Shown here: positions 1-49,636 of the stretch, in pieces
How positions within the stretch are numbered: the first letter of the stretch is position 1
How the letters are laid out: each line of letters opens with the position of its first letter
From: a virus
DNA: 49,636 nt
Virus record (IMG/VR): IMGVR_UViG_3300033987_000055
Strand: one strand, 5' to 3'
The notes under the pieces: generated by a model
The model's input: the letters and a program-made list of their open reading frames with translations, nothing else
Databases searched by the model: none
Told to the model about the DNA's origin: nothing
Made by a program: the position numbers and the translations under genes

Positions 1-127
1 AAAATTTACTTCTTTTATTTGCCAAATTACTTTATCATTTTTTATTTCAATAACTTCCCATATAACTCTTATATCAACCCATTCATAGACTATTTGTGTT
101 CCTGCTTCAATAATATCCCTTTCATTC
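1..127. repeat. Terminal direct repeat of the assembly (identical to 49510..49636). It marks a circular or terminally redundant 49,509-bp genome.
   Basis: Read directly: positions 1..127 (aaaatttacttc...cctttcattc) recur exactly at 49510..49636. Confidence 0.95.
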
Positions 128-201
128 ATCAGATTAATTAATTCTGTATTTATTATTTCTATTTCTTGTGAGATTCCCCTCAATCTTAAATAATGTTTCA
201 T
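1..201 (-). CDS. Hypothetical protein (67 aa) spanning the circular junction
   Basis: ATG at 201..199 follows a GAGGGTGG RBS. 67 sense codons run to position 1. The stop TAA is supplied at 49509..49507 once the circle is closed. Confidence 0.5.
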   Translation of the reverse strand, partial: MKHYLRLRGISQEIEIINTELINLMNERDIIEAGTQIVYEWVDIRVIWEVIEIKNDKVIWQIKEVNF

Positions 202-213
202 TTTGCCACCCTC

Positions 214-1053
214 TTATTTCAACAATTCTCTTAATAAATCTTGCTTAACTTTAGCAGTTTCCACTCTTCTAGCTTTTCCTTTAATCTCGAAAGGAGTGCA
301 CATCTCTATAATTCTGTCATAAGTTCGGTAGACACCATCATCTCCCGCCATTTTCTCCTTAAGTTGCTCTAGACTTAAATTTGTTGTGATTATGATAGGT
401 TTTTTATCCCTATACCTACTGTCAATGATTTCATATATTTTTTCTTTAGCCCAGTCTGTACTATTTTCCGCCCCTAAATCATCTAGAACCAATAGACTAG
501 CGTTTTTAAGGCTATTTATTATTTCAACTTCTCCCTCGCTACCATATCTCTTGTAAGTTTCCTTTATCCTGTTTAATAATCCTATTGAACTTATTGCTAT
601 TACTGGTACTAATCTGTTTAATAACTCATTTGCTATACAAAATGCTAAATATGTTTTGCCTGTTCCTGGTGCCCCGAATAACAATAACCCTAAATTCTGC
701 TTTTTCATTTCATCAAATTTCTCAACGTATTTTTTTGCTAAATTGAAATATTGCTTATTCATTTCATCTACTTCAAAATTTTCAAATGTACATTGTTCAA
801 ATTGCTTGTCCATTAAGGAGTATTTTCTCAAGCGTTCTAATCGCATTATCTTTTGCTTTCTTTCTTCTTCTTCTTTTAACTGATTATATTTTTGTTCTTC
901 ACATTTACACATTACAGGGACTTTTATTTTTCTACCAAAACCCTCTATGATTGCTTCCTTTGGTGAATTACAATTGCTGCAAATCTTCATAGGTGAATCC
1001 GATTCCTGCATATGGGTCAGCATTTTGTCCATTATTTCCCCTAGACTTTCCAT
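214..1053 (-). CDS. DnaC/DnaI/IstB-like AAA+ helicase loader
   Basis: Walker A GAPGTGKTY, Walker B LLVLDDLG, N-terminal Cys cluster (CSNCN..CKC). Adjacent to the replisome organiser. The first 86 nt overlap the upstream ORF, so an internal Met start is possible. Confidence 0.85.
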   Translation of the reverse strand: MESLGEIMDKMLTHMQESDSPMKICSNCNSPKEAIIEGFGRKIKVPVMCKCEEQKYNQLKEEEERKQKIMRLERLRKYSLMDKQFEQCTFENFEVDEMNKQYFNLAKKYVEKFDEMKKQNLGLLLFGAPGTGKTYLAFCIANELLNRLVPVIAISSIGLLNRIKETYKRYGSEGEVEIINSLKNASLLVLDDLGAENSTDWAKEKIYEIIDSRYRDKKPIIITTNLSLEQLKEKMAGDDGVYRTYDRIIEMCTPFEIKGKARRVETAKVKQDLLRELLK

Positions 1054-1855
1054 GCTTTTCTTCCTCCTTTACTATTTCTTCTGCAGTAGCATTTCTCATA
1101 ATTCCGTAGCAGTAATTCTCTTTTTTGTCATGATATTTTGGATTTCTTATATATACTTTTAAAGCGTAAATAACCTTTGGTACTGGGTACTTTTCCCATT
1201 CTTGATAGATTTTTAATACAACTGAATCTGCAATCTTTCCATTTTTTCTAGTCCAACGTAAAATATCAAAATATTCATCTATGATTTTCAATTGTTCTTC
1301 TGAATACCTAGAACGCAAATTTTCAATTTGCAAAGATATATCTTCTTTTTCTTTACTTTTCTTTTCTTTACTTTTCTTTTCTTTACTTTGGGGATTAATG
1401 TTAACATTTTCGTTAGATGAATCTGAATTAATGTTTACAAAAACTAAATTATTGTAAACATTAATATCGTTTTCGCTTAATAAAAGATACTCTTTGATAA
1501 CCTCTACTTTTTGTCGTCGTTTTGCTATTTCAAAATATCTTTTTTGAACCCCTCTCGATGTTAGGATTTTATACTTTTGGAATAGCTGTTTATCAAATAA
1601 TCCCCATTTAATGCAATCATTAACTACATCATTTACTTCATTAATGTCAACATTAACTCTTTTAGAGAAGAGTAATTGTTCCTTTTCTGTCCATTCATAG
1701 TAGTAACTGTTTTTATAAATATGCATGAACAGTTTAATTACAATTCCAAAACCTTTTATTCCGTGTTGAGCTTCAATAATTGCAACTTTATCATCTTGAT
1801 CTATATCAACATCTAAAGGAAAGTAATCTAGTCCTACTTTTTGAGGTCTTGCCAT
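968..1855 (-). CDS. Phage replisome organiser / DnaD-like replication initiation protein
   Basis: N-terminus MARPQKVGLDYFPLDVDIDQDDK.. is typical of the phage replisome-organiser N-domain. A lysine-rich KEKKSKEKKSKEK linker is encoded by tandem DNA repeats. Lies between recT and the dnaC-like gene. Confidence 0.7.
   Translation of the reverse strand: MARPQKVGLDYFPLDVDIDQDDKVAIIEAQHGIKGFGIVIKLFMHIYKNSYYYEWTEKEQLLFSKRVNVDINEVNDVVNDCIKWGLFDKQLFQKYKILTSRGVQKRYFEIAKRRQKVEVIKEYLLLSENDINVYNNLVFVNINSDSSNENVNINPQSKEKKSKEKKSKEKEDISLQIENLRSRYSEEQLKIIDEYFDILRWTRKNGKIADSVVLKIYQEWEKYPVPKVIYALKVYIRNPKYHDKKENYCYGIMRNATAEEIVKEEEKHGKSRGNNGQNADPYAGIGFTYEDLQQL
1351..1464. repeat. Ori-like repeat cluster inside the replisome-organiser gene
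   Basis: 15-bp direct repeat ctttacttttctttt x2.6 (1351..1389), then a 13-bp perfect inverted repeat ttaatgtttacaa / ttgtaaacattaa (1428..1440 and 1452..1464). Confidence 0.5.
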
Positions 1856-1906
1856 TTTTTATCACCTACTTTTTATTTGGGGTAGGAGCTTTTTAGCTCC
1901 TAACCT

Positions 1907-2833
1907 CTAATCTTCGAATGGAGTTCCTTCAAATTCACTTTCATCAAAATCTATATCTTCATAATCTGCTTCTACTATTTCTTCTTTGGATTCTTCTTGG
2001 TAATTCTGTAAGTATTTAATTAGCCTATCAGCTTCAATAGTTGTTAATTGCTTGCTTGATTCTTTACCAAATTGCTCTTTAATGTACTTTTTCATTTCTT
2101 CATTATCTATGTTTTTCTGTTTTGCAAGTTTATAGATAAAATCTAATTGCCTGTTAGTAGCTAAATTGCTTTGTTCTTCTTTAACTACTTCATCTTTTCC
2201 AATGTCATTTTCAATAACTGTTGCATCTACTTTAATTGGAGTTTCATCAAGCTTACTGTCATCTATAGGCATTTCTTCTGGACTGTATAATCCTCCAAAT
2301 TCTTCAGGTATTGCCTCTCTTAGAGCCTGTACTAAAGCAACTTTTCTAATCATTGTTGCGGGCATCTTCTGCCAATTAGTCATTAGGTCGCCTTTGCTGT
2401 TATATCTTTGATATTCCTCTAGCCCTACTGTTATTTCCATTGGAACATTCCAATCTTTTCTGTATACTCTAGCCCAACCACCTACAAGGGTTTCCTTTGG
2501 AAGCACTAATGCTCCTTTCCTATATTCAACAGTTCCATCTTCTTTTTGGACTATTACTCCTGCTTCATAGCCTGTACATAATTTTGATTTAGCTGCTCTT
2601 TTTACAAATGTATCTTTACCTGTAACCATAGTGGCTGGACTATTGCCAAATTTGATTAGATATGCTTCTCTTAAGAATGGGTTTAGATTTTGGTATTTGC
2701 ACATTTGTATAAACATCATTACTTCTTGGTCTGTTACCTTAGATGAATCTCCAGACACAAGGTATTTCTTTACAATATCTTTAGAAAGTGTAACTTCACC
2801 ATTATCGGTTTCATACTTTACTATATTACTCAC
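1907..2833 (-). CDS. recT: RecT/Bet-family single-strand annealing recombinase
   Basis: 308 aa. N-terminal two thirds (..DQEVMMFIQMCKYQNLNPFLREAYLIKFG..TGKDTFVKRA..) resemble RecT/Bet. Acidic C-terminal tail. Confidence 0.85.
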   Translation of the reverse strand: MSNIVKYETDNGEVTLSKDIVKKYLVSGDSSKVTDQEVMMFIQMCKYQNLNPFLREAYLIKFGNSPATMVTGKDTFVKRAAKSKLCTGYEAGVIVQKEDGTVEYRKGALVLPKETLVGGWARVYRKDWNVPMEITVGLEEYQRYNSKGDLMTNWQKMPATMIRKVALVQALREAIPEEFGGLYSPEEMPIDDSKLDETPIKVDATVIENDIGKDEVVKEEQSNLATNRQLDFIYKLAKQKNIDNEEMKKYIKEQFGKESSKQLTTIEADRLIKYLQNYQEESKEEIVEADYEDIDFDESEFEGTPFED

Positions 2834-3041
2834 TTACTCCACCACCCATATTTTTAATTTCTTGTTCAGTCATACAAGCTCCGCAATAACCGCACTTTGA
2901 AGCATATTTAACGCTATCCCAATTTCCATCAACTAAAATGTAATAATATAAATCAACCCAGCATCTTTTATGAACTCCAAATAATTTATAGTCATACAAG
3001 AATTCAAATATTTTAAACTTTATTTTTTGTTTTAAATTCAT
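2826..3041 (-). CDS. Hypothetical Cys-rich protein (71 aa)
   Basis: ATG preceded by a GGGGGGAG RBS. Several Cys (CGYCGAC). Overlaps the recT start by 8 nt. Confidence 0.4.
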   Translation of the reverse strand: MNLKQKIKFKIFEFLYDYKLFGVHKRCWVDLYYYILVDGNWDSVKYASKCGYCGACMTEQEIKNMGGGVSE

Positions 3042-3052
3042 TTACTCCCCCC

Positions 3053-3223
3053 CTAATCGCAATAAGGAATTGTGAATCTTATTATTATCTCATCTTTAGT
3101 TGTACTTATTAGTTCAGTAGTACACTCTAACCATTCAGCCATTTCTTTTGGTACTGTCTTATATCCAGTTAGTTTTTCTATTTCTTTAATTAGGTCCTCA
3201 TATAGAGGACAGTTATTTGTGAA
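3053..3223 (-). pseudogene. 3' segment of an interrupted ORF: 56 sense codons, no usable start
   Basis: The frame opens right after an in-frame TAG (3226..3224) inside the 40-nt repeat and runs FTNNCPLYEDLIKEIEKL...RFTIPYCD to TAG at 3055..3053. The first Met is codon 28 and has no RBS. An open frame this long is unusual in DNA this AT-rich. Confidence 0.4.
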
Positions 3224-3258
3224 CTACCTCCACCTATAGAGGTGGTGGCTTCGTGGTC
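3219..3258 (-). repeat. 40-nt hairpin repeat, copy 1 (identical to 38053..38092)
   Basis: Minus-strand reading is GACCACGAAGCCACCACCTCTATAGGTGGAGGTAGTTCAC. Stem CCACC/GGTGG extends through CC/GG, followed by a 7-8 nt 3' tail. Confidence 0.9.
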
Positions 3259-3417
3259 AATACTCCAATCGGAGCAAGTTTACCCACGCTCAAAGGGCTG
3301 TTCCATCCCCAGTTTTACCATTCATATGGCTAATTTTAGTAGTTTGGTTTTCACTACTTTTTAGCAACATTCATCACCCACTTATTGAAGTGGGCGACTT
3401 CTGTCGCTGATTAGGTT
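3259..3417 (-). ncRNA. Candidate structured RNA or intervening sequence between the two halves of the split ORF
   Basis: Locally GC-enriched, non-coding. Serial hairpins are visible on the minus strand: GCGAC-agaa-GTCGC, CCCACTT-caat-AAGTGGG, AGTAGT-n9-ACTACT, CGTGG..(CTCC-gatt-GGAG)..CCACG. Confidence 0.3.
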
Positions 3418-3507
3418 AAATACAAAATCTTCTATATGGTCTTTCATTGTGCCTATGCCGCTTTGAATTACTTTTCTTTCAATAAGTTCTGGTTTACCAA
3501 ATTCCAT
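3382..3507 (-). CDS. Small ORF (41 aa as read), possibly the 5' segment of the interrupted ORF
   Basis: ATG 3507..3505 overlaps the upstream stop (TAATG) and follows an AGGAGAGG RBS. Sequence MEFGKPELIERKVIQSGIGTMKDHIEDFVF.. then runs into the structured insert and stops at 3384..3382. Confidence 0.45.
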   Translation of the reverse strand: MEFGKPELIERKVIQSGIGTMKDHIEDFVFNLISDRSRPLQ

Positions 3508-3719
3508 TAACAACCTCTCCTTAATCTTGCCTCTATGAATTCCAATCTTTGTGTCAGATCAATACCATTAATGTGATAATCATTTTTTTCAATTTCTTCT
3601 ATAAGAGATTTCAAATCATCCGCTGTTTTTAAGGCATTTTCCCATTTTTTTCTATCGATTAATAATGATTCAAAATCGCTTAAACTGATGGTAACCAGCC
3701 CTTGAATGTTCACTTTCAT
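3507..3719 (-). CDS. Hypothetical protein (70 aa)
   Basis: ORF track. Translationally coupled to the next ORF. Confidence 0.5.
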   Translation of the reverse strand: MKVNIQGLVTISLSDFESLLIDRKKWENALKTADDLKSLIEEIEKNDYHINGIDLTQRLEFIEARLRRGC

Positions 3720-3737
3720 CCTCCTTTTTGGTATAAT
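3709..3737 (+). promoter_or_regulatory. Plus-strand promoter with extended -10 (TGgTATAAT)
   Basis: ttcact (3709..3714), 17-nt spacer, tg at 3729..3730, tataat at 3732..3737. Antisense to the surrounding minus-strand genes. Confidence 0.5.
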
Positions 3738-3743
3738 ATAGAT

Positions 3744-3790
3744 GAGTATACTTTCTAATTGACCTTTCCAAATTTGGAAGGTCTTTTTTT
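3744..3790 (+). ncRNA. Candidate about 47-nt antisense sRNA (type I antitoxin-like)
   Basis: Lies between the plus-strand promoter and a plus-strand intrinsic terminator (gacctttccaaatttggaaggtc 3761..3783 plus T7 at 3784..3790). Complementary to the last about 12 codons of the 49-aa hydrophobic ORF. Confidence 0.45.
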
Positions 3791-3904
3791 ATGCCTTTCA
3801 TCAATGTAGATATAAATTATCCCTGAAAGAAATACTACAAATGCAAGCCAAAAGAACTTCATCATTTTAAGTAAGGCTAAATAGATGATTGTTAAATCAT
3901 TCAT
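3755..3904 (-). CDS. Small hydrophobic peptide (49 aa), type I toxin-like
   Basis: Not in the ORF track (<60 aa). ATG 3904..3902 follows AAAGGGGGGA. Sequence MNDLTIIYLALLKMMKFFWLAFVVFLSGIIYIYIDERHKKRPSKFGKVN has one TM helix and a basic tail. Confidence 0.5.
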   Translation of the reverse strand: MNDLTIIYLALLKMMKFFWLAFVVFLSGIIYIYIDERHKKRPSKFGKVN

Positions 3905-3930
3905 CTCTCAATCCCCCCTTTGCGAAATAA

Positions 3931-3982
3931 ATAAAAAAGCCAATTGCTATACACGTATAAAAATACGCATATAGCAATTGGC
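3931..3982 (-). terminator. Rho-independent terminator
   Basis: 13-bp stem GCCAATTGCTATA / TATAGCAATTGGC (3939..3982) followed on the minus strand by TTTTTTATTTATTT. Confidence 0.75.
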
Positions 3983-3997
3983 TCTAGCTCTGGCTCA

Positions 3998-4159
3998 CTA
4001 AACAGCTGATGCTGTCGGCTCTGGCTTAGGCTCATTGATTATTTGTACTTCATTTCTGCATTTTTTACATTTTATAAAAACTCCCATTATATGTTGCTTT
4101 GGATCTATTCTTAATAATTTCTGCTTACATATTGGGCATCGATACCAAATAAGTTCCAA
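3998..4159 (-). CDS. Small zinc-ribbon protein (53 aa), Cys-rich KTR-like
   Basis: Not in the ORF track. TTG start 7 nt after a GGGGGG RBS. Sequence LELIWYRCPICKQKLLRIDPKQHIMGVFIKCKKCRNEVQIINEP.. contains CPxC..CxxC. Confidence 0.5.
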   Translation of the reverse strand: MELIWYRCPICKQKLLRIDPKQHIMGVFIKCKKCRNEVQIINEPKPEPTASAV

Positions 4160-4176
4160 AACATTGCCCCCCTTTA

Positions 4177-4371
4177 TTAATTTTCTTTAGTTAATCCTAA
4201 AAACTGTTTAATTTCGTTTATTGTTTTGCCTTCTTCTGCCATTTTTGATACTTCTTTTGTTATTATTTCTGCTACTAAATTTGTATTTCTTTTAATAATT
4301 CTTCTTTTATGCTCAGCAGTGAGAGACTCCCAAGGAACACCTCCCACTGTAATTTTTATGTTCATGGGCAT
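4177..4371 (-). CDS. Hypothetical protein (64 aa)
   Basis: ORF track. The RBS GGGGGA fits the second ATG (4365) better. Confidence 0.5.
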   Translation of the reverse strand: MPMNIKITVGGVPWESLTAEHKRRIIKRNTNLVAEIITKEVSKMAEEGKTINEIKQFLGLTKEN

Positions 4372-4515
4372 TCCCCCTTTTGTTACAATCTATGTTTCTT
4401 AAATTTTGTCCTATGCAACCCCTTTTGTCTAAATTTGCTTATTATTCCATAATTTGAAACTTTATTTAAGAATAATAATATGAAATAATGTATATAGAAA
4501 TCTTTTGAATAATGT

Positions 4516-4527
4516 TGTCTATAGACA
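4516..4527. promoter_or_regulatory. Operator-like perfect palindrome TGTCTATAGACA
   Basis: Same half-site family as three sites in the cro/cI intergenic region. Confidence 0.45.
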
Positions 4528-4746
4528 GCAATTATTTAAAAAAATAAATCTTTTAATATCAATATCATTGTCATTACAAAATTTAATTAATTTTTGAGTG
4601 AATTTAATTCCTGGGTTAGCTTCACCTTTTAGCACTCTAAATACAAAACTATAATCTAACCCTAATTCTTGTGAAAATTTATAAGAAGTCCATCCTTTTT
4701 GGGATAGGTATTCATTAATCGCTTTAATATTAATAAGTTCATTCAT
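4519..4746 (-). CDS. Cro-like XRE-family HTH regulator (first lytic gene)
   Basis: 75 aa. HTH segment WTSYKFSQELGLDYSFVFRVLKG. Divergent from the cI-like gene. Confidence 0.75.
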   Translation of the reverse strand: MNELINIKAINEYLSQKGWTSYKFSQELGLDYSFVFRVLKGEANPGIKFTQKLIKFCNDNDIDIKRFIFLNNCCL

Positions 4747-4774
4747 TGAATCACCTCCATTATGACAAATTGTT

Positions 4775-4884
4775 TGTCTATATACAATATATCATATTTG
4801 CTGTTTATATGCAATACTTTTTTACTATTTTTTTTAAAAAATATTGTTAATAAGCAATAATTACATTAAAATTGTATATAGAAA
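4775..4884. promoter_or_regulatory. Lysis/lysogeny switch region with three operator-like sites
   Basis: TGTCTATATACA (4775..4786), TGTTTATATGCA (4802..4813) and TGTATATAGAAA (4873..4884) lie between divergent HTH genes. Confidence 0.55.
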
Positions 4885-4933
4885 GAATATGGAAAGAATT
4901 AGGAAAAAATTAGGGAAAAAGGGGGTTTCTACA

Positions 4934-5344
4934 ATGCCTAAACCAGCTCAAAATAATAAATTCGATAAAAAAATGCTTGCAAATCTTTTAAAGAAAGCTC
5001 AAGGGAATAGAACTTTAAGACAGTTTGCATTAGCTGCAGATATAGACTCTGGTTATTTATCTAGACTAATAAATATGAAAAGAGGAACTCCTCCCTCACC
5101 TGAAGTATTAAAAAAATTAGCTAACGTATCACATAATGGTATTACATATGAACAGTTACTATTTGCTGCTGGATATATAGAATCAGAAATAGAGGAAAAT
5201 TTCGAAGAAGTATTTAGATTTATTGATGAATTTGTAGAGGAAATGAAAAAAAGAGGATATGATTATTCGAATAAATCAAGGGAAGAACTCGCAGATCTAT
5301 TAGTTAAATTATTAAAAGCAAGCGATATATTGAGAGATATATAA
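4934..5344 (+). CDS. CI-like XRE-family repressor
   Basis: HTH LRQFALAADIDSGYLSRLINMKRG. ATG 4934 follows AAAAAGGGGG. The ORF-track start at 4844 (TTG) lacks an RBS. Confidence 0.75.
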   Translation: MPKPAQNNKFDKKMLANLLKKAQGNRTLRQFALAADIDSGYLSRLINMKRGTPPSPEVLKKLANVSHNGITYEQLLFAAGYIESEIEENFEEVFRFIDEFVEEMKKRGYDYSNKSREELADLLVKLLKASDILRDI

Positions 5345-5347
5345 TAA

Positions 5348-5376
5348 AAGCAGTTAAAAAATTAACTGCTTTTAAT
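5348..5376 (+). terminator. Terminator after the repressor gene
   Basis: gcagttaa-aaaa-ttaactgc followed by tttt. Confidence 0.6.
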
Positions 5377-5478
5377 TACTTTATGTATATTAATCAATTT
5401 TTGCATTAAGAGTTTTTTATCGTATGTACTTAATATCTTTTTTAAAGCCTTAAGGTTTTTTATATAGTTTTCTTGCAT
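5362..5478 (-). CDS. Possible small ORF (38 aa)
   Basis: ATG 5478..5476 follows AAGGGGGA. Sequence MQENYIKNLKALKKILSTYDKKLLMQKLINIHKVIKSS. Confidence 0.3.
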   Translation of the reverse strand: MQENYIKNLKALKKILSTYDKKLLMQKLINIHKVIKSS

Positions 5479-5642
5479 GTGAATTCCCCCTTATCATTGA
5501 GATAAGAACACATGTTCTGATGTATAAATATATTACCATATGTTACTAAAAAATTCAATATGTATTTACTAATATTGTAACATAAAAGAATAATTCAATA
5601 AATTAAAATTCGTATTAATTTTCTAATAAATAAGGTGATAAT

Positions 5643-7229
5643 ATGAAAATAGCTATATATTCTAGAAAATCAAGGTTTTCAGAATCAGGTGAATCAGTAG
5701 AGAATCAAATTCAACTTTGCAAAGAATATATTGAAAAGCATTTTGATAATATAGAAAAGTTTTACATATATGAGGATGAAGGCTTTTCAGGTGGAAATAC
5801 AGATAGACCTCAATTTCAATTAATGCTAAAAGATGCGAAAAATAAAAAATTTGATGTACTAGTTTGTTATCGCTTAGATAGAGTGAGCAGAAATATTGCC
5901 GATTTCTCAAATCTAATAGAAGAATTACAAAGACACGATATATCTTTTATTTCTATAAAAGAACAATTTGATACTTCTACCCCTTTAGGTCGTGCTATGA
6001 TGTATATTGCTTCTGTATTTGCTCAATTAGAAAGGGAAACAATTGCAGAAAGAATAAGAGATAACATGCACCAATTAGCCAAAACAGGAAGATGGTTAGG
6101 AGGGACAACCCCTCTAGGATTTGATAGTGAACCTATTACATATATAGACCATGAAGGAAAGCAAAAAAAGATGTATAAATTATCACCTATTAAAGGAGAA
6201 CTTGAAATTGTTAAACTTATTTTTGATAAATACTTAGAATTTCAATCTTTAAGTCAATTAGAAGTATTTTGTCTGCAAAATAATATAAAAACACGCAAAG
6301 GAAAAGATTTCGGGAAAATTACTTTAAGACGTATATTAACAAATCCTGTTTATTGCAAAGCTGATATAGATGCTTATAATTACTTTTATGAAAATAAAGC
6401 TTTAATTTGTGATGATAAATCAAAATATAATGGGAAATATGGATTAATAGGATATAATAAAAACTTTAAAAAAGGTGCAATGGTTATACAGAAAGATATA
6501 TCAGAATGGATTATAGCAATTGGAAAGCATAAAGGAATTATAGATGGGAAAGGTTGGGTAGAGGTACAAAATATATTAAATAGAAGAAAAGATTTATCTC
6601 CTAGGCAAGCTACTTCTCATTATGCTTTACTAAGTGGTCTAATCAGATGTAAAAAATGTAATGGGTCTATGATAGTTAAATATGGGCCTATAAAATCAGG
6701 AACAAATAAAAGAATTGCTTATTACGTTTGCAGAATGAAAGTAAATTCAAGACAAGCTAGATGTCAAAATACAAATTTAAGAGTAGATGAGACCGATAAA
6801 TATGTTATAGATGAATTAAAAAAATTAATAGAAACTGGAGTATTAAAAGATTTAGATAAAGCTCAAAAACAATTAGAAAATAAAAACTTAATGAGAAAAA
6901 ATATAAAAGATAAAATATCAGAAAATGAAAAAGCTATAGATAACTTACTTAAGCAATTAGCTAAAACCGAAAATGAAATTATCACAAAATATATATTTGC
7001 AGAAATTGAAAAGTTAGATAAGGAAAACAAGGAATTAAAAGAAAAGCTTGAAAATTATAATATTGAAAATCAAATAGTAAATATTTCAGTTTTCAAAAAT
7101 GCTTGTATCAAGTTCTATGAAATGATTGATAATGTTCCAATAGAACAAAAAAGAAACCTTTTACAATCTATTGTAAATAAGGTTTGGTGGGATGGTGAAA
7201 ATCTAGAAATAGATTTATTTGACATTTAA
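5643..7229 (+). CDS. int: Large serine recombinase (phage integrase)
   Basis: 528 aa. Resolvase-type N-domain (IYSRKSRFS..YRLDRVSRN), recombinase domain, zinc-ribbon CKKCNGSM..YYVCR, C-terminal coiled coil. Confidence 0.9.
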   Translation: MKIAIYSRKSRFSESGESVENQIQLCKEYIEKHFDNIEKFYIYEDEGFSGGNTDRPQFQLMLKDAKNKKFDVLVCYRLDRVSRNIADFSNLIEELQRHDISFISIKEQFDTSTPLGRAMMYIASVFAQLERETIAERIRDNMHQLAKTGRWLGGTTPLGFDSEPITYIDHEGKQKKMYKLSPIKGELEIVKLIFDKYLEFQSLSQLEVFCLQNNIKTRKGKDFGKITLRRILTNPVYCKADIDAYNYFYENKALICDDKSKYNGKYGLIGYNKNFKKGAMVIQKDISEWIIAIGKHKGIIDGKGWVEVQNILNRRKDLSPRQATSHYALLSGLIRCKKCNGSMIVKYGPIKSGTNKRIAYYVCRMKVNSRQARCQNTNLRVDETDKYVIDELKKLIETGVLKDLDKAQKQLENKNLMRKNIKDKISENEKAIDNLLKQLAKTENEIITKYIFAEIEKLDKENKELKEKLENYNIENQIVNISVFKNACIKFYEMIDNVPIEQKRNLLQSIVNKVWWDGENLEIDLFDI

Positions 7230-7230
7230 T

Positions 7231-7272
7231 CGCACTTTGTAACGATAGCAACCTCTATAGTAACAAAATGCG
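7231..7272. other. Candidate attP core (imperfect 13-bp inverted arms around a 16-bp centre)
   Basis: cgcactttgtaac (7231..7243) and gtaacaaaatgcg (7260..7272) match 11 of 13 as an inverted repeat. Lies immediately downstream of int. Confidence 0.35.
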
Positions 7273-7288
7273 ATGAGCATAAAAAAAA

Positions 7289-7311
7289 GAGGTAGGCTAT
7301 TCCTACCTCTT
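7289..7311. terminator. Bidirectional terminator between int and the RHH gene
   Basis: AGAGGTAGG-ctatt-CCTACCTCT, with A8 on one side and T-rich sequence on the other. Confidence 0.7.
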
Positions 7312-7443
7312 TAAGTATTCTCTTAATAGTTCTTCTATTATTTCATTTACATTTTTCCCTTCTTCTATTGCTTTAACTTTTATTTTTTTTAATAATTCAT
7401 CATCAATGTTTGTAGTAAACTTAACTTTTTTCTTTTTTCCCAT
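7303..7443 (-). CDS. Ribbon-helix-helix (CopG/Arc-like) protein, 46 aa
   Basis: Not in the ORF track. Sequence MGKKKKVKFTTNIDDELLKKIKVKAIEEGKNVNEIIEELLREYLKR has a basic beta-strand followed by two helices. Confidence 0.6.
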   Translation of the reverse strand: MGKKKKVKFTTNIDDELLKKIKVKAIEEGKNVNEIIEELLREYLKR

Positions 7444-7465
7444 GACACCACTCCTTTTATAATGA

Positions 7466-7521
7466 TAAAAAAATAGGACTGTCTATAAGTATACCATACG
7501 TGTATACCTATAAACAGTCCC
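7466..7521 (-). terminator. Strong terminator ending the GC-rich moron operon
   Basis: About 19-bp stem GGACTGTtTATAGGTATAC / GTATACtTATAgACAGTCC followed by TATTTTTTT on the minus strand. Confidence 0.8.
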
Positions 7522-7572
7522 TGTGACGGTGAGGAAAAATCCTCGTGTCGTGGGAATTAGAAATCATGGGAG

Positions 7573-8193
7573 CTAGAAAATATCTGACACTTCCCTTTCC
7601 TCCCATGTGGCAGCTAGCAGCTGCCCGTTTCTGTAAACATAGTAATGTGCCGCTGGCTGCCCGTATAATCTGCCACTGTATCCCGTTCTAAAAACTACAT
7701 TTTCTGGCATAATGGCTACTAGCTGTTCACCGCTCCCCATTCTACCAGCATCCCCCTGAGCGATAATGCCGGTAGTGAGAATTTCTCCGGGGAATGGATG
7801 GAACTCAAGTTCACGCCTAAAACCGGCATCTGGAGAATACTTGCTGATGTCTTCGCCGGGGTAACTTGCTTTGAGATACTCCCGGCTATATCTCTGTACC
7901 TCCTCCCAAGTGTATCTCTCTTTTCTGGGCACGCTTTTGGGGAAACTTGCGTACCATTCACGCACCCAGTATTCCTCCTTGCGGTCTCCTGTATGGGAGT
8001 TCCCTCCCCTGAAACCTATCTTTGTCCTGAAGATACAGATACATTTTTCTGTAGTATCTGCATCTTCTGTTTGGAACAACTTTGGCTTTCCTGCCTTAGT
8101 TGTTCCTATCTTGGCAAAATTGATATATGTGTAACCTTTTTCTTGCCATTTCTTGTAATCATTGGGAAGGAGTTGGACTGGGAGCACTCCCAA
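7573..8193 (-). CDS. Hypothetical protein (206 aa), compositionally foreign (about 50% GC by eye)
   Basis: ORF track, TTG start after a purine-rich GGAAGGAAG. I recognise no family. Overlapping plus-strand ORFs are artefacts of the high GC. Confidence 0.55.
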   Translation of the reverse strand: MGVLPVQLLPNDYKKWQEKGYTYINFAKIGTTKAGKPKLFQTEDADTTEKCICIFRTKIGFRGGNSHTGDRKEEYWVREWYASFPKSVPRKERYTWEEVQRYSREYLKASYPGEDISKYSPDAGFRRELEFHPFPGEILTTGIIAQGDAGRMGSGEQLVAIMPENVVFRTGYSGRLYGQPAAHYYVYRNGQLLAATWEEREVSDIF

Positions 8194-8310
8194 CTTCCTT
8201 CCTCTTCCTTCCTCACCTATGATGATTGCAGGGATGGTAATCCCCGCACCTTTTCGTAAAATTTTTCATAAACTGTCATCATTTAAACCCCTCCAATTTT
8301 ATTTTTTATT

Positions 8311-8383
8311 CCTGCCTAGCAGGTTGAGCGGAAAGGGAGAAAACTCCCCTCCTGGGGTTTCACCAGGAACTCCCTAGCCCTGC
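8311..8383 (-). ncRNA. Structured intercistronic element A (two hairpins closed by GCAGG/CCTGC)
   Basis: Plus-strand reading: CCTGC-cta-GCAGGTTGAGCG..GGGAG-aaaa-CTCCC..CCTGG-n7-CCAGG..CCCTAGCCCTGC. Contains the stop codon of the upstream ORF. Confidence 0.6.
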
Positions 8384-8697
8384 TGTACAACTTCAAGTAC
8401 TTTTCTGCATCTCTCTGATGATGGATAGCTTTTTGCTAAATAGTATATTGCATTTTTAATTTTTTGTGGTAGTTCGTTGTAATCTACTTTTTTCACTTCT
8501 ATGACTCTGGAGCTCTCTAAAAATCCAGAGTATAGTGGTCCTGGGTCTAATACTTCGTAAATTGTTCCATCGTCGTCGAGCACGTAATCCCCCTTTTCGA
8601 GAAAAGTAAAGGCAAATTTTAGTGAATCATAATCTGTTTTTCCTGATTTAGGAATAAACTTATAAAACGTACTTGGAAATTTAACATATAGTTTCAT
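8374..8697 (-). CDS. Hypothetical protein (107 aa), ends ..QQG inside element A
   Basis: ORF track. RBS GGAGTGG. Confidence 0.6.
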   Translation of the reverse strand: MKLYVKFPSTFYKFIPKSGKTDYDSLKFAFTFLEKGDYVLDDDGTIYEVLDPGPLYSGFLESSRVIEVKKVDYNELPQKIKNAIYYLAKSYPSSERCRKVLEVVQQG

Positions 8698-8727
8698 TTA
8701 AACCACTCCTTATATAATTATTTTTTC

Positions 8728-8802
8728 CCTGCCTTGCAGGTTGAGCGTTAGGGAGGAGAATCCTCCCCGCTGGAACTTCCCCAGCCTAGAACCTAGCCCT
8801 GC
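8728..8802 (-). ncRNA. Structured intercistronic element B
   Basis: CCTGC-ctt-GCAGGTTGAGCG..GGGAGG-n5-CCTCCC..CTGG-n7-CCAG..CCTAGCCCTGC. Confidence 0.6.
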
Positions 8803-9056
8803 AACTGACGTAAATGCTGAAGAATTTTCTGATACTTTTCCCTTTTGATAACCTCTTTTTGTCGAGTAGCCAATACATACTGTTGACCGTAAGGATAAAA
8901 CTCAATATGAGTTCCGATTCCAATTTGTCGAAGCTCTTGCACTAGTTCCCTTAGATCAGCTTTTGGAATAATCCAACGATTGTATTCTTTAATGGCGCAT
9001 TCCCCAATCAGAAAAAACACAATCATTTGAGAAGCATATTTTTCAATTGTTTTCAT
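8793..9056 (-). CDS. Hypothetical protein (87 aa), ends ..LQG inside element B
   Basis: ORF track. Confidence 0.6.
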   Translation of the reverse strand: MKTIEKYASQMIVFFLIGECAIKEYNRWIIPKADLRELVQELRQIGIGTHIEFYPYGQQYVLATRQKEVIKREKYQKILQHLRQLQG

Positions 9057-9074
9057 TATATTTCCCTCCTTTGA

Positions 9075-9140
9075 GCAGGTTGAGCGGAGCAGGAGAAAAT
9101 CTCCTGACCTCGGCTTTCACGAGGTAGTCCCTAGCCCTGC
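9075..9140 (-). ncRNA. Structured intercistronic element C
   Basis: GCAGGTTGAGCG..CAGGAG-n5-CTCCTG..CCTCG-n7-CGAGG..CCCTAGCCCTGC. Confidence 0.6.
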
Positions 9141-9343
9141 ACATCCTCAATATATACTTCAATGTCTCCATTTTGGAGTATATCAATCATTTCGATTCCC
9201 CCCTTTGCTATATCTTCGCCAAGACTTTTAAGACGTTGTAAACAATCACATACAAATTCATCTGAAATTTGTTCATCAGATAATCCATCACGATAAGTTG
9301 ATGGAATGACTATTTTTTGAAATCCATGTTTTATTTCTCTCAT
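9131..9343 (-). CDS. Hypothetical protein (70 aa), ends ..VQG inside element C
   Basis: ORF track. Confidence 0.6.
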   Translation of the reverse strand: MREIKHGFQKIVIPSTYRDGLSDEQISDEFVCDCLQRLKSLGEDIAKGGIEMIDILQNGDIEVYIEDVQG

Positions 9344-9360
9344 TTTTTTACCTCCTTTTA

Positions 9361-9909
9361 TTAAATTTGTTCTAATATAACCTCTATATATCCTACATCT
9401 TCTCTACCATCATTTATTTCCTTAATCCTAAACTGTGTTTCAGCTGGTATTAATATCTCTGCTTCATTTTCCATATCTCCATCGCTTCCTAGTAACTCCA
9501 TTAACTTCAAGTATACTTCATCATTGGCTAATTGATAAGCTAATTCGTCAGCTTGATCTTCTTCCATATCTAAATCATAGTAGAAATATTCAAATAGTTT
9601 GTCGTAACTGAAATATTGTACTTGATACCCTTCTACTTCTCCATCTACTATTAAAACATACATTATTGATCTATCTGTTTCAGGTATAAATTGTCTTGTA
9701 TTTTCAGCATTTGCATCCATCCAGCTTGTTGCTTTTCCTTGGTTATCCCAAATTTGACCTTCTTTTATATTCAGTTCGTAATCTGTAACTATAATTCTAG
9801 TAACTTCTGTTTTATAGTTTTTTAAATTTGCTATTAAGTTTCTTTTCTCTGCGTCTGTTATATTCATATCTAATATTTGCTTTATTTCTTCTCTGTTCTT
9901 AAATTTCAT
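9361..9909 (-). CDS. Hypothetical acidic protein (182 aa), first gene of the moron operon
   Basis: ORF track. Downstream of a consensus promoter. Confidence 0.65.
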   Translation of the reverse strand: MKFKNREEIKQILDMNITDAEKRNLIANLKNYKTEVTRIIVTDYELNIKEGQIWDNQGKATSWMDANAENTRQFIPETDRSIMYVLIVDGEVEGYQVQYFSYDKLFEYFYYDLDMEEDQADELAYQLANDEVYLKLMELLGSDGDMENEAEILIPAETQFRIKEINDGREDVGYIEVILEQI

Positions 9910-9944
9910 CTCTATTCCTCCTTGAATTTCCTTTTGTTATTTTA

Positions 9945-9973
9945 ATTATAATCTTAAAGTTATAATATGTCAA
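9945..9973 (-). promoter_or_regulatory. Consensus sigma-A-type promoter (TTGACA, 17-nt spacer, TATAAT)
   Basis: Minus strand: TTGACA at 9973..9968 and TATAAT at 9950..9945. Confidence 0.75.
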
Positions 9974-10021
9974 TACTTTTTTAAATATTTTTTTTACTAT
10001 TTTAAAGTTTTTGTTTGTTCT

Positions 10022-10050
10022 TTGACACATACCATTTAATATAGTAAAAT
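10022..10050 (+). promoter_or_regulatory. Near-consensus promoter (TTGACA, 17-nt spacer, TAAAAT) for the plus-strand HTH gene
   Basis: TTGACA at 10022..10027 and TAAAAT at 10045..10050. Confidence 0.7.
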
Positions 10051-10083
10051 AATAATTAGAAAGAACTAAAAAGGAGGGATTAA

Positions 10084-10353
10084 ATGATTAGCTATGAGCC
10101 ATTATTTCATACGCTATTAAGAAAGAAAAGAAAACTTTCAGACTTAGCAGAAGCAGGAATAAGCTCAAGAATAATAGCAAAGTTTAGAAAAAATGAGCAT
10201 GTAAACACGTCAACATTAGAAAAAATATGTTTATATCTTCAATGTAATATTGAAGATGTAATTGAAATTATCCCTGATAACCATAACGTCAATCCAGAGG
10301 TATATCATTCACCAAGTTGGCACCACAATGAACCAGATCCTGAAGATTACTAA
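10084..10353 (+). CDS. XRE-family HTH regulator (89 aa)
   Basis: KLSDLAEAGISSRIIAKFRKNEHVNTSTLEKICLYL. RBS AAGGAGGG. Confidence 0.75.
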   Translation: MISYEPLFHTLLRKKRKLSDLAEAGISSRIIAKFRKNEHVNTSTLEKICLYLQCNIEDVIEIIPDNHNVNPEVYHSPSWHHNEPDPEDY

Positions 10354-10386
10354 AAAGGCTCTAGAAAAAATCTAGAGCCTTTATTT
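10352..10386. terminator. Bidirectional terminator between convergent genes
   Basis: AGGCTCTAGA-aaaaa-TCTAGAGCCT, flanked by A-rich and T-rich runs. Confidence 0.75.
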
Positions 10387-11782
10387 CTTTATATATATTT
10401 TTCAATACCATTTCCTCGTTTTGCTGGTTCAAATAAGCTACTTTTACATTCTTTCCTTCAATTGCATTCATTGCTCTATAGTAGATTCCGTGGTTGAGAT
10501 AATTTACATAGATAAAAATAATATCAACACTATCTAAAATCTTTGTATCAAAATTAGCCTGATCTGGATGTATGAATATAAAGTTTGGCAACAATTCTTT
10601 CATTCTCTGTTGCCATTTCTCATGACCACCTATAAGTACAGCTTTATATTTTTTTAAGAATTCCATATCAACTTCTTCTTGTACTGTATACTCTTCCTGT
10701 CTATCTAAATTGAACATAAATTCTCTTAAGCCATTGAGTTCATTTCTGTTTTTCCTTTCTTCTGCTAATTCTGATTGAAGTCTCCTGTTTTCTTTTTCTA
10801 ATACTTCTATTTGTTGTTGTAATCTAGTAATTTCCTGTTTTGCTGAAAATAATTTCTCAGTAGCAGAGTTTAAAGATTTTTCTAATCCTTCTAACTCAAC
10901 ATACATAGTTTCTTTATTGTTTTTGAAGTACATTTCCTTTACTTGTTTGTATGCTTTAATCATGTATCTGATATACATATGAGCTACAAGGAATTTAGTT
11001 GCTTTTTCTATATCTTTTAAATCCTCTTTAAATAAAACATAAAGATACAATATTTCATCTATGTTTTTACTAGTAAATTTAATATCTTCAAATAATGAGA
11101 TACTAGAAATATTTTCATAATCAAACAAATAAGCAGCTGCATCCATTCCTTTTGCATCAAATCTGCATTGCAAAATATCATTAAAATTTAATATTTCTCC
11201 ATATTTCTTATAAATAGCCTGCTTCAGTTCCTTTATTTTTTGCTTATCTTCTTCTGTTGCTTTGTCTAATGATATTCTTGCTTCATTATCTTCTCCATAA
11301 TGTTCCCATCTAAAGGATAATAATGATAAATATTCTTTATAAGTTTCGTTCTCGATTATTTCTCTTTCTTTGTTAATAGCCAAAAAAAGTAGTACTACAG
11401 TATGATATTCTATATTAATGCCATTTTCATCTTCTTCTCCACCATATTTTTTCATAAATGCATATATGAATTTACTCAAATCAATTCGCAAATGATTTTC
11501 TGCATATGTATAGGTATACCTAAATCCTCTTTTGAATAATTTTTCTAATTCAATTACTAGCTTTTCATCTCTTGGACCAATTAGGATTCCTAATGCCTTC
11601 TTACAATATTCTTCTTGAATTAAAGAGCCTTCTTTTACTATTGGGTGATTATATAATTCATGTTCTTTAGCTGCTTTGTAATATTCGTATTTATTCTCTT
11701 GATATATTCTATCTATATCCTTGTAGATTTTTTTATTCGCTCCTAAAGCTTCTATCACGAAAGGTAGTAGATTTACCTGCAT
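10361..11782 (-). CDS. Hypothetical protein (473 aa) with a central coiled coil and a DUF2325-like C-terminus
   Basis: The C-terminal LIGGHEKWQQRMKELLPNFIFIHPD..DIIFIYVNYLNHGIYY resembles DUF2325. The coiled coil is ..ITRLQQQIEVLEKENRRLQSELAEERK. Confidence 0.6.
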   Translation of the reverse strand: MQVNLLPFVIEALGANKKIYKDIDRIYQENKYEYYKAAKEHELYNHPIVKEGSLIQEEYCKKALGILIGPRDEKLVIELEKLFKRGFRYTYTYAENHLRIDLSKFIYAFMKKYGGEEDENGINIEYHTVVLLFLAINKEREIIENETYKEYLSLLSFRWEHYGEDNEARISLDKATEEDKQKIKELKQAIYKKYGEILNFNDILQCRFDAKGMDAAAYLFDYENISSISLFEDIKFTSKNIDEILYLYVLFKEDLKDIEKATKFLVAHMYIRYMIKAYKQVKEMYFKNNKETMYVELEGLEKSLNSATEKLFSAKQEITRLQQQIEVLEKENRRLQSELAEERKNRNELNGLREFMFNLDRQEEYTVQEEVDMEFLKKYKAVLIGGHEKWQQRMKELLPNFIFIHPDQANFDTKILDSVDIIFIYVNYLNHGIYYRAMNAIEGKNVKVAYLNQQNEEMVLKNIYKEIKALDFF

Positions 11783-11816
11783 AATTGTCCCCCTTTGTAG
11801 TTTTTCTTATATTATA

Positions 11817-11843
11817 GCAAAAAAGGTAGGAGAAATTCCTACC
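11817..11843 (-). terminator. Terminator after the HNH-AP2 gene, immediately followed by an extended -10 (TGCTATAAT, 11819..11811)
   Basis: GGTAGGA-n5-TCCTACC followed by T6 on the minus strand. Confidence 0.6.
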
Positions 11844-11846
11844 CCA

Positions 11847-12659
11847 TCAATCTCTCGTATAAATTTTACCCCATAACTTTTCTTCTGCTATTTGTCTTGC
11901 TTGTTTAGCTTCTTCTAAACTTTCAAATGTACCTAGATAATAGCTTTTGCCTTCGTGCCCAATATAAGCATTATATTTTCCAGTATTTTTATTTAAAAAA
12001 ACGCCTTTTACCCCTGTTTTATTTCTTCTACTTAGCTTACTTCTCCTTACTATTTCTTTACTATCAACAATTATTATGTTCTTTTTTCTGCAATCTCTAG
12101 AGTCTTTATTTACATAAGAATAATGTTTCCCTTCTGGAAGCTCTCCAAATAAAAATTCAGGTAAATGTATTTTTTTATTTCTAATACTTACTGTTGCATA
12201 TCCTTGATTGTCTAAATAAACTTTATAATCTTTAATTTTTTCTATATTCTCATTATCAATCAATACTCTATCTTTGACTTTGTTTTTTTCATTGTAAGTT
12301 ACTATTTCTGCATAATTTTCTTTTTCTATTATTTCATTGCGGTCAAATCTGGTTCTGTCATAAATCTTCCTAAATTTTAACCATTGATCATAATGCCTTT
12401 GACATAAACCTTTCACTTTTGCTTTGTTATTACAACCACTAATACTGCATAATTCCCCTTCTTCATAATGCCTTTGAACAGGTTCTAATCCTATTGATTT
12501 TAAGAATTTATTCCAACTTCCAAATCTACGTGATATTAAACCTCTATGATGATATTTCTTATCATATTCTTTTAGGGTAGGGACTCTGCCAAGCTCTTCT
12601 TTTAATTCCAATACTTCTTTTATCAAATCATCGTTGCTTATTTTACTATTCATCTCCAT
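11847..12659 (-). CDS. HNH homing endonuclease with an AP2 DNA-binding domain
   Basis: N-terminal homing-endonuclease-associated repeat (FGSWNKFLKSIGL), Cys/His cluster CSISGCNNKAKVKGLCQRHY, HNH_3-like core, C-terminal AP2-like TGVKGVFLNKNTGKYNAYIGHEGKSYYLGTFESLEEA. Confidence 0.8.
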   Translation of the reverse strand: MEMNSKISNDDLIKEVLELKEELGRVPTLKEYDKKYHHRGLISRRFGSWNKFLKSIGLEPVQRHYEEGELCSISGCNNKAKVKGLCQRHYDQWLKFRKIYDRTRFDRNEIIEKENYAEIVTYNEKNKVKDRVLIDNENIEKIKDYKVYLDNQGYATVSIRNKKIHLPEFLFGELPEGKHYSYVNKDSRDCRKKNIIIVDSKEIVRRSKLSRRNKTGVKGVFLNKNTGKYNAYIGHEGKSYYLGTFESLEEAKQARQIAEEKLWGKIYTRD

Positions 12660-12721
12660 TCACCTCTAATATTATTTTACCTAAAAAAAAAGAAAAAGAG
12701 ATAGGATATAAATTCCTATCT

Positions 12722-13360
12722 CTATTCATCTTCTTCATTATTTTCAAGATAATCATCTGGATTAACATCGTATGCTTCAGCAAACTGTTCAAATGTTATG
12801 TCAATCCCATATATGTCTACAAATTCCTGATATGCTTCTTGTAAGCTATTATCTTGCCATGTACCAGCCCATTTAACTAGTCCTTTTAAATCTTTGTAAT
12901 AGCATTTGCTATACTCTCCTCTTTCATTAGAAACAACCACACTATCATAGTTCATATTATCTTTTATTATTTCAAGGAGATCTTCTGATAATTCTTTTAT
13001 TTCAGCTTCTTTTTCATAGTATAAATCTAAATCCCCATCAGGTACTAATTCTTTTTCTACTAGATTCTTTGCTAGTTCATCTAAGAACCTGTCAGTATTA
13101 TCACTGTCGTCAATAAAACCTACTCTATCCATTTCCTTCTCAATCTCCACTTTAGCTAAACTTAATAATTTTTCTAGCATTTTAATTTCCTCCTCATTAT
13201 TTTTAATAATAATCTGTTTTCCATCAAAGAATAATTTTAAATGTCTATTATCCTCACCTAACCCCATTTGCCTAATCCAACTAGTTGGTAATGTAACCCT
13301 AAATGTTGAGCTGCCGCTACCTGCTTTATTAACCACCATTTTCACTCGTCTTGTTTGCAT
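12722..13360 (-). CDS. AbrB/SpoVT/MazE-type DNA-binding domain protein with an acidic C-terminal extension
   Basis: N-terminus GSSTFRVTLPTSWIRQMGLGEDNRHLKLFFDGKQIIIK resembles a swapped-hairpin barrel. Confidence 0.65.
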   Translation of the reverse strand: MQTRRVKMVVNKAGSGSSTFRVTLPTSWIRQMGLGEDNRHLKLFFDGKQIIIKNNEEEIKMLEKLLSLAKVEIEKEMDRVGFIDDSDNTDRFLDELAKNLVEKELVPDGDLDLYYEKEAEIKELSEDLLEIIKDNMNYDSVVVSNERGEYSKCYYKDLKGLVKWAGTWQDNSLQEAYQEFVDIYGIDITFEQFAEAYDVNPDDYLENNEEDE

Positions 13361-13410
13361 TTAAATTCTCCTTTCTATTTTTTATTAATTGAGCCCTTTT
13401 GCAGGGCTCA

Positions 13411-13749
13411 TTATTTAATTACTATATAGTGATTTCTACTTAATATTTCTCCATCTACTAATACATCAAAGTAAATTCTTACTTTTCCATAATTAGCCCA
13501 TAATTTTTGTTTTATTACTTCACATTTTCCTTCTCCTAAGTATCTTTCTTCTTTTGGTATTCCAAAATCCTTATCATTCCATAGTCCCCTAGCTTTCATT
13601 GCTCTTCTAGTTTCTTTGTCGTCATATAACCTACCAGTAAATTCTCTATTTATACCATTGAATTTAGCTAATATATTTTCTATATTTTCTATATCTTCTG
13701 TAGCTATCCCCATTTCCTCTAATTTTTTCCTTATGTCTTTATCTAACAT
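13411..13749 (-). CDS. Hypothetical protein (112 aa)
   Basis: ORF track. First gene behind the consensus promoter at 13794..13822. Confidence 0.6.
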   Translation of the reverse strand: MLDKDIRKKLEEMGIATEDIENIENILAKFNGINREFTGRLYDDKETRRAMKARGLWNDKDFGIPKEERYLGEGKCEVIKQKLWANYGKVRIYFDVLVDGEILSRNHYIVIK

Positions 13750-13793
13750 TTTAACTATCCCCTTTCTTTTTTTATTTTCTTATCTTTAATTTT

Positions 13794-13822
13794 ATTATAA
13801 ATGACGTAACGTTATTTGTCAA
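13794..13822 (-). promoter_or_regulatory. Consensus promoter (TTGACA, 17-nt spacer, TATAAT) with a palindromic spacer
   Basis: TTGACA at 13822..13817 and TATAAT at 13799..13794. The spacer holds the near-palindrome AAATAACGTTACGTCATTT. Confidence 0.75.
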
Positions 13823-13841
13823 TATTATTTTTAAATTTTTT

Positions 13842-13874
13842 CAAAAAAATAAAAAAAGCAGGGATTACCCCTGC
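13842..13874 (-). terminator. Rho-independent terminator
   Basis: GCAGGG-n5-CCCTGC followed by T7AT7 on the minus strand. Confidence 0.7.
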
Positions 13875-14004
13875 TTATATTTACAAAAACTCTCTATAAC
13901 GCCCGTAAGCTTTCATACACGCATTTTATTTTGCTTAATGACCTTAACTATGGCTAACTATATTTTCGTGCGTTATAAGGCAAAATAAGAAGTTATTTTT
14001 TGTA

Positions 14005-14040
14005 CAAAAAATAAAAAAAGCCAGGGATAAAACCCTGGCT
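14005..14040 (-). terminator. Rho-independent terminator after the lysis cassette
   Basis: AGCCAGGG-n6-CCCTGGCT followed by TTTTTTATTTTTT on the minus strand. Confidence 0.8.
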
Positions 14041-14041
14041 A

Positions 14042-14281
14042 TCACTTAATAGCTTCTATTGTATTCTTTCCACCACTATAAAGTCCTACTGCAGATAATC
14101 CTATATATATTCCCTTAATTATTCCTGCCTTTAGATTACCTTCAGTAAATAATAATATTCCTGTACCAATCCCTAACAGAAGTGATATTATTGGTATATA
14201 TTTTTTGTTTAGACCTAGTTTTTTAATCACTTCTAATATTCCTATGAGCAATGGTATTATAGCTATTCCTGCGTATTCCAT
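14042..14281 (-). CDS. Holin
   Basis: 79 aa with two or three TM segments, immediately downstream of the endolysin. Confidence 0.7.
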   Translation of the reverse strand: MEYAGIAIIPLLIGILEVIKKLGLNKKYIPIISLLLGIGTGILLFTEGNLKAGIIKGIYIGLSAVGLYSGGKNTIEAIK

Positions 14282-14292
14282 ACTAATTCCTC

Positions 14293-14979
14293 CTATTCTA
14301 TTTTTATAAATCCATCAAAGCCTTTAGCTTTTAGCTCTTTTAACAATTTTTCTGCATTTTCTCTCTTGCTAAATGCTCCTACCTGTACCTTATAAAGCTT
14401 ACCTGATTCTTTTTGTTGCTTTGCTTCTTCTTTCTTGGGTTCTTGATACTTGATTCCAAAATAGCTCAATATCCCTTTTGCAATTGCTGTTGCAAATTCT
14501 TTTTGTTTAGTTTTGAGCAATTGAGCATCTTCTAAATTAGTGATGAAAGCCATTTCTATCAACGCAGCTGGCATCTTGGTAAGCCTCAATACTGCAAAGT
14601 TTGCTGTCTTTGTACCTCGATCCCTAGTATATAATTTTGATGAGATAACCTGCTCGTGTATTAATTTTGCTAGTTTAGCGCCTTTTGTACTGTTAGGATA
14701 GCTATAGGTTTCAACTCCATGAGCAGTTGAGTTTTTATATGCATTGCAATGAATTGATACAAATATATCTGCTCCAAAGTTATTTGCTTTGTTGGCTCTA
14801 TCAGATAACTCCATAAATGTATCTGTAGTTCGAGTATATCCTACTGTTACTCCATGTCTTTTTAAAATTTCACCTATTTCTAAAGTCACTGGTAAAGTTA
14901 TATTTTTTTCTTGCATACCATTCCCTACTGCCCCTGGGTCTTTACCTCCATGCCCAGCATCTAAAAATACTTTAACCAT
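14293..14979 (-). CDS. Endolysin: N-acetylmuramoyl-L-alanine amidase (Amidase_3) with a C-terminal SPOR domain
   Basis: VFLDAGHGGKDPGAVGNG..SIHCNA..E. The C-terminal YKVQVGAFSKRENAEKLLKELKAKGF is SPOR-like. Confidence 0.9.
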   Translation of the reverse strand: MVKVFLDAGHGGKDPGAVGNGMQEKNITLPVTLEIGEILKRHGVTVGYTRTTDTFMELSDRANKANNFGADIFVSIHCNAYKNSTAHGVETYSYPNSTKGAKLAKLIHEQVISSKLYTRDRGTKTANFAVLRLTKMPAALIEMAFITNLEDAQLLKTKQKEFATAIAKGILSYFGIKYQEPKKEEAKQQKESGKLYKVQVGAFSKRENAEKLLKELKAKGFDGFIKIE

Positions 14980-14994
14980 AAAATCAAAACCTCC

Positions 14995-15246
14995 TTAATT
15001 AAATAATCCTTTTTGCACTGCATAAAAAAAGAAGCTTATAAAAGCTCCTACCAATGCAGTAATAAACCACTTCATTGTTTTGTTTAAGTTTTCTAGCTGA
15101 GTGATGAGACTATTAAGCCTCTCTTCAAGTCTTCCATTTGCTAGTTCTATCCTGTCTAATCTCTCTGAATGATTGTTAAGTCTCCTTTCATGCAATTCAA
15201 GTTTTTCATCTATTCTCTTATGACGTTCATCGCATAATTTGTCCAT
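14995..15246 (-). CDS. xhlA: XhlA-family lysis-associated membrane protein
   Basis: Coiled coil HERRLNNHSERLDRIE..LEERLNSL plus a C-terminal TM. ATG 15246 follows AGGAGGTG. The ORF-track start at 15300 is probably too long. Confidence 0.7.
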   Translation of the reverse strand: MDKLCDERHKRIDEKLELHERRLNNHSERLDRIELANGRLEERLNSLITQLENLNKTMKWFITALVGAFISFFFYAVQKGLFN

Positions 15247-15311
15247 ATAGCACCTCCTAGAAAAATGAGCATAAAAAATGCACCTGCTGGGTGTTATCAT
15301 AAACGTTTATT

Positions 15312-15494
15312 CTAATTTTCTTTTACTTGACCATTTGGAATTACTTCTTGTTTTGGTGGTGCGTTTTGGGTGGCCTCTTGCTGTTCATACTTTGCCAATC
15401 TGGCTTTTAGTATGACATTTTCAAACATTAAATCTTTATTTCTGTTTAATAACTCCTGTATAACATAAGTTGCGTCAATGTTGCTATATGACAT
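15312..15494 (-). CDS. Hypothetical protein (60 aa)
   Basis: ORF track. Confidence 0.5.
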   Translation of the reverse strand: MSYSNIDATYVIQELLNRNKDLMFENVILKARLAKYEQQEATQNAPPKQEVIPNGQVKEN

Positions 15495-15497
15495 ATA

Positions 15498-15626
15498 CTA
15501 TTCCTCCTTACCCATAATATAATTTTTATCTTCGGAAGTTATTTCACCTCGTTCAACTAGAAGGTTTATATCATCGTCTGTTACTTTACCGAGTTTGTAT
15601 TGAACTTTTAAGAATTCAACCATCAT
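15498..15626 (-). CDS. xkdX: XkdX-like small protein (42 aa)
   Basis: Not in the ORF track. Sequence MMVEFLKVQYKLGKVTDDDINLLVERGEITSEDKNYIMGKEE. TAATG overlap with the upstream ORF. Confidence 0.55.
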   Translation of the reverse strand: MMVEFLKVQYKLGKVTDDDINLLVERGEITSEDKNYIMGKEE

Positions 15627-15886
15627 TATTTAGCCTCCCTAAAAATTTGCTCTAAAGCGTACTGCTCTAGTGCTTCTATTCGTTCCTCCAGAGTTGGTAT
15701 ATTGGCTTTTTGTTGTTCTTCCTGCTCTTTTAATTGTTCCAACTGCTGGAAGAATTCATCAGCTTCAATAAATTCTATCTCGTCTTCTGTTAGCCCGCTA
15801 TTTATTGCATCCTGCTTCATTACTTCTATGTCGTTACAAGGTCCACTAATTTGGCGTTTATTGTCTTTCCTAATACAAACTTTCAT
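15626..15886 (-). CDS. Hypothetical protein (86 aa) downstream of the tail fibre
   Basis: ORF track. Confidence 0.5.
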   Translation of the reverse strand: MKVCIRKDNKRQISGPCNDIEVMKQDAINSGLTEDEIEFIEADEFFQQLEQLKEQEEQQKANIPTLEERIEALEQYALEQIFREAK

Positions 15887-15899
15887 AAATTCTCCTCCT

Positions 15900-18449
15900 T
15901 TAATAATAAAAAACTAACCAATATAATGTAACTGTAGCATTAACGCCAGAACCATATAAAGTCCAAGTTAGAGTAAGCGATGAGTCACTACGATTGCTTA
16001 TTGTTGCTGTTACGTAGTTTGAACTACTACCAAGACGTACTAAAGTTGTAACAACACCGTATGTGCTTCCATTAAAATTTATACAACGCTCTCTAACAAA
16101 ATCCGTCATTCCAACTGCAATATACTGAGTAGCTGGCGACTGAGTAGATGCAAAACAAATAATAGCTGCTGGTGCTCTACCTCTCGAAAGTGAGACGGTT
16201 TGTGTCCCAGATGTTGTCCCATCTCTTGTTACTACGACTACTTCCGGTAGAAAACCTATTGCTAAAGGCAACCAATCTCTCCAGTCGCTAGCATTATATT
16301 TTACTCTATACCAGGGCTTATTATTTGACTTTGTTGAATGCGGAAAGTAAGCTTGTAATACACCTGTTGACGTTTGAGCTACTAATAACATTCCATAGTT
16401 ATATACACCCGTTGGTGCATTTATTCCTAAACGACTCACTCTATAAATACCTGGTTCTAATGTATCCCAATCAATAGTTTCTGAATTTAATGTCGTACGG
16501 GTATCTTTAAGTGCTGAATCTAAAACACTCAATACATTTATACCATTAAGGAATACATTACCGTTAGTTGCTTTAATGTATATGTCTCCACTATCTTCAT
16601 TAATCATCTGTAGATGAGTACTACCGTTTCTACCATAACCTATCCAGCCCTTTCTTCCTTCATTAAAACCTCTTGGATAATAACTTATATAATTATGTCC
16701 CTGACCAATAAGCTGTAGTGCGTTACCGTTACTATTAATACGTGTACGTCCACCTATATCAAGTGCTCCACCTTCTAATATTTTTCCTAAACCAATTCCA
16801 GTTTTTCCTAGTGATATTGTAACAATACCGGTTGATATTACTAAAGTAGTCAATGTTGTATAGAATTTATCGACTATTCTAAACCTAATATCATATGATT
16901 TGGTAATATCATATTGTTCTGAAGCACTACCTAAAATCTTATAACCTTCAAATCCTTGTGTTACTGTAAATGATTCTTTAGTTTCCCAAGTACTACTTGT
17001 CCTTTCTTTTACATCAATATAAACTGTAATTACATTTTTACTATTTAATGTATAAATATTAGAACCTTTATAATCTATACGAATATAAGTACCTAAATCA
17101 TTACTACTACCATCTTGATTACTCCTACGAGCTTTTATACTATCAATCTTTGGTGGATTATATTCTAATACTGTGATATTTACTTCTTTTGTCGCTGTAC
17201 GTCCACGGCTATCTGTTATTGTTGCTATAATTTTTAACGTTCCTTTACCAGTAATAGTATTTGTTGTTGCTGTTTGTGTTGTATAAGTTTTTCCATCTAC
17301 CGTTATCTTATAACTAGTAATTGTACTTCCATAAGCACCTTGCGCACCAGTAATGGCTAGATTCAATTTTGATAGATTCTGTACATATACGCCACTGCCT
17401 AAACTTAGAGCTGCTACTGCACTATTTGCTTCTGAATGTGTCACTGTATTGAATGAAGGTACTACAGACGATGGAACATTAGTCTTTAAGTTTAGAGAAA
17501 CTGTTCCTACTAAAGCAGTACCGTTGTAGGTATCCACGTAAATGGTACCAGTAGTGCTGGTTGCGTTTGGAATGTAGTTCATAAAATTCATCGGAACTGT
17601 CCAGCTTTGACTTGTTGCTACATTAGTTGCAATATTACCTGTATTTCCGTTCCAATTATATCTGATTGTGTGCGTCAATTTCGTATGTGCGCGACTGATA
17701 CTTATTGTTACTGAACTACCATAATTAACAGATGATGCACTTAAACTTGCACTACTTGTTGGTATCGTTAAAGTTAATGTTACTGATTTCGTACCTATCA
17801 GTGTAGATCCACTGTAAGTATCACAGTAAATCGTACAGGTAGCACTTTTTGTGTTAGTTAAGCCATTAATCAAAGATGTTGGAACTGTCCAGCTATAACT
17901 TGTTCCTACACCAGTTGCTATGGTGCCGGATTGTCCTGCCACTGAATACCTAAGTGTATGTGTAAAGCTAGAGGAAGCTCTACTAATCGAAATTGTCACA
18001 CTTTTTCCAAATTGTACGTTACTAGAACTAACCGAAACAGAGCTTGCCCTAGGAATTGTATCTAATGTAAAACTTTGTTGTGCTATGTTTACGGTACCGT
18101 AATACGTTCCGCTAAGTGTAGCATTAAGATCAATGCTACCACTTATTGTGATACTCTTGGTACCGTCAGCATTATGCTGAACGGTCTTAGTCGCGGTAGC
18201 CATCAGCTTTTTCTGGCCACCAGCAAGTTGCGCTGTATTTTCTGCGCTGGTGTAAGTAGTTCCGTCTATAGTAATACGTACTGTCTTTTTTGCACTTGAA
18301 TAAATGGGATATCCTGAACCCATTGACTGTAAGTAAAATTTTGCAGTAATTGTTGAGGTGTTTGCTGAAATGTTTTGGGTTGCAGTCCATTCAATAAGAA
18401 CTCTATATCCAGTCGAAAATTGATTAACTAATGAACCACTTAAAGCCAA
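15900..18449 (-). CDS. Tail fibre / receptor-binding protein (DUF859-like N-terminus, tandem Ig-like repeats)
   Basis: 849 aa. The N-terminus resembles the siphovirus DUF859 family. Two consecutive about 95-aa repeats (..SVTISISRA(S/H)..THT(L/I)RY..TIY(C/V)DTY(S/N)G..). Confidence 0.75.
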   Translation of the reverse strand: MALSGSLVNQFSTGYRVLIEWTATQNISANTSTITAKFYLQSMGSGYPIYSSAKKTVRITIDGTTYTSAENTAQLAGGQKKLMATATKTVQHNADGTKSITISGSIDLNATLSGTYYGTVNIAQQSFTLDTIPRASSVSVSSSNVQFGKSVTISISRASSSFTHTLRYSVAGQSGTIATGVGTSYSWTVPTSLINGLTNTKSATCTIYCDTYSGSTLIGTKSVTLTLTIPTSSASLSASSVNYGSSVTISISRAHTKLTHTIRYNWNGNTGNIATNVATSQSWTVPMNFMNYIPNATSTTGTIYVDTYNGTALVGTVSLNLKTNVPSSVVPSFNTVTHSEANSAVAALSLGSGVYVQNLSKLNLAITGAQGAYGSTITSYKITVDGKTYTTQTATTNTITGKGTLKIIATITDSRGRTATKEVNITVLEYNPPKIDSIKARRSNQDGSSNDLGTYIRIDYKGSNIYTLNSKNVITVYIDVKERTSSTWETKESFTVTQGFEGYKILGSASEQYDITKSYDIRFRIVDKFYTTLTTLVISTGIVTISLGKTGIGLGKILEGGALDIGGRTRINSNGNALQLIGQGHNYISYYPRGFNEGRKGWIGYGRNGSTHLQMINEDSGDIYIKATNGNVFLNGINVLSVLDSALKDTRTTLNSETIDWDTLEPGIYRVSRLGINAPTGVYNYGMLLVAQTSTGVLQAYFPHSTKSNNKPWYRVKYNASDWRDWLPLAIGFLPEVVVVTRDGTTSGTQTVSLSRGRAPAAIICFASTQSPATQYIAVGMTDFVRERCINFNGSTYGVVTTLVRLGSSSNYVTATISNRSDSSLTLTWTLYGSGVNATVTLYWLVFYY

Positions 18450-18464
18450 CTTTTCTCACCTCCT

Positions 18465-21400
18465 CTAGCCTACCCATCTTATTAATGTTATTTCATCGTT
18501 GTATTTTTCAATTACATGGTTGCCAAGTTTTATACTATTTAATACCTCACCTTCTGTGATGAAAAGTTTCTGTGATGATACATAAGCAATTTCAGAGCCT
18601 GAATCCAAAAATGATAATTTTTCATTACTCAATAGCATTTTCAATGGACTATCTGATTGCCCTATTTCTAAACCATGACTTGAAAATCTAAATGTAGTTT
18701 TTAAATTATTTATATCTGCCCCTATTTCACTAAGACTTTCCTGGTATTCTGTAAATTTTAAAGTTAACTCATCTGCTGTAGCTTGTATTTCTGATTGAAA
18801 TCTTGTAACTAATTCATCTTCTAAATCATCTAATTGTTCTGTTATACTAACTTGTAATTGATCTGCAGATTGCTGTACTAATGATTCAGCATATTCTCTT
18901 ACTTGTCCTATTTCGGTAATAATAGAAGATACTTCACTTGTTATACCATCTACAGATACAGTTAGTTGTGCTGTTTTTTCTTCTATTCTAGTTGCTATAT
19001 CGTCTGTATATGATTTTGCGTTGTCTTCTGCGTTTTGTATATCTTCTTCTACATCTTCTGGTGCTGGTGTCCAATCTGTTGCTTTGTTGCCTTTTTCGAG
19101 TTTAACCCATTCTATAGTACCTTCTTCTTTCAATGATTTTAATATAATAGTTCTATCTTGATTATTTGCTCCAGTACTAAATGTAATAGTGTTATTGTCA
19201 TCTAGAAATCCTACAAAACTATTACCTAGCCACACACCTATAAAATCATCAACTATATCAGTTTTAACGGATAATGTATACCATGTATTACTTTCTATAT
19301 CTGCAGACAGGTTATATAATACACCTTTAGTATTATTAAAATCCTCTGGTGCTGGTGTCCATGGGGTTGCTTGGGAGCCTTTTTCAATTTTGATATTTCG
19401 GTATTCAATAATATCTCCTACGACAGGCTCTAAACCTGCAAACAGTATAAGCAGTGCATTTCTTTCTAGTTGGTCATTAGGGATAGTCATAGTAGTAGAC
19501 ACTCTTTTCCATTTTCCGTTAGTGTTAGGTATAATTATGCTATTACTACTATATCGATTAGCATGACCTGGTAGTTGTCTAATGTTAAATTGTAAAGTTG
19601 CAATATTTTCTCTAGTCGTTCTTACATCTAAAGATAATGTATATTCGGAGTTAGAATCGGAAAATATTTTGTTATCTGTAAGTCTATCATGTCCCCAAGC
19701 CCAACTGTTCCAATAGCCTTCTTTAACTACTTCTATTCTTCCGTATTCGTTATTTACAACTTCTCTTATAGTGATATCTCTATAATCTGTTCCAGTTAAA
19801 AATAAGGACCTACTATTCCTTAATAAATTCCTCCCCCACTCATCCCCATATATTTCTATTTCACCAACTGTGCCATCTGTTGGTATAATCTCCATATTAG
19901 GGAACTCAATTAGAGTATTAGAGTTAAGTATTAGATTCCTTCCTCCAACCTGAATATTATCCACAGCTTCTTGTAAATTATTATCTATTTCTTCCTTTGT
20001 ATAAACTTCTGTTTTATTAACTTTAAGTGATATTTCACCTGATAAAGTTTGAATACTACTTTCAGCAGTTGTTAATCTATTTTCGAAATTTTGCTTATCG
20101 GTTTCATATGTTTGATTACTAACCTTTAATGCAATTTCATTAGACATTGCTGAAATTTGTGATGTATGTGTATCTAATTTTTGACCATGGTTATTTACTG
20201 TTTGTTGTAAAGTATTAAATAAAACATTTAATGCTGTGTTATCTATTTCTATTTTCGATCCATCAATTTTTGTTGTTCCTTCATTAATAGATTCAACTAC
20301 TTTGGAAATATTTATTTTAACTGGATCTAGTGAGCCATCTTCAAGCTTGTTATATCCATCAGTAAAACCTTCATCTGTTAGTCCATCTTGTGTAAGTAAT
20401 ACAGTTTTGCCATCAGCACCACGTAAAACTAATGAAGCATCATTATTTTCATCTACACCTAGCATGATACGTTCAAGTAATTGACCATCAGCTTGTAGGT
20501 CAAATATTTGTAGTTTATTACCCTGAAACTTCATTTGTCCATTTGGGCCAGCTATTGTAACTTTAGATGTATCAATAGTACCTGCATTAATTTTGTTAGC
20601 GTTAAGGCTACTTATTTGTGCATCTCCAATAGCACCATCTGCAATAATTCCACTTCCAGCAGTGATAGCTCCAGTTTTTATATTTTCAGCTGTTAAGTTA
20701 CCTGCTAAGAGATGGTTAATACTAGCTATATCTGATTCAAGGGCAGTAATATTAGCTTTAGCAGCATTAAGCTCATCTACATCAGCTTTATTAACTTTTA
20801 AATTGTCTATTTCAGCATTGGTGGCTTGTAAATCAATTATATTAGCTTTTGTTGCATATAAATCATTAATTCTTGCCTCATTCGCTCGTACAAGATTAAT
20901 ATCTGCTTTATCAGCTAATATTTGATTAACTTCCAATATATTTAACCTCAAATCATTTAAACTTTGAGTTATAGTTTTGCTTCCAGTGCTTCCTGTAGAA
21001 CTTATTTTATCTTGTGGGGCGTTAGCCCTTAACTCACTTTTCAATCCACCAGTATAACTGATTTTATGGTAGACAATAGGGATGTTTCTTTCTACACCAA
21101 ACCTATCTATTAGTTTAATAATATCCCCTACATCTAAATGAGGTAATCCTTGTAAGCTACACTCATAAGCTATATAAGAAATAGGAAAAACTCTATCATA
21201 TACAGTTTTTAGTTCTTCCGTAGTAGCAATGGAACTGTTTTTAATCTTTATAGTAAAACCAGTATCATTTCCATAGGTTAACTCTTCTTCCTCTTTTTCA
21301 ATTGTCAATCTTGTTAGCTTCACTTCATCATCTGCAAGTAGTTTAAAATTTTCATAGTTATCAGTTTCAAAGTTAGTAACAGTTAATTTCCTAAATTCAA

Positions 21401-21986
21401 TTTCTCCTAGCCTATTTGTTACTACATTTCTTCCCAATAATTCTGCTACAATAGATAACAACTCTCTAACAGTGTTAGGTTTTTCTTTTATTACTATATT
21501 ATCCAATTCCTGATTGGCAAATTTAATCCCTTGTGTTTCAAGTTCTGTTTTTATATTGTTCCAAGTAGTAGGAAATGTTAAGCTGGTTTCATAAGGCATA
21601 TTTTCTAATGAATATAGTACATCATATCCTACCAAAGACACTGTTCTTTCTGTTTTCACTGTGTCTGTAGGATTTATCCTAAACACACCCATAGGAATGA
21701 ATTCAAAATTACCTTCTGATATTTCTATCCCTATATATGGTTTTAGTTCTTGTGTAGTAAATACTGGCGGTATATTATCTTTTAATAACTTTACATTTAT
21801 CTTACTAGCTACTGCTCCACCTATAGCTGGAATACTATCGTTACCCAGGGAATATTCCATGTCCATAGAAATTATATCTTCATTGGTAAGTTCTATATTT
21901 CCTATATACAGTTTTCCCCTTATTACCCTATCATTTTGTGTAACTTTTTCTAAAAATGATTGTGTTACATCATACATGTTAATCAC
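18465..21986 (-). CDS. Tail tip / minor structural protein (prophage tail endopeptidase-like N-terminus, coiled coil, two carbohydrate-binding-like modules)
   Basis: 1173 aa. Repeated module ends KIEKGSQATPWTPAPED and KLEKGNKATDWTPAPED. Position is directly after the tape measure and a small tail protein. Confidence 0.75.
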   Translation of the reverse strand: MINMYDVTQSFLEKVTQNDRVIRGKLYIGNIELTNEDIISMDMEYSLGNDSIPAIGGAVASKINVKLLKDNIPPVFTTQELKPYIGIEISEGNFEFIPMGVFRINPTDTVKTERTVSLVGYDVLYSLENMPYETSLTFPTTWNNIKTELETQGIKFANQELDNIVIKEKPNTVRELLSIVAELLGRNVVTNRLGEIEFRKLTVTNFETDNYENFKLLADDEVKLTRLTIEKEEEELTYGNDTGFTIKIKNSSIATTEELKTVYDRVFPISYIAYECSLQGLPHLDVGDIIKLIDRFGVERNIPIVYHKISYTGGLKSELRANAPQDKISSTGSTGSKTITQSLNDLRLNILEVNQILADKADINLVRANEARINDLYATKANIIDLQATNAEIDNLKVNKADVDELNAAKANITALESDIASINHLLAGNLTAENIKTGAITAGSGIIADGAIGDAQISSLNANKINAGTIDTSKVTIAGPNGQMKFQGNKLQIFDLQADGQLLERIMLGVDENNDASLVLRGADGKTVLLTQDGLTDEGFTDGYNKLEDGSLDPVKINISKVVESINEGTTKIDGSKIEIDNTALNVLFNTLQQTVNNHGQKLDTHTSQISAMSNEIALKVSNQTYETDKQNFENRLTTAESSIQTLSGEISLKVNKTEVYTKEEIDNNLQEAVDNIQVGGRNLILNSNTLIEFPNMEIIPTDGTVGEIEIYGDEWGRNLLRNSRSLFLTGTDYRDITIREVVNNEYGRIEVVKEGYWNSWAWGHDRLTDNKIFSDSNSEYTLSLDVRTTRENIATLQFNIRQLPGHANRYSSNSIIIPNTNGKWKRVSTTMTIPNDQLERNALLILFAGLEPVVGDIIEYRNIKIEKGSQATPWTPAPEDFNNTKGVLYNLSADIESNTWYTLSVKTDIVDDFIGVWLGNSFVGFLDDNNTITFSTGANNQDRTIILKSLKEEGTIEWVKLEKGNKATDWTPAPEDVEEDIQNAEDNAKSYTDDIATRIEEKTAQLTVSVDGITSEVSSIITEIGQVREYAESLVQQSADQLQVSITEQLDDLEDELVTRFQSEIQATADELTLKFTEYQESLSEIGADINNLKTTFRFSSHGLEIGQSDSPLKMLLSNEKLSFLDSGSEIAYVSSQKLFITEGEVLNSIKLGNHVIEKYNDEITLIRWVG

Positions 21987-22014
21987 TCCTCTGTTGGAGT
22001 TTTATTATACCTAT

Positions 22015-22359
22015 CTATTTCTCAATAAAGTTCATAGTCAAGCCTTCCCATATAGGTTGGCCATCTCTCATAAATAACATTGGCATTTGTCTATCCCCAA
22101 CATAGAATGTCTTTGTGGTTTTCCCAATCAATGGATCCCAATATTCAACGCTAAAAAATATATCCTTTACTGCATTTAATATTGTAGATACCTCGCCTTG
22201 AGTTAAAGGTGGCCACTTACAATTTAATTTTCTTTTAACTGCTATTCTGTCTCTATTTAATTCTCCTTTTGCATTTCTATGTGATTCTCCGTCTAAATCA
22301 AGAATCTCCACCTGAAATTCAGATGGAGATTTTACAGTTACATTATTTATTTTCAGCAT
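22015..22359 (-). CDS. Small tail component (distal-tail position)
   Basis: 114 aa. Call is based on synteny only. Confidence 0.4.
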   Translation of the reverse strand: MLKINNVTVKSPSEFQVEILDLDGESHRNAKGELNRDRIAVKRKLNCKWPPLTQGEVSTILNAVKDIFFSVEYWDPLIGKTTKTFYVGDRQMPMLFMRDGQPIWEGLTMNFIEK

Positions 22360-22372
22360 TTTATTATCACCT

Positions 22373-24727
22373 CTATAAATCCAGGAGTATTCTTCCTTCT
22401 TGTTTTTGTAATGAATTTATAGAATTTATTACTACTCTACCTAGTTTATTACCATCTACAATTAAATTTACTTCTATTGGTCTGTCTGAAGTAGTTGCAT
22501 TATTTCTTATCGCTTTATTTACTGTTTTTTCTATCATACCTAGTAAATCGTCAAGTGGCGACACTACCTCACGCCCCCCTGGATTGTCTCCAACAAGGGC
22601 TAAAGTAGGTCCATTTGTAATTCCACCTTTTGCAAGTGCTGGTATAGCCGCTAATCCTGCTAATCCTTTTGCAACATAAGGTATTGCTTGTGGTGCTGTT
22701 AATGCTAATGCTGCTCCACCTATAATGATACCTGCTGCTATTGTAGTTTTAATAACCATGCTTTTATTCTCTCTAAACCATCCGCTTACTCTTTCACCTA
22801 AACTGCTCATTAAATTTTTAAAGTTATTCCAAACTGTAGAAAACCCACTAACCATATTGTTTACAAATCCTCTTGCAGTTTCAGCAGCTGCTCTTAAAAA
22901 TCCACTTCCAAAAGCTCTTAGATTCTGCCCTACACTATTAGCAAATGTAACAAAATTTCTAGCAGTCACTCTAAAACTCTCACTAAAGTTTCCAGCAAAA
23001 GTTCTTGCTGTTTCGGCAATTACTGCCCCTACATTTCTACCAAAAGTTTGGAGGTTATTCTGTACTGTAATAATAGTTGTATTAACATTTTTCCCTACGG
23101 TAGTTAAGCCACGATTTATATTACTAATTAATGTAGTAGCAACTCCTGCTGCAATAATTCCAACATTAGTTCTAAAAGTACGGAAATTAGATTCAATTGT
23201 TCCCCATGCTCGTTTAAAACCTTCCATTATTCTACCTGTTGCAATTTCTGTATCTCTTCTTATGTTTTCCCATACTTTTGACATTTCTCTTTGCAAGGCA
23301 GTTAATTGATTAGCTACATTAACTTTTATTGTGTTAAAAATATTTGATGTTTGCAATTGCATAATTTGCAACGAATTAATATATTTACTGTAGTTTACCG
23401 CAGGAATTGGTGGTGGATTTAACCCCCAGTTAGGTTCATATATTGGATCTGGTATTGGAGCAAATACAGGTGCAGGTACATATATTGGAACTGTTACTAG
23501 TTCTTTAATTCTATTCCACCAATCATCTAACCAAATAAAAAAACCTTCCCATTTACGTTTAGCTTCCTCTATTCCATCATCTACTTGTCTAGTATCTATT
23601 TTTGTGTTTATCTCACTCTTTACTGGTGTAAATAAATTTCCTAATCCTCCGCTTGTACCACCACTACCACCACTACCACCAGATGCCAAATTCTGTTGAA
23701 GGATATTCAATTCATCAAATGGAGCTAATGCTTTCTTAGCTGCTTTCGCTGCTTTTCCTATTCCATCAGCTAGTTTATTTTGACCTTTTCCCGCATCTAT
23801 TGCTGCATCTGTTAAATCATCATAGTTATCTGCTAAATCTCCGGTATTCTCTATACTGCTTTCTACACCTATCTCTCTGCCAGTTATCATTGTATAAATT
23901 TTACCTATAGCCTTCGTTATCTCGATTAATATCTCTAATGCTCTATTCAGAAATTTAACTACAGGCAATAAAACCTCTATTAACGCCTTACCAATCAACG
24001 ACATAAACTCTTGCCATTGTTCTTTGAGAATTTTAACTTGGTTTGCCCATGATTCTGAAGTCCTAGCAAAATCCCCTTGTGCGTCTCCAGTAACCGCTAA
24101 TAAATAATTATACCTTAGCATTGTTTGCTCTGCTTGTGTCATTTCTTTCCATGCTTTATTGATGCCTTGACTTAAAGCAAAAGCCTCTAGGTTAGCAATA
24201 TTCATGTTAATTCCTAATTGTTTAAGAGGTTCAGTTTCTCCACTTATACCAGCTCTAATCTTTGTAAAGGCTACCTCTGGATCTAAATTATAGAATGATG
24301 CCATATCTGCAGCCAATTTTGTGAGTTCTATGGACATGTCTTTTACAGCTTCACCAGTTATACCTGATGATTTAAGCATTGCTCCCATAGTAGATGCAAA
24401 TTTCTTTGCTGATAATTCGGATAAACCGAATTGTTCTCTGGCATTAGCTGCGAATTCATCAACTTCTTTAGCCATATGTCCAAAAGTTACATCAACAACA
24501 TTCTGAACTTCTCTTAAATCAGATGCCACTTCAATAGATGCTTTTCCAAAATCGACTAGTTTCTTTGTAGCAGCAGCAATTAACCCTACTTTTGTCAATT
24601 TCCCGAGGTTAATACCCAGCCCTTCTGATATTCCCTTAAAGGTGCTATTTATGCGGCTCTCAAAACCCTTTAAACTCTTTTCAGTTTTGGATATTTCTTG
24701 TTGGATACCTGAGAAGTCAGGCTCCAC
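22373..24727 (-). CDS. Tail tape measure protein
   Basis: 784 aa. Helical and Gly/Ala-rich, with a TP901-type core (..FGLSELSAKKFASTMGAMLKSSG..). The true start is probably ATG 24755 in another frame (see findings). Confidence 0.85.
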   Translation of the reverse strand: MEPDFSGIQQEISKTEKSLKGFESRINSTFKGISEGLGINLGKLTKVGLIAAATKKLVDFGKASIEVASDLREVQNVVDVTFGHMAKEVDEFAANAREQFGLSELSAKKFASTMGAMLKSSGITGEAVKDMSIELTKLAADMASFYNLDPEVAFTKIRAGISGETEPLKQLGINMNIANLEAFALSQGINKAWKEMTQAEQTMLRYNYLLAVTGDAQGDFARTSESWANQVKILKEQWQEFMSLIGKALIEVLLPVVKFLNRALEILIEITKAIGKIYTMITGREIGVESSIENTGDLADNYDDLTDAAIDAGKGQNKLADGIGKAAKAAKKALAPFDELNILQQNLASGGSGGSGGTSGGLGNLFTPVKSEINTKIDTRQVDDGIEEAKRKWEGFFIWLDDWWNRIKELVTVPIYVPAPVFAPIPDPIYEPNWGLNPPPIPAVNYSKYINSLQIMQLQTSNIFNTIKVNVANQLTALQREMSKVWENIRRDTEIATGRIMEGFKRAWGTIESNFRTFRTNVGIIAAGVATTLISNINRGLTTVGKNVNTTIITVQNNLQTFGRNVGAVIAETARTFAGNFSESFRVTARNFVTFANSVGQNLRAFGSGFLRAAAETARGFVNNMVSGFSTVWNNFKNLMSSLGERVSGWFRENKSMVIKTTIAAGIIIGGAALALTAPQAIPYVAKGLAGLAAIPALAKGGITNGPTLALVGDNPGGREVVSPLDDLLGMIEKTVNKAIRNNATTSDRPIEVNLIVDGNKLGRVVINSINSLQKQEGRILLDL

Positions 24728-24797
24728 CCCTAACTATGAAGTTGGATTTTGCCATAGATAGAGACCCCTCCCTTCTTCGTAAAATAAAAAGCACTAG

Positions 24798-25637
24798 CTA
24801 TTTAGCCAATGCCTTTATGTATTCCTCATAATCTTCTATATAACCAACAAATTGAAACTTATCCTTGTATTTTTCTGTAACTCCATTGTAAAACCAATAT
24901 CTTGTTATGTGCTCACCTTTGTTCTTAAAGTAGTCTATGCCTTCTTGTGCATAATCAAATTCGTATTTTTGGTTTTTGTATATAATTACTGCCTTCCTTG
25001 CCATTCCATTTTTAGCCCCTGGATTAGCAACTTTCTTTTTCCATTCCTCATATTCTTCTTCCGTCATATAATCTTTGATGTTTTTTCCATACATAGGATT
25101 GTTTTCTCCTAATGAGGCTTGTCTTAGTTTTTTTAATGTTTCGGGCTTTAATTTATCTTTAGTCATTCCATATCTAGGATTGTTTTTACCACTCAAAGAC
25201 TTGCTAAGTTTGGCATTTCTTCTTGCCATTTGCTCAGGTGTATAGTTTTTCAATGGATTTATCCCTTTTTTAGCTTTGCTAAGATTCCTACAATGCTCTG
25301 GACTTCTTTCTGTTTGCCTTACCCCTAAACCTCCTAGAGACTTATTATAACCTTTTTCTTTATTGCAAGTATCATACTTTTCTATATACTTCATTTCTAA
25401 CTCACAAAGAGTTTTCATGTCTTTTACATTTTTCTCTAATACAACTACTTCAAAATTTTCTTCTCCATATTTCGCTATAGATTTTCGTAAATGTGGGTTA
25501 TGATGATTTTTTATACCATGTGGGTATCTTTCAGCAAATGAGTTTGTTGTTATTCCTATATATTTTTTGCCATTTATTTTGTTTTCTATTGAATATACTA
25601 TCATTTTATTTTCAATTAATTCTTTGTTATATTCCAC
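24798..25637 (-). CDS. GIY-YIG homing endonuclease with NUMOD3-type repeats
   Basis: VYSIENKINGKKYIGIT..(GIY-YIG)..KGYNKSLGG. Three repeats of the type S(K/L)S..GKNNP.YG. Confidence 0.85.
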   Translation of the reverse strand: MEYNKELIENKMIVYSIENKINGKKYIGITTNSFAERYPHGIKNHHNPHLRKSIAKYGEENFEVVVLEKNVKDMKTLCELEMKYIEKYDTCNKEKGYNKSLGGLGVRQTERSPEHCRNLSKAKKGINPLKNYTPEQMARRNAKLSKSLSGKNNPRYGMTKDKLKPETLKKLRQASLGENNPMYGKNIKDYMTEEEYEEWKKKVANPGAKNGMARKAVIIYKNQKYEFDYAQEGIDYFKNKGEHITRYWFYNGVTEKYKDKFQFVGYIEDYEEYIKALAK

Positions 25638-25678
25638 TATTCTTCACCCTCAAACCAAGTTCTTATGAACAATTCTTT

Positions 25679-26011
25679 TTACAGAGTGCCTAAAATAATA
25701 ATGAATATTAAAAACGCTAATACGCTAATTGCAATAAATTTTATATCATTTCCTATTTTTCTTTTCTTAACTAAGTTTACAATCAAACTTACAATTGATA
25801 TTCCAAATAAAATTATGCTATCTAGTGCTAACAATGTTAAAACATCTGCTAAAGTTATTCCTACTGATAATATAATCACGATATTTATAACTAAAATTGC
25901 TATCCATACCCATATATTTTTCTGTGGTTTATATCCTTCTTGTTTAATATATTTAGGCTCTTTCGGATTAGTATATAAATTCCCTACATCTGGCGAACCA
26001 TAAAGTCCCAT
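25679..26011 (-). CDS. Integral membrane protein (110 aa, about 3 TM)
   Basis: Hydrophobic segments IWVWIAILVINIVIILSVGI.., LLALDSIILFGISIVSLIV, FIAISVLAFLIFIIILG. Confidence 0.6.
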   Translation of the reverse strand: MGLYGSPDVGNLYTNPKEPKYIKQEGYKPQKNIWVWIAILVINIVIILSVGITLADVLTLLALDSIILFGISIVSLIVNLVKKRKIGNDIKFIAISVLAFLIFIIILGTL

Positions 26012-26062
26012 AATAAATACCTCCCCTAGGAATATTCTATGTTTTAAGTTTACAGAATATTC

Positions 26063-26730
26063 CTAGGAATTGCAAGTTTTTACTTCTCCACCAAATAAAG
26101 CATTTAATACCTTAACTTGAACGAACATTTGTTCATCTGTCATTATTTTCTTTTCCTTCTGCCAATCAATTTCTTTTAGTATTTCATCAAGTGGTTTTGG
26201 ATGGTCTTTTTTCTTCCCTAACCATTGAATAGTCCATTTTGCGTTTAGATATGCAATTGCAAGTTTCTCTTTAAATTCATTCTTCTTATTTTCATGATAT
26301 GCTTGAGCGTATATATTCAACTCATATGGTGTCATTTCCCAAAATTCGCTTGGTGGTATATCAATAAAGGCAGCGAATTCTAATGCCTTTTTAGTAGTAA
26401 AAAATTCTTTTTCGCTGCCTTCTATTTGTTTTTTTCTTTTACTTCCTCCTCATCTAAGCCAAAGGCCTTATTTATAGCTTCCATCATTTCTGCTATCACT
26501 TCTCTAAAATTAGAATATTCATCTACTAAGTCCATAACTTTTTCTGGCGTTAAATTGTTATCTTCATGTACTAATCCAGCCCATATTAAAATAGCTGCTT
26601 CTTCCATGGTGAGGTTTTCATAATCTATTTTACCAATGGGTTTTTTAAATTTCTTTTCGATTAAGGAAATAGCCTTCATTCCATATTTGAAATTTCTTGT
26701 TTTATCTAATTGTATTGGGTAATACCTCAT
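26063..26730 (-). CDS. Tail assembly chaperone G-T fusion made by a -1 programmed frameshift
   Basis: Slippery A_AAA_AAC (26434..26428) lies 5 nt before the stop of the upstream ORF. The -1 frame is open and runs in frame into ORF 26063..26335. Confidence 0.7.
26422..26730 (-). CDS. Tail assembly chaperone (gpG-like, zero-frame product)
   Basis: 102 aa between the major tail protein and the tape measure. Confidence 0.75.
   Translation of the reverse strand: MRYYPIQLDKTRNFKYGMKAISLIEKKFKKPIGKIDYENLTMEEAAILIWAGLVHEDNNLTPEKVMDLVDEYSNFREVIAEMMEAINKAFGLDEEEVKEKNK
26428..26434 (-). promoter_or_regulatory. -1 ribosomal frameshift slippery heptamer A_AAA_AAC
   Basis: Read directly. Zero-frame codons are GAA AAA AAC AAA TAG. 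Confidence 0.7.
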
Positions 26731-26833
26731 ATCAACCTCTCCTTTAACCTTTTATTAATTTTGAATAGGATTTTGTTTAGTATTTTTACTACAGGTAACA
26801 ATAATTTTTTAATCATTTTCTTGTCCCCTTAAT

Positions 26834-26867
26834 TTAAGAGTAAAAGGCTAGAATCAATTCTAGCCTT
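26834..26867 (-). terminator. Terminator/attenuator after the major tail protein gene
   Basis: AAGGCTAGA-n6-TCTAGCCTT followed by TTTACTCTT. Overlaps the stop codon. Confidence 0.55.
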
Positions 26868-27285
26868 AAACTCCTGCTCCAACTACCAATGTAGGTTTAC
26901 CTGAAACTTTGATTGTAGCTGAAAAACTCAATGGATCTTCTAAGTCTGCTGATGTACTGAATCCAGTTACTACACCCTTAAACTGCCAACTACCCATATC
27001 GTTAGGGAATAGAATTGTAAAATTTTCTGTGTCTCCGCTTTCAAACAAGTCGTATAAGTCTTTTTGCCCTTTTCCAGGTTCAAGTTCTAAGTATCCTTCA
27101 AGCGATACCTCTCCTGCGTCTTTAAATCCTGCTATAAACTCTCTATAAGCTCCATCTGAATTTAATGTTGTTACATCTATAGTATCAGCTGACAATTCAA
27201 GCCCACCTATAGAAGTAAGTCCTGCTACTGTAACAGGAATATCTGTTCCAATTTGTAATTTTGTTCCTAATGCACGTTTAACCAT
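26866..27285 (-). CDS. Major tail protein
   Basis: 139 aa. GTKLQIG..VAGLTSIGGLELSADTIDVTTL resembles the phi13-type major tail family. Synteny supports the call. Confidence 0.8.
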   Translation of the reverse strand: MVKRALGTKLQIGTDIPVTVAGLTSIGGLELSADTIDVTTLNSDGAYREFIAGFKDAGEVSLEGYLELEPGKGQKDLYDLFESGDTENFTILFPNDMGSWQFKGVVTGFSTSADLEDPLSFSATIKVSGKPTLVVGAGV

Positions 27286-27288
27286 TAT

Positions 27289-27678
27289 CTATACCTCCTC
27301 AAAACATATAGTAAAATCAATAATCCCTCTATTAACTTTCAGCTCATGCTCATACTGTTCTGTAATATTGTTAATATCTAAATCTTCAATAAAAAAACTG
27401 CTATCTTTGCCTATATGTCTTTTAGGCAAAGATAACAGCAATTCTTCAACTTGCTTTCTAACTCTTACCATCTCTGAATATCTAGCAGCCATTATTGAAA
27501 ACATATAACTTAAATATTGATTACCAGTATAACCTTCAAAAGTTTTAAGTCGTTTAGTGCTAATTCTTGCATAAACTAAATAAGGCCCCTTCGAGCCTTC
27601 TGGTGCATTGGTAGGAAATATGTTATCTTTTAACTCTGGTATAGCTTTTTCTATTTCATACCTTAATGCAGTTTCCAT
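27289..27678 (-). CDS. Tail terminator / tail completion protein (by position)
   Basis: 129 aa, immediately upstream of the major tail protein. Confidence 0.45.
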   Translation of the reverse strand: METALRYEIEKAIPELKDNIFPTNAPEGSKGPYLVYARISTKRLKTFEGYTGNQYLSYMFSIMAARYSEMVRVRKQVEELLLSLPKRHIGKDSSFFIEDLDINNITEQYEHELKVNRGIIDFTICFEEV

Positions 27679-27873
27679 CTAGTCCACCTTCTTATATGTG
27701 GTGATAAATATATTTGTTAAACCTGTAGATTCTCTTATTATTCTTTCTTCATCTAATGTTGACATATCAATTTCTTCTACTTCCTCGGATATAGAAAAAT
27801 CTCTCACTTCATCTACAGAATCTAGAAAATCATTTAAAATCTTTTTTATAGTTTCTTTATCCACCTGTTTCAC
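27679..27873 (-). CDS. Hypothetical protein (64 aa)
   Basis: ORF track. Tightly packed within the head-tail module. Confidence 0.4.
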   Translation of the reverse strand: MKQVDKETIKKILNDFLDSVDEVRDFSISEEVEEIDMSTLDEERIIRESTGLTNIFITTYKKVD

Positions 27874-27874
27874 C

Positions 27875-28363
27875 TCACTTTAGATTAGCCTTCGCTATTT
27901 CAGCATCAATTTTCTTTTTCATCTCTGACACTATTGTCTTTTCTATGTTTCTTGTATTCTCAATAAATGAGTCTCCTATAAACCTATAGCCAGGAATGTA
28001 TTTCCCATCCCTGGCAAAGAATCCATACTCTTGTGAATATGGATAATAAGCTATCTTCCTTGCTCCTTTGTGTCCTGATTCCCCAGGATTCTTTACAGGT
28101 TTCTGAAATATATGGTTCATGTTTCTATCAAATACTATCCTATATACTTTTTTACCTTTTTGCCTGGATCTTTCACCTACCATTTTAATTCCTTTTTTAA
28201 GTGCTCCAGTTTCATATGGTGCTGATGCTCTAGACTGTTTAAGGACTATATTCATAGCTTTTCTAGAACTAGCAGTTACATGTTTTTGTGGTACCTTTCC
28301 TAGTCGTTTTAGGGATTTTTCCAGTTCATCCATGCCTTCTACTCTGAAATATACTCTGGCCAT
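27875..28363 (-). CDS. HK97 gp10-family head-tail joining protein
   Basis: 162 aa. ..LEKSLKRLGKVPQKHV..ASAPYETGALKKGI. Confidence 0.7.
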   Translation of the reverse strand: MARVYFRVEGMDELEKSLKRLGKVPQKHVTASSRKAMNIVLKQSRASAPYETGALKKGIKMVGERSRQKGKKVYRIVFDRNMNHIFQKPVKNPGESGHKGARKIAYYPYSQEYGFFARDGKYIPGYRFIGDSFIENTRNIEKTIVSEMKKKIDAEIAKANLK

Positions 28364-28681
28364 CTATTTCACCAGCCTACAATAACATAGCAATTCCCTA
28401 TTCAATCCTTTGACATTTACTGCAGATAATACCTCGTATATATCATTGCCATGCTTAATTCTCATGTCGTTTGTAATACCAGGTACATATCTCATATTGA
28501 ATTTTACTTCTACCTTGCTATCAGTAGTATAAGCAGCAAAGAACTCATTACCAAGTAAAGGTTCCATACTAGCCCATATTCCTTCTTTGAAAGGTTGCCA
28601 AGTGTCAGTAGGCTCTCCATATTCATCTCTGCCTTTAACTCGGCGTAAGAAGTCTATTCTGTGTCTATAATCTCTCATCAT
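28364..28681 (-). CDS. Head closure / head-tail adaptor protein
   Basis: 105 aa. R..I......DEYGEPTDTWQPF..IWASMEPL pattern. Confidence 0.7.
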   Translation of the reverse strand: MMRDYRHRIDFLRRVKGRDEYGEPTDTWQPFKEGIWASMEPLLGNEFFAAYTTDSKVEVKFNMRYVPGITNDMRIKHGNDIYEVLSAVNVKGLNRELLCYCRLVK

Positions 28682-28959
28682 TCAGCACCGCCTGTATATT
28701 CAATAGATAGTGTTAAATGTTGTTTAAGACTAATATAAGACTGCTCAAATCTTTCAGCTATTTTAGTATCATCATATCCAAAATGAGCTTTACAATATAT
28801 GATTACAGCCCTTTTGATCAACGGGTCAGTATCTATAACCTTATCCTTGTGTACTCCACTCAATATTAAATCTGCTTTCGCCGCTTCGATTAAGTCTTTT
28901 ATTTCGTTATCTAAATCATTACCGCTTACCCTTAATGCATCTTTTACATCTTGAAGCAT
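28678..28959 (-). CDS. Head-tail connector (gp6-like) protein
   Basis: 93 aa. LRVSGNDLDNEIKDLIEAAKADL pattern. Confidence 0.7.
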   Translation of the reverse strand: MLQDVKDALRVSGNDLDNEIKDLIEAAKADLILSGVHKDKVIDTDPLIKRAVIIYCKAHFGYDDTKIAERFEQSYISLKQHLTLSIEYTGGAE

Positions 28960-29250
28960 TTAATCACCGCCTTTGAGTAACAACTCAATAAGCTCGGCTT
29001 TTGTTTGTCTTGGGCTATATTCAATGCCTTTGCTCCGCAATTCTTTTTCAATTTCTTTTTTAGTCATAAACTGGTAAGCTTTTTTCTCAGAGATATTAAT
29101 AGAGGGTGCCTCTGGCAGCTCACCCTCTATTAACCCTCTATTTATTAAGTCTCTTATTCTTTCTTGGTCATCAGATATGAATTTATCCCCTGGCTTGTAT
29201 ATTTTGCGTTTATTGTACTTATCCCTAAAATGCTGTAAAACTTTATACAT
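28960..29250 (-). CDS. Hypothetical protein with a Rho-N/SAP-like C-terminal motif
   Basis: ..SPRQTKAELIELLLKG. Confidence 0.45.
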   Translation of the reverse strand: MYKVLQHFRDKYNKRKIYKPGDKFISDDQERIRDLINRGLIEGELPEAPSINISEKKAYQFMTKKEIEKELRSKGIEYSPRQTKAELIELLLKGGD

Positions 29251-29260
29251 CTAATTCACC

Positions 29261-30508
29261 TTAGCCTACTGGTAATGCTTTTCTTACTAGAGCAAAGGCT
29301 TTTGTTGTTAGTGGTGCTCCATCGATTATTGCATATGCCATATAGTCAGTGTATCTAGCTTTTACATGATCTTCAGTGTAAATAGTCATGTTTTCATTTA
29401 CGTTTATTGCATATCCTCTGCCTACATTTGCAAACAATACTGCATTATCGGGTACGCTATCGTCTTCTTTAACTGGTAGTCCAAACATTCTTCCTACTCC
29501 ACCTAGAGTAACATCAGGAATAAATAATGGTCTTCCTTGTGCATCTTTCAAGTTAGCAAGTACATTCCAAATTACTGAAGATTTTGCATATATAGCGGCT
29601 CCAGTCTTGTAAGCAGATTTCATTTGACCCATAGCTTTAGTTAAGTTTTCGTATGCTAGTTCATCAACATATTCTATAATTTGTGGAGTATTTACTTCTG
29701 CTTCAAGCGCTGTAATTATTCCTAGTGGCTCTGGCTTGAAGGTATCTCCTATACCAGGCTTGCCTTTACCAGATACAACTCCTTTAGCTAATGCTGCCCC
29801 CATTTTTTCTGCTAATAAGCTAGTGATATATGGGATAAATCTTTCTATAGACATCTTTCTTAACTTCCAGCTGATTGGTATAGCTTTAGCAAGCTCACAA
29901 CCAGTCAAGTTAAGTTCTCCAAGCGCAAATTCTCCATCTGCTACTTCGGTATCTTCATCATACCAAGCTGCATCATCACCAGAATCAGTTTCTTTGATTA
30001 TAGTCATATCTCCAGGTACAAATGTCATATTTAAGTCATCAATTATTGGATATAGTTCTGCTGCTTCCTTCCAAATATCCTCTGCTACGTTTTCAGGTAT
30101 TACTACTGCATGAGTATTAGCTGTTTGTATTGAATTGTGGAATCTAGTATTTACTTCGTTGAATACTACTTTTTCATCTTCTGTTAAAGCCATGCCCATC
30201 ATATATTTTGCCCATGCTTGTTTATATAGTTCCTTTTCGTCTACTTTCTGTGTAACTTGAACATTGTCAACTGGTCTAAGATCCTTTACATCTACTGAAT
30301 TATTGTCTAGATTTATTCCTGTTACTTTGTCTTTTAATGCATTCATGTTAGCTTGTGCCAACTTGATTTCTTCCCACTTGTTGTCTAAATCCTCTACTTC
30401 TTTCATCTTTTCCTTAGCCTCTTCAGTCTTTCCTTCAGCAATAAGCTTTTCAGCCTCTGCTAGTAAATTATTTCTCATTTCTAAATATTCCTTTTTATTC
30501 ATTATCAA
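29261..30508 (-). CDS. Major capsid protein, HK97 family (with N-terminal delta/scaffold domain)
   Basis: 415 aa. N-terminal coiled coil. Position after the ClpP-type prohead protease. Confidence 0.9.
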   Translation of the reverse strand: MIMNKKEYLEMRNNLLAEAEKLIAEGKTEEAKEKMKEVEDLDNKWEEIKLAQANMNALKDKVTGINLDNNSVDVKDLRPVDNVQVTQKVDEKELYKQAWAKYMMGMALTEDEKVVFNEVNTRFHNSIQTANTHAVVIPENVAEDIWKEAAELYPIIDDLNMTFVPGDMTIIKETDSGDDAAWYDEDTEVADGEFALGELNLTGCELAKAIPISWKLRKMSIERFIPYITSLLAEKMGAALAKGVVSGKGKPGIGDTFKPEPLGIITALEAEVNTPQIIEYVDELAYENLTKAMGQMKSAYKTGAAIYAKSSVIWNVLANLKDAQGRPLFIPDVTLGGVGRMFGLPVKEDDSVPDNAVLFANVGRGYAINVNENMTIYTEDHVKARYTDYMAYAIIDGAPLTTKAFALVRKALPVG

Positions 30509-31241
30509 CCTCTCCTTTCAATTTTAATAAATTTAATTTTGTCAATAAAATATCCGCCTCTTTTTCTTGTTGAGAATCAGGCGGATTATCGTTTGGATCT
30601 TGATTGTCTTTTAAATTAAGCAAGCCTTTTGCTTTTAGACTTCTCATTTTATTGATGACATTAATAGGAAGCATTGTTGACTGCTTTATACTTGCTGTTA
30701 ATCTAATTTTGCCATCATTAAACATAATTTCATCAACAAAGCCCTTTTCTAATGCCTGCTGTGGCGTTAGCCATGTCTCATTATCCATTAGATCTAATAA
30801 TTCTTCTTTGCTCATGCCTGTTTTTAATAAATAAGCATTAGCTATTGTACTGTTATAATCCTTAAGTACCCCTGCTTCATGTTCAAAGTCTCTATAATCT
30901 CCTCTAGCTTGTGATTGCACATTGTGTATCATTATTTCAGCTGTCGGAGATATTAGAACTTTTTTACCTGCCATAGCAATTATACTTGCTGCACTAGCAG
31001 CTATGCCTACTATTTTTACTACTACATCATTTTTGTATTCTTTTAACATTGTGTATATCTCAGAGCCTGAAAACACATCACCTCCTGGGGAATTGATTAT
31101 AACTTCAATATTTTCTCCATTAGCTTCTTCTAAAGCTTTTTCTACATCTTTAGGAGTAGTATTTTCAATGTCAAATAGGTCATATATCCATTTGTAGTCA
31201 TTCGGTATAATTTCACCTTTGATGTTTATTTTCTTTGGCAC
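30495..31241 (-). CDS. Prohead maturation protease (ClpP/S14 family)
   Basis: INSPGGDVFSGSEIYTML..GIAASAASIIAMAG. Confidence 0.9.
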   Translation of the reverse strand: MPKKINIKGEIIPNDYKWIYDLFDIENTTPKDVEKALEEANGENIEVIINSPGGDVFSGSEIYTMLKEYKNDVVVKIVGIAASAASIIAMAGKKVLISPTAEIMIHNVQSQARGDYRDFEHEAGVLKDYNSTIANAYLLKTGMSKEELLDLMDNETWLTPQQALEKGFVDEIMFNDGKIRLTASIKQSTMLPINVINKMRSLKAKGLLNLKDNQDPNDNPPDSQQEKEADILLTKLNLLKLKGEVDNE

Positions 31242-31252
31242 TTGTTCACCTC

Positions 31253-32398
31253 CTATTCATCTATTGGTCTAGTATCTAACCTTCTAACTGGTACATCCCC
31301 GCCATCTATAGGTGCGTAATGTAGTATAGCTCTTACTTCGTTTGGAGTCATTATTCCTCTGTCTACGTATTGTACTAAGTTTAGTTTTGTTTTCATACTT
31401 GCAAAGGTTAGATTACTGCTTTCAAATATTATCTCATTTCCAAAACCTCTCTCCCTTCTAGTAAATAGTTTTCTAGTATATTCACCACTTAGCTGTAAAG
31501 CTATTGGCTCTATACTTGATTCATAGTAACTGATCCATTCATCCTCTGTATAAGTTCCATGTACTATTTTTTCATTAGTATTGAAAAATGCATAAATTCT
31601 TTTTATTGTTCTATCCATTTGTGCTGCGTTAGGTACATAATCTTTAGGTTCTACTTGAATTGCGTCTGCTTTTGCATCTGTTGCTGCTACTCCTACAGTT
31701 TCACTTTCAACATCAAGGTACGTTTTTACAAATTGCTTAGCTTGTTTTTCTAAATCTTCTGGTCTTAATGTTTGTTTAAATACTAATAACCATTTTACTA
31801 TATTTGAATTTTTAATTGCTTTTATAATACCTTGATCTGTAGTATTCACTATTTCCATCAATGAAGTTAAAGCCTCTATTGGACTATCCCCAAATATTTC
31901 GTTTGTATTGAAATCTTTTCTTAAATGAATTATATCTCTATATCTAAATACAACTATCTTGCCATTTCTTAAAGTGAATTTAAGGTATAGTTCCCCTTTG
32001 TTATCTTGTAATGCTTCTGCTGCATATGCTGTAATTGGATAAATACCTATAGGATAGTCATTTTCATCTCTATCAATATAAGCAAAGGCGTTATTGTTTA
32101 ATTCAAGTTGTACCGCTAATTTTTCTTGTAGCATCTGCCCTGTCATGTATGGATTAGGTTCTTCTAATAGAAATCGCATATAAGGTTCAGGATTTACTTG
32201 TATTTTGCCTTCGCTACGTCTTATATGCTTACCTACCAGTTTTCCTATAGCTTGTGCTTTAGGTCTTATTGCTGCTCTTACGATGTCAGAGTGATAGAGA
32301 TTACCATTCCATGAGTAGAACCCATTTCCTTCGTCTACTATCATTTTGTATTTTGTTACTGTTATTAATTTGTTTCTAAATCTATCAAGTAGTCCCAA
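31253..32398 (-). CDS. Portal protein (HK97 family)
   Basis: 381 aa, between the large terminase and the protease. Confidence 0.85.
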   Translation of the reverse strand: MGLLDRFRNKLITVTKYKMIVDEGNGFYSWNGNLYHSDIVRAAIRPKAQAIGKLVGKHIRRSEGKIQVNPEPYMRFLLEEPNPYMTGQMLQEKLAVQLELNNNAFAYIDRDENDYPIGIYPITAYAAEALQDNKGELYLKFTLRNGKIVVFRYRDIIHLRKDFNTNEIFGDSPIEALTSLMEIVNTTDQGIIKAIKNSNIVKWLLVFKQTLRPEDLEKQAKQFVKTYLDVESETVGVAATDAKADAIQVEPKDYVPNAAQMDRTIKRIYAFFNTNEKIVHGTYTEDEWISYYESSIEPIALQLSGEYTRKLFTRRERGFGNEIIFESSNLTFASMKTKLNLVQYVDRGIMTPNEVRAILHYAPIDGGDVPVRRLDTRPIDE

Positions 32399-32413
32399 TC
32401 TTTCACCTCCCCT

Positions 32414-34120
32414 TTATATCATGCTTATATACTCCTCATAATGCCTTTCTAATGTTACATAAGCACATAATAAACTAACAGTACCATCTATTCTTCTTCT
32501 TTGATTACTAGTTTTAACAGGTTGTATATTATCATTTTTATCTACATCTATAGAAGTATTACTCAAACACCATTTTAGAATTGGATTGTTATTGTAGTTG
32601 ATTCTTTTAGCTTCTAAATCCCTACCCAATCTTTTCATAGGTCCTGATAATGTCTTTTTACCTTGAATTACTGGCTCCATTCCATCTTTACCAAAGCTAT
32701 TTTTCATATCTTCTACATAATAATCAGCGCTCCATGAATCGTATCCATGCCAAGGGATATAAATGTCATATTCATTTTGTACTTCTAAAAACCACTCTTT
32801 TACGTATTTATAATGAATTTTATTTCCTGGTACTGTTCTTAGTAGCCCCATATCTCGCCATTTATCATATGGAATCTTATCTTCCTGTACTCTTTTTTCT
32901 AATAAATCCTCTGGCAACCAATACATCTGCAAAACGTAAATAGTTTCATCACCTGGTACCATAAATAAAACTGTTCCACAGGTAAGGTCTGTTGTGCTTG
33001 ATAAGTCTGAACCGCCTATACCGTATCTAGGTTTCAACTTTGCTATATCAAATGTTGCAGGATTATTTAGTTGTTCAAATGTTAGCCAAGCTTCATGACT
33101 TGTTTCTCTAATATTAAAATCCTTACATAGTAAATTTTTTACTAACAAGGGATTAGCCTTTGCTTTATTAACTTTATTTCTTAATTGATCTATTCGCTTT
33201 ATTGTCCCTAGCCCAGGATTGGCTTGATACCAACAATCTTCATCTATCCAATCTTTTCGATTATCTAATTCATATATAATTGGCAAAAATCTTTCGTTCT
33301 TGTAACCGTTCGGATCCTCATAGCCATTTATTACTCTTTCAGCCTCATCATACTTTATATCAAAAACGGATTCTCTTACTGTACCTGCTGTAGTAGTGAT
33401 AAATACCAAAGGTTCTTCTCTAGATGTAGTACCATCTACAACTACATCATAAAGATTTTGATCTTTCCAAGCATGAACTTCATCTAATAAAGCACCATGT
33501 ACGTTTAATCCATCTAATGAATCTGAATCCCTACCCAAAGGTCTAAAAAACGAATCATTAAATTCAGCATTTATTTCTGATACTAACGTTTTCATTCTCT
33601 TATTCAAAGATGGTGATTTTTTTACCATCCTTTTAGCTTCTAACCAAATAATCTTCGCTTGGTCTTTTTTAGTCGCAACGGCATATATTTCTGCCCCTGG
33701 TTCTCCATCTGCTATTTGTAGATACAGTCCGATAGCAGCCGCCAAAGTTGATTTCCCATTCTTTCTACCCACTACAAGCATTACTTCCTGAAACTTTCTT
33801 GTTCCATCTATCTTATGCACAATTCCAAATGTAGCAGCAACTAAAGCTTTTTGCCATAGCTCTAATATAAAGGGCTTACCGCCCATTTTACCTTTGGAGT
33901 GCCTACAATAATTTTCTATAAACTCTATTGCATGTTTTGCTTTAGCTGGATTATATTCCCACTCAGAGTTAGGCTCATTGATTATCCTAACAAGCTCTTT
34001 ATATACTTTATAAACTTTAGTGCTAACTCGTTTTCGATTCTGTTTTTGGTTCATCCATTCCCAATACTCTAATATCGGGTTATAATTGTCTGGATAGACT
34101 ATCTTTTTTACTGCTGTCAT
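32414..34120 (-). CDS. terL: Terminase large subunit
   Basis: 568 aa. Walker A VVGRKNGKST, Walker B-like GALLDEVH, C-terminal nuclease half. Confidence 0.9.
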   Translation of the reverse strand: MTAVKKIVYPDNYNPILEYWEWMNQKQNRKRVSTKVYKVYKELVRIINEPNSEWEYNPAKAKHAIEFIENYCRHSKGKMGGKPFILELWQKALVAATFGIVHKIDGTRKFQEVMLVVGRKNGKSTLAAAIGLYLQIADGEPGAEIYAVATKKDQAKIIWLEAKRMVKKSPSLNKRMKTLVSEINAEFNDSFFRPLGRDSDSLDGLNVHGALLDEVHAWKDQNLYDVVVDGTTSREEPLVFITTTAGTVRESVFDIKYDEAERVINGYEDPNGYKNERFLPIIYELDNRKDWIDEDCWYQANPGLGTIKRIDQLRNKVNKAKANPLLVKNLLCKDFNIRETSHEAWLTFEQLNNPATFDIAKLKPRYGIGGSDLSSTTDLTCGTVLFMVPGDETIYVLQMYWLPEDLLEKRVQEDKIPYDKWRDMGLLRTVPGNKIHYKYVKEWFLEVQNEYDIYIPWHGYDSWSADYYVEDMKNSFGKDGMEPVIQGKKTLSGPMKRLGRDLEAKRINYNNNPILKWCLSNTSIDVDKNDNIQPVKTSNQRRRIDGTVSLLCAYVTLERHYEEYISMI

Positions 34121-34132
34121 TTGTCATCACAC

Positions 34133-34522
34133 CTATGGTTTATTTGCTATGAAGTCTTCAAATCCGTCATTTATTTCTTTTTTAACATCTTCTTTAGGAT
34201 GTAAGTTCGTTAACTTGTCTATTATGTTCGTATACCTTTGCACCATAGTGTTATAACTCTTTAAGGCAGGATGTTCTCTTATAATTGAGTATTCTCCTTG
34301 CGGCATTACGTCTATTGGACCATTTTTATCTATCTCTTTCTTTAATTCCTGAAGTGTTATTCTCATGTATGCTGCTTCTTCTATCAATCCTTTAGCTGTT
34401 AGCCTTTTATTTTTGTCTATATCTTTAAATAAATTTGTAAGTCTCGTTATTTCTCTTTTAACTAATGTATCTTTATCTATTTCTTGCTTTTTATTTTTAT
34501 CTTTAGCTTGTTTCTTACTCAT
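34133..34522 (-). CDS. terS: Terminase small subunit (P27-like)
   Basis: 129 aa, helical, immediately upstream of terL. Confidence 0.7.
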   Translation of the reverse strand: MSKKQAKDKNKKQEIDKDTLVKREITRLTNLFKDIDKNKRLTAKGLIEEAAYMRITLQELKKEIDKNGPIDVMPQGEYSIIREHPALKSYNTMVQRYTNIIDKLTNLHPKEDVKKEINDGFEDFIANKP

Positions 34523-34700
34523 ATTTTCACCTGCCTTTCTACCATTTAGGGGAGGGGGTCATGCGGGAGAGCCCTGTGTGTTTTTTGTAGGTGGACACGT
34601 GGTATCCGTACAGCCGACACCGCTTTATTTATAGGGGGGTATGAGGTTTATCTCCCACTTCGGTATCTTATACACTATTATTTTGGGATTACTCACCACT
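34523..34700. other. Probable cos / packaging-initiation region
   Basis: 178-nt non-coding, locally GC-rich spacer (ggggagggggtcatgcgggagagccctgtgtg..) between the HNH endonuclease and terS. Confidence 0.5.
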
Positions 34701-35000
34701 TTACTTTATTTCTATCAAATCCCCATTGCTATCAAAAGTCAATCCCTCTCGTACTACTTCTTTTTCTTTTCTATTATGTTCGATGGAATGACAAGTTGCA
34801 CATAGTAATTCTAGATTATCCCAATTCAAAGTTATATCTGGATTATTTATATTCTCTGGTGTTAAATATATCTTGTGGTGTACTTCATCTCCTGGTTGTC
34901 CGCATCTCTCACATAATCCATATACTGATTGCTTATATGCTTCTCTACACTTCTTCCATGTTTTATTGTTATAAAACTTCCTTGCAAATTCTCTTGCCAT
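34701..35000 (-). CDS. HNH endonuclease (packaging-associated)
   Basis: CERCGQPGDEVHHKIYL..N..NLELLCATCHSIEH. Confidence 0.9.
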   Translation of the reverse strand: MAREFARKFYNNKTWKKCREAYKQSVYGLCERCGQPGDEVHHKIYLTPENINNPDITLNWDNLELLCATCHSIEHNRKEKEVVREGLTFDSNGDLIEIK

Positions 35001-35041
35001 ACAATCACTCCAATAAAAAAGACACTCAATTATGAACCTTT

Positions 35042-35812
35042 CTATATTAATGCTTTTGCCTCTCTTTCTATGCCATTTAGGATTATTTTGGGATATTTTG
35101 TACTGGTTGGAGCAAATCCTTTTTCTTCCCCATATCCTCCATATTTTAGAAAGGCGTTTGTATTGACAAAGAGTTGTTCTATCGCTGTTGCCTTTTCGTT
35201 TCTGTAATCCACTCGGTAAAATGTTTTTCTAAGTACCATAGGAACATGAGTATGGGAATGTATAAATACATCAGCGTCAATCACTTCTGCCATTTCAAAT
35301 AGTCTTATTGCTTTTGCTCCTACTTTTCTTCCTCCACCAGCACCATGTTTCCCGTATATGGCATAAGGCATCTTTCGGCAATTTCTTCCTTGGCTTTTGC
35401 CGAATTTTACGAATAATAGATATGCTCCCTCCGAATAAGAATCAAATATATCAAGTCTTTTTGCCACTTGGTACATAATAAGAATCCCATCTTGTTTATA
35501 AGTTCTATTTTCGTGATTCCCTTCTGTAATAACAAGAATTCGGTCTTTGATTGGTGCCAGTAACGATACCGTTTCATCTATCTGCTCATTAGGATTTAAT
35601 TCTTCAGCATATATATCACTTACTCCGTGCTTTACTGCGTTGTTTATTATGTCTCCGTTTACAATCACGTAACGATTTTCTTTTTCTAACACTTCATTTA
35701 TAAACTGTTTAAGTCTTTTCCTGTCATGCAAAGAGTCGCCTATATGCACATCTGCAAGCGGATATATCTCTAATGTTTCAAATTGAGGCAAGTCATGTTT
35801 TATAACTTTCAT
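35042..35812 (-). CDS. Calcineurin-like metallophosphoesterase
   Basis: Motifs DVHIGD, GDIINN, GNHE, HG(A)GGG, HSHTH. Confidence 0.8.
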   Translation of the reverse strand: MKVIKHDLPQFETLEIYPLADVHIGDSLHDRKRLKQFINEVLEKENRYVIVNGDIINNAVKHGVSDIYAEELNPNEQIDETVSLLAPIKDRILVITEGNHENRTYKQDGILIMYQVAKRLDIFDSYSEGAYLLFVKFGKSQGRNCRKMPYAIYGKHGAGGGRKVGAKAIRLFEMAEVIDADVFIHSHTHVPMVLRKTFYRVDYRNEKATAIEQLFVNTNAFLKYGGYGEEKGFAPTSTKYPKIILNGIEREAKALI

Positions 35813-36183
35813 AGCTGTACCCCGCTTTTTTCTTCCATGAGCTTTTTACAATTATGGAAGTTTATTTCGTACTCATCATAAAACACAAATATCGGTTTAC
35901 CTTTTTTCTTTGCATATTCCTTTTCTAACCTGCACCCTTCACTATCTCCATATATAAAAACAACATCTGCTATATCTATTAATTTGTAGCAGATGTTTAG
36001 GATTTTTTCTCTATCAGAATCATTATTATAAAAGCTAAACAAATGTAATGGGCTAATTGGAATGACTCCTTTTTTTACCCAATACTTGCATATCTTGTCT
36101 ACCTTTTTTCTGTTGCCTTCTGGGTCATTGGCGAATGGATGTGAAATAAAAGCATATTTGCCTTTTAGATCTTTTAGTTTCAT
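35809..36183 (-). CDS. Nucleoside 2-deoxyribosyltransferase-like / DUF4406-type protein
   Basis: 124 aa. The weak recognition rests on ..ISPLHLFSF....DIADVVFIYGDSEGCRLEKEYAKKKGKPI. Confidence 0.4.
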   Translation of the reverse strand: MKLKDLKGKYAFISHPFANDPEGNRKKVDKICKYWVKKGVIPISPLHLFSFYNNDSDREKILNICYKLIDIADVVFIYGDSEGCRLEKEYAKKKGKPIFVFYDEYEINFHNCKKLMEEKSGVQL

Positions 36184-36204
36184 ATTATCACCATCTTTTG
36201 ACTT

Positions 36205-36241
36205 ATAATAAGAAAGGACCTACTCAAATAGAGTAAGTCCT
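36205..36241 (-). terminator. Intrinsic terminator inside the late-operon leader
   Basis: AGGACTTACTC-tattt-GAGTAGGTCCT followed by TTCTTATTAT, about 20 nt before the first late ORF. Confidence 0.65.
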
Positions 36242-36392
36242 CCGCCCGCATACACGAGCCCCAGAGGGATTGCTCTTCTACCCAAATCGCTATACACGAT
36301 TTGTCCGCCTTTTCTACTCATGGCAGATAGGCTAAAGGCTCTCTCTGGTCCGCTTATATTAGCGTAGAGAGCTCTATTTATTTTTTCTCTAT
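36205..36392 (-). ncRNA. Structured about 185-nt leader RNA of the late operon
   Basis: GC-enriched and non-coding. Nested hairpins (GCTCTCT..AGAGAGC, CGCT-n6-AGCG, TCTGCC..GGCGGA, CAAATCG-n7-CGATTTG). Three GCGGA(C) motifs. Confidence 0.45.
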
Positions 36393-36398
36393 ATTAAC

Positions 36399-36443
36399 AT
36401 TATACCATATAGAATTTTTTGTGAGCGGACATAAAGCGGACAT
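36399..36443 (-). promoter_or_regulatory. Late promoter: extended -10 (TGGTATAAT) without a -35, preceded by two 9-bp direct repeats
   Basis: TATAAT at 36404..36399 and TG at 36407..36406. The repeat agcggacat occurs at 36424..36432 and 36435..36443 (11-bp phasing). Confidence 0.55.
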
Positions 36444-36895
36444 TATTCCAATACTTCTTCACCATATAGCCCTACTGCCAGTTTGCATATTGCCTCGGCT
36501 CTAATTCTTCTACAATGTCTTTCGCTGTATTTTACTTCATATGCTATTTGCCACCATTGGAACCCATGTATGTAATACATTACAATTATTCTTCTTTCAA
36601 CATCGTTTAATCCCGTTAATAGCTTATTTATCGTTTCTAACTTGCTTTCTAATTTTTCTTTTCTTTTTCTTAATAATTCCTCTGCTTCAATTTTTCTCAT
36701 AACTGTATCTTCTGTTTGACTATGGATTTTATTTGTTTTGCTTATGCTTGCTCCATCGAAGGAGATTGACGTTAATCCATCTTCTTCTTCTAATTCGCCT
36801 AATTGTTTATATATTATCTCTATGTTTAATTTTAGCATGTTATAGTTATATAATAGTTTTTCAACACTTTTATAATATTTATCCTTAATCTTCAT
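36443..36895 (-). CDS. ArpU/RinA-like late transcriptional activator (sigma-70 region-4-like HTH)
   Basis: C-terminal LNDVERRIIVMYYIHGFQWWQIAYEVKYSERHCRRIRAEAICKL. Positioned just upstream of the packaging genes. Confidence 0.7.
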   Translation of the reverse strand: MKIKDKYYKSVEKLLYNYNMLKLNIEIIYKQLGELEEEDGLTSISFDGASISKTNKIHSQTEDTVMRKIEAEELLRKRKEKLESKLETINKLLTGLNDVERRIIVMYYIHGFQWWQIAYEVKYSERHCRRIRAEAICKLAVGLYGEEVLE

Positions 36896-36896
36896 G

Positions 36897-37079
36897 TTAT
36901 TTATTCCTTTCTCTTGTTAATTTATCTATTTCTCCTCTTCGAAATAACCATATTTTCTTAATAGGTTCAAAATTTTGTGTTAAAATCAAATATCTAGCCT
37001 CATTTAATATTTCTGATGGAATATCAATATATATTTCTTTTGTATCAGAATTATAATTTATGCTAAATTTATCACTCAT
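36897..37079 (-). CDS. Hypothetical protein (60 aa)
   Basis: ORF track. Confidence 0.45.
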   Translation of the reverse strand: MSDKFSINYNSDTKEIYIDIPSEILNEARYLILTQNFEPIKKIWLFRRGEIDKLTRERNK

Positions 37080-37409
37080 CTATTCTCCTCTCCTTTCAGC
37101 CTCTATCTGACTTTGCAGCCAATCGATGTTTATTTTACATTCATAGATTCTTTGCATATTTGATTCATATAGAGATTCCTCAATATCTCTTTTCATTTTT
37201 AGATTCGCTATCTTTTCATCTCCTCGTGCAAGGTCATTTATAATTGATACTGGTATTCCATTTGCCCTTAATTCCAGTATTTTCTTTGCTAATTCTACCC
37301 TATAATCCTTTTCTGCCTCTGCTTTTGCTTTGCCTCGTGCTTTTATCTCATCTATAGCTTTATCAAGGTTTTGCCTATATTCGTTAAGTTCATTTATAAG
37401 GTCTTGCAT
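37080..37409 (-). CDS. Hypothetical coiled-coil protein (109 aa)
   Basis: ORF track. Confidence 0.5.
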   Translation of the reverse strand: MQDLINELNEYRQNLDKAIDEIKARGKAKAEAEKDYRVELAKKILELRANGIPVSIINDLARGDEKIANLKMKRDIEESLYESNMQRIYECKINIDWLQSQIEAERRGE

Positions 37410-37413
37410 ATTA

Positions 37414-37569
37414 TCACCTACTTAACATTTCACTTGAAATCCAATTTATTAACAATGATGTATAAAATAAGATTATACAAATTTTTATATTAATCTTACG
37501 TTTCAGGAATAATATAAGATTTACAATCCACAATATAACTGAAAACCAAAATAATACTTTCCATATCAT
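37414..37569 (-). CDS. Possible small membrane protein (51 aa)
   Basis: Not in the ORF track. Sequence MIWKVLFWFSVILWIVNLILFLKRKINIKICIILFYTSLLINWISSEMLSR. Confidence 0.4.
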   Translation of the reverse strand: MIWKVLFWFSVILWIVNLILFLKRKINIKICIILFYTSLLINWISSEMLSR

Positions 37570-37580
37570 TTTTTATCCCC

Positions 37581-37925
37581 CTATAAATATAATTTTCCTC
37601 CCATTAGTCTCCTGATAACATCTTCTCTTTTTATTCCTCTGTTTGGATGATGGTTTAACTTCTTAAATACTTTATATGCCTGTTGTGGTTTAAGTCCAAG
37701 CAACTCTATTAACTCATCTTCTGTGTAAAATTCTTTATCTAATATTTGTTCTAGCTTTTGCTGTAGTTCTTTCTTATATTTCAAGTCCACTTTTCTATTT
37801 CTGTGCGGACCATTTATTCCTCTGTGTTGTTCTGGAGTTAGATATTTGTAATTTAATTCAAAATCTAACCCGCCTTGTGAACGAAAAACTACACATGATG
37901 CTTTTCTAGCATCATTTAGCATCAT
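37581..37925 (-). CDS. Hypothetical protein (114 aa)
   Basis: ORF track. Confidence 0.55.
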   Translation of the reverse strand: MMLNDARKASCVVFRSQGGLDFELNYKYLTPEQHRGINGPHRNRKVDLKYKKELQQKLEQILDKEFYTEDELIELLGLKPQQAYKVFKKLNHHPNRGIKREDVIRRLMGGKLYL

Positions 37926-37937
37926 CTCCTTTCCTCA

Positions 37938-37982
37938 ATAAAAAAGGACACAGACTACACTTATCCGTGTATATCTGTGTCC
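37938..37982 (-). terminator. Rho-independent terminator about 70 nt downstream of 40-nt repeat copy 2
   Basis: GGACACAGA-n19-TCTGTGTCC followed by TTTTTTATT on the minus strand. Confidence 0.75.
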
Positions 37983-38052
37983 GCCAGTTGTCTGGTAGAA
38001 CTATTCTTCATACAAGACTGTATATTTACAAGTTACTCGCATAATTTGAGGA

Positions 38053-38092
38053 GTGAACTACCTCCACCTATAGAGGTGGTGGCTTCGTGGTC
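38053..38092 (-). repeat. 40-nt hairpin repeat, copy 2 (identical to 3219..3258)
   Basis: Read directly. Located in the 202-nt spacer between ORFs 38128..38397 and 37581..37925. Confidence 0.9.
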
Positions 38093-38127
38093 GTTGAATT
38101 ATTAATATATACTCATTATCCAAATTA

Positions 38128-38397
38128 CTACCTCCCTACTACTATCCATATTGGTGGTTTCTTTTTGCCTAATCTAATTTGAAAGAAATCTGGCTTATTA
38201 AGCTCTATAAATAGTTCTGACTTATTCTTTTTAACCCATGAAGTAGAAGGAACTAGCCCTAAATCTTTTAGTATTTTAGGCAAGAATCTTTCATTAGTGT
38301 ATAATGTTTTGTCTTGCCAAGATATATCATTTTCATCTTCTCCAAACAAATGATATAACTCTACTAATGGTTTACCTATTACTATGTTTTCAATCAT
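38128..38397 (-). CDS. Hypothetical protein (89 aa)
   Basis: ORF track. Confidence 0.5.
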   Translation of the reverse strand: MIENIVIGKPLVELYHLFGEDENDISWQDKTLYTNERFLPKILKDLGLVPSTSWVKKNKSELFIELNKPDFFQIRLGKKKPPIWIVVGR

Positions 38398-38698
38398 ATA
38401 ATCACCTTTTATAATTTTATTAAAAGAACAAATTTAAAGGCATATAATACTTGTAGTGGTAAACTCCTCACCAAAATATCTAAATCTAGATATATAACCT
38501 CTACTAGTGTTAATAACATAATATTGTTCATATTTTTCCATCATTTCAAATCTCCCTTTCTAATTGAATCATGATGCATTTTTTTGCATCATAATTCATT
38601 TTTTTATTTCAACTTCGCAACTCTTAATTATTGAATTAGCCAGTTTATTTTGCATTTTTTCTTTTTGCTTATCTGTTATATATAATCGCACATATTAA

Positions 38699-39028
38699 TT
38701 AACTCCTTTCTATAACTAATATAGCAGGATTAGCAACCCCATCGCCCTCATAATTATATTGTTTATTATGCCATTTTCGCAATTCTTCACCGTATTGCCA
38801 ACATTGAGACAGTATAGAAACTACTGCACCATACATAAAACCTGTAATTCCCTCTATATCTGCTTGATGAGATGTTGATTCTGCTATGTCTTCTAATTTA
38901 TACCCTTCTGTAATCTTTTCTTCCATTAGATTAGCCCATCTTTCAGCATATCTAAATACAGCAGAGCCATAAGGGTCAGTATTATTTGCTTTCCAATCTT
39001 CATAAACTTTGATATCTTTAACTTTCAT
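38699..39028 (-). CDS. Hypothetical protein (109 aa)
   Basis: ORF track. RBS GGGAGGAA. Confidence 0.55.
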   Translation of the reverse strand: MKVKDIKVYEDWKANNTDPYGSAVFRYAERWANLMEEKITEGYKLEDIAESTSHQADIEGITGFMYGAVVSILSQCWQYGEELRKWHNKQYNYEGDGVANPAILVIERS

Positions 39029-39166
39029 TTATAAAATTCCTCCCATCATAATAAATAATCTAATGCATATTGAATACCAAATCTGTCTAATAATTTTTGT
39101 CTATATTCTCTTATAAGCTCTTTTTCGTTAGCTGATTGATATATTTATCCCTTCTAGCTTTTTAAA

Positions 39167-39207
39167 TTTATAATATAATATCTCTATAGCTTACATTTTC
39201 CCTGCCC
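39167..39207 (-). repeat. Direct repeat flanking the Cas operon (downstream copy)
   Basis: tttataatataatatctctatagcttacattttccctgccc. About 36 of 41 aligned positions match 44004..44042. Confidence 0.8.
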
Positions 39208-39262
39208 TATGGTCAGTCTAATCCTTCTATTTCAACTATCCAATATTGTTTTTGCATTTTCC

Positions 39263-39982
39263 TTAATCCTCATAACAACATTTATCAAATTCAACTTTCT
39301 CTAATAGTCCCATTCCCTGCCCGCATCTTGAACCTAGTCCTGCATTATATGCTAACCTAATCAGATCTCTATCCCCTTCTAAAGCTATTAATCCAACATA
39401 ACCTCTATAAGTATCCTTCTTATATTTGAAATATTCTGGTCTATGAGATAGAATTTTTATTTTCACGTCTCTTGCTGGTAATTTCCCATAAAGTGCATAA
39501 TATTTTTCTATAAGATTTTCTCCTAATTTTACTTCCATTTCTCTGAGTTTCAGCCACTTTCCGTCAATCCTTGTAGCATACACTGGACTAACTGCTTGGA
39601 ATATTTCTGAATTAGTCAATGCAGGCTCTTTTATGTAACTTATGCTGTGTATATTGAAACTATATCCAAATAATTGGATGCTACCTATCTTCATTAACCC
39701 TTGCACAAATTTAATTACAGTCTCCTTTACTGCTGAAGAAAATACCAACGTAGCTATCCCTTTCTTTAAATGAAACTGTGCTATTCGCTTATTTTGACTA
39801 ATGTTATAAACAAAGAAAACATATTTTTTATAGCCTACTTTCTTATAGCCTTCATGCAATTTCGTTGCATATTCTTCATCAACTTCAGCTATAGCTCTAT
39901 AGATAAAAGCTGTCATTGCTTCATTTAAAGGACTATAGAAATCTAAATCTTTGTTTACTATAAAATTCACTTGTACTCTCAT
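39263..39982 (-). CDS. cas6: Cas6-family endoribonuclease
   Basis: 239 aa. Double-ferredoxin-like layout, ..ATKLHEGYKK..FVYNIS.., C-terminal glycine-rich loop AGLGSRCGQGMGLL. Confidence 0.75.
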   Translation of the reverse strand: MRVQVNFIVNKDLDFYSPLNEAMTAFIYRAIAEVDEEYATKLHEGYKKVGYKKYVFFVYNISQNKRIAQFHLKKGIATLVFSSAVKETVIKFVQGLMKIGSIQLFGYSFNIHSISYIKEPALTNSEIFQAVSPVYATRIDGKWLKLREMEVKLGENLIEKYYALYGKLPARDVKIKILSHRPEYFKYKKDTYRGYVGLIALEGDRDLIRLAYNAGLGSRCGQGMGLLEKVEFDKCCYED

Positions 39983-41141
39983 CTACATCCCCCCCTGGCA
40001 CTAAACATAATTCTGTTTCTTTTCTCCAATAAGGAGGTAAAATAGGATGTTGTCTAGCATAAATAGGAATTTGTTTCATCATCATTTCTTCTATTTTCCC
40101 TTTGCATTCCTCTGCTGGGATTGGTCTCATAAGCTTTCCGTCTTTCCATATACTCCAGTCTTCCTCAATTTCTTCAAATTCCCATTTGCCAACTTGACCA
40201 AAGCCCTGACTTCCCTTTTTGCCTAAATAGAAGATGTAATTTTCTAGCAATCTTTTTACTTCTTCCATATCCCCTCTAACATAAAAAGTAATGGTTTTGT
40301 AACTTTGTATTACAACAGGCATGTGGTAGTTTTTATAAAATCCTGCTCCTATATCTACCCTTTCCTTGCCTTTGCCGTTGAATTTTACTATATCATCATT
40401 TTTATCATCCCAGCGTTTACTCCAACTTGTTACGCTTTCTCTATGCTCCCCAATCCCAATACTGGTACAATATACTCCATATTTTCTATCTAGAATTGGA
40501 TCTAACATTGTTCTTATTTGTTCTTCAGTTCCAACTACATTTTTACCTGAATAAAATTCTTCTCCTAATATTTCTTTTGCTTTTGCTGCTGATATAATTG
40601 AATCTAATATAATTGGCTCTATCGTTGCTATTGGAGTTCTCATATGTGCTACTACTTTGAAGTTTTTAAACATATCAATCTCCCCTAATAATAATTTTTT
40701 ACTTTCAGGAAACCTAAGATATTTTTCATCCAGATCGTTAGTCCTGGTTCTGTCTAAAGCATCACAATCTTTAAACACCTTTAATAAATATACAGCAGTG
40801 TCCTTATCTACAATATAATTTTCTACTGCCTTTATTCCATTTCTGTCACTAATACAGTGATTTTCTATTATATACTTTACATATTCGTAATTTGGCATGT
40901 TTAGATGAAGATTATGTTTCTCCAATTTTTTAATACTCTTAAATCCATGCTTAGTGTCTGTTCCATTATGTTCTCGCCCTATATCATGATATAAGGCTGC
41001 ATTATATAATATCTGTCTTTGTACTGGACCTATATCTAACAATGTAGACAGCTTTGTTACATTTGCAAGTACCCTATAAGCATGTTCTGTTCCATGAATG
41101 CCATTTGCATCTTTAAAAAGTTGACCATACTCATTAAACAT
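39933..41141 (-). CDS. csf3: HD-domain phosphohydrolase fused to a Cas5/Csf3-like RAMP
   Basis: N-terminal H..HD..H..D motifs (HGTEHAYRV, LYHDIGREH, ENH, DCDALDR). C-terminal half has VVAHMRTPIATIEPIILDSIISAA and the G-rich loop LGKKGSQGFGQVG. Confidence 0.65.
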   Translation of the reverse strand: MFNEYGQLFKDANGIHGTEHAYRVLANVTKLSTLLDIGPVQRQILYNAALYHDIGREHNGTDTKHGFKSIKKLEKHNLHLNMPNYEYVKYIIENHCISDRNGIKAVENYIVDKDTAVYLLKVFKDCDALDRTRTNDLDEKYLRFPESKKLLLGEIDMFKNFKVVAHMRTPIATIEPIILDSIISAAKAKEILGEEFYSGKNVVGTEEQIRTMLDPILDRKYGVYCTSIGIGEHRESVTSWSKRWDDKNDDIVKFNGKGKERVDIGAGFYKNYHMPVVIQSYKTITFYVRGDMEEVKRLLENYIFYLGKKGSQGFGQVGKWEFEEIEEDWSIWKDGKLMRPIPAEECKGKIEEMMMKQIPIYARQHPILPPYWRKETELCLVPGGDVDESTSEFYSKQRFRFL

Positions 41142-41898
41142 ATTGCTTCACCTCTGGGAAAGCTTCTTCCAATTTTTTGTATAATTCTGGATAATTTAAT
41201 TTTAGAAAAACTGCTGTGCCTTGATGTAATAGATCTGTAGCTGTTACATAACCTAACCTTATCCAAGTGTTCCCGTTGACACATTTTTTAAAGTATATCG
41301 GGTGAATTGGTAAATTATATTTAACAAGTGTTGCTGCTACATCTTCTAACTTGTACCATAAAATTGGGTAGCAAACCTTACAATAAGTTGGTACATTTGT
41401 TTCAAAATTCATCCCATGTGCTCTTGCTGCTTTCATTCTTCTCTTGCTTTCATATGCTCTTACACCTATAAAAGCTAAGTCTTTCTTTTCGGATTCCACA
41501 AAATTTTTAATTGCATCAAAAAAATATCCTCGCTTACCAAACTGAACTTTGCTACCTTTTCCCACTACATCAAAAGCTGATACCGGAGACCAATCTATAA
41601 TAACTTCTCTACCTAGATGCTCTGCTGTTAATTTAATTATGTCTTCTGTGTGAGGGAATGAAGCATCCGACAAGTGTGCCCACATTACAAAATCCCTTCC
41701 CATCTCTTTGGCAACTTCATTAACTAGCCCAGCCATTGCTACACTATCTTTACCACCACTAATTGCTAGGTATGGATTTTTGCATCTTTCAAACGCTTCT
41801 CTAATTGCTTGCTTCGCTCTTTCTTCTTTTTTCTTGAAGGAAGATAGCTGCATAGCTACCTTCCCCATTTTTACTAAATCAATATTTCTAAAGTTCAT
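41134..41898 (-). CDS. PAPS-reductase/CysH-like PP-loop ATPase (type IV-B-associated cysH-like)
   Basis: PP-loop YLAISGGKDSVAM. No C-terminal ECG(L/I)H redox motif is visible. Confidence 0.8.
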   Translation of the reverse strand: MNFRNIDLVKMGKVAMQLSSFKKKEERAKQAIREAFERCKNPYLAISGGKDSVAMAGLVNEVAKEMGRDFVMWAHLSDASFPHTEDIIKLTAEHLGREVIIDWSPVSAFDVVGKGSKVQFGKRGYFFDAIKNFVESEKKDLAFIGVRAYESKRRMKAARAHGMNFETNVPTYCKVCYPILWYKLEDVAATLVKYNLPIHPIYFKKCVNGNTWIRLGYVTATDLLHQGTAVFLKLNYPELYKKLEEAFPEVKQYV

Positions 41899-42734
41899 TA
41901 TTTTAAAACCCCTTCTATTTCTCTAATCCACTGTCTTATCTCTTCTTTATTTTCTTCTAGGTAGTTGTAGTAGGTTTCTTCACTTTCTAGTTCGTCATAC
42001 TGTATATCTACTTGCCCATGCCCTGCTGCTGATTTTCCTCCTATGAATGGTACCTCTTTTAATTTCTTTAGTGTAGCGTTTACCATTGCTTCTTCTACTT
42101 TATTGACGTTCTCGATTACTATAGTTCCTATTAATTCAGTTCCTGCGGATAGACATTGCATTTCATATTTCATTTGCACTGGGTCATCATTTTTCTTTTT
42201 GGCTACTTCCTCTTTGATGTTGTATTCTACAGACTTAAGGTCGTCTTTCCTTGTATAAAATACTTCTTCTAGCATGTCATAGAAGGATATATCGCTTTCT
42301 ATACCTGTATAATCTACTGTTTCCTTGCATATTGGTAGGAATATTGGAGCTTTCATTTTCCCTTGAAGTATTTGGTCCCCTATAGCTGTTCCAAGTAGAG
42401 CTAATGGCGGACACATCTTTCTAATTCTTCTTCTCTCTCCTACTTCTACATATCTAGCTCCGCCGACTAAAGCTCCACCAGTAAATAGAGTATAATATAG
42501 TTTCTCTGAAATTCCTTCTTCAGCAATACCCAATCTTTCAAGATAATCCCTCATAGCTATTCTTCTAAATTGTCCCCTGAATCCATTACCTGAATAAACT
42601 GGTATATCTATGAATTCACCGTTGTATAAGAATTTGTTTGTCCTCATAATCTGCATAGTTCCTAATCTTTCATCTCCAAAGTGGCTTAGTGGGCTTAATA
42701 ATTTCATCCTCACATCAATTTTTATATTATCCAT
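41898..42734 (-). CDS. csf2: Cas7-family RAMP (Csf2-like backbone subunit)
   Basis: IPVYSGNGFRGQFRRIAMRDYL and the C-terminal FIGGKSAAGHGQV glycine-rich loop. Confidence 0.75.
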   Translation of the reverse strand: MDNIKIDVRMKLLSPLSHFGDERLGTMQIMRTNKFLYNGEFIDIPVYSGNGFRGQFRRIAMRDYLERLGIAEEGISEKLYYTLFTGGALVGGARYVEVGERRRIRKMCPPLALLGTAIGDQILQGKMKAPIFLPICKETVDYTGIESDISFYDMLEEVFYTRKDDLKSVEYNIKEEVAKKKNDDPVQMKYEMQCLSAGTELIGTIVIENVNKVEEAMVNATLKKLKEVPFIGGKSAAGHGQVDIQYDELESEETYYNYLEENKEEIRQWIREIEGVLK

Positions 42735-43185
42735 CTATCTTAACCCCTTTCTCTGTAAATTTTACTTGTCTATTCCTTTCTTTTAATTCTCTTTCTCTCA
42801 ATTCTTGTTCTTTTAAGGATTCTTCCATTGCTTTTCTTGCATCTCTGTTTAGTCGAACTTCTAGTACTAACTGCAATGTTTCTTCTCTTATCAGCTTTAG
42901 TACTGCTTGTTTGAATTCCTCTGACTGTTGGCTAACATCTCTAAATATTCTGCTTCTTAAACTTCTGACGTCCATTTTTCTAGCTAGTTTTTCCACAAAG
43001 TTTTCATATGAGTTTGTAGTCATTGCTGCTGCTTTGATTTTGTTTCCAAATTCATCCCAAATGCCGTATGCTCTTCTTGAATCTACCTTGTCCCAGTCTA
43101 TACAGGACCAAATACCGTATATGGTAGATATGGCTACATCTCGTATGTTTTCTTCTGTGAAAGCAATTTCTATACGTCTATCCAT
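42727..43185 (-). CDS. cas11: Cas11-like small helical subunit
   Basis: 152 aa, all-helical by composition, Arg/Glu-rich. The call rests on its position between the csf1-like gene and csf2. Confidence 0.45.
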   Translation of the reverse strand: MDRRIEIAFTEENIRDVAISTIYGIWSCIDWDKVDSRRAYGIWDEFGNKIKAAAMTTNSYENFVEKLARKMDVRSLRSRIFRDVSQQSEEFKQAVLKLIREETLQLVLEVRLNRDARKAMEESLKEQELRERELKERNRQVKFTEKGVKIDG

Positions 43186-43195
43186 TTTATCCCTC

Positions 43196-43975
43196 CTAAA
43201 ATAGTTTTAATTGACCTTCTACTTGACTTTGTTCTTTTTCCTTTTGCTGTTTTTGTGCTTGCTTTTGCTTTTTCTTTTCTTCTTTCTGCTTCTTGATTCT
43301 TTCCTCAACTATTTTGTTTCTTTCCTCGCTGTTTAGTATGTATACTAGTAGATCGAATTGATGTGTACCTCTGTACTGCCTAATTACATCTTCATGTGCT
43401 TTGAATCTTTCTAACCCATATTCTTCTATTCTTGCTATAGAGTATTGCCCAGTCAATATCTCATCCTTTTGAAAATACATATACATATCCCAAATTATGT
43501 CGTATAATACTTTCATGTTTGCTCTATCAAATACGTATTCTTTATCCTCTTCTCTGATTATAAATACATTTGTGTTGTTGTTTACCTTACATCTATAAGA
43601 GTTGTGTTTTTTAAAGCTTCTCGTGATGCCAATTACAAAATCACCTGATACATACTTGTCTATGTTGAATAGATATTCTTCTAAGTCGTTTTTCTTCAGT
43701 AGATATAAGTTGTCTTTGTCTGCTATGATGTTATTTGTTCTTAGTTCCCTTATTTTTACACATGTTGCACATTCCTTGCATATATGAGTACCTTGTATGT
43801 TTGCGAATACGTCATAGTCAGTAAAGTTCCCTGATACTACTTTCTTGTATTTAACGCCTTCTCTGATTTCTTTGCCACACATCATGCATTTTGTTTCTAC
43901 ATCTTCTAGTTCTAGATCTGGAAGCTCTATGTTAGATTTCTTCAATGCACTGTATATGATTTCAGTTGCGTTCAA
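43196..43975 (-). CDS. csf1: Csf1-like (Cas8-like) large subunit with a zinc finger
   Basis: 259 aa. CMMCGKE..(n32)..HICKECATC. TTG start after GGGGGTGA. First gene of the operon. Lys/Glu-rich tail. Confidence 0.5.
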   Translation of the reverse strand: MNATEIIYSALKKSNIELPDLELEDVETKCMMCGKEIREGVKYKKVVSGNFTDYDVFANIQGTHICKECATCVKIRELRTNNIIADKDNLYLLKKNDLEEYLFNIDKYVSGDFVIGITRSFKKHNSYRCKVNNNTNVFIIREEDKEYVFDRANMKVLYDIIWDMYMYFQKDEILTGQYSIARIEEYGLERFKAHEDVIRQYRGTHQFDLLVYILNSEERNKIVEERIKKQKEEKKKQKQAQKQQKEKEQSQVEGQLKLF

Positions 43976-44003
43976 CTTATCACCCCCTTTGCTTATAGTT
44001 AAG

Positions 44004-44042
44004 TTTATAATATAATATCTTTAGCTAACATTTTTCCTGCCC
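44004..44042 (-). repeat. Direct repeat flanking the Cas operon (upstream copy, about 30 nt before the csf1 start)
   Basis: tttataatataatatctttagctaacatttttcctgccc. Confidence 0.8.
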
Positions 44043-44062
44043 TTTTTTAGGGCTTTCTTTTT

Positions 44063-44401
44063 TTATAACATATCTATTGTGTAATACAAATCATCTAAAA
44101 TGCTGTCGTTCAGTTCCTCTATAGTTTCTATCCCATGTTCTTTAATCATTGTGTCAATTGCTTGCATTGCTCCATTAAGACCATAGATTCCAATTAGTTG
44201 TTTTAAATTGTTTGTAAAATCCCAGTATTTTCTCTTTTCCTTCTCCTCACCTTCAACTTTAATTTTAAAGCTTGAAAATCCTAGTTGCATTTTCTTGCTT
44301 AATAACTGCAACAGTTCCTTATCTGAGAAAGCATATTCTGTCAATGTTACTGGTTCTCCGCTTAAAGAATTCTTTTTACTAAGTACTTTTATTGATTTCA
44401 T
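44063..44401 (-). CDS. Hypothetical protein (112 aa)
   Basis: ORF track. Confidence 0.5.
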   Translation of the reverse strand: MKSIKVLSKKNSLSGEPVTLTEYAFSDKELLQLLSKKMQLGFSSFKIKVEGEEKEKRKYWDFTNNLKQLIGIYGLNGAMQAIDTMIKEHGIETIEELNDSILDDLYYTIDML

Positions 44402-44412
44402 CTTATATCCCC

Positions 44413-44604
44413 CTAATAAGCTTTCTTCCTATCTCTCAATTTATAATCCATTTGTAACGTACCTTGATGGTTTAATATTTCTATTTGTATGTAATCTAAT
44501 TTTCCTTCTTTTTCTGCTACATTTAATACTACATCTATGAAATTAATCATCTGATTTCTTAAACAACTCTTTTTTGTTTGTGCCACTCTTTTATCTATCT
44601 CCAT
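44413..44604 (-). CDS. Hypothetical protein (63 aa)
   Basis: ORF track. Confidence 0.45.
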   Translation of the reverse strand: MEIDKRVAQTKKSCLRNQMINFIDVVLNVAEKEGKLDYIQIEILNHQGTLQMDYKLRDRKKAY

Positions 44605-44874
44605 GTAACCCCTCCTCGTCTAATTCTATAACTGTCATAATTGAATAATTTGCTAAGTCCATTATGTGTCTCTTATACTTTCATCTTCTACTTTCTGTTC
44701 CTTAGTGCATAAACTCTGTAATCTATTTACCTTATCAGTTATCCTTGTAACTGCCGATATTATCCCTAATTTTTTAAATGTTTCTCCAAAGCTATCCCCA
44801 TAGTCATGGTTTTTATCTCTGTATATTCGGTTGAGCTGTTTGCATATTTCTGCATGTTTTTCATATTTATTCAT
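44591..44874 (-). pseudogene. DUF1599 (nucleotide-modification-associated domain 1) gene split by a frameshift
   Basis: The 70-aa ORF ends ..KVEDESIRDT-stop. The expected continuation (M)DLANYSIMTVIELDEE.. lies in the next frame, starting at the overlapping TAATG (44664..44660). Confidence 0.55.
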
Positions 44875-45214
44875 TTCTATCCTCTCCTGTACTTGATTCC
44901 GCTACATTTGATATAGATTCTATAAATTCCTCTGGCACTCTATCAAATCCCGCCATATTTCTTGCTATGAGGTATACTCTTATTTTTTTTCCATTTATCC
45001 ATATATTTCTTACTCCGCAAACCATCCCTTTCTGTAAGGTTGGATAGCTTTTTACCCACCATTTGGAATGTTCCCCTTCTATATATCCTATTTTGCGCTT
45101 TATCGCAAACTCTTTTGTTGCTTCCCTGTCTATGCTTTTATGAAAAAATGATTTTTTAATGGGTATAAGACTTTTCTTAAAATATATTACATCCCCTAAT
45201 TTAAATCCCATCAC
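44867..45214 (-). CDS. Hypothetical protein (115 aa)
   Basis: ORF track. Confidence 0.5.
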   Translation of the reverse strand: MMGFKLGDVIYFKKSLIPIKKSFFHKSIDREATKEFAIKRKIGYIEGEHSKWWVKSYPTLQKGMVCGVRNIWINGKKIRVYLIARNMAGFDRVPEEFIESISNVAESSTGEDRNE

Positions 45215-45530
45215 GATTTACGCTCCTTTCAACTTCAAATCCATCAGGGTATCTTTTTCGCAACTTTTCTATATTCCTTTTTGCTACTTCTTCCATTGTT
45301 ACCCCAATACCTGTGCAAGTTTCTGCTATGTACCAAAGTACATCTCCTAATTCATCTATTAGTTTTTCCTTGTCCAATTCATGACCTTGATAAAAATACT
45401 TTTTAAATATATCTATACACTCTCCAGCTTCACCATTTAGCCCCATTAATCCATTTAAAACTTTATCAATTACAGAATTTTTCTTTGAGCTTGTTCTTTG
45501 TGCTAGTCTTTGATATTCATTAAAATTCAT
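45201..45530 (-). CDS. mazG: MazG-like nucleotide pyrophosphohydrolase
   Basis: LNGEAGECIDIFKKYFYQGH..LIDELGDVLWYIAE..NIEKLRKRYPDGF. Confidence 0.85.
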   Translation of the reverse strand: MNFNEYQRLAQRTSSKKNSVIDKVLNGLMGLNGEAGECIDIFKKYFYQGHELDKEKLIDELGDVLWYIAETCTGIGVTMEEVAKRNIEKLRKRYPDGFEVERSVNRDGI

Positions 45531-45894
45531 TTTTTGTTAACCCCCTTTTGTATTCATCTATAGCTCTGTATCTAGCAGATTCAAACATTAATGCCAGTGT
45601 TTTTATTTCATTCTTGTTTAACTTTCTAAATAATACTGTATTTCTCATTCCAGTCATTTTTGTAATTCTGTCTATATATTCTTTTTTCGATAGTTCTCCT
45701 GTACGGTTACCCCCAATTCATCCAATCACCCCCTTTTATATTGCTCTTTCTATATATACATAACCTTTGTGAATTTCCATTTTTGCTTTCCCATAGAATT
45801 GTTTTGTTATAGCAATTTTTTCTTTGAATGTTCTATAAGGAATAGCTTCTATAACAACTTTCTTTTCCTCTCTTTCAAGTCTATCTATCCCATT

Positions 45895-46299
45895 TTATCC
45901 CTCCATTAATTCAGGATTTTCGTAAATATTACCAATAACCTCAACCAATTCCCAAGTAACATCGTCTATATAGTACTTGTACTTTATTTCTTGCAAAACG
46001 TATCTATCTTTCGCCCAAACCACTTTGAATTTTGCTATATCTATATCTTTGTGAATATTTCTATCGTATAAAACTATATCTGCTTCATAAATTTCTTTTC
46101 CGTTTTTATCATGAGACCCTATAAAAAACATAAGTTCATATTCATTTTCTGGAACTATACCGTGCCAATGCCAATTTTTATACGTATCCATAACCCCTAA
46201 ATTTCCGTTAAAGTCAAGCACAGGTATAATTGTTGCAAATTTTCTAGGCTTAATCATTCTGTTATTTCTCTTATCCCATACTCTAAATTTAATTTTCAT
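45895..46299 (-). CDS. YopX-family protein
   Basis: MKIKFRVWD..DKNGKEIYEADIV..VIGNIYENPELMEG. Confidence 0.85.
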   Translation of the reverse strand: MKIKFRVWDKRNNRMIKPRKFATIIPVLDFNGNLGVMDTYKNWHWHGIVPENEYELMFFIGSHDKNGKEIYEADIVLYDRNIHKDIDIAKFKVVWAKDRYVLQEIKYKYYIDDVTWELVEVIGNIYENPELMEG

Positions 46300-46466
46300 T
46301 ACTCTTCCTCGCCTTCCTTTTTTTCTCCTTCAACCCACTCAATGATGATATGTCTTACCCTATACCATGTTGTACAACACTTTGGACATTCGTATTTATC
46401 GGTACTTGGATTCATGCTAAGTTGTTTTAATTTTTCACCGCAGTTTAGACAATGATAACCGTTCAT
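46299..46466 (-). CDS. Small zinc-ribbon protein (55 aa)
   Basis: Not in the ORF track. Sequence MNGYHCLNCGEKLK..YECPKCCTTWY. ATGA and TAATG overlaps with its neighbours. Confidence 0.5.
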   Translation of the reverse strand: MNGYHCLNCGEKLKQLSMNPSTDKYECPKCCTTWYRVRHIIIEWVEGEKKEGEEE

Positions 46467-46651
46467 CTTTCCTCGACCTCGCTTTCTTTTTGTTTCTCAA
46501 CGACCAATTCTTCTTGAAATAGTCTTGTCATGATTATAGTATCAATGTTCCTCCAAACTTCTTCAGGAAGATTAATCTTTATTTTCTTTTCATCAGGCAT
46601 GTAATCCACTTGGAATATGTCGTTTGTATTACTCATCTTTTGTTCCCCCAC
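46463..46651 (-). CDS. Hypothetical protein (62 aa)
   Basis: ORF track. Confidence 0.45.
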   Translation of the reverse strand: MGEQKMSNTNDIFQVDYMPDEKKIKINLPEEVWRNIDTIIMTRLFQEELVVEKQKESEVEER

Positions 46652-46838
46652 TTTCCTTCTGACTATATGACCAATACAATCTCAACAAGTATAATCCAAG
46701 CCAACCGTACACAACAGCATTTATCATTTCTCTACTTAAAAAGTGAGTTTCTGGCGTTATGTTTTCAACGAATAATAAAAACCCTATAATGCAAATTACA
46801 CTAAACATTAAAATAATTGCATTTAATACTATTTTCAT
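46629..46838 (-). CDS. Small membrane protein (69 aa, 2 TM)
   Basis: ORF track. Hydrophobic segments are visible. Confidence 0.5.
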   Translation of the reverse strand: MKIVLNAIILMFSVICIIGFLLFVENITPETHFLSREMINAVVYGWLGLYLLRLYWSYSQKESGGTKDE

Positions 46839-47014
46839 TGGTCAATTTTACCTCCTTCTTTTCTTGCATACCTAACCAAGTTTTCCCACCTTCGTATTGT
46901 GTCGTATGGAATTGCAACTTTTCTAATTGACATGTCATATATCAGGAGTATTGCTTTTTCAAGTGCATTTATCAGGTCATTGTAAACATTGTCTGATACA
47001 CCATCAGGCTTCAT
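46835..47014 (-). CDS. Hypothetical protein (59 aa)
   Basis: Not in the ORF track. ATGA overlaps at both ends. Sequence MKPDGVSDNVYNDLINALEKAILLIYDMS... Confidence 0.45.
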   Translation of the reverse strand: MKPDGVSDNVYNDLINALEKAILLIYDMSIRKVAIPYDTIRRWENLVRYARKEGGKIDQ

Positions 47015-47250
47015 TTCCCCTCATCCTCCCCGAATATTTCATTCACTAACTTTCTATACAAATCTGGCTTATTTTCTCTCAGTTGCCTTACAAATTCTGC
47101 TAATATTAGGGATTCATCGTCAATTTCAATGTCTCCACCACAACCGCACCTAAACCTTGTGTATTCGTTATCTCTTTGCAGTAAACTTTGTTTGTATAAT
47201 TCTCCACAATTTCGGCAACGTATTGCTATATTTGCTTCAAATAAAATCAT
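47011..47250 (-). CDS. Zinc-ribbon protein (79 aa)
   Basis: CRNCGE..(n19)..CGCGG. Confidence 0.5.
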   Translation of the reverse strand: MILFEANIAIRCRNCGELYKQSLLQRDNEYTRFRCGCGGDIEIDDESLILAEFVRQLRENKPDLYRKLVNEIFGEDEGK

Positions 47251-47287
47251 CCTTCCTCGACCTCACTTTCCTTCTTTTCTTCACACT

Positions 47288-47539
47288 TCATATCCCCATC
47301 TCCTTTACGGTTTTCATAATCCTGTCAAACGTCTTAGGTCCTACTCCTTTTGTATTTTCCAATACTTTGACTAACTGTATTTTAAAGTCTGCTTTATTTC
47401 CATCCTCAATTCCATCTTGGTAGCCTTGATGGTATATTCTTGCTAAGAAAGTCTCCATCTCTTGCCTGTCCATCTTCTTAATTTCTTTATACAGTTTTCT
47501 TGTGATTAATTGCAATTTTTCACCACCCTTCGCAACCAT
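47288..47539 (-). CDS. Hypothetical protein (83 aa)
   Basis: ORF track. Confidence 0.5.
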   Translation of the reverse strand: MVAKGGEKLQLITRKLYKEIKKMDRQEMETFLARIYHQGYQDGIEDGNKADFKIQLVKVLENTKGVGPKTFDRIMKTVKEMGI

Positions 47540-47861
47540 CAGCGTATAAAGGTGGAATCAGCTCCCCATTTGGTAAAAACTCTCTTAAACAATTAACGCA
47601 ATAATATGCTTCTACTACGTTGTCATGCCACGTATCAACTTTATTAATTCGACTACTCCCACAGAAAGGGCATTTATCTATTTGTGTTTCATGTATTCTC
47701 TTAATTGGCTTATTTGATTGTGTTAAAATTCTATACCTCCGTATTATTGCATGTATTGTTCTGTTCGTCATTTCCTTTGATAATTTTGTAGGACCTTTTA
47801 ACTTATATTCTCTAAGGAGTTTTTCGTCTTCTTCAACAGTCCATCTCCTCCATTCCCTCAA
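47520..47861 (-). CDS. Myb/SANT-like plus zinc-ribbon protein (113 aa)
   Basis: WRRWTVEEDEKLLREY.. and CPFCGS..(n21)..CVNC. Confidence 0.5.
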   Translation of the reverse strand: MREWRRWTVEEDEKLLREYKLKGPTKLSKEMTNRTIHAIIRRYRILTQSNKPIKRIHETQIDKCPFCGSSRINKVDTWHDNVVEAYYCVNCLREFLPNGELIPPLYADGCEGW

Positions 47862-47863
47862 CG

Positions 47864-48289
47864 CTATCCCTCCAGTAATTCAGGATTTTCATAGATATTC
47901 CCGATTATTTCAAATTCCACTGGAATTGCTAATCTATCTATTGCACACATAGGTAGCCATTCTGTCCATCCTTGATGAGGAAAACTTTTATATTTGGTTT
48001 TTAGATAGAAACACCCTCTAATAAAATCAACATAATATATTGCATTGTTAGTATCTTTTAAAATATCTCCTTCATAGATTTCTTTGCCATTTTTATCTTT
48101 TAGACCTGTATATTGCATTAAGACGTATCTTTCTGGATATGGTCTGCTATCACAATCAGAGAATCCCATTGGTCTCCCAACCATCAATATGTGTTCTAAT
48201 ATTGTGATTATGCTTCTAGGTGAATCTACCATGTGAGAATATCTTTCATCTTCTTCTCGAACCCAGGCTCTAAATTTAATCGCTCTCAT
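47864..48289 (-). CDS. YopX-family protein (second paralogue)
   Basis: MRAIKFRAW..DKNGKEIYEGDIL..IIGNIYENPELLEG. Confidence 0.85.
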   Translation of the reverse strand: MRAIKFRAWVREEDERYSHMVDSPRSIITILEHILMVGRPMGFSDCDSRPYPERYVLMQYTGLKDKNGKEIYEGDILKDTNNAIYYVDFIRGCFYLKTKYKSFPHQGWTEWLPMCAIDRLAIPVEFEIIGNIYENPELLEG

Positions 48290-48299
48290 TTTATCCCTC

Positions 48300-48470
48300 C
48301 TAATTCATTAAATCTTCTATAACATATCTAACTCTTTGAAATACACTAGCTTGTGCCTGATTAACTAAATATGACATCATATCTTGTTTTTTAAAAGCTT
48401 TTTCTGCATAGTCGTAATATATTTCTTCTTGAGCTGTAACATATTCCAAAAGCTTATCTAATTTATTCAT
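48300..48470 (-). CDS. Hypothetical protein (56 aa)
   Basis: Not in the ORF track. Sequence MNKLDKLLEYVTAQEEIYYDYAEKAFKK... Confidence 0.45.
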   Translation of the reverse strand: MNKLDKLLEYVTAQEEIYYDYAEKAFKKQDMMSYLVNQAQASVFQRVRYVIEDLMN

Positions 48471-48798
48471 CCTTCTCCCTCCAAGCTCTATATAATTTAA
48501 ACCAATCTTCAGCTCTCATTGTGATTTTCCAACTTTCCCTATTCCTTCTATGTGCTACAATAGGTATTTCATTTTCTTTCTTGTCTCTTTCTGCTTGTTG
48601 TAGGGCTTGTTCTATATTTAAGCGTTCTACTCTTTTTACTTCAATATGTATTCCATCTAATCCAACAACATCTTGTCCATCTAAACCATTATATTGTTGT
48701 CCTCTCCTTGCATTTTCAAATCCATGCTTCCTACATAGTGCTGCAAATTCTCTTTCTCCTGCTTTCCCTTTCTCTCTGCTATTTATTTTTTTAGCCAC
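48463..48798 (-). CDS. PD-(D/E)XK-type nuclease, putative Holliday-junction resolvase
   Basis: KGKAGEREFAALCRKHGF..DV.GLDGIHIEVKR. Confidence 0.55.
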   Translation of the reverse strand: MAKKINSREKGKAGEREFAALCRKHGFENARRGQQYNGLDGQDVVGLDGIHIEVKRVERLNIEQALQQAERDKKENEIPIVAHRRNRESWKITMRAEDWFKLYRAWREKDE

Positions 48799-48912
48799 TT
48801 TCTCACCTTCCTTCGTGGCCTTATTATCACTCTGTCATAGATATAATATTTCAAAAACTTCCCACTGCTAAGGTTTGTCCTAGATTTCCACATTCGCCAT
48901 GCTCGTATCACT

Positions 48913-49107
48913 TCACCACCCCTTAAACATTTCAGTTATTGTTTTCTTTCGATAATGCTCTTTCATTTGCTCCCTTAGCATTTTTTTAGCTTCATGTATG
49001 CACTCATTTACTGTAAGCCCTGTATTTTGGGCTACCTCTATAATGCCTTTAATAAGCTCCTCTCTAAACTCTCTCACTCTATCCCTCCTAAAATGGAATA
49101 TTTTCAC
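48913..49107 (-). CDS. Hypothetical protein (64 aa)
   Basis: ORF track. Confidence 0.45.
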   Translation of the reverse strand: MKIFHFRRDRVREFREELIKGIIEVAQNTGLTVNECIHEAKKMLREQMKEHYRKKTITEMFKGW

Positions 49108-49492
49108 TCTCCGAATTCACTTCAATAAATCCGTCAGGTATATCATTATCCTTGCCCCACTCTAGGAATTGTACTTGATTGGCTACCACTTCTGTGGCAT
49201 ATCTTCTTGAACCATCTTTTGTCTCCCAACTTCTTGATTGAATTCTTCCTTGTATCGCTACCAATCTCCCTTTTTCTAGATAGTTAGCACAGTTCTCTGC
49301 TGACTTCCCAAAGACAATGATATTTATGAAGTCAGCAGTTTGTTCCCCTTTTTCCTCTAATTCCTGCTTCTTTTCCCTAGAAAGTTCCCTATCTACTGCT
49401 AGCGTGAATGTTGTTACTGCTGTTCCTGTGCCTGGTAGATATCTTAACTCTGGGTCTCTTGTTAGCCTACCAATTAACATAACTAAATTCAT
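49088..49492 (-). CDS. ssb: Single-stranded DNA-binding protein
   Basis: MNLVMLIGRLTRDPELRY OB-fold N-terminus and an acidic ..ENIPF tail. ATG 49492 follows AAAGGAGGAA. The ORF-track start at 49534 is too long. Confidence 0.9.
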   Translation of the reverse strand: MNLVMLIGRLTRDPELRYLPGTGTAVTTFTLAVDRELSREKKQELEEKGEQTADFINIIVFGKSAENCANYLEKGRLVAIQGRIQSRSWETKDGSRRYATEVVANQVQFLEWGKDNDIPDGFIEVNSESENIPF

Positions 49493-49509
49493 TTTTATTC
49501 CTCCTTTTA

Positions 49510-49636
49510 AAAATTTACTTCTTTTATTTGCCAAATTACTTTATCATTTTTTATTTCAATAACTTCCCATATAACTCTTATATCAACCCATTCATAGACT
49601 ATTTGTGTTCCTGCTTCAATAATATCCCTTTCATTC
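49510..49636. repeat. Second copy of the terminal direct repeat
   Basis: Identical to 1..127. Confidence 0.95.

What the first reader, a model, noticed from the sequence alone, without database searches (positions are those of the whole stretch)
3053..3507. Early ORF split by a about 190-nt structured, GC-enriched insert that ends in the second copy of the 40-nt repeat
A well-initiated ORF (RBS, TAATG coupling; MEFGKPELIERKVIQSGIGTMKDHIEDFVF..) runs into a non-coding segment full of hairpins (3259..3417). Directly after the 40-nt repeat, a 56-codon open frame with no start codon continues to 3053 (FTNNCPLYEDLIKEIEKL..).

Removing 3224..3417 (194 nt, bounded by U| and G|) would join the two frames in phase and give an 86-aa protein. 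Possibilities are a very small self-splicing intron, a Cas6-processed or otherwise excised RNA, or an insertion that killed the gene.

I could not recognise a group I core by eye, and 194 nt is at or below the usual size limit. The fact that the insert's 3' end is the same 40-mer found next to the Cas operon links the two loci.
Basis: partly seen in the sequence, partly recalled or inferred. Interest (0 to 1): 0.7.

Follow-up and report, generated by a model that had tools for sequence, protein, structure and literature searches.

The report
Guide-RNA mini-transposon splitting a phage gene
The "structured insert" is a 197-base, gene-less miniature IS200/IS605 transposon that carries an intact TnpB guide-RNA (omega RNA) scaffold and has landed in a small early phage gene; it is a known kind of mobile element, not an intron or a CRISPR-related RNA.

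Summary
An uninterrupted allele (85 aa, 99% identical, on a public contig) shows that the insert is exactly window 3415..3219 on the minus strand. It is 197 nt long and sits between ...GTATTTAA and AAATAACTGT..., with no target duplication.

Its ends match those of a 1,690-nt IS200/IS605 element whose layout is LE, tnpA (Y1 transposase), tnpB, omega RNA/RE. That element also always sits after TTTAA.

The last 128 nt (3346..3219) are a complete TnpB omega-RNA scaffold. It scores 140.9 bits with a covariance model built from 72 relatives, the same as copies next to tnpB, and the structure shows strong covariation.

The 40-nt repeat is the conserved right-end terminus of this family. It was found in more than 180 viral and genomic stretches. 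The second copy (38053-38092) is a solitary right-end fragment at a mosaic junction.

The window has no tnpA or tnpB. There is no group I core, and the element ends in C rather than G. Nothing links it specifically to the nearby type IV cas operon.

Most likely it was mobilised in trans by a host TnpA. Its omega RNA plus flanking guide would direct a host TnpB to cut insert-free alleles (TTTAA followed by the guide). It is a new member of a known kind, and of modest interest.

The parts
3416..3507 (-). 5' fragment of the interrupted 85-aa early gene (codons 1-30 plus 2 nt). As it stands, translation reads into the element and stops at 3382, giving a 41-aa product.
   Evidence: It is identical to the uninterrupted allele on L003 up to ...GTATTTAA.
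3416..3420 (-). TTTAA, the target / transposon-adjacent motif (TAM) directly 5' of the left end.
   Evidence: junction; 17 of 23 left ends of this family are preceded by TTTAA.
3219..3415 (-). 197-nt non-autonomous IS200/IS605 mini-element (PATE-like), CCTAATCAGCG...GGTAGTTCAC. No ORF and no target-site duplication.
   Evidence: Absent from the empty-site allele L003. 93-95% identical full-length copies occur at other loci: L049, and L133/L135 in Caloramator sp. mosi_1.
3363..3408 (-). Left-end (LE) imperfect hairpin, the presumed TnpA recognition structure. The first ~49 nt of the element are 94-96% identical to the LE of 1,690-nt tnpA+tnpB elements.
   Evidence: DNA fold z = -4.68. LE blast hits. 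The LE hairpin also weakly matches the RE-hairpin part of model R1 (third hit).
3219..3346 (-). Complete TnpB omega-RNA (reRNA) scaffold, ending at the right-end boundary ...GGTAGTTCAC.
   Evidence: CM R1 gives 140.9 bits, E = 5e-36, over model positions 1-129. tnpB-linked copies score 120-144 bits. Covariation is shown.
3226..3249 (-). Right-end (RE) hairpin, GCC A CCACCT CTAT AGGTGG A GGT. It is the terminal omega-RNA stem and the presumed TnpA RE hairpin.
   Evidence: compensatory C-G to U-A changes among relatives.
3199..3218 (-). Predicted omega-RNA guide, AAATAACTGTCCTCTATATG. This is flanking phage DNA immediately 3' of the RE.
   Evidence: Its position is inferred from the known TnpB omega-RNA architecture. 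The empty allele L003 carries TTTAA followed by this exact sequence.
3053..3218 (-). 3' fragment of the interrupted gene (last nt of codon 31 through TAG). It has no start codon of its own.
38053..38092 (-). Solitary 40-nt RE terminus, identical to 3219-3258. Nothing upstream of it resembles an omega RNA or an LE. It lies in an intergenic mosaic junction.
   Evidence: The CM scores only 39 bits, all from the terminal 40 nt. L067 shares the 82 nt upstream (38089-38170) but lacks the 40-mer there. Similar solitary termini occur in L106 and L169.

Best explanation
The insert (window 3415..3219, minus strand, 197 nt) is a non-autonomous, ORF-less derivative of an IS200/IS605-family insertion sequence. 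This kind of element is called a PATE-like mini-element. It keeps the left-end hairpin region and the whole right end, which is the omega-RNA scaffold of the element's TnpB nuclease.

Shown:
- It inserted scarlessly 3' of TTTAA into an 85-aa early phage gene.
- An otherwise ~99% identical phage sequence has the empty site.
- Its ends match those of a 1,690-nt LE-tnpA(Y1)-tnpB-RE element.
- Its omega-RNA scaffold is as intact as tnpB-linked copies.
- The phage has neither tnpA nor tnpB.

Inferred from the established IS200/IS605 and TnpB mechanism:
- It was mobilised as single-stranded DNA by a Y1 TnpA supplied in trans by the host or another element.
- It is transcribed by read-through on the early-gene strand.
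- The scaffold plus the adjacent ~16-20 nt (AAATAACTGTCCTCTA...) would load into a TnpB supplied in trans. That complex would cut insert-free alleles (TTTAA followed by the same sequence).
- Recombinational repair would then copy the element in (homing), and the occupied allele is immune to cutting.
- The gene is simply disrupted, leaving a 41-aa truncated product, unless TnpA excises the element precisely.

The 40-nt repeat is the conserved RE terminus. The second copy is a solitary RE remnant of unresolved origin.
For: - **Empty site.** Three uninterrupted homologues exist (P0001 at 99% identity, P0002 and P0003 at 61%). The DNA alignment defines the insert to the base and shows no duplication.
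- **Match to tnpB 3' ends.** blastn of the insert hits the 3' end and downstream region of a tnpB in Clostridium phage c-st.
- **Spread of the RE terminus.** The RE-terminus pattern is in 67 viral and at least 120 genomic stretches. In 90 of 193 of these, a TnpB homologue ends 95-130 nt (mostly 106-117 nt) before the RE end.
- **Full-length parent.** L035 5676-7365 encodes Y1_Tnp (E = 6e-46) and OrfB_IS605 / Cas12f1-like TNB / HTH_OrfB. Its TnpB matches the solved ISDra2 TnpB at E = 6e-95.
- **Target motif and size class.** TTTAA precedes 17 of 23 left ends. Fifteen mini-elements of 183-226 nt were found, counting the window's own.
- **RNA structure.** 97% of cells are paired against 80% in shuffles. 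The covariation score is 0.468 against 0.157 in shuffles and <=0.113 in slid controls. Conserved G-U pairs point to RNA on this strand.
- **Intactness.** The window copy scores 140.9 bits; tnpB-linked copies score 120-144 bits.
- **No transposase genes.** tblastn finds no TnpA or TnpB in the window.
- **Literature.** PATE-like elements that encode omega RNAs and need TnpB in trans are described in PMC10055086.
Against: - There are no expression data, so transcription and processing of the omega RNA in this phage are untested.
- No sigma-70-like promoter lies inside the element on that strand.
- The host is unknown, so TnpA and TnpB supply in trans is assumed. Near-identical mini-elements and tnpB copies in Caloramator genomes only suggest it.
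- Rfam has no model that recognises this scaffold, so the omega-RNA label rests on position relative to tnpB, covariation and protein homology to ISDra2 TnpB, not on a curated family.
- The element may be an inert passenger with no effect on phage competition.
Confidence: 0.9

Rival explanations
1. It is a very small self-splicing group I intron, or a miniature IStron, removed from the mRNA so that the 85/86-aa protein is still made.
For: The insert is highly structured. Removing it restores the frame. IS200/IS605-group I chimeras (IStrons) exist in Clostridia and in phage c-st (PMC4227781).
Against: - No Rfam intron match in the window at gathering score or at E<=10 locally, and none in the c-st locus.
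- The true element ends in C and follows A. Group A IStrons end in ...TCAG after a T-rich pentanucleotide, and group I introns need a 3'-terminal G.
- The full-length parent has tnpA about 100 nt after the left end, with no room for a ribozyme.
- Only ~70 nt of the insert lie outside the omega-RNA scaffold.
Confidence: 0.02
2. The 40-mer is a CRISPR-repeat-like Cas6 substrate. It would tie both loci to the phage's type IV cas operon, yielding crRNA-like guides from solitary repeats.
For: - The phage encodes a Cas6 (TIGR01877, 90 bits, above cutoff) inside a type IV-like operon, and the window has no CRISPR array.
- The 40-mer is a hairpin followed by a 7-nt tail and then variable sequence.
- In one other phage contig (L053/L201) a mini-element ends 16 nt upstream of csf1.
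Against: - The same terminus occurs in more than 180 stretches across many taxa, usually right after tnpB and without cas genes.
- Five of 6 homologous type IV operons in viral contigs have no such element within the DNA held. This includes the two closest (88-98% aa identity), though one of them, L199, is a 5.1-kb contig that begins inside csf2.
- Copy 2 lies 1.17 kb from cas6, with tad4 and two small ORFs in between.
- No repeat-spacer arrangement is present.
Confidence: 0.03
3. It is an inert relic: a mini-element that transposed once and now has no activity, with neither mobilisation nor RNA guidance. The only effect is loss of a dispensable gene.
For: No tnpA or tnpB in the phage. No internal promoter. 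The interrupted gene has no known domain. Solitary RE fragments show that the family decays in phage genomes.
Against: - Both ends and all conserved scaffold positions are intact, and the CM score equals that of tnpB-linked copies.
- The flanks are ~99% identical to an empty allele, so the insertion is recent.
- Near-identical copies at other loci indicate an actively spreading family.
Confidence: 0.3

Closest known systems
PATE-like (palindrome-associated transposable element) non-autonomous IS200/IS605 elements encoding omega RNAs, e.g. in Geobacillus stearothermophilus (Meers et al. 2023, PMC10055086)
   Same: ORF-less. Keeps the LE and RE hairpins of a tnpA/tnpB element. Carries an omega RNA that needs TnpB in trans. 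Inserts scarlessly next to a TAM.
   Different: It belongs to a different sequence family, with TAM TTTAA and an RE ending GGTAGTTCAC. It sits inside a phage early gene. In my sample, tnpB-less copies were commoner in viral contigs (29 of 46) than in genomes (13 of 50).
ISDra2 (Deinococcus radiodurans) IS200/IS605 element and its TnpB-omega RNA complex (PDB 8bf8, 8exa, 8h1j)
   Same: The family's TnpB is clearly homologous (E = 6e-95). The layout is the same: tnpA(Y1)-tnpB-omega RNA overlapping the tnpB 3' end and the RE, with the guide taken from flanking DNA.
   Different: The TAM here is TTTAA, whereas ISDra2 uses TTGAT (for TTGAT-type elements). The window copy has lost both genes.
IStrons (CdISt1 and relatives): group I intron + IS200/IS605 or IS607 chimeras
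   Same: An IS200/IS605-type element inserted in a coding sequence of a Clostridia-type genome or phage, with an omega RNA at the 3' end.
   Different: IStrons carry a ~400-nt ribozyme at the 5' end and end in G, so they splice out. This element has no ribozyme and ends in C.
Mobile group I introns and homing endonucleases in phage genes (e.g. T4 td, nrdB)
   Same: Analogous outcome: an occupied allele is protected, an empty allele is cut, and it is converted by recombination during co-infection.
   Different: Here the nuclease would be RNA-guided and supplied in trans. The host gene is not rescued by splicing.

Membership tests
IS200/IS605-family non-autonomous (PATE-like) element | Inserts 3' of a specific tetra- or pentanucleotide without target-site duplication | tested here: met
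   Occupied versus empty allele...TTTAA|[197 nt]|AAATAAC.... TTTAA precedes 17 of 23 family left ends.
IS200/IS605-family non-autonomous (PATE-like) element | Subterminal imperfect hairpins at both ends, with no terminal inverted repeats | tested here: met
   LE hairpin 3408-3363 (z = -4.68) and RE hairpin 3249-3226. The LE hairpin resembles the RE hairpin (third hit).
IS200/IS605-family non-autonomous (PATE-like) element | Ends homologous to those of an element encoding a Y1 (HUH) TnpA | tested here: met
   LE is 94-96% and RE 83-93% identical to 1,690-nt elements. L035 encodes Y1_Tnp at E = 6e-46 and TnpB.
IS200/IS605-family non-autonomous (PATE-like) element | No transposase gene of its own | tested here: met
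   197 nt with no ORF. No TnpA or TnpB anywhere in the window.
IS200/IS605-family non-autonomous (PATE-like) element | TnpA-dependent excision and integration | not testable with these tools
   Indirect evidence only: presence/absence polymorphism and near-identical copies at unrelated loci.
TnpB omega RNA (reRNA) | Lies at and downstream of the tnpB 3' end and stops exactly at the RE boundary | tested here: met
   In relatives, TnpB ends 95-130 nt (mostly 106-117 nt) before ...GGTAGTTCAC. All aligned copies end there.
TnpB omega RNA (reRNA) | Conserved secondary structure supported by covariation | tested here: met
   21 pairs, 10 with compensatory changes. Covariation 0.468 against 0.157 in shuffles (0 of 500 reach it) and <=0.113 in slid controls.
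TnpB omega RNA (reRNA) | The 3' guide is the flanking DNA, and the empty site carries the TAM followed by the guide-matching target | tested here: met
   L003 carries TTTAA followed by AAATAACTGTCCTCTATATG.
TnpB omega RNA (reRNA) | The RNA is expressed, bound by TnpB, and directs DNA cleavage | not testable with these tools
   No RNA-seq or biochemistry is available, and no curated Rfam family matched.
Group I intron / IStron | Catalytic core (P3-P8) recognisable by covariance model | tested here: not met
   No Rfam match at gathering score or at E<=10 over 2900-3700, and none in the c-st tnpB locus.
Group I intron / IStron | The upstream exon ends in U and the intron ends in G at the true boundaries | tested here: not met
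   The true boundaries are ...TTTAA| and ...GTTCAC|.
CRISPR repeat / Cas6 substrate | Repeats arranged in an array with spacers | tested here: not met
   Only two copies, 34.8 kb apart. No short-range repeats were found.
CRISPR repeat / Cas6 substrate | Consistent co-occurrence with the cas operon | tested here: not met
   1 of 6 homologous type IV operons has an element nearby. Most copies sit next to tnpB.

The most novel reading that the evidence does not exclude
Guide-only mini-elements of this family may be phage-adapted 'hitch-hiker gene drives'. By carrying just an omega RNA plus flank, a phage would borrow the host cell's TnpB to cut sibling or competing phages that lack the insert. 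These rivals would then be converted or excluded during co-infection, possibly helped by the phage's own RecT two genes downstream. The higher share of tnpB-less copies in viral contigs (29 of 46) than in cellular genomes (13 of 50; Fisher p = 4e-4, from non-independent samples) would then reflect selection, not just packaging limits and decay.
Probability: 0.2. Interest if true: 0.6.

Novelty: new member of a known kind. Interest (0 to 1): 0.3.

Why it matters
The finding turns an apparent "tiny intron / Cas6 RNA" puzzle into a cleanly defined natural pair of alleles for a TnpB-type element in a phage: one occupied and one empty. The TAM, guide and target are all readable from the sequence.

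That pair is a ready-made test system for two questions. Can omega-RNA-only mini-elements work with TnpB supplied in trans? Does this cause homing or exclusion between phages? The work also yields a 72-sequence alignment and covariance model for an omega-RNA family that Rfam does not detect.

As biology it is not surprising. PATE-like elements with omega RNAs and the TnpB homing mechanism are already described.

Tried and rejected
- **Rfam.** I scanned the whole window at gathering score, 2900-3700 at E<=10, and the RM378 and c-st loci at E<=1. Nothing relevant came up, only two chance sRNA hits on the other strand.
- **Near relatives in GenBank phages.** Megablast of 1900-4800 gave no match. 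The empty allele was found through protein search instead.
- **IStron idea.** The ~500 nt upstream of tnpB in relatives turned out to be tnpA (Y1), not a ribozyme.
- **Literature search for the scaffold sequence** (GGTAGTTCAC, GACCACGAAGCC). It returned only unrelated primer hits.
- **Secondary targets.** I searched the window for secondary targets of either 'guide'. None has a TAM.
- **Origin of the solitary 40-mer (copy 2).**
  - L067 shares the upstream flank without the 40-mer, and L192 shares only the downstream terminator region. The 40-mer therefore marks a mosaic junction.
  - I could not decide between a deletion remnant, abortive homing or gene conversion, and aberrant TnpA activity.
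  - The covariance-model alignment upstream of copy 2 is noise, because the same sequence occurs in L067 with no RE.
- **Association with the type IV cas operon.** I tested this with six homologous operons and rejected it.

Full report
**Setting.** The window is a complete, circularly permuted genome: bases 1-127 repeat at 49510-49636. It is low in GC (32.6%) and looks like a temperate tailed phage. It encodes a serine integrase, an HTH repressor, RecT, replication proteins and TerL. Most genes are on the minus strand. The finding lies in the early-gene block, two genes upstream of recT.

**Checking the observation.**
- On the minus strand, an ORF starts at ATG 3507. It overlaps the preceding stop (TAATG) and follows AAGGAGAGG.
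- After 30 sense codons it runs into foreign sequence and stops at 3382.
- A start-less frame continues from 3223 to TAG at 3055-3053.
- The intervening segment is GC-rich: 44.7% against 30.5% in the flanks.
- It folds far better than shuffled sequence: -73.5 kcal/mol, z = -5.85.
- The exact 40-mer repeat is at 3219-3258 and 38053-38092, in the same orientation.
- So the description is accurate. Only the boundaries needed correcting.

**The empty site.**
- I searched with a joined protein and found three uninterrupted homologues. P0001 is 85 aa and 99% identical. P0002 and P0003 are 86 and 87 aa and 61% identical.
- P0001 lies on a 987-nt public contig (L003). P0002 lies on an 8.3-kb phage contig (L004), in the same early-gene context, next to an ERF recombinase.
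- The DNA alignment of L003 with the window is ~99% identical on both sides. The window has one clean extra block of 197 nt, 3415..3219...GTATTTAA|CCTAATCAGCG...GGTAGTTCAC|AAATAACTGT....
- There is no duplication and no ambiguity.
- Removing this block gives ...FVF-K-NNCP..., exactly as in P0001.

**What the insert is.**
- A sensitive blastn of the region against GenBank phages hit only window 3217-3345. One match was the 3' end and downstream region of a TnpB-type 'transposase' (CST045) in Clostridium phage c-st. The other was an intergenic stretch in Rhodothermus phage RM378.
- In an alignment, all copies, including the second 40-mer, stop being similar at exactly ...GGTAGTTCAC.
The genomes include Clostridia, Tissierellales, Caloramator, Paenibacillus and others.
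- In 90 of 193 occurrences, a homologue of the c-st TnpB ends 95-130 nt upstream of that terminus, mostly 106-117 nt.
- The first ~49 nt of the window insert are 94-96% identical to sequence lying 1,690 nt upstream of the terminus in several loci.
- One such full-length element is L035 5676-7365. It reads TTTAA|LE, then a 137-aa Y1 transposase (Pfam Y1_Tnp, E = 6e-46), then a 356-aa TnpB (OrfB_IS605, Cas12f1-like TNB, HTH_OrfB_IS605), then 106 nt of non-coding RE.
- That TnpB matches the solved ISDra2 TnpB at E = 6e-95.
- Seventeen of 23 recognisable left ends follow TTTAA. Most of the others are one-base variants or offsets of that motif, such as ATTAA. Fifteen elements, counting the window's own, are only 183-226 nt long.
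- Several are 93-95% identical to the window's over their full length. These include two in the Caloramator sp. mosi_1 chromosome.
- The insert is therefore an internally deleted, ORF-less member of an IS200/IS605 family. This kind of element is called PATE-like.

**The omega RNA.**
- I aligned the last 130 nt of 72 diverse copies (A3).
- RNAalifold predicts four helices with 21 pairs, 10 of which show compensatory changes.
- One example is a long-range CGUGG/CCACG helix whose middle pair is G-C in 44 sequences, U-A in 21 and C-G in 7.
- Another is a hairpin where 47 of 72 sequences differ on both sides of a pair yet stay paired.
- With controls, 97.0% of cells are paired against 80.3% in column shuffles. 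The covariation score is 0.468 against 0.157 (0 of 500 shuffles reach it) and <=0.113 when partners are slid by 1-3 columns.
- Invariant G-U pairs argue for RNA structure on this strand, beyond the DNA hairpins that TnpA uses.
- A covariance model built from A3 (R1) scores window 3346..3219 at 140.9 bits (E = 5e-36) across the whole model. tnpB-linked copies score 120-144 bits.
- The empty-allele loci L003 and L004 give no hit.
- Position, structure and the ISDra2-like TnpB together identify this as the family's omega-RNA scaffold. Rfam has no model that detects it.

**How it most likely works.**
- Shown here:
  - The insertion is scarless and follows TTTAA.
  - The LE and RE are intact.
  - The scaffold is intact.
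  - The window has no tnpA or tnpB (tblastn, nothing better than E = 0.46).
  - The element has no internal sigma-70-like promoter on its strand.
  - A Y1 TnpA supplied in trans moved the element as single-stranded DNA.
  - Read-through transcription of the early operon would produce scaffold plus guide (AAATAACTGTCCTCTATATG).
  - A TnpB supplied in trans would then cut alleles carrying TTTAA followed by that sequence. This is exactly what L003 carries.
  - The occupied allele lacks the TAM next to the target and so is immune.
  - Repair from an occupied genome would copy the element in.
- The same paper notes that PATE elements 'often encode omega RNAs' that need TnpB from other IS copies, so the category is already known.
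- For the phage, the direct consequence is a truncated 41-aa product of a small gene of unknown function (no Pfam match). The change is reversible only by precise TnpA excision.

**Why it is not an intron.**
- No group I or group II model matches.
- The real boundaries are A| and C|, whereas group I introns need a 3'-terminal G. IS200/IS605-type IStrons end in ...TCAG (PMC4227781).
- The parent element has tnpA where an IStron would have its ribozyme.
- Only ~70 nt of the insert lie outside the omega-RNA scaffold.

**Why the Cas link fails.**
- The neighbouring operon is real and interesting (see notes): Csf1, Cas11, Csf2, a cysH-like PAPS reductase, an HD-Csf3 fusion and a Cas6. The window has no CRISPR array.
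- However, the 40-mer is the RE terminus of a transposon family found in more than 180 places without cas genes.
- Among six viral contigs with homologous type IV operons, only one has a model R1 hit nearby. That is L201 (the same contig as L053), where a 226-nt mini-element ends 16 nt before csf1.
- The two closest relatives (88-98% aa identity) have none within the DNA held, although L199 is only a 5.1-kb contig that starts inside csf2.

**The second 40-mer.**
- Model R1 scores 38170..38053 at only 39 bits, and all of that comes from the last 40 nt.
- The 82 nt upstream are shared (93%) with contig L067, where they are not followed by the 40-mer.
- L192 shares only the downstream terminator region.
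- Copy 2 is therefore a solitary RE terminus at a mosaic junction.
- Comparable solitary termini exist in L106 and L169.
- Its origin is unresolved. It could be a deletion remnant, abortive gene conversion after TnpB cutting, or aberrant TnpA activity.

**Distribution.** I counted RE termini with at least 1.4 kb of upstream sequence available. Of these, 29 of 46 in viral contigs lack any TnpB, against 13 of 50 in genomes (Fisher p = 4e-4). The samples are not independent, and the search pattern was chosen from phage copies, so this is only a lead.

**Verdict.** This is a well-supported, ordinary explanation: a new member of a known kind, namely a PATE-like IS200/IS605 mini-element with a TnpB omega RNA. 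The natural occupied/empty allele pair in a phage is a convenient system for testing trans-acting TnpB homing, but nothing here contradicts current understanding.

Noticed in passing
window 39263-43975 (minus strand): Phage-borne type IV CRISPR-Cas-like operon: Csf1/Cas8 (PADLOC E = 2e-36), Cas11 (3e-22), Csf2/Cas7 (1e-64), a cysH-like PAPS reductase (Pfam 3.5e-13; the type IV-B accessory gene, from my own knowledge), an HD domain fused to Csf3/Cas5 (3e-46) and a Cas6b-like Cas6 (4e-38). The window has no CRISPR array. An HD-Cas5 fusion and a Cas6 in a cysH-type operon seem unusual. The closest relative, L200, has no cas6 match after HD-csf3.
   Followed up: partly
window 38699-39028 (minus strand): Homologue of the Thoeris inhibitor Tad4 (Pfam PF25186, E = 4e-41), directly downstream of cas6.
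   Followed up: no
L053 5359-5584 (= L201 4666-4793 for the scaffold): In another phage contig, a 226-nt mini-element of the same family sits directly upstream of the homologous type IV operon, on the same strand. Its RE ends 16 nt before the csf1 start, so the 'guide' covers the csf1 RBS. It may be coincidence, or the element may supply a promoter or regulation.
   Followed up: partly
L001 1568-1695 (Rhodothermus phage RM378, NC_004735 128212-128330): A full omega-RNA scaffold (128.6 bits, 81% identical to the window's) lies directly after an RNA polymerase sigma factor gene. It has no tnpB and is followed ~25 nt later by a terminator-like hairpin. A 28-codon 'hypothetical protein' (Rm378p143) is annotated over it. 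This is striking conservation in a phage of a distant host phylum.
   Followed up: partly
window 3188-3208 versus 3222-3242: The exon just downstream of the insertion site carries a palindrome (CCTCTATATGAGG) that resembles the RE hairpin (CCTCTATAGGTGGAGG), with 76% identity over 21 nt. It may be chance, or a hint that hairpin-like targets are favoured.
   Followed up: no
window 7500-9200: A GC-rich block with diverged direct repeats: 40-nt units at 8304, 8721 and 9060, and 44-nt units at 8340 and 9097. The ORFs (7573-8193, 8374-8697) have no Pfam match. The block is partly conserved in phage contig L004. I found no explanation.
   Followed up: no
L192 ~1820-2495: In a related phage contig, ~690 nt lie between the shared terminator and the orf114 homologue. 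They appear to encode an HNH/AP2-like homing-endonuclease-type ORF (judged by eye from the translation only). This shows that the copy-2 intergenic region is a hotspot for mobile DNA.
   Followed up: no
window 1-127 and 49510-49636: An exact 127-nt terminal redundancy, consistent with a circular or circularly permuted complete genome assembly.
   Followed up: no

Follow-up and report, generated by a model that had tools for sequence, protein, structure and literature searches.

Three predicted twister-sister ribozymes between the small genes of a putative prophage operon

The virus record IMGVR_UViG_3300033987_000055, of which we analysed a stretch of 49,636 nt (the window), carries three short two-hairpin elements on its minus strand, separated by small ORFs. 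This raises the question as to what these elements are, and what they might do for the genes between which they lie. The pattern GCAGGGCTAGG-N40-55-CGCTCAACCTGC has exactly three minus-strand matches in the window, at 8319-8383 (65 nt), 8736-8802 (67 nt) and 9075-9140 (66 nt), whereas 0 of 100 dinucleotide-preserving shuffles give it. A covariance model built in this analysis (R1) and run on the window with filters off finds only the three copies, at 75-81 bits, the next best match having 11 bits. An earlier note on this DNA had described three repeated two-hairpin elements and had proposed searching with a model made from them, and the pattern count, the shuffles and the R1 search bear its description out. 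Judged by sequence and fold, the elements are self-cleaving twister-sister (TS) ribozymes of the three-way-junction form (Rfam RF02681), cleavage being predicted, and it is very probable that all three are carried in the minus-strand sense on one prophage operon mRNA of ~2.4 kb. In operon order the copies are:

9075-9140, minus strand: TS ribozyme copy C, three-way-junction form (RF02681 39.2 bits; R1 81 bits); P1 GCAGG/CCUGC, L1 GCUAG / GCUCAA, P2 GGA/UCC, P4 with loop GUGAAAGCC, and P5; predicted cut between C 9082 and A 9081, minus strand.
8736-8802, minus strand: TS ribozyme copy B, a variant subtype (R1 75.3 bits); P2 GUU/AAC, SL4 loop GGGAAGUUC; predicted cut between C 8743 and A 8742, minus strand.
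8319-8383, minus strand: TS ribozyme copy A (R1 75.0 bits); P2 GGA/UCC, SL4 loop GUGAAACCC, junction base G in place of the C of copy C, compensated in the T2 pair; predicted cut between C 8326 and A 8325, minus strand.

The two hairpins described earlier correspond to P5 (hairpin 1) and P4 (hairpin 2) of the minus-strand RNA, and the GCAGG/CCTGC pairing of the ends is the closing helix P1; the 3-bp helix P2 had been overlooked.

The assignment starts from copy C, which matches RF02681 over its full length with P3 deleted (39.2 bits, E=1.3e-6, in a 2.1-kb scan), above the gathering threshold of 34 bits. Filtered searches did not report copies A and B against RF02681 at E<=10 in scans of 75-131 nt, copy A not even in a 75-nt scan, and filtered whole-window Rfam scans at gathering and E-value thresholds reported nothing. 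Scan size matters in such searches, since relatives that are missed in larger scans are found in smaller ones. We take the silence on A and B as a limit of the filtered search rather than as counter-evidence, because near relatives pass RF02681: the family of A and B comprises 40 distinct phage sequences, relatives in the subfamily score 35.8-63.1 bits, and both L007, with the loop and junction base of copy A (44.7 bits), and L023:134-205, of the subtype of copy B (41.9 bits), exceed the threshold. Membership of A and B rests on R1 together with these relatives. Class membership is shown at the level of fold and sequence. The earlier note had not recognised the motif, and had named a known ribozyme family as an outcome that would overturn its reading; the elements do belong to one, since the score of copy C and the higher scores of relatives place them among TS ribozymes.

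Taking the class features from the Rfam consensus lines and PMC5660989, the source of a four-way-junction structure, the copies share with TS ribozymes the P1 / L1 / P2 / junction / P4 / P5 architecture (lacking P3, which is optional), the L1 core, the C^A dinucleotide, a 9-nt SL4 loop closed by G-C, the T2 pair in copies A and C, and a genomic context of phage and integrase. The class consensus has G-C-A-A-G on the 5' side of L1 and G-C-U-C-A-U on the 3' side, with G5 and A63 essential. L1 is the same in copies A, B and C (G5 C6 U7 A8 G9 / G59 C60 U61 C62 A63, that is GCUAG / GCUCAA) and, including G5 and A63, is invariant in the three copies and 40 relatives. The mutants G5A and A63U are inactive, while A7U cleaves like wild type (PMC5660989). 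The U at position 7 of these ribozymes is this same A7U change; it sets the subfamily apart from the class and makes a UAG/TAG that often serves as the stop of the upstream gene. A second difference is A64, a base found at that position in 44 of 78 natural TS instances retrieved.

A third lies in SL4, for which the consensus G29-U30-G31-N-A33-A34-G35-N-C37 makes the T1 and T2 contacts with L1 and the junction. The copy C loop GUGAAAGCC fits this consensus; copies A and B have variants that the filtered Rfam search leaves unreported, with GUGAAACCC in copy A carrying G35C, matched by C-to-G at the junction base, and GGGAAGUUC in copy B carrying U30G, A34G and G35U and having no Watson-Crick T2 partner. 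Copy B may be slow or inactive because of these three departures and the loss of the C-G T2 pair. Among relatives, the base at the junction covaries with position 35 of SL4 (C-G 19, G-C 12), and this pair corresponds to the known T2 tertiary contact, which is the Watson-Crick pair G27-C14 in the three-way-junction crystal structure 5T5A (PMC5660989). SL4 positions 30 and 34 also covary across the family (U-A 18, A-U 13, G-G 6, C-A 3).

While three copies on their own are thin evidence for covariation, the 40 distinct relatives confirm it. In these, 95.7% of paired cells are complementary, against 35-52% with partners slid, and the covariation score is 0.665 against 0.11-0.21 for slid partners, a value that 0/500 shuffles reach. 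Changes on both sides occur at 2/3 pairs of P2, 5/6 pairs of P4 and 6/6 pairs of P5, so that the TS junction architecture (P2, P4 and P5, with P3 optional) is seen in the covariation. For P1, covariation comes from a broader, less closely related TS set (29 distinct P1 3' strands) only, because the first search pattern fixed P1. The earlier note had argued from pairing-preserving base changes for a selected structure, in RNA or single-stranded DNA; the signal holds with 40 relatives added, and it is the RNA half that stands, since the relatives have G-U pairs, whose counterparts on the opposite strand would be mismatched A-C, which argues that the structure acts as RNA on the coding strand.

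The ribozyme array is bracketed by one predicted promoter and one predicted terminator and adjoins a serine integrase, with the following features around it:

9945-9973, minus strand: predicted sigma-70 promoter, TTGACA-17-TATAAT (12/12 consensus match).
9361-9909, minus strand: first cistron, a 182-aa ORF, with no ribozyme between it and the 70-aa ORF.
9131-9343, minus strand: 70-aa ORF; last two codons and TAG (9133-9131) in P1/L1 of copy C; homologue in L026.
8793-9056, minus strand: 87-aa ORF between copies C and B; stop (8795-8793) within copy B.
8374-8697, minus strand: 107-aa ORF between copies B and A; stop (8376-8374) within copy A.
7573-8283, minus strand: last cistron, after copy A; a 20-aa ORF (8283-8221) and a 206-aa ORF in a different frame.
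7475-7521, minus strand: predicted intrinsic terminator of the operon (20-bp stem and T run).
5643-7229, plus strand: large serine recombinase, the prophage integrase (Pfam Resolvase, Recombinase, Zn_ribbon_recom; PHROG 95 integrase, E=1e-120).

The order is thus ORF182, ORF70, TS-C, ORF87, TS-B, ORF107, TS-A, last gene. The 20-aa and 206-aa ORFs are probably one gene with a frameshift, and a phage relative, L010, has an unbroken 289-aa homologue of this last cistron. The four cargo ORFs gave no family in Pfam, PHROGs or PADLOC, and BLAST against GenBank phages returned nothing for the structural region and just one match, of 98 nt, close to the ribbon-helix-helix (RHH) gene. The earlier observation that three small ORFs end in QG and a stop within an element is confirmed (...CAG GGC TAG in 9131-9343, 8793-9056 and 8374-8697), and this placement is established well beyond the window: in 116 phage TS instances, the stop codon of the upstream ORF lies mostly in L1 or 4-15 nt ahead of it, and an RBS and start codon follow downstream at a median distance of 28-39 nt. 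Whether homologous elements elsewhere overlap stop codons was a check that the earlier note had proposed, and in these instances the stops mostly lie in L1 or shortly ahead of it.

Just downstream of two of the copies is a short repeat of the P1 5' strand, the anti-P1 arm:

8311-8315, minus strand: anti-P1 arm GCAGG after copy A, able to form a hairpin with a 3-nt loop by pairing with CCUGC (8319-8323), the 3' strand of P1.
8728-8732, minus strand: anti-P1 arm after copy B, pairing with CCUGC (8736-8740) across a 3-nt loop.

These are the CCTGC-n3-GCAGG palindromes seen previously; they lie at 8311-8323 in A and 8728-8740 in B, and C lacks one. The predicted 3' cleavage product of copy A begins with AA and a 5-bp hairpin of -6.6 kcal/mol. 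Conservation of this accessory hairpin is established in the subfamily, where CAGG occurs <=25 nt downstream in 36/44 distinct relatives against a background of 8%, with two control windows giving 0. In the wider TS set an anti-P1 is present in 49/97 instances against 14.7 +/- 3.5 permuted, and for P1 sequences other than GCAGG in 13/37 against 5.6 +/- 2.0, a modest signal beyond the GCAGG subfamily, part of which may be explained by the A/C-rich composition of the leaders. A downstream anti-P1 repeat in most members is a further difference between this subfamily and the TS class, and we found no description of it in the accessible literature, outside which lies the paper that reportedly defined the class (Weinberg et al. 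2015).

Relatives also show that the genes between the ribozymes move. In the sister phage L026 the order of these genes is changed, with a breakpoint within a ribozyme: one of its ribozymes is a chimera of the 5' half of A and the 3' half of C, its array ends in a 10-nt ribozyme remnant, and a protein identical to the 87-aa ORF product stands behind a different ribozyme 5' half. Homologues of the 107-aa ORF product in L010 (104 aa) and L026 (110 aa) both end in ...QQG-TAG inside a ribozyme, and L010 shares its flanking genes with the window, yet has five ribozymes and extra cargo between them. The cassette-like pattern of the earlier note is thus real, and its question as to whether such elements flank different cargo elsewhere is answered by the extra genes of L010 and the reordered ones of L026. 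On the evidence of its sequence, the L026 chimera is a product of cassette shuffling via ribozyme cores.

What, then, could three ribozymes do within one operon? The most likely role in this genomic setting, the typical one for bacterial ribozymes, is intercistronic mRNA processing, by which a long mRNA would be cut to single-gene pieces. Among the four roles that the earlier note had listed this was the first, and it is the best supported, by the operon context and by hammerhead and TS precedents. TS ribozymes are found in contexts similar to those of clustered hammerheads (PMC8782182), which flank single genes near prophage integrases and for which polycistronic RNA processing has been proposed (PMC3088659). 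The prophage hammerhead clusters (PMC3088659) resemble the present array in that several close ribozymes bracket varied small genes near an integrase, and differ from it in ribozyme class and cleavage chemistry. Each of our ribozymes would fold during synthesis and, in the Mg2+-dependent manner of TS ribozymes, cut itself between C62 and A63 in the 3' strand of L1 (GCUC^AA), severing the message right after each upstream stop codon (at 9082/9081, 8743/8742 and 8326/8325). Since the predicted cut is at the 3' edge of the ribozyme, nearly the whole ribozyme would remain on the upstream fragment, which would keep the compact fold and end in a 2',3'-cyclic phosphate. On the downstream fragment, 5'-OH-AA would come first and then the P1 3' strand, now free, which in copies A and B would be able to re-pair with the conserved downstream GCAGG. 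For A, B and C alike, we infer cleavage, and with it effects on mRNA stability and translation, from these features.

The main alternative is that the TS fold is kept while some or all copies (B, perhaps A) do not cleave and are passive spacers, for example 3' stabilisers or protein-binding sites. The filtered RF02681 search is silent on A and B, copy B has three SL4 changes and lacks the C-G T2 pair, and many computed ribozyme candidates failed to cleave in tests (PMC8782182). However, L1, G5 and A63 included, does not vary among the three copies and 40 relatives, the G35C of copy A is offset by its junction C-to-G, relatives of the A and B subtypes exceed the Rfam threshold, and 11 loop nucleotides are strictly kept amid freely covarying stems, which fits catalysis and is needless for a spacer. 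We consider this alternative unlikely.

More doubtful still, and in our view quite improbable, is that the elements are recombination sites at the DNA level (attC-like or homology patches) whose RNA fold is incidental, even though the reordering, the chimera and the 10-nt remnant in L026 and the five ribozymes and extra cargo between shared flanking genes in L010 point that way. Integron attC cassettes are alike in being short structured repeats between small promoterless ORFs that differ among relatives. At its two ends an attC site has, in the cassette orientation, an inverse core RYYYAAC and a core GTTRRRY, and the IntI tyrosine recombinase is encoded nearby. The plus-strand GTTGAGC of the elements does fit GTTRRRY, but it occurs at one end only, and with respect to the ORFs this is the wrong side; an inverse core in the attC arrangement is lacking (no R''/R' core pair), as is an integron integrase, the sole recombinase being the phage-type large serine integrase. 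Moreover, the structure is strand-specific, its G-U pairs working as RNA and on one strand only, and what is conserved in it coincides with the catalytic loops of an established ribozyme class. Exchange between copies that share ~65 nt would be expected from ordinary homologous recombination and is better regarded as a by-product. The same strand specificity and the catalytic-loop identity of the conserved nucleotides rule out REP/BIME elements, in line with the earlier view that neither these nor integrons fit, and CRISPR arrays are ruled out by a spacing of 339-417 nt that is occupied by ORFs. We give almost no weight to transcription-control RNAs such as put-like antiterminators, attenuators or terminators. 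Two adjacent hairpins inside an operon could suggest them, but no U-tract follows the hairpins, where there is an A-rich spacer instead, the Rfam match is to a ribozyme, and a terminator scan of the minus strand gives 7521-7475 and 7312-7286 only, with no intrinsic terminator at the three elements. Put RNAs are not known to feature a closing helix whose internal loop is asymmetric and conserved. The antitermination role of the earlier note found no support, and neither did its ligand-binding role.

Returning to mRNA processing by the ribozymes, we tentatively suggest a composite module, consisting of stop codon, TS ribozyme, anti-P1 and an A-rich spacer with RBS, whose cores double as recombination joints. 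The stop of the upstream gene would be built into or abut P1/L1, and the downstream copy of the P1 5' strand would pair with the P1 3' strand once this is released, forming a hairpin at the 5' end of the fragment. Such a hairpin would render cleavage irreversible and guard the 5'-OH from 5' exonucleases such as RNase J1. The cores could act as joints for single-gene cassette swaps by homologous recombination, because the same core of ~65 nt stands at both ends of every cassette. If true, this reading would make the module a natural counterpart of RiboJ, a synthetic insulator made of the sTRSV ribozyme and a 23-nt hairpin, which its authors suggest may stabilise the mRNA or make the RBS more accessible (PMC6206723). 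In both, a ribozyme is followed by a hairpin, and the cleaved downstream mRNA starts with a defined hairpin ahead of the RBS; RiboJ, by contrast, is an engineered construct based on a hammerhead, with a hairpin that does not depend on the ribozyme. The hairpin here reuses the P1 3' strand of the ribozyme itself and would therefore form only at the cost of P1.

The TS ribozyme class is already known, and this locus adds an example while leaving the class catalogue unchanged. Modestly new are the conserved downstream anti-P1 hairpin, the stops at or inside the ribozyme and the ribozyme chimera carried by a sister phage. What self-cleaving ribozymes do for bacteria and phages is described as largely open to this day (PMC6765202), and the locus, with three TS variants on one short operon between a predicted promoter and a predicted terminator, offers a natural system well suited to tests. 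Since none of the three copies is picked up by routine Rfam annotation, phage genomes probably contain more such arrays than are counted.

Some other matches deserve mention. The match to L004 in the first pattern scan is due to chance, there being no fold and no model match, and three genome matches from non-Bacillota MAGs may also be chance. Copy B and its relatives match RAGATH-36 (RF03104) weakly, at 18-29 bits (22 for copy B), far under the threshold of 70 bits, and membership in that family is ruled out for copy B and these relatives alike. The alignment covers the first ~50 positions of RAGATH-36, two hairpins followed by AACGCU.A and a stem, and the resemblance may reflect kinship with the TS subtype of copy B.

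Three copies of a two-hairpin element, A, B and C, lie on the minus strand, which carries all genes of the element region:

8319-8383, minus strand: copy A, 65 nt
8736-8802, minus strand: copy B, 67 nt
9075-9140, minus strand: copy C, 66 nt

The positions assigned to them in the earlier note proved exact, and their conserved-end pattern has just these three matches in the window vs. none in 100 dinucleotide-preserving shuffles. That note had not recognised the motif, which corresponds to the twister-sister (TS) self-cleaving ribozyme (Rfam RF02681). We consider it very likely that A-C belong to the TS class of ribozymes and cleave the mRNA of the operon, most securely for copy C and least so for copy B. 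In an Rfam scan of 7400-9500, copy C scores 39.2 bits (E=1.3e-6; gathering threshold 34 bits), and its alignment covers the full length of RF02681 apart from the optional P3 hairpin, whose absence defines the three-way-junction form. Small Rfam scans, which use a filtered search, gave no RF02681 report for copies A and B, and scans of the full 49.6-kb window returned no match at gathering or E-value thresholds. Since relatives lost in a 24-kb scan were recovered in a 231-nt scan, the Rfam search filters are limiting. Routine Rfam annotation would miss this ribozyme array. To place copies A and B, relatives were gathered with the pattern CAGGGCTAGG-N35-65-CGCTCAACCTG, which occurs in 32 IMG/VR viral loci (up to five copies per locus) and, among genomes, on 13 contigs, mostly of Bacillota (Tissierella, Clostridia, Butyrivibrio, Paenibacillus, Halanaerobiales). 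A covariance model built on 37 distinct sequences, when run over the window with filters off, detects the three copies and nothing else (81, 75.3 and 75.0 bits; the next-best hit has 11); in the loci it detects 51 copies. Family members of A-C score 35.8-63.1 bits on RF02681; the element of viral locus L007, with the SL4 loop (the loop of P4) and junction base of copy A, reaches 44.7 bits, and L023a, with the P2 and junction of copy B, 41.9 bits. A short palindrome at 13858-13874 (GCAGGG...CCUGC) that reuses the P1 sequence matches the model weakly (11 bits), probably by chance. The Rfam family RAGATH-36 gives weak matches (18-29 bits, threshold 70) to B-type TS plus the downstream hairpin, at 8700-8788 and at 150-250 of viral locus L023, and may be a relative of the B subtype that is extended on the 3' side.

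On the minus strand, each element reads 5' to 3' as GCAGG (P1 5' strand), GCUAG (loop), 3 nt of P2, hairpins P4 and P5, 3 nt of P2', GCUCAA (loop) and CCUGC (P1 3' strand). The two hairpins described previously are real, hairpin 1 being P5 and hairpin 2 P4, but the 3-bp P2 had been overlooked. The earlier proposal of a covarying, selected structure is upheld in 40 distinct sequences: standard pairs fill 95.7% of cells vs. 35-52% with the 3' partners slid, and the covariation score is 0.665 vs. 0.11-0.21, a value reached by 0 of 500 shuffles. P2 occurs as GGA/UCC, GUU/AAC, GCC/GGC and GUA/UAC, and P4 and P5 show both-sided changes at every variable pair. P1 could not vary under the original search pattern; P1-free patterns, run separately, recovered 29 different P1 3' strands with pairing kept. 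On the opposite strand, several of the G-U pairs would turn into A-C mismatches, so selection acts on the minus-strand RNA.

The catalytic loop L1 of the TS crystal structure comprises G5 C6 A7 A8 G9 / G59 C60 U61 C62^A63 U64; G5A and A63U abolish activity, C62 is replaceable, and A7U cleaves like wild type (PMC5660989). Copies A, B and C all have GCUAG / GCUC^AA, and A64 is found in 44 of 78 natural TS instances. Given the activity of A7U, the change that creates the TAG in all three copies is precisely the tolerated one. As had been noted, the upstream ORFs of 70, 87 and 107 aa all end in CAG GGC TAG, with the TAG within loop GCUAG. This shared QG ending is a habit of the subfamily and no peculiarity of the window: among 116 TS instances from phages, most upstream ORFs terminate at the L1 UAG (24 of 56 cases of the U7 type) or 4-15 nt before L1, which puts the stop in or just ahead of P1 for both the U7 and the A7 type. 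Downstream come a ribosome-binding site and a start codon, at a median distance of 28-39 nt.

Tertiary contacts set copy B apart. In the three-way form, contact T2 is a Watson-Crick pair between SL4 G27 and junction C14 (PMC5660989). Within the family, the junction base just 3' of P2 covaries with SL4 position 35 (C-G 19, G-C 12), copy C having C-G and copy A G-C; mismatches are confined to the B subtype (nine distinct members), which falls outside the rule with C and U at these positions and has G-G as its 30-34 loop pair. Because positions 30 and 34 covary family-wide (U-A 18, A-U 13, G-G 6, C-A 3), copy B appears to be a real, conserved variant with a differing tertiary contact. Its predicted cleavage is our least certain point.

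Copies A and B have a further GCAGG 3 nt after the P1 3' strand CCUGC, able to form an anti-P1 hairpin; copy C is without it. Of 44 distinct flanks, 36 have CAGG in the first 25 nt downstream, vs. a background of 8% and none in two control windows; neither the sequence nor the length of the spacer is constant. In a broader set, anti-P1 pairing of at least 4 bp is present in 49 of 97 instances vs. 14.7 +/- 3.5 when downstream regions were exchanged between instances with different P1, and for non-CCUG P1 sequences in 13 of 37 vs. 5.6 +/- 2.0 (P about 0.0007). In secondary-structure energy, the P1-closed conformer differs little from the anti-P1 conformer (A, -30.3 vs. -30.8; B, -32.1 vs. -32.5 kcal/mol), and the 3' product is predicted to consist of 5'-AA plus a 5-bp hairpin. 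After cleavage, the hairpin would capture the freed P1 strand and cap the 5'-OH end. In Bacillus, cleavage by the glmS ribozyme leaves a 5'-OH product that RNase J1 degrades (PMC11780869, citing Collins 2007). The engineered insulator RiboJ likewise combines a ribozyme with a hairpin that stays at the new 5' end, for which mRNA stabilisation was suggested as possible (PMC6206723). In the predicted 3' products (8325-8311 and 8742-8728, minus strand), just two unpaired nucleotides (AA) precede the hairpin, and a 2-nt trimming activity on 5'-OH ends is reported for B. subtilis (PMC11780869); the match may be coincidence.

The neighbourhood of the array contains the following features:

5643-7229: large serine integrase
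7303-7443: ribbon-helix-helix (RHH) gene
7521-7475, minus strand: strong terminator-like hairpin after the last gene
9973-9945, minus strand: predicted sigma-70 promoter (consensus 12/12) ahead of ORF182

No terminator was found on the minus strand between this promoter and the end hairpin, which predicts an operon of ORF182, ORF70, TS-C, ORF87, TS-B, ORF107, TS-A and the last gene. The cargo proteins have no family match in Pfam, PHROG or PADLOC. The ribozyme island (7500-9350) is compositionally foreign, with a G+C of 0.35-0.49 vs. about 0.27 (0.25-0.31) in the surrounding prophage. Back to back with the minus-strand promoter is a second near-perfect sigma-70 promoter (plus strand, 10022-10050, 11/12) that is predicted to drive a Cro/CI-type HTH gene (10084-10353); the stretch 9945-10050 resembles a switch region of the lysogeny type, which would control the ribozyme operon. 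The last gene looks frameshifted: a 20-aa ORF (8221-8283, minus strand) that has a good ribosome-binding site ends at 8221, and a 206-aa ORF (7573-8193) continues in another frame. The homologue in viral locus L010 is uninterrupted (7249-8118, 289 aa), and the window encodes the KGAGITIPAIIIGEEGRGR segment of that homologue ahead of the annotated TTG start. The gene could be a pseudogene, or the break could come from an assembly error or from programmed frameshifting.

Viral locus L026 is a close relative that shares a 473-aa protein with the window and is 95.6% identical to it over the promoter region; its order is ORF71, TS, ORF110 (the ORF107 homologue), TS, ORF87, GCAGGGCTAG remnant, terminator. 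Its second ribozyme (4352-4417) is a chimera of the first 40 nt of copy A with the 3' half and leader of copy C, carrying C62U, and at 4690-4699 the 10-nt ribozyme remnant supplies the QG-TAG end of ORF87 directly before the terminator. L010 has the flanks of the window (B-type TS, ORF107 and ORF206 homologues, RHH gene) but differs in having five ribozymes and extra cargo. Together, the chimera, the gene order and the L010 array point to exchange via ribozyme cores, which we read as a consequence of repeated homology and not as a dedicated recombination function.

Multiple bacterial hammerheads flank single, variable prophage genes near integrases; processing of long transcripts was proposed, and some of these ribozymes were shown to cleave (PMC3088659). 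TS, twister, pistol and hatchet ribozymes are found in similar contexts (PMC8782182), and the function of bacterial ribozymes is still called unresolved (PMC6765202). The array A-C is alike in flanking single genes in a prophage, beside an integrase. The TS class has been known since 2015 and this is its typical habitat; modestly new beyond membership are the anti-P1 hairpin, the fusion of stop codons to the ribozyme and the chimera of L026, and the array is one that standard Rfam annotation overlooks. Ribozyme classes are also mixed within one array: type-P1 twister matches below the gathering threshold of 67.2 bits share a viral contig with several TS copies (L023, 1052-1111, 57.4 bits; L016, 1452-1515, 54.5 bits). 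Loci with TS ribozymes also contain a group I intron (L021, 3323-3666; 54.4 bits, threshold 50) and a CRISPR-DR2 repeat match (L030, 1249-1278; 38.9 bits, threshold 37).

Follow-up and report, generated by a model that had tools for sequence, protein, structure and literature searches.

The six-gene operon at positions 39263-43975 of the phage genome IMGVR_UViG_3300033987_000055 is a variant of type IV-B CRISPR-Cas, which has Csf1, Cas11, Csf2, Csf3 and CysH, lacks a helicase and an array, and carries a Cas6 and an HD domain in addition. A first-pass annotation of this DNA had treated it as an isolated oddity; it is instead part of a sizeable clade that shares its core and is found on Clostridium-type phages, prophages and phage-plasmids. 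All positions refer to the window, meaning the whole stretch of 49,636 nucleotides that was analysed.

ORF calling recovered six co-directional genes on the minus strand, all intact and located where they had been placed (Table 1), in the order csf1-cas11-csf2-cysH-HD::csf3-cas6. All six are tightly packed, with a 10-nt gap between csf1 and cas11, overlaps of 8 nt (cas11/csf2), 1 nt (csf2/cysH) and 8 nt (cysH/HD::csf3), and a 50-nt overlap between HD::csf3 and cas6, the last of which is longer than the 11 nt given as a limit in the first-pass annotation, though it is an overlap. No minus-strand terminator-like site was found between 44000 and 37970. The motifs quoted for Csf1 (CMMC...CKECATC), Csf2 (IPVYSGNGFRGQFRR and GGKSAAGHGQV), the CysH-like protein (ISGGKDS) and Cas6 (GLGSRCGQGMGLL) are all present in the translations, and the proposed identities of the six genes are backed concordantly by profile, sequence and structure-prediction evidence, with matches to Csf1, Cas11, Csf2, PAPS_reduct, HD, Csf3 and Cas6 far beyond chance and with the two predicted RAMP folds matching type IV Cas7 (csf2) and type IV Csf3/Cas5 (C-terminal part of the fusion protein).

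Table 1. Genes and domains of the operon, with the profile match on which each assignment is based (E-values unless given in bits)
Feature	Position	Strand	ORF	Assignment	Match
csf1	43196..43975	minus	259 aa, TTG start	small Cas8-like large subunit of type IV	PADLOC Csf1_0_IV 2.3e-36, aa 9-219
cas11	42727..43185	minus	152 aa	type IV small subunit	PADLOC Cas11_1_IV 3.3e-22
csf2	41898..42734	minus	278 aa	Cas7 backbone subunit	PADLOC Csf2_0_IV 1.3e-64
cysH-like	41134..41898	minus	254 aa	PP-loop ATP pyrophosphatase, PAPS-reductase fold	Pfam PAPS_reduct 3.5e-13
HD::csf3	39933..41141	minus	402 aa	fusion protein	
HD domain (aa 1-156)	40674..41141	minus		HD domain, N-terminal on Csf3	Pfam HD 7.1e-7; HDIG 1.8e-5
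Csf3 domain (aa 157-402)	39933..40673	minus		Csf3 (Cas5)	PADLOC Csf3_0_IV 3.3e-46, aa 157-383
cas6	39263..39982	minus	239 aa	putative Cas6 endoribonuclease	TIGR01877 90.4 bits, cutoff 58.65; Pfam Cas_Cas6_C 1.4e-16

The operon proteins score under the NCBI equivalog cutoffs with the exception of Cas6; Csf1, for instance, matches TIGR03114 cas8u_csf1 at 5.5e-12, under the curated cutoff. It has a Cys-rich zinc-finger pattern (C30xxC33 ... C66xxC69xC71), and the Csf1 proteins of relatives carry Pfam PF27781 Csf1. The best PDB sequence match of Cas11 is chain 11fs_N, named 'Cas11c' (1.7e-4), and Csf2 matches 11fs_C, named 'Cas7c' (1.1e-16), as well as the type IV-B Csf2 of 7jhy (4.3e-13). Over seven loci, Csf2 identity is 53-95%; H18, D21 and E22 of its SHFGDE loop are invariant, and it has a GGKSAxGHG glycine-rich loop (alignment A2). 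The AF2 model of the Csf3 domain, with pLDDT >90 across most of its length, retrieved the type IV-A Csf3 chains 8rc3_F, 8rc2_F and 7xg1_B in Foldseek (E 1.6e-10 to 6.1e-10; target TM-score ~0.64).

The CysH-like protein matches phrog_2302 (2.8e-37) and retains its motifs (SGGKDS and R147..E150 S151..R154), the PP-loop being invariant in alignment A6, where no conserved C-terminal Cys was seen; Cas-associated CysH proteins are known to keep the PP-loop without conserving the C-terminal Cys, and CysH has been proposed to be a recruited effector of type IV-B (PMC8175902). Its location inside the operon had been considered unusual but is the rule in the clade.

The HD domain is indeed present and fused to Csf3, with all of its metal-ligand residues (H16/H20, H52-D53, H65, H95 and D125/D127) in invariant columns (alignment A3) and an AF2 model of pLDDT 91.8; it is at most a candidate nuclease. 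The top Foldseek matches of the model are generic HD phosphodiesterases (PDE5/2/4, Ppx/GppA and PgpH; weak, E 0.015-0.1), Cas3-HD profiles match weakly (0.0017-0.039) and only over the H...HD region, and the nearest sequences are non-Cas HD proteins with 39-46% identity. A distant relative, L058, encodes a separate HD protein just 32% identical to this one, whose match to a Cas10 profile is likewise weak (9.4e-5) and limited to the H...HD region. Judging from the model, the domain may be a generic phosphodiesterase-like fold rather than a Cas3/Cas10 HD nuclease, with small nucleotides, not a guided target, as a possible substrate. Since HD occurs as a separate gene in L058 and as a fusion on two diverged Csf3 backgrounds (P0001 and P0003), it probably works with the complex.

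A protein of the Cas6 family is built of two RAMP-like halves, with its catalytic His in the region of the first helix and a glycine-rich loop in the C-terminal part. The product of the last gene fits this family, with a Pfam Cas6_I-A N-terminal domain (1.8e-8), similarity to P. furiosus Cas6 (3pkm; 1.6e-17), a conserved glycine-rich loop and a conserved His43, which is nearly invariant among 19 homologues; it is a putative and, from these residues, apparently active RNase. Far from being unusual, as had been supposed, Cas6 is common in the clade, where at least 13 loci have it with its catalytic His conserved. One close relative (L004), with operon proteins 88-98% identical, has the whole operon including HD::Csf3 without cas6, so at least part of the function does not require Cas6.

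Csf2 and Csf3 effector genes assign the operon to type IV, and the Csf1 large subunit, Cas11, a CysH-like gene and the lack of helicase and array uphold the type IV-B-like classification made at the outset. The absence of Cas6 and of a nuclease-type domain is typical of type IV-B, not strictly defining for it, and here a Cas6 and an HD domain are present. Type IV-C has a Cas10-like large subunit that carries the HD domain and replaces Csf1, whereas in this operon Csf1 is present and HD is on Csf3. A DinG helicase (IV-A, IV-E) or RecD (IV-D), an array and, in IV-E, a Csf1-Csf3 fusion mark the remaining subtypes; here the operon lacks both helicase gene and array, and Csf1 is encoded apart from Csf3. 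The reported helicase absence is confirmed for the six ORFs filling the operon, none of which is DinG or RecD, and for flanking ORFs of <120 aa, the genome outside the operon having been annotated in part for this search.

With identical 127-nt terminal repeats, the genome is complete (~49.5 kb) and belongs to a temperate Clostridium-type phage related to Clostridium prophages, its temperate nature, already recognised, being evident from a large serine recombinase and an HTH repressor. The operon lies, as described before, past RecT, the replication initiator, a DnaC-like loader, SSB and MazG, and ahead of an ArpU-type late activator and the terminase, a placement in the early/middle lytic region that suggests lytic-phase expression. 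Three repeat finders, which are blind to a single solitary repeat without a second copy, and a custom scan detected no CRISPR array, a result that agrees with the first-pass annotation and is valid for the complete genome because its ends are identical; nor was an array found in 20 related loci (about 250 kb). The flanks of Cas6-bearing operons yielded no common non-coding motif. A 40-nt hairpin repeat considered as a solitary CRISPR repeat was rejected, because it forms the right terminus of a miniature IS200/IS605 element, the end of which is the sole long exact repeat in the genome.

Across the clade, the core has the form csf1-cas11-csf2-[variable slot]-csf3-[HTH]-[cas6] and is conserved at 50-95% identity over numerous contigs of phages and prophages that are independent of one another. 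Between csf2 and csf3 lies a modular slot, which contains CysH, CysH with a fused HD, CysH with a separate HD gene (L058), CysH with an N6/N4 DNA methylase (L045), or an unrelated 248-aa protein with no fold match recognisable by sequence, which replaces CysH(+HD) in a relative with 95% identical Csf2. This natural swap points to the slot as the effector position. In L051 the slot holds a transporter-like fragment, and because it also carries such apparent passengers, gene adjacency is weak evidence of coupling. Other PAPS-reductase/ParB/methylase genes lie near the L044 and L045 operons. The combination of genes had been thought to lack a described subtype; of its features only the HD::Csf3 fusion is lineage-specific, being confined to the lineage of the studied operon, and Cas6 in type IV-B has already been noted, in 12 instances, as a rare exception (PMC7038947).

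The reading that we favour, and to which we give an even chance, is that the operon forms an RNA-protein filament on RNA encoded elsewhere, carrying enzymatic modules during lytic growth. Type IV-B is known to assemble a Csm-like filament on RNA (PMC7937560), and following that solved complex, Csf2 and Cas11 would polymerise on RNA, with Csf3 and Csf1 as the caps. That a system never found with an array keeps its own Cas6, the active site being intact, argues for a specific RNA substrate encoded elsewhere, most plausibly repeat transcripts of host CRISPR arrays that the phage Cas6 would cut; in loci without Cas6, other cellular or phage RNA may fill the filament. Catalytic output would come from the exchangeable slot modules, here the ATP-consuming CysH-like enzyme and the HD hydrolase, the latter tethered to Cas5 at the 5'-handle end beside the large subunit, which would be the same filament end that bears Cas10-HD in type III and IV-C complexes. 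These modules might act on nucleotides or on the target nucleic acid that the filament has bound, in counter-defence or in competition with other mobile elements; the role in host takeover or competition put forward in the first-pass annotation is likewise putative. Purifying selection and intact active sites across the operon support this reading, as do the missing array, the modular slot, the recurrence of HD in L058 and the placement in the lytic region. The Cas6-less L004, the better fit of the HD model to generic phosphodiesterases and the passengers in the slot count against it, and against the loading of host crRNA stands the solved type IV-B complex, which showed no crRNA enrichment despite co-expressed Cas6 and array (PMC7937560). 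It is doubtful that the phage goes as far as pirating guides, with host-array crRNAs cut by its Cas6 and loaded on an armed, array-less filament that is turned against competing phages and plasmids or drains them from host effectors.

The same solved complex bound heterogeneous non-CRISPR RNA (PMC7937560), and the filament might accordingly need no guide, forming on heterogeneous RNA or phage nucleic acid while CysH, the methylase, the 248-aa protein and HD mark phage DNA or RNA or protect it against host restriction. This is possible, if on the unlikely side: the methylase in the L045 slot and the genes near L044 and L045 would suit it, as would the dispensability of Cas6 in L004 and the exchange of CysH for another enzyme-sized protein, but so many loci with a conserved-His Cas6 imply that it has a specific RNA substrate, sequence searches recognise no fold for the 248-aa protein, and we know of no modification chemistry for Cas-associated CysH.

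An unlikely explanation is that phage Cas6 and the Csf filament inertly trap host pre-crRNA and crRNAs, depleting host interference complexes in lytic growth, while HD might also hydrolyse the second messengers, nucleotides, on which host defence relies. The retention of an apparently active Cas6 without an array and an operon position that suits lytic-phase expression are both compatible with such a sponge, as is the predicted HD fold, nearest to cyclic-nucleotide and c-di-AMP phosphodiesterases, although those matches are weak (E >=0.015). The idea has been raised for type IV-B, with the reservation that an anti-CRISPR of five or six proteins is unlikely (PMC7038947), and RNA-based anti-CRISPRs consisting of solitary repeats are known (PMC11656645); however, host complexes already loaded would stay unaffected, close relatives have no Cas6, and the model does not account for the modules CysH, methylase and 248-aa protein. 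Ordinary RNA-guided type IV immunity through a missed or degenerate array elsewhere in the phage, for which an archaeal type IV-B virus with a two-repeat mini-array offers a precedent (PMC10848311), is very improbable and largely refuted by the four independent scans of a complete genome, the IS200/IS605 origin of its only long exact repeat and the array-free relatives (0/20 with an array). Least credible is a decaying, non-functional remnant carried as cargo, since the missing array, adaptation genes and helicase are outweighed by six intact ORFs with overlapping junctions, conserved catalytic motifs and a core conserved over many independent contigs.

Type IV-B is the one widespread CRISPR-Cas subtype still lacking a known function (PMC12669027, PMC11656645). 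The clade offers three handles that are absent from canonical type IV-B: a Cas6 of its own whose active site is intact; an HD hydrolase fused to Cas5 and separately encoded in a distant relative, the putative catalytic activity of which is open to assay and mutation; and the natural swap in the slot. Because the operon sits on a complete temperate phage with relatives among Clostridium prophages, deletion and competition experiments are feasible. If guides are in fact pirated, the slot (CysH, HD, methylase, 248-aa protein) would be a toolbox of outputs for one RNA-guided platform, and this would show what type IV-B systems do.

Among known systems, canonical type IV-B (Mycobacterium sp. JS623, PDB 7JHY) has the same five-gene set, and neither has an array, adaptation module or helicase; only the studied operon has Cas6 and an HD fused to Csf3, and it resides on a Clostridium-type phage, whereas the canonical system is on an actinobacterial plasmid. 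Its Csf2 shares ~27% identity with the proteins of Rhodococcus and Mycobacterium, and 36% with a protein encoded on a Thermococcus plasmid. Type IV-A (Csf1-3, Cas6/Csf5, DinG, array) shares the Csf core and a dedicated Cas6-family RNase, whereas the studied operon has no DinG or array and has Cas11 and CysH. Like this operon, type IV-C has an HD at the large-subunit/Cas5 end, Cas11, Csf2, Csf3, sometimes Cas6 and often no array, but its large subunit is Cas10-like with an N-terminal HD, in contrast with the small Csf1, the HD on Csf3 and the CysH found here; 11fs, whose chains are named Cas7c and Cas11c and which may represent type IV-C, is the best PDB match of both Csf2 and Cas11. In the type I Cas5-HNH Cascade (PDB 8ZLU, 8ZP7), as here, a nuclease-superfamily domain is on Cas5 and the usual helicase-nuclease is absent, and its structures show that a Cas5-fused nuclease can serve as effector (PMC12669027); that system, however, has HNH rather than HD, arrays and demonstrated guided DNA cleavage, while any activity of the studied operon is putative. 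The 'Fuxiviridae' archaeal viruses also carry a virus-borne type IV-B effector with a CysH-like gene, in a locus that differs in its mini-array, its archaeal host and the lack of any reported Cas6 or HD, and for which a role in counter-defence or inter-mobile-element conflict has been proposed (PMC10848311).

The six minus-strand ORFs that the first-pass annotation had read as a type IV-B-like effector operon lie where it placed them, all of the peptide motifs it quoted are found in their translations, and its gene identities agree with a profile match for every gene of the operon. From csf1 to cas6, the genes are separated by a 10-nt gap and then joined by overlaps of 8, 1, 8 and 50 nt. The operon is a real locus, correctly recognised as type IV-B, and by its defining features it very probably belongs to the type IV-B family. 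NCBIfam models of Csf1, Csf2 and Csf3 matched at 5.5e-12 to 4.4e-15, far under their equivalog cutoffs, which would explain why relatives have been deposited as 'hypothetical protein'. The expected likeness to Cas7 and Cas5 folds was also found: in a PDB sequence search, Csf2 matched the type IV-B Csf2 of 7jhy (4.3e-13) and had a better match (1.1e-16) in the chain labelled Cas7c of entry 11fs, whose Cas11c was matched by Cas11, and the Csf3 half of the fusion gave a confident AlphaFold2 model that superposes on type IV-A Csf3 chains (E ~1e-10). Cas6 matched that of P. furiosus in the same PDB search (1.6e-17).

Table. Coordinates of the operon genes and of other features in the window and in related loci (L-numbers).
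Feature	Position	Strand	Evidence or remark
csf1	43975..43196	minus	PADLOC Csf1_0_IV 2.3e-36
cas11	43185..42727	minus	PADLOC Cas11_1_IV 3.3e-22
csf2	42734..41898	minus	PADLOC Csf2_0_IV 1.3e-64
cysH-like	41898..41134	minus	Pfam PAPS_reduct 3.5e-13
HD::csf3	41141..39933	minus	PADLOC Csf3_0_IV 3.3e-46 (aa 157-383); Pfam HD 7.1e-7 (aa 19-101)
cas6	39982..39263	minus	PADLOC Cas6b 3.9e-38; above NCBIfam curated cutoff
ArpU-type late activator	36443-36895		downstream of operon
Solo copy of IS200/IS605 right end	38053-38092	minus	40 nt
Miniature IS200/IS605 element	~3219-3420	minus	left-end hairpin, TnpB omega-RNA scaffold remnant, right-end hairpin; after TTTAAC
Mini-element copies in relatives	L007 6655-6903; L002 ~5850-6105
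Twister-sister ribozyme, three copies	9071-9142; ~8721-8806; ~8304-8390	minus	between small ORFs
Ribozyme cassette	7573-9343		near integrase
phrog_11092 protein, 473 aa	10361-11782	minus	coiled-coil middle; far from operon
phrog_11092 homologues	L045 6673-8124; L046 11244-12668; L047 11244-12653		adjoin csf operon
248-aa-type protein	L006 9262-10008; L005 814-1491; L057 673-1338		between csf2 and csf3
Csf3 homologue, Thermococcus nautili plasmid	L055 6824-7567		WP_285519926.1

Alignment of homologues indicates that the enzymatic parts of the operon are conserved. The SHFGDE loop of Csf2 is invariant (H18, D21, E22) and may be the counterpart of the loop that carries the putative catalytic Asp42 in the solved type IV-B Csf2 (PMC7937560), while His43 of Cas6 is near-invariant and the HD ligands H16/H20, H52-D53, H65, H95 and D125/D127 are all invariant in 19 sequences. 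CysH retains an invariant PP-loop (SxGKDS), an R..ES..R motif and a C-terminal end reading FPEVKxYV, and no conserved C-terminal Cys was found in the alignment; in both its intact PP-loop and the lack of that Cys it agrees with the Cas-associated CysH, which has been described not as a sulfur reductase but as an ATP alpha-hydrolase (PMC8175902).

The 2025 classification recognises three type IV subtypes and describes type IV-B as having no effector nucleases or arrays (PMC12669027). A search near type IV-B loci by other authors found neither arrays nor mini-arrays nor solitary repeats (PMC7038947). Viruses that carry type IV-B have been described, both prophages and Fuxiviridae, the latter with a mini-array (PMC10848311). 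As to the combination of features, no mention of an HD-Csf3 fusion was found in the literature searched, but the overall architecture recurs as a clade, and Cas6-bearing type IV-B loci have already been noted. With HD::Csf3 as the query, a word-indexed search gave 78 Csf3-containing clusters (43-95% identity), mostly stand-alone proteins of 221-233 aa, and a search with Cas6 returned 17 clusters at >=50% identity, several of them sharing contigs with the former. Mapping of the window proteins onto all fetched loci gave a common gene plan, csf1-cas11-csf2-[slot]-csf3-[HTH]-[cas6], in which the slot is a variable gene position; at least 13 loci have Cas6. L004 lacks it, and the other operon proteins of this relative are 88-98% identical to those of the window. 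The HD::csf3 ORF of the window extends 17 codons beyond its 91%-identical relative P0001 and overlaps cas6 by 50 nt (39933-39982); given that L004 has no cas6, this would agree with the gene having recently been gained or lost at the junction. A plasmid of Thermococcus nautili (NZ_OX281346.1) was rejected as a precedent for type IV-B with Cas6, because the protein that carries the name 'CRISPR-associated endoribonuclease Cas6' there is homologous to Csf3: it resembles the Csf3 (Cas5) domain of the window (BLASTP 4e-21) and not its Cas6; the plasmid locus is thus canonical type IV-B.

The slot holds CysH alone in L007, L044, L052 and L060, CysH with extra sequence in L051 and L053, and CysH followed by HD fused to Csf3 in the window, L004, L048 and L049. 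In L058, CysH is accompanied by a separate 136-aa HD gene of the same family (just 32% identical) and in L045 by a 144-aa protein and an N6/N4 DNA methylase; an unrelated 248-aa protein takes the place in L005, L006 and L057, and the slot is empty in the C. difficile elements L046 and L047. To judge from these comparisons, the slot is exchanged as a module, because L005, with Csf2 95% and Csf3 91% identical to those of the window, carries the 248-aa protein in place of CysH and HD, and because CysH is more diverged (22-52% identity) than Csf2 (59-69%) between the same loci. Homologues of a phrog_11092 protein, encoded far from the operon in the window, adjoin the csf operon in three of these relatives.

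The 248-aa protein belongs to a family of 67 clusters (225-250 aa) with invariant residues D62 S63 G64 A65, H190, G195 and D214. Its motifs DSGA[FY], HxLGAGW and FDSxDS presumably recall tRNA-guanine transglycosylase (TGT)/DpdA enzymes, but an assignment to these was rejected, as searches of Pfam, NCBIfam, PHROGs and PDB profiles gave nothing significant; hhalign found no homology to CysH.

Closest to the HD domain (39-46% identity) are those of ~450-aa non-Cas proteins from Bacillus, Alkaliphilus and metagenomes, along with many stand-alone proteins of ~190 aa. The ~450-aa proteins (P0079-P0095) have an N-terminal part with YRG...SWT...ExE motifs that by eye resembles R-S-E ADP-ribosyltransferases; Pfam and PADLOC recognised their HD part or nothing. 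A model built from an HD-only alignment (pLDDT 91.8) gave weak fold matches to PDE5/2/4, Ppx/GppA and PgpH (E 0.015-0.1, query TM-score ~0.5), and the sole matches in a defence library were weak ones to Cas3 and Cas10 HD profiles. The domain is thus a candidate nuclease or a candidate small-nucleotide phosphodiesterase. When 1.84 billion representative proteins were searched exhaustively with HMMER, there were 1865 hits, the best 150 of which contained no further HD + Csf3 proteins; P0188, considered as another fusion, was rejected since it has two HD domains and no Csf3. Within the window lineage, the same HD and junction occur on two diverged Csf3 backgrounds (P0001 and P0003), which, together with the separate HD gene of L058, argues that the domain acts with the Csf complex and is not a passenger.

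The window ends are identical over 127 nt, so the genome is complete and circularly assembled. Its reading as a temperate phage is borne out by a large serine recombinase, which has Resolvase, Recombinase and Zn-ribbon domains, and by an HTH_3 repressor on the plus strand. The operon lies, as had been proposed, between replication and nucleotide-metabolism genes (RecT, a replication initiator, a DnaC-like loader, SSB and a MazG-like pyrophosphatase upstream in the sense of transcription) and the late activator, followed by an exonuclease and the large terminase, and no terminator-like sites were found on the minus strand between 44000 and 37970. The nearest cellular relative found was a prophage in Clostridium lapidicellarium (strain MT-113), which has this operon too, with Clostridioides difficile elements carrying ParA/ParB more distant; among deposited phage genomes there were no close relatives (megablast gave no hit), and the sole tblastn match to Csf2 was in Skermania phage SPI1 (25.7% identity). 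Elsewhere in the genome, a cassette of small uncharacterised ORFs lies in its GC-richest part (38.5% GC over 7001-9000) and contains three copies of a twister-sister self-cleaving ribozyme which the default Rfam gathering run did not report; one scores 39.2 bits against RF02681 (gathering score 34), and the three share a consensus fold in which 10 pairs are kept via changes on both sides.

Neither searches for direct, tandem and short-range repeats nor a custom k-mer scan revealed a CRISPR array in the window, and no repeat-spacer structure was present in 20 related loci (~250 kb in total), in line with the array-less reading. Clostridial type I-B/III repeat sequences, which make a weak test, had no match in the window at <=7 mismatches, and no non-coding motif common to the flanks of Cas6-bearing operons was found. 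An exact 40-nt direct repeat (3219-3258 and 38053-38092, 34.8 kb apart) looks on the minus strand like the 3' portion of a CRISPR repeat, a hairpin with 8 nt trailing it; its second copy is 1.2 kb downstream of cas6, and in L007/L038 a related type IV-B operon has its csf1 start codon 15 nt beyond the end of this sequence. It was rejected as a solitary CRISPR repeat. The first copy is the 3' end of a conserved ~200-nt element whose scaffold occurs in 39 viral contigs, directly after the 3' end of a TnpB gene in ~12 of them, and in at least one, L027, both TnpA (Y1_Tnp 5.7e-46) and TnpB (OrfB_IS605 1.1e-32; Cas12f1-like TNB 1.9e-25) stand immediately upstream. This makes the repeat part of a miniature IS200/IS605 element, as its right end and omega-RNA scaffold, and not a Cas6 substrate; the window itself yielded no TnpB gene. 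In L002 the element splits a tRNA-like gene at the anticodon loop (5' half ...ATCGGCTTTTAAC, 3' half CCGATAAGTCTGGCGTTCGAGTCGCCAATGAGTCACCA), and its reading as a small group I-like tRNA intron was rejected, having no Rfam support and being fitted better by a transposon.

By analogy with 7JHY, the Csf proteins would form a Csm-like filament on RNA supplied from elsewhere, and its output would come from the enzymes of the slot, in the window CysH and the HD tethered to Cas5, a general mechanism to which we give roughly even chances. Host CRISPR transcripts would be the favoured substrate of Cas6, because Cas6, conserved and apparently active although the clade never has an array, needs a repeat-like target and none is conserved beside the operon; that the filament is loaded specifically with crRNAs cut from host arrays is much less likely than the general mechanism. 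Modification that proceeds independently of guides would agree with how the solved type IV-B complex behaves and with the near-identical L004, which has no Cas6, but we consider it improbable beside the conservation of Cas6 in the clade. An anti-CRISPR sponge is a slightly poorer prospect still.

A useful way into the unsolved function of type IV-B is offered by the HD::Cas5 fusion, by a Cas6 that has no array and by the natural swapping of slot modules. From typical type IV-B the locus departs by its Cas6 and its HD domain, and the HD::Csf3 fusion is most nearly paralleled by the Cas5-HNH Cascade of type I variants, one of the structural matches of Csf3.

Follow-up and report, generated by a model that had tools for sequence, protein, structure and literature searches.

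Type IV-B is the least understood CRISPR-Cas subtype: its loci carry no array, nuclease or helicase and are accompanied by an enigmatic CysH-like partner (PMC7038947, PMC8175902, PMC7937560). What might a catalytic domain do when joined in one polypeptide to the Cas5 subunit of such a system? The question is raised by a viral DNA stretch of 49,636 nt (the window), in which an HD domain precedes Csf3 in a single reading frame.

An atypical type IV-B operon in a temperate phage

The fusion gene belongs to a contiguous operon with the order csf1-cas11-csf2-cysH-like-HD::csf3-cas6 and no other ORF in between:

43196 to 43975, minus strand: csf1, type IV large subunit, opening the operon (PADLOC Csf1_0_IV, E=2.3e-36; NCBIfam cas8u_csf1, E=5.5e-12, below cut-off)
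42727 to 43185, minus strand: cas11-like small subunit (PADLOC Cas11_1_IV, E=3.3e-22)
41898 to 42734, minus strand: csf2, Cas7 backbone subunit (PADLOC Csf2_0_IV, E=1.3e-64; NCBIfam cas7_csf2, E=4.4e-15, below the equivalog cut-off)
41134 to 41898, minus strand: cysH-like PP-loop gene of the PAPS-reductase family (Pfam PAPS_reduct, E=3.5e-13; SGGKDS motif in the translation)
39933 to 41141, minus strand: HD::csf3 fusion ORF, 402 aa (exactly one ATG-to-stop ORF)
39263 to 39982, minus strand: cas6, encoding an endoribonuclease and closing the operon (NCBIfam cas_cas6, E=2e-25, above cut-off; Pfam Cas6 N- and C-terminal domains)

The cysH-like gene, found here between csf2 and csf3, is the signature accessory gene of type IV-B. 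The best PADLOC model for the cas6 product is Cas6b (E=3.9e-38). None of the six operon proteins gave a PADLOC match to a helicase (DinG or RecD) or to Cas1/Cas2; an IV-B-like operon with no further nuclease or helicase is supported, with the qualification that the locus encodes the Cas6 endoribonuclease. Searches with TRF, a repeat finder and Rfam detected no CRISPR array, mini-array or Rfam CRISPR repeat in the 49.6-kb window, and no array adjoins cas6 in five related loci. Judged by its genes, the operon is a variant of type IV-B that shows the traits of the subtype apart from the absence of Cas6. We label it atypical because Cas6 is present; in type IV-B this is a rare exception, with 12 instances (PMC7038947).

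The operon is carried by a temperate phage with relatives among the prophages of Clostridia. A tblastn search of the INPHARED phage collection returned no match. At a distance of 235 nt downstream there is a gene for the anti-Thoeris protein Tad4.

A single reading frame with a putative internal start

Read on the plus strand, the interval from 39933 to 41141 is interrupted by many stops. The 402-aa protein of the minus strand is matched exactly by a recorded protein of a 49,650-bp contig, and another variant of 402 aa (P0242) is present in 3 contigs. The earlier note had taken a complete HD domain and the Cas5/Csf3 subunit of an IV-B-like operon to be fused in one ORF; the 402-aa frame bears this out, and independent assemblies likewise show one ORF and not two. 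The domain boundary, placed in that note at about residue 170, is in fact at 156/157, as stand-alone Csf3 homologues begin exactly at Met157 in the protein alignment. The parts of the gene are as follows:

40674 to 41141, minus strand: HD coding part, aa 1-156 (Pfam, alignments, phmmer, AlphaFold2)
39993 to 40673, minus strand: Csf3 (Cas5) domain, aa 157-383 (PADLOC, Foldseek, homologue alignment)
40671 to 40685, minus strand: internal Shine-Dalgarno GGGGAG (40685-40680), 6-nt spacer and Met157 ATG (40673-40671) (sequence, junction alignment)
39989 to 39995, minus strand: G7 homopolymer, one G more than in relatives (DNA alignment)

At its 5' end the fusion gene overlaps the stop of the cysH-like gene by 8 nt (ATGTTTAA), as read from the sequence. 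At the junction, alignment of fused and unfused loci shows that relatives with a stand-alone csf3 start this gene at the Met157 codon. The ribosome-binding site in front of it hints that Csf3 without HD could be produced too, and the retention of both Shine-Dalgarno and ATG makes Met157 probably a second start site. At the 3' end, the extra G changes the csf3 reading frame, so that the conserved stop (TAG at 39985-39983) is missed and 19 further residues (aa 384-402) are encoded in a tail overlapping cas6; Csf3 of relatives ends in PEGM, directly before the cas6 ATG.

The Csf3 half is readily recognized. Residues 157-383 match PADLOC Csf3_0_IV (E=3.3e-46) and, below the equivalog cut-off, NCBIfam cas5_csf3 (E=5e-14). 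This half is modelled at a pLDDT of about 90, and Foldseek retrieves the type IV-A Csf3 chains 8rc2_F, 8rc3_F and 7xg1_B (E 1e-10 to 9e-10; target-normalised TM 0.64-0.65). Across 76 sequences (75 homologues aligned), a GKKGSQGFG loop varies little or not at all. The Csf3 half thus has, by model and sequence, a Cas5-type RAMP fold with a glycine-rich loop, in line with the earlier assignment of a RAMP to the C-terminal part. In the full-length model the 19-aa tail has a pLDDT below 50 and the HD half one of about 55, so that the HD domain cannot be placed reliably relative to Csf3. When the HD homologues of about 450 aa were aligned to the full-length fusion, MAFFT failed to align the N-terminal HD and forced them onto Csf3; the full-length model was therefore made without these homologues, and its HD half is poor. 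The HD domain was modelled separately.

The HD domain is HDIG-like

Residues 19-101 match the Pfam HD family PF01966 (E=7e-7, 30 bits; gathering cut-off 22). A phmmer search of 1.84 billion representatives with aa 1-157 yielded 1078 hits at E<=1e-3, 384 of which reach E<=1e-10. The fusion HD belongs to this uncharacterised subfamily of 1078 representatives, most of them stand-alone proteins of 180-210 aa or C-terminal domains within larger proteins (about 450 aa). No recurring partner was seen in the contexts of the free-standing homologues P0087, P0093, P0096 and P0097. The columns invariant in the family are H16, H20, R23, H52, D53, G55, R56, H65, E93, N94, H95, D125, D127, R131 and R133, and include the residues that the earlier note had quoted as an H..HD..H..D signature. 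The metal-ligand motif (H20, H52-D53, D125/D127), along with H16, H65 and H95, is invariant in 19 aligned members and in all fusion variants, so the motif residues are indeed conserved in homologues. AlphaFold2 predicts an entirely helical fold of eight helices for aa 1-157 (pLDDT 91).

Among sequence families, the HDIG model TIGR00277 scores best (E=1.8e-5, 24.5 bits against a cut-off of 27.6), and a literal HDIG motif (YHDIGR) is present. The same cut-off is exceeded by a stand-alone HD protein from a related locus, L024 (38.6 bits; see below), and by family member P0108 (30.7 bits). The fusion HD also matches the model of the GlnD uridylyl-removing HD (E about 2e-3), and the L024 protein weakly matches the Ap4A hydrolase YqeK. 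The Cas3 HD model (TIGR01596, NCBIfam cas3_HD) covers aa 19-55 only and, at 14 bits, stays below its cut-off of 43.45. Structural comparison gave a similar picture. The best fold neighbours in the PDB are GppA/PPX, PDE4/PDE5 and the c-di-AMP phosphodiesterase PgpH, all weak (E of at least 0.02); the top matches in the PDB and among viral structures are all HD/PDE-fold proteins, none with E<1e-3, and no Cas3 or Cas10 HD appears among the 50 PDB fold matches listed. Sequence and profile searches of the PDB produced no informative HD relative, the profile giving generic HD-motif matches and a weak match to the cGAMP phosphodiesterase V-cGAP3. In PHROGs, only families of unknown function were matched.

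Altogether, by sequence and modelled fold, the domain is HDIG/phosphodiesterase-like and not Cas3-like, and we predict it to be a complete metal-dependent phosphohydrolase domain of the HD superfamily (HDIG-like). The term nuclease used in the earlier note is not backed by these comparisons. HDIG-type domains do include true RNases, such as RNase Y, and similarity to them is for this reason compatible with nuclease activity.

A mobile HD cassette in a variable slot

The most informative feature of the locus had escaped the first reading: the HD sequence is a discrete, recently mobile cassette in a variable accessory slot.

40677 to 41157: transferred HD cassette, approximate limits (sliding-window identity and alignment of loci L011 and L025)

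At the DNA level, locus L011 shares 95-100% identity with the window across 41157 to 40677 but only 50-70% in the flanks. At the protein level, identity to L011 is 97% for HD, against 52, 57, 65, 55, 65 and 54% for Csf1, Cas11, Csf2, CysH, Csf3 and Cas6, respectively. Locus L025 resembles L011 on both sides, with scattered mismatches only, but lacks exactly the HD block of about 480 bp. Compared with L001, the window has a synonymous divergence of 0.04 in HD and 0.56 in csf3. In a third lineage, L024, a separate gene encodes a 136-aa HD protein, 38% identical and with all motif residues kept, and ends 4 nt before csf3. Because HD is 97% identical where the Cas proteins are at 52-65%, is absent from L025 and is separate in L024, sequence comparison indicates that HD is a discrete mobile accessory cassette, recently moved between IV-B lineages. 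According to the alignments the cassette, some 0.47 kb long, entered precisely where the csf3 start codon lies, so that ribosomes initiating at the cysH-coupled ATG continue into Csf3 without passing a linker.

Twelve fetched records share this in-frame junction; they come from various samples, assemblers and archives (ENA, JGI, Logan, NCBI) and fall into two type IV-B lineages. The window, L001, L002 and L008 have the same DNA sequence across the junction. One fusion protein (P0246) occurs in 19 contigs and another (P0258) in 7, including prophage-carrying contigs of 800 kb and 514 kb; P0001, P0245, P0254, P0264 and L119 are further fusion proteins or loci. Across four cassette variants and the two diverged lineages the junction stays in frame, no frameshift or stop separating the two parts. 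Pairs of fusions differ by 3-9 nonsynonymous and 1-7 synonymous changes (pS 0.01-0.08 for the cassette), with pN close to pS in one pair. With so young a cassette, conservation among the fusions says little about selection.

Csf3 is stand-alone in about 75 homologues, and most homologous loci are without any HD. The accessory slot is occupied elsewhere by an IbrA-like PAPS-reductase with ParB_N, and by QueT; the HD cassette is always directly after cysH and translationally coupled to it. A first scan of genome contigs with the single protein gave no match, and a scan of metagenome contigs with HD found one locus only. An idea formed by eye, that a family of about 225 aa replacing cysH is TGT/DpdA-like, found no support in Pfam, NCBIfam and PDB searches. 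The pattern of occupants suggests that the csf2-csf3 region is a swap site for accessory modules and that IV-B complexes may be platforms recruiting enzymes.

Comparison with known systems

Canonical type IV-B loci, such as that of Mycobacterium sp. JS623 (PMC7937560), contain the same five gene families and an adjacent cysH-like gene; likewise, they lie on mobile elements and lack an adaptation module, a helicase and a CRISPR array (PMC7038947, PMC8175902). The present locus differs in the N-terminal HD on Csf3, the presence of cas6, the temperate phage carrier and a gene order in which cysH precedes csf3 and a variable accessory slot separates the two. Type IV-C encodes a Cas10-like large subunit with an N-terminal HD (PMC7038947, PMC8175902) and is likewise a type IV effector with HD on one of its own subunits and no helicase. 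There, however, HD sits on a subunit that replaces Csf1 and is described as Cas3-like, whereas here Csf1 and cysH are present and an HDIG-like HD is carried by Csf3/Cas5.

Precedents exist for enzymatic domains fused to Cascade-type subunits (PMC10910872, PMC11794572). In Cas5-HNH and Cas8-HNH (variants of types I-E/I-F) and in DinG-HNH (a type IV-A variant) a domain is likewise grafted onto a class 1 subunit, Cas5 in one case, and the usual trans-acting nuclease is absent. Those systems have an HNH nuclease, CRISPR arrays and experimentally shown RNA-guided DNA cleavage (PMC10910872, PMC11794572), whereas the fusion described here has an HD domain of putative activity and no array. The Cas3''/Cas3 HD of type I belongs to the same superfamily and shares the H...HD...H...H...D metal-ligand pattern, but differs by the partial, sub-threshold cas3_HD match and by its absence from the 50 fold matches listed. 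The HDIG-type phosphohydrolases (PgpH, the GlnD domain, YqeK) form the best-scoring family, with the literal motif and PgpH among the top fold matches; the window HD scores just under their cut-off and falls in an uncharacterised subfamily. We found no description of an HD-Csf3 or HD-Cas5 fusion in the literature, recent type IV-B work included; the Pfam name HD-CE led to unrelated papers only.

Possible roles of the fused domain

The reading that we tentatively prefer, at somewhat less than an even chance, is that HD is a phosphodiesterase tethered to the Csf complex and acting on nucleic acid bound there. Csf3/Cas5, present in one copy and capping the guide RNA at its 5' end beside Csf1, would thus provide one HD active site per Csf ribonucleoprotein. 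HD would most likely cleave the bound RNA or a displaced DNA strand, or trim the bound RNA, giving an otherwise enzyme-less Csf complex an effector. Plain Csf3 would probably be made as well, from the Met157 Shine-Dalgarno/ATG. Guides would need to derive either from RNAs unrelated to CRISPR or from CRISPR transcripts of the host that the phage Cas6 processes. Such a role would be analogous to those of Cas5-HNH, Cas8-HNH, DinG-HNH and the Cas10-like HD of type IV-C, and the separate HD gene of L024, which would represent an independent linkage of HD to csf3, argues in its favour, as do the invariant catalytic residues of the family. On the other side, the domain has no similarity specific to HD nucleases, its fold neighbours being nucleotide phosphohydrolases and phosphodiesterases; there is no array, hence no evident guide source; and the fused form may be a minority product.

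Those same fold neighbours (GppA/PPX, cyclic-nucleotide phosphodiesterases, PgpH), with the HDIG and GlnD models, the YqeK match of L024 and the weak V-cGAP3 profile match, are what one would expect from the main rival explanation, in which HD is not a nuclease but a phosphohydrolase or phosphodiesterase of small nucleotides and its fusion to Csf3 serves co-expression or localisation. The enzyme could act with the adjacent CysH-like PP-loop protein, for example removing or processing an adenylylated intermediate, as the coupling of the cassette to cysH and the look of the other slot occupants, which resemble nucleotide or modification enzymes, would allow. It could instead degrade signalling nucleotides of host immunity as a phage counter-defence; the nearby Tad4 gene also speaks for the rival. 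However, an enzyme with a diffusible substrate has no obvious need of a linker-less fusion to an RNA-binding structural subunit, and the structural matches are all weak. We regard this explanation as less likely than the preferred one.

It appears more doubtful still that HD::Csf3 makes the array-less phage complex an RNA-guided nuclease. Host CRISPR or other RNAs, processed by the phage Cas6, would be loaded, and the phage would direct the complex against competing mobile elements or the host; the csf2-csf3 slot would be a docking site for effectors, in which HD, IbrA/ParB and QueT-linked genes are the modules swapped.

HD might also be a recent passenger with no function in the Csf complex, the working Csf3 starting at Met157 and the long fusion being a tolerated by-product, or an independent enzyme that uses the cysH-coupled start. 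The strong Shine-Dalgarno kept in front of Met157, the youth of the cassette and the many loci that work without HD fit this picture. Yet the catalytic residues are all intact, the in-frame junction persists across variants and lineages, and a diverged HD gene occupies the same position in L024, which makes a mere passenger improbable. Finally, the fusion might have arisen in sequencing or assembly, through an indel or a contig that is chimeric. The window does have one homopolymer length difference, but at the csf3 3' end and not at the junction. We reject such an artefact, since the junction recurs identically in the 12 records, including prophages within contigs of 0.5-0.8 Mb, and L011 and L025 form a presence/absence pair with clean boundaries.

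Significance for type IV-B

A catalytic domain welded to Cas5 provides, for type IV-B, a concrete activity to assay and a point mutant (H52A/D53A) to accompany it. Otherwise matching loci in which HD is fused, unfused (L024) or absent (L025) constitute ready-made genetic controls. If HD cleaves nucleic acid under RNA guidance, the system would be a compact class 1 effector beside those of the Cas5-HNH type; were it an RNA-guided nuclease in this sense, the HD variant would give type IV-B its first tractable catalytic read-out.

The fused gene and its operon

The HD::csf3 gene is one uninterrupted ORF on the minus strand, 402 codons long; the plus strand of the same interval is not open, carrying many stops. 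The gene is translationally coupled to cysH and lies in an otherwise complete csf operon, whose six genes are co-oriented and tightly packed, overlapping or lying about 10 nt apart.

Genes of the cas operon and neighboring or phage genes referred to in the text (window positions)
43196-43975 (-), csf1
42727-43185 (-), cas11
41898-42734 (-), csf2
41134-41898 (-), CysH-like PP-loop protein
39933-41141 (-), HD::csf3
39263-39982 (-), cas6
38699-39028 (-), homologue of Tad4, a type I Thoeris inhibitor (PF25186, E=4e-41)
1907-2833 (-), RecT (E=2e-43)
5643-7229 (+), large serine recombinase (Resolvase, Recombinase and Zn_ribbon_recom domains)

The best PADLOC model for Cas6 is Cas6b. No CRISPR array was detected in the window with TRF, a repeat finder or Rfam. 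By definition, type IV-B loci comprise csf1, cas11, csf2, csf3 and a cysH-like gene and are devoid of array, helicase and Cas6, the latter being reported in only 12 IV-B loci (PMC7038947; PMC8175902). Thus, the window locus is an atypical type IV-B system, differing from the canonical form by its cas6 gene.

The window represents a temperate phage, with genes for large terminase, portal, capsid, SSB, MazG and HNH proteins along with RecT and the large serine recombinase. The last two identify it as temperate and as possessing single-strand-annealing recombination of its own. The Tad4 homologue lies 235 nt downstream of cas6; hence the cas operon adjoins a known phage counter-defense gene. Two near-identical copies of an AT-rich element of about 40 nt bracket the whole operon, one just upstream of csf1 (43999-44038) and the other just downstream of cas6 (39162-39203), where chance predicts no match. 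The element is absent around the operon in three related loci (L011, L015, L004); the pair could be a duplicated promoter/operator or a cassette-insertion scar.

As proposed in an earlier note, the protein combines a complete HD signature with a Cas5-type RAMP. Pfam PF01966 matches residues 19-101 with 30 bits (gathering cut-off 22; E=7e-7), and a phmmer search with residues 1-157 against 1.84 billion representative proteins returned 1078 matches at E<=1e-3, 384 of them at E<=1e-10, placing the HD match far beyond chance. The catalytic residues are intact: in an alignment with 18 homologues, H16, G17, H20, R23, H52, D53, G55, R56, H65, G66, E93, N94, H95, D125, D127, R131 and R133 are all invariant, and the motifs quoted in that note fall on these columns. 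An AlphaFold2 model of residues 1-157 is all-helical and confident (pLDDT 91, pTM 0.89). The C-terminal part is matched by PADLOC Csf3_0_IV over residues 157-383 (E=3.3e-46) and, under the equivalog cut-off, by NCBIfam cas5_csf3 (E=5e-14). In the full-length model the Csf3 half has a pLDDT of about 90, and its fold matches Csf3 in three type IV-A complexes of known structure (8rc2_F, 8rc3_F, 7xg1_B; E about 1e-10, target-normalized TM 0.65). Since stand-alone Csf3 homologues (about 75, of 221-234 residues) begin exactly at Met157 (MFKNFK...), the domain boundary falls at 156/157, with no linker; the two-domain layout thus stands, with the split displaced from the previously suggested position near residue 170.

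The fusion is real. Exact or near-exact versions of 380-402 residues occur in many independent assemblies, all of which carry one fused ORF rather than two: P0001 is found in ENA samples ERZ926707 and ERZ926710, P0246 in 19 contigs (one an NCBI MAG) and P0258 in seven contigs, including a prophage inside 800-kb and 514-kb contigs; further carriers include one IMG/VR and one JGI contig. A 49,650-bp contig is also recorded with the window protein itself. At the junction, the window and related loci L001, L002 and L008 share identical DNA. A G7 run within 39983-39995 (-) is one G longer than in five related loci; the added base carries csf3 past a conserved TAG stop, which immediately precedes the cas6 ATG, and creates a 50-nt overlap with cas6. 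The last 19 residues, low-confidence in the model, are the product of this base. Either a homopolymer sequencing error or a lineage variant could account for it; a second 402-residue variant (P0242) in three other contigs suggests that the extra G may be real.

The HD domain as a mobile cassette

Three sequence comparisons indicate that the HD domain is a mobile cassette. The first involves L011, a diverged type IV-B lineage with the same fusion. Protein identities to the window are 52% for Csf1, 57% for Cas11, 65% for Csf2, 55% for CysH, 65% for Csf3 and 54% for Cas6, versus 97% for the HD domain. Second, DNA identity of 95-100% to L011 is confined to a block from about 41157 to 40677, which opens some 16 nt ahead of the HD start codon and runs as far as the csf3 ATG, against 50-70% in the flanks. 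Third, L025, a sister of L011 with nearly identical cysH and csf3 (scattered mismatches only in the alignment), lacks precisely this block of about 480 bp and has a short spacer in its place. Even against L001, a closer relative of the window, synonymous divergence in the HD segment is 0.04, compared with 0.56 in csf3. Pairs of fusions differ by only 3-9 nonsynonymous and 1-7 synonymous changes in the HD part, so that selection on it is poorly measurable, the cassette being so young.

The cassette starts with ATGTTTAA overlapping the cysH stop and ends just before the csf3 ATGTTTAA. In some loci without the HD (L003), the csf3 start ATGTTTAA is itself overlapped by the stop of the upstream gene. 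We infer that exchange takes place via short conserved stretches at the cysH 3' end and the csf3 5' end. RecT-type phage recombination could drive such exchange, and the presence of RecT and a serine recombinase in a temperate phage fits recombination through short homologies.

A variable interval between csf2 and csf3

Surveying 118 loci with profiles built in this analysis showed the csf2-csf3 interval to be widely variable. Some loci have cysH alone, others an HTH protein (L022, L026) or a GT2-like protein (L023). In a sub-clade of phage type IV loci, an uncharacterized family of about 225 residues takes the place of cysH (L020 781-1506; L021 7262-8008; L041, L042, L046, L048, L050); it has no match in Pfam, NCBIfam or PDB sequence searches, and in one case (L042) it lies beside QueT, a transporter of queuosine precursors (Pfam E=9e-29). 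Among loci closely related to the window, the slot of the HD cassette is filled by a gene pair whose products are a ParB_N protein of about 230 residues and an IbrA-like one of about 430 (PAPS_reduct plus DUF3440). The pair sits between cysH and csf3 in L003-L006, L034, L035 and L100 and near the locus in L059, L060, L087, L094, L117 and L118; its recurrent association with type IV-B loci ranges from Clostridia to Halovenus, an archaeon. CysH itself is exchanged as a module: the window protein is only 35% identical to that of L004 (2733-3509), versus 87-91% for Csf1, Cas11, Csf2 and Csf3.

L024 (IMGVR_UViG_3300029822_000593) has a separate 136-residue HD gene between cysH and csf3, ending 4 nt before the csf3 ATG. 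Its product shares just 38% identity with the window HD, retains all motif residues and scores above the cut-offs of both Pfam HD and NCBIfam HDIG. HD and Csf3 are thus linked in both fused and unfused forms. Csf3 termini take other add-on domains too, as the 274-residue homologue P0014 is extended at its C terminus by a segment in which two CxxC pairs resemble a zinc ribbon.

Affinities and possible role of the HD domain

By sequence, the domain looks HDIG-like. TIGR00277 (HDIG) gives E=1.8e-5 and 24.5 bits (cut-off 27.6), and GlnD uridylyl-removing HD models about 2e-3; the Cas3 HD model scores no more than 14 bits (cut-off 43.45). In fold comparisons with the PDB, GppA/PPX C-terminal domains, PDE4/PDE5 and PgpH, a c-di-AMP phosphodiesterase, rank best, all at E>=0.02 and TM 0.5-0.57, and neither Cas3 nor Cas10 is among the 50 matches listed. 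Of the earlier designation as a nuclease/phosphohydrolase, these matches lend no backing to the nuclease side. A family profile run against PDB sequences gave generic motif matches only (type III-D Cas10, E=0.007; an HD-GYP protein; V-cGAP3), and comparison with viral structures yielded unnamed entries or generic HD hydrolases. The homologues mostly stand alone, at 180-210 residues, or form the C-terminal domain of uncharacterized proteins of about 450 residues; four genomic contexts were uninformative. The closest non-CRISPR homologues are chromosomal Bacillota proteins of the latter size (P0079-P0095; e.g. L009 6001-7362, L010 6001-7404). Their N-terminal domain of about 290 residues has conserved YRG, SWT and NExE motifs, a pattern that by eye recalls R-S-E ADP-ribosyltransferases, and no match in Pfam or PADLOC. 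The window HD is very probably an active metal-dependent phosphohydrolase, with nucleic acid or a nucleotide as the predicted substrate.

We tentatively favor the reading that the HD acts on nucleic acid held by the complex, as direct fusion, with no linker, to a structural subunit that binds RNA would best suit a complex-bound substrate. Judging from solved type IV-A complexes (8rc2, 8rc3, 7xg1), Csf3/Cas5 would be the single-copy subunit at the 5' end of the guide, and each complex would then carry one HD. A strong Shine-Dalgarno sequence (GGGGAG, 40685-40680) 6 nt before Met157 suggests that plain Csf3 may be co-produced. The Cas6b match of Cas6 would fit a putative role in processing CRISPR transcripts from host type I-B systems. 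The main alternative, which we hold to be less likely, is a small-molecule phosphodiesterase working with the CysH-like enzyme or degrading immune signaling nucleotides; the HDIG/PDE similarity and the anti-defense neighborhood, with Tad4 at 38699-39028, speak for it.

The preference for action on complex-bound nucleic acid is also argued by analogy. Cas5-HNH, Cas8-HNH and DinG-HNH give cleavage back to complexes without Cas3 (PMC10910872, PMC11794572); here too an enzymatic domain is fused to a subunit of a complex lacking Cas3, the domain being HD instead of HNH. In type IV-C an HD is likewise present, carried by the Cas10-like subunit (PMC7038947) rather than by Csf3/Cas5, and the type IV reviews and surveys consulted place HD solely on that protein. 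Full-text searches of the published literature found no named HD-Csf3 or HD-Cas5 fusion; the window locus is a variant of type IV-B in which Cas5 bears an HD cassette. Beyond the fusion itself, these data point to the csf2-csf3 interval as a site of module swapping and to the HD cassette as mobile.

Follow-up and report, generated by a model that had tools for sequence, protein, structure and literature searches.

A type IV-B operon that ends in cas6

The window, a 49,636-nt stretch of viral DNA, is a phage contig that is circular or terminally redundant, as evidenced by ends identical over 127 nt (circular 49.5 kb). On its minus strand lies an operon in the order csf1-cas11-csf2-cysH-HD::csf3-cas6, of which cas6 is the last core gene.

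43196..43975, minus strand: csf1, cas8-like large subunit (PADLOC Csf1_0_IV, E 2.3e-36; TIGR03114, E 5.5e-12)
42727..43185, minus strand: cas11, type IV small subunit (PADLOC Cas11_1_IV, E 3.3e-22)
41898..42734, minus strand: csf2 (cas7; PADLOC Csf2_0_IV, E 1.3e-64; TIGR03115, E 4.4e-15)
41134..41898, minus strand: cysH-like gene of the PAPS-reductase family, the signature accessory of type IV-B (PF01507, E 3.5e-13)
39933..41141, minus strand: HD::csf3 (cas5) ORF, 402 aa (PF01966, E 7e-7; PADLOC Csf3_0_IV, E 3.3e-46)
39263..39982, minus strand: cas6, Cas6b/PfCas6-type endoribonuclease, 239 aa, ATG start

In the fused product, the HD domain occupies residues 1-156 and Csf3 begins at M157 (ATG 40673-40671), a start also indicated by alignment with unfused Csf3; the PADLOC Csf3_0_IV match spans residues 157-383. 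A Tad4 anti-Thoeris gene lies 234 nt downstream of cas6, and it is the only gene that GenBank phages share with the present phage.

The core genes for Csf1, Cas11, Csf2, and Csf3, together with a cysH-like gene sitting between csf2 and csf3, place the system in type IV-B. No DinG/RecD helicase, adaptation module, or CRISPR array was found in the operon or the phage contig, which fits that subtype. Type IV-B is also defined by having no crRNA-processing enzyme (Cas6/Csf5), whereas an intact Cas6 is present here. Because Cas6 is a known, rare exception (PMC7038947), we class the system as a IV-B variant and not as a typical member.

Comparison with described systems places this variant more precisely. 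It shares four core genes and a cysH-like gene in the operon with type IV-B systems such as the Mycobacterium sp. JS623 Csf complex; both are without adaptation genes and an array, and both are carried on a mobile element (PMC7937560). The phage system differs in possessing Cas6, in the HD domain on Cas5 in this lineage, and in its setting, a Firmicutes phage as opposed to an actinobacterial plasmid. Type IV-C effectors have likewise acquired an HD domain and sometimes have Cas6, but their HD domain is on a Cas10-like large subunit (PMC8175902, PMC13676074), while the phage operon has Csf1 as its large subunit, includes cysH, and bears its HD domain on Cas5. The Bathyarchaeia "Fuxiviridae" are also viruses whose genome includes a cysH-bearing IV-B operon; however, Fuxivirus has a two-repeat mini-array and no reported Cas6 (PMC10541130), whereas the present phage has Cas6 without a repeat.

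That a canonical Cas6 closes the operon, as the earlier note had proposed, is borne out by matches to TIGR01877 (90.4 bits, E 2e-25; cut-off 58.65), PF01881 (61.8; threshold 23), PF21350 (35; threshold 27), and PADLOC Cas6b (E 3.9e-38), and by the fold. An AF2 model (pLDDT 91, pTM 0.88) has the tandem ferredoxin/RRM fold with a C-terminal glycine-rich loop, and its best Foldseek matches are all Cas6 proteins, among them those of Pyrococcus furiosus (3PKM, 3I4H) and Methanocaldococcus jannaschii (5YI6), at TM 0.75-0.83. The phage protein is only 23-26% identical to these enzymes and, unlike them, has no cognate repeat in cis.

The catalytic Tyr/His/Lys constellation, on which the earlier note had in part staked its reading, is probably in place: Tyr28, His43, and Lys53, as well as the Gly-rich loop (G215/G217/G221/G223/G225), are invariant among 17 Cas6 relatives of 49-79% identity. 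Y28 and H43 align with Y31 and H46 of P. furiosus Cas6 (PfCas6), which has the G-rich loop too. The lysine position is shifted and only imperfectly matched to PfCas6 K52: K53 is invariant and K52 nearly so, 9-10 residues past the His compared with 6 in PfCas6, and the two lie in a lower-confidence loop (pLDDT 66-82). All related loci seen have an intact ORF. With dN/dS at 0.08-0.13 in unsaturated pairs, Cas6 is under purifying selection. The ORF at 39982..39263 is a functional-looking Cas6b-type crRNA endoribonuclease, by prediction, with its putative catalytic residues intact.

Homopolymer runs at two gene junctions

Both ends of the csf3 reading frame depend on short homopolymers.

40680..40700, minus strand: HD/csf3 junction, with an A6 run (40700-40695) and a retained Shine-Dalgarno sequence GGGGAG (40685-40680) before the csf3 ATG
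39989..39995, minus strand: polymorphic G6/G7 site, here a G7 run (plus strand: C7) separated from the cas6 ATG by 6 nt
39933..39988, minus strand: frame-shifted 18-codon Cas5 tail (DVDESTSEFYSKQRFRFL) and stop, found only in the G7 allele

The earlier note gave the coordinates of the C7 run and the 50-nt length of the overlap between HD::csf3 and cas6 (at 39933-39982) exactly, and its prediction that one base more or fewer would bring the cas5 stop to the cas6 ATG is likewise exact on direct reading. The G7 run supplies the Gly-Gly codons with which csf3 closes and also forms a Shine-Dalgarno-like purine run before cas6. As found, the frame reads CCA GGG GGG GAT GTA GAT and continues to a TAG at 39935-39933. 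Minus one base, it reads CCA GGG GGG ATG TAG, followed directly by the cas6 ATG; plus one base, it ends ...GGA TGT AGA TGA, with the stop overlapping the cas6 ATG (ATGA). In the common G6 allele, therefore, Cas5 ends in ...PGGM with TAG abutting the cas6 ATG, and in the G7 allele the last Met is replaced by an out-of-frame tail of 18 residues.

Relatives show the layout of the shorter run. Their Csf3 proteins stop 2-3 residues past the conserved P382, wherever csf3 and cas6 adjoin directly, 0 to 4 nt separate them, and homologous purine runs (GAGGGG, GGAGA, GGAGGAGG) precede cas6; in locus L003, whose Csf3 is 92% identical, the junction reads GAGGGGATGTAA-ATG. C6 was found in three near-identical phages from three compost metagenomes and three studies, and in the contig comparison the base at 39989 is missing from X5, X6, and X8 and retained in X1. 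The 385-aa product is known from at least six distinct sequences (JGI, ENA, NCBI, and Logan), and the rarer 402-aa product from one sequence on 3 contigs (JGI and Logan). Run lengths here were judged from contigs, which drop minority variants. One additional G in the G run is what produces the overlap.

The earlier note suggested that the overlap may be an indel artefact. The extra base does create it, as the relatives and the three near-identical phages indicate, but an artefact is the less likely source of that base. An independent assembly of the likely source sample also has C7, at a depth of 75.9x on a 7.9-kb contig without a gap, and the 402-aa product occurs on a second haplotype, which differs at 40813 (N110 instead of I110). 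With C7 in a second assembly and on two haplotypes, the run is most likely a genuine strain allele. That the true phage sequence is C6 and the extra base a sequencing or assembly error is quite unlikely, even though homopolymers are error-prone on some platforms and C6, the state of all near-identical phages elsewhere, matches the family-wide placement of the stop next to the ATG.

Most likely, then, G7 is a real allele produced by strand slippage that does little more than weaken the translational coupling of cas6. We consider it very unlikely that the run is a contingency (phase-variable) or frameshift site tuning Cas6 or Cas5 output. Both run lengths are found in nature, and the X8 contigs break at 39989, with the deletion carried by only 8.28 of 19.5 depth; nevertheless, 6-7 nt is short for efficient slippage, the contigs of each sample are essentially single-state and give no evidence of switching within a population, and the consequence for the protein is mild.

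A second run behaves similarly, which might be taken to favor such switching: in L081 and L082, an A7 allele leaves HD as a separate gene of 155 aa, and the HD::Cas5 fusion arose through a 1-nt change in this A run. Since the Cas5 tail and the fusion each hinge on one base, neither should be taken for a fixed design feature. The homopolymer result is mainly a matter of annotation hygiene, in that the overlap and the 18-residue tail are a strain-specific one-base insertion.

Cas6 without an array, and the origin of the 40-nt repeat

The phage genome has no CRISPR array, as the earlier note had it: a search of the circular contig found no array, CRISPR-like array, or mini-array anywhere, and Rfam families had no match in it. 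Around cas6, no array, mini-array, or conserved RNA was found in the window or in about 12 related loci, and the 234 nt that follow cas6 show no structure (z = -0.19). Because the related loci are without arrays too, an array-less Cas6 is a trait of the clade. This is a coherent clade of type IV-B systems of Firmicutes phages and mobile elements, in which all members have this Cas6 and none has an adjoining array; it comprises at least 17 protein clusters, and its gene order is conserved. More distant IV-B prophage loci are without Cas6, and a scan of IMG/VR found no Cas6 relatives. Rare Cas6-bearing IV-B loci are already known: Pinilla-Redondo et al. reported "only 12 instances" (PMC7038947), which, likened by description, also combine IV-B architecture and Cas6 without an array. 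What is added here is a IV-B variant in which Cas6 marks a whole clade.

The earlier note raised the possibility that a 40-nt repeat serves as a solitary CRISPR repeat feeding Cas6. The two copies in the window are instead the right end of an IS200/IS605 element.

38053..38092, minus strand: 40-nt repeat copy 1, the right end of an IS200/IS605 element standing alone, with the last small ORF on one side and a terminator (37970-37948) on the other
3219..3420, minus strand: copy 2, a complete, gene-less mini IS200/IS605 element of 202 nt, with the repeat as its final 40 nt

The 40-mer is never an array repeat; it is always the 3' end of an element of about 200 nt or of an IS with a Y1 transposase, and its sole match in an array is as a spacer. 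It is present in multiple copies in metagenome-assembled genomes (MAGs), where full copies of the element carry the Y1 transposase. A link to Cas6 fails as well. The 40-mer occurs in genomes without this Cas6 and was not found in Cas6 loci L001-L006; no homologue of the phage Cas6 clade was found in the 40-mer-bearing MAGs or in three IMG/VR phage records, and two of these MAGs have only a distant host-type Cas6.

The element resembles PATE-like nonautonomous IS200/IS605 elements in its subterminal hairpins, its multiple copies, the Y1 transposase of its full copies, and its defined ends (TTTAA(C) at the left junction, ...TTCAC at the right), although copy 1 in the window comprises only the last 40 nt. 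The full-length IS in a Tissierellia MAG was recovered up to the first 36 codons of tnpA, and one weak match to a TnpB zinc ribbon lies at a contig end in another MAG. The 202-nt element was also considered as a group I/II intron or known noncoding RNA and rejected, as it has no Rfam match and does not follow the splice-site rules. In L027, the 202-nt element splits a tRNA-Lys gene.

What the phage Cas6 may cut

The RNA loaded by IV-B complexes, and their function, have been open since discovery; the one solved complex had bound random RNA. For the RNA partner, the literature offers proposals, namely, scavenging or sponging of crRNAs (PMC8175902, PMC7038947, PMC7937560). The present phage clade, where IV-B comes with a conserved Cas6 that seems to be active, offers a direct experimental handle on the RNA source.

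Cas6b/PfCas6-type enzymes normally bind weakly structured repeats. Given no RNA substrate in cis and an enzyme of the I-B/III type for short, weakly structured repeats, the most likely substrate of the phage Cas6 is CRISPR transcripts that reach it in trans. I-B-like arrays of the host would provide these transcripts, the phage Cas6 would cut them, and the Csf complex of the phage would take up the products, either to be armed by them or to drain host crRNAs. Candidate host MAGs (Tepidanaerobacter and Tissierellia) have I-B-like arrays with repeats ending in ...ATTGAAAC and a same-family Cas6 with 26-27% identity to that of the phage; a search of the window for a host-type I-B repeat (GTTTATAGNCTACCTATAAGGNATTGAAAC), with up to 3 mismatches allowed, found none. 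We propose, as the best explanation and with about even confidence in the whole, that this is an array-less IV-B Cas6 cutting host CRISPR transcripts in trans and that G7 is a real allele. The further step, in which the phage loads host immune memory on its own complex and attacks competing mobile elements or disarms the host, is possible but doubtful; were it true, the specificity of Cas6 would reveal the natural RNA partner of type IV-B.

Some observations count against host transcripts as the substrate. In Mycobacterium, the IV-B complex was not loaded with coexpressed I-E crRNAs (PMC7937560). A host with arrays already owns a Cas6, which makes it puzzling that the phage should bring another. 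Also, among the spacers of two candidate MAG arrays, only 1/94 matches the phage, on a transposon end, which is too weak to name the host.

Alternatively, Cas6 and the Csf complex might act as an anti-CRISPR sponge, capturing and cutting host pre-crRNA for the sole purpose of keeping it from the host effector, with no targeting of their own. The anti-defence neighborhood with its Tad4 gene, the absence of both array and adaptation genes, and the earlier proposal of this idea for IV-B (PMC7038947, PMC8175902) all speak for it. However, an HD nuclease-type domain was recruited to Cas5 in this lineage and cysH was retained, which suggests that the complex acts on a bound target, and the authors of PMC7038947 themselves judged a sponge unlikely because it was too complex. 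We consider this reading unlikely.

Cutting of host transcripts is also to be weighed against Cas6 being a noncatalytic structural cap, or a decaying remnant, with no role in RNA processing. No substrate is visible, and the more distant prophage loci manage without Cas6, but the dN/dS of about 0.1, the invariant Tyr, His, Lys, and G-loop, and the intact ORFs described above make this explanation very improbable.

Also very improbable is an action of Cas6 on some other RNA, non-CRISPR in kind and belonging to the phage or a mobile element. IV-B complexes do bind non-CRISPR RNAs (PMC7937560). A candidate substrate is the GC-rich hairpin and 8-nt tail of the 40-mer at 38053-38092, a sequence that shares a transcription unit with cas6 and precedes the terminator; on the coding strand, the 40-mer has a 9-bp hairpin with exactly 8 nt after it, a geometry like that of a crRNA handle, and the stretch between copy 1 and the terminator, copy 1 included, has strong structure (z = -4.9). 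Such structure is not what enzymes of this type normally prefer, and the transposon origin of the 40-mer and its distribution apart from the phage Cas6 clade argue against it as well. Moreover, some near-identical phages have deleted the segment with copy 1 (joints 38002-38557).

A type IV-B operon closed by a Cas6 enzyme

The contig is a phage with genes for RecT and for a large serine recombinase, and it is circular or terminally redundant, since its ends are identical over 127 nt. Judging from profile matches, its minus-strand operon has a type IV-B architecture plus Cas6:

43975-43196, minus: csf1, strong type IV profile match
43185-42727, minus: cas11, strong type IV profile match
42734-41898, minus: csf2, strong type IV profile match
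41898-41134, minus: cysH-like gene of the PAPS-reductase family, strong profile match
41141-39933, minus: HD domain fused to csf3 (cas5), a 402-aa ORF and the 5' neighbor of cas6, strong type IV match
39995-39989, minus: run of seven G (G7), coding strand ...CCAGGGGGGGATGTAGATGAGA...
39982-39263, minus: cas6, a 239-aa ORF with its ATG at 39982-39980
38699-39028, minus: Tad4 anti-Thoeris family protein (PF25186, E 4e-41), directly 3' of cas6

Within the region, DNA similarity to GenBank phages (Bacillus Bastille-like, 71-75%) is limited to the Tad4 gene. Between it and the next small ORFs, two tandem 20-nt units (38564-38603) carry an operator-like palindrome, TGATGCA-N7-TGCATCA.

An earlier note described a canonical-looking Cas6 at the end of the operon, and profile and structural searches agree. 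The 239-aa protein passed the curated Cas6 thresholds of TIGR01877 (90.4 bits), PF01881, and PF21350, and its top PADLOC match is Cas6b (E 3.9e-38). A model predicted from 17 relatives (pLDDT 91) has only Cas6 proteins as its best structural matches (Methanocaldococcus jannaschii 5YI6 and Pyrococcus furiosus 3PKM/3I4H, TM 0.75-0.83), with type IV-A Csf5-like and Cas6e enzymes ranking far below; the phage protein belongs to the I-B/III type. The catalytic Tyr31 and His46 of P. furiosus Cas6 align with Tyr28 and His43, both invariant among relatives at 49-79% identity, as are Lys53 and five glycines of the C-terminal loop. Of the His/Tyr/Lys constellation raised in the note, the tyrosine and histidine are placed, and the lysine is invariant but aligns inexactly with that of the P. 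furiosus enzyme. Because the catalytic residues and glycine loop are invariant and dN/dS is 0.08 to 0.13 (pairs with unsaturated synonymous sites), cas6 appears to be maintained as an enzyme.

Two homopolymers in the cas5 reading frame

As read, the 402-aa ORF overlaps cas6 by 50 nt. With seven G, cas5 reads GGG GGG GAT GTA GAT ... to a stop at 39935-39933; with six, it reads GGG GGG ATG TAG, followed at once by the cas6 ATG; with eight, it ends in the TGA of ATGA. The note was therefore exact in describing the overlap, the C7 run on the plus strand at 39989..39995, and the effect of one base more or fewer.

The six-G layout is that of the relatives. All five aligned Csf3 relatives end 2 to 3 residues past the conserved Pro382, and a locus whose Csf3 is 92% identical (L003) reads CCA GAG GGG ATG TAA-ATG. 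Wherever csf3 abuts cas6, the stop lies 0 to 4 nt from the start and a purine-rich run occupies the last codons, which suggests that the G run is also the Shine-Dalgarno element of cas6. Homopolymer states were read from contigs: three other studies each supplied one compost metagenome whose contigs, at >99% local identity, are one base short at 39989. In a large protein collection, four sources contribute at least six different sequences of the 385-aa Csf3 product (...PGGM or ...PEGM), and the 402-aa product is one sequence on three contigs. Taken together, the relatives' layout, these contigs, and the protein counts indicate that G6 is ancestral and common and that G7 is a derived one-base insertion, reproducible and carried on two haplotypes. 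The extra base does create the overlap, as the note proposed.

That C7 is simply an error, making the overlap an indel artifact, is improbable: the likely source sample carries C7 at a depth of 75.9 on a gap-free 7.9-kb contig, and the two haplotypes argue the same way. We are therefore quite confident that G7 is a real allele. Residue 110 sets the 402-aa sequence of the protein collection apart from the window, in keeping with an A-to-T difference at 40813. There, all four metagenome runs, the likely source sample (75.9x) among them, have T (HD residue 110 Asn) and the window has A (Ile); the window either represents a haplotype of its own or is in error at this base. G7 is expected to give Cas5 a harmless tail and to uncouple the cas6 start from the cas5 stop. 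The G run may have a regulatory role, though this is unsupported.

The HD domain, absent from L003, is a separate 155-aa ORF in two other loci (L081 and L082; L081:3060-3125), the protein being identical up to the shift. There, an A7 run brings the HD gene to a TGA 1 nt short of the csf3 ATG; in the window's lineage, an A6 run at this junction (40680-40700, minus) fuses the two frames. The fusion recurs in many independent assemblies, without gaps in the three compost metagenomes; it is real but recent and depends on one base of a homopolymer. Since a GGGGAG ribosome-binding site is kept before Met157, production of unfused Csf3 is possible as well.

The 40-nt repeat as a transposon end

The window holds two exact, real copies of a 40-mer:

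38053-38092, minus: copy 1, the last 40 nt of an element only, between the last small ORF and a terminator at 37970-37948
3420-3219, minus: copy 2, a complete 202-nt element, homology to two other phage contigs beginning and ending at its borders

The note offered this 40-mer as a solitary repeat that could supply Cas6 with a substrate, a reading that proves wrong on comparison. Scans of metagenome-assembled genomes (MAGs) and IMG/VR found 22 loci with one occurrence each of the 40-mer core; in 21, the core forms the precise 3' terminus of a conserved element, with unrelated sequence beyond it, and in the other (L009), it is a CRISPR spacer. In a Tissierellia MAG, contig ends coincide with at least 11 right and at least 13 left ends of the element. 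The left end there is followed by TTGACA-17-TATAAT, then by a ribosome-binding site and then by an ORF whose first 36 residues match the IS200 Y1 transposase family (PF01797, 28.7 bits, over the cutoff). The element junctions, TTTAAC at the left and TTCAC at the right end, are what we would expect IS200/IS605 cleavage sites to look like. Metagenome depth (9331 at the 40-mer versus 76 in the flanks) and unitigs of 40 nt fit a multicopy transposon end common to subfamilies. Other Cas6 loci do not have the element, and no member of the phage Cas6 clade was found in other genomes carrying it. The 40-mer is thus an IS200/IS605 transposon end, with no visible link to Cas6.

Some copies (L018, L025, and L043-L045) have an internal sigma70-type promoter, TTGACT/TTGACA-17-TAAAAT/TATAAT, just 3' of the left-end hairpin; transcription from it in mini versions would cover the structured 3' 125 nt and continue into the DNA next to the element. 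In one of the two phage contigs with homology to copy 2 (L027, IMG/VR UViG_3300014203_001898, ~5870-6110), the same 202-nt mini-element interrupts a tRNA-Lys(UUU) gene, with the anticodon loop on one side and the 3' strand of the stem on the other, and ARAGORN did not call this tRNA. The segment at 38002-38557 is accessory among phages nearly identical to this one: in one compost metagenome (X8), 38002/38005/38009 is joined to 38557 on some contigs, and the solo 40-mer and an 89-aa ORF are lost.

A Cas6 clade without arrays

Consistent with the note, no array or mini-array occurs anywhere in the window; the contig has no Rfam match, and the 234 nt 3' of cas6 are unstructured. The protein collection held 17 Cas6 relatives, with about a dozen readable loci. 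Nearly all have the order csf1-cas11-csf2-cysH-csf3-(small HTH gene)-cas6, in one cas6 comes first, and none has an array, mini-array, or common downstream motif. Array absence is a property of this Cas6 clade. More distant IV-B loci (prophages and Clostridioides difficile elements) have no cas6. Firmicutes IV-B operons (L001, L004, L005, L070, L072; L002; L079) carry variable cargo between cysH, csf3, and cas6: a 105- to 108-aa HTH protein, an N6/N4 methyltransferase, a ParB_N protein, or a second DndC-like PAPS-reductase gene.

For type IV-B, the RNA partner is an open question in the literature (PMC7937560, PMC8175902, PMC12669027), and our literature search found no description of this phage clade. 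A conserved Cas6 could expose that partner, an interesting and testable point. With no cis substrate across the clade, we infer that the RNA is supplied in trans. In the most economical model, phage Cas6 would cut host CRISPR transcripts, and the products would assemble with phage Csf proteins, which would either arm the Csf complex or merely drain host crRNA.

Tepidanaerobacter and Tissierellia are plausible community hosts, since their MAGs carry the transposon. These MAGs have I-B-like arrays, whose repeats in the transcribed sense end ATTGAAAC, and Cas6 proteins of the same family as the phage enzyme (26-27% identity). A 40-repeat I-B-like array of the Tepidanaerobacter sp. EBM-38 MAG (L009/L035) has a spacer (~1429-1466) matching window 3216-3253 at 38/38 positions, covering the right end of the transposon and 3 flanking phage nt; the other 93 spacers of the Tepidanaerobacter and Tissierellia arrays have no match to the window. 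The spacer may hint faintly at a host or an encounter.
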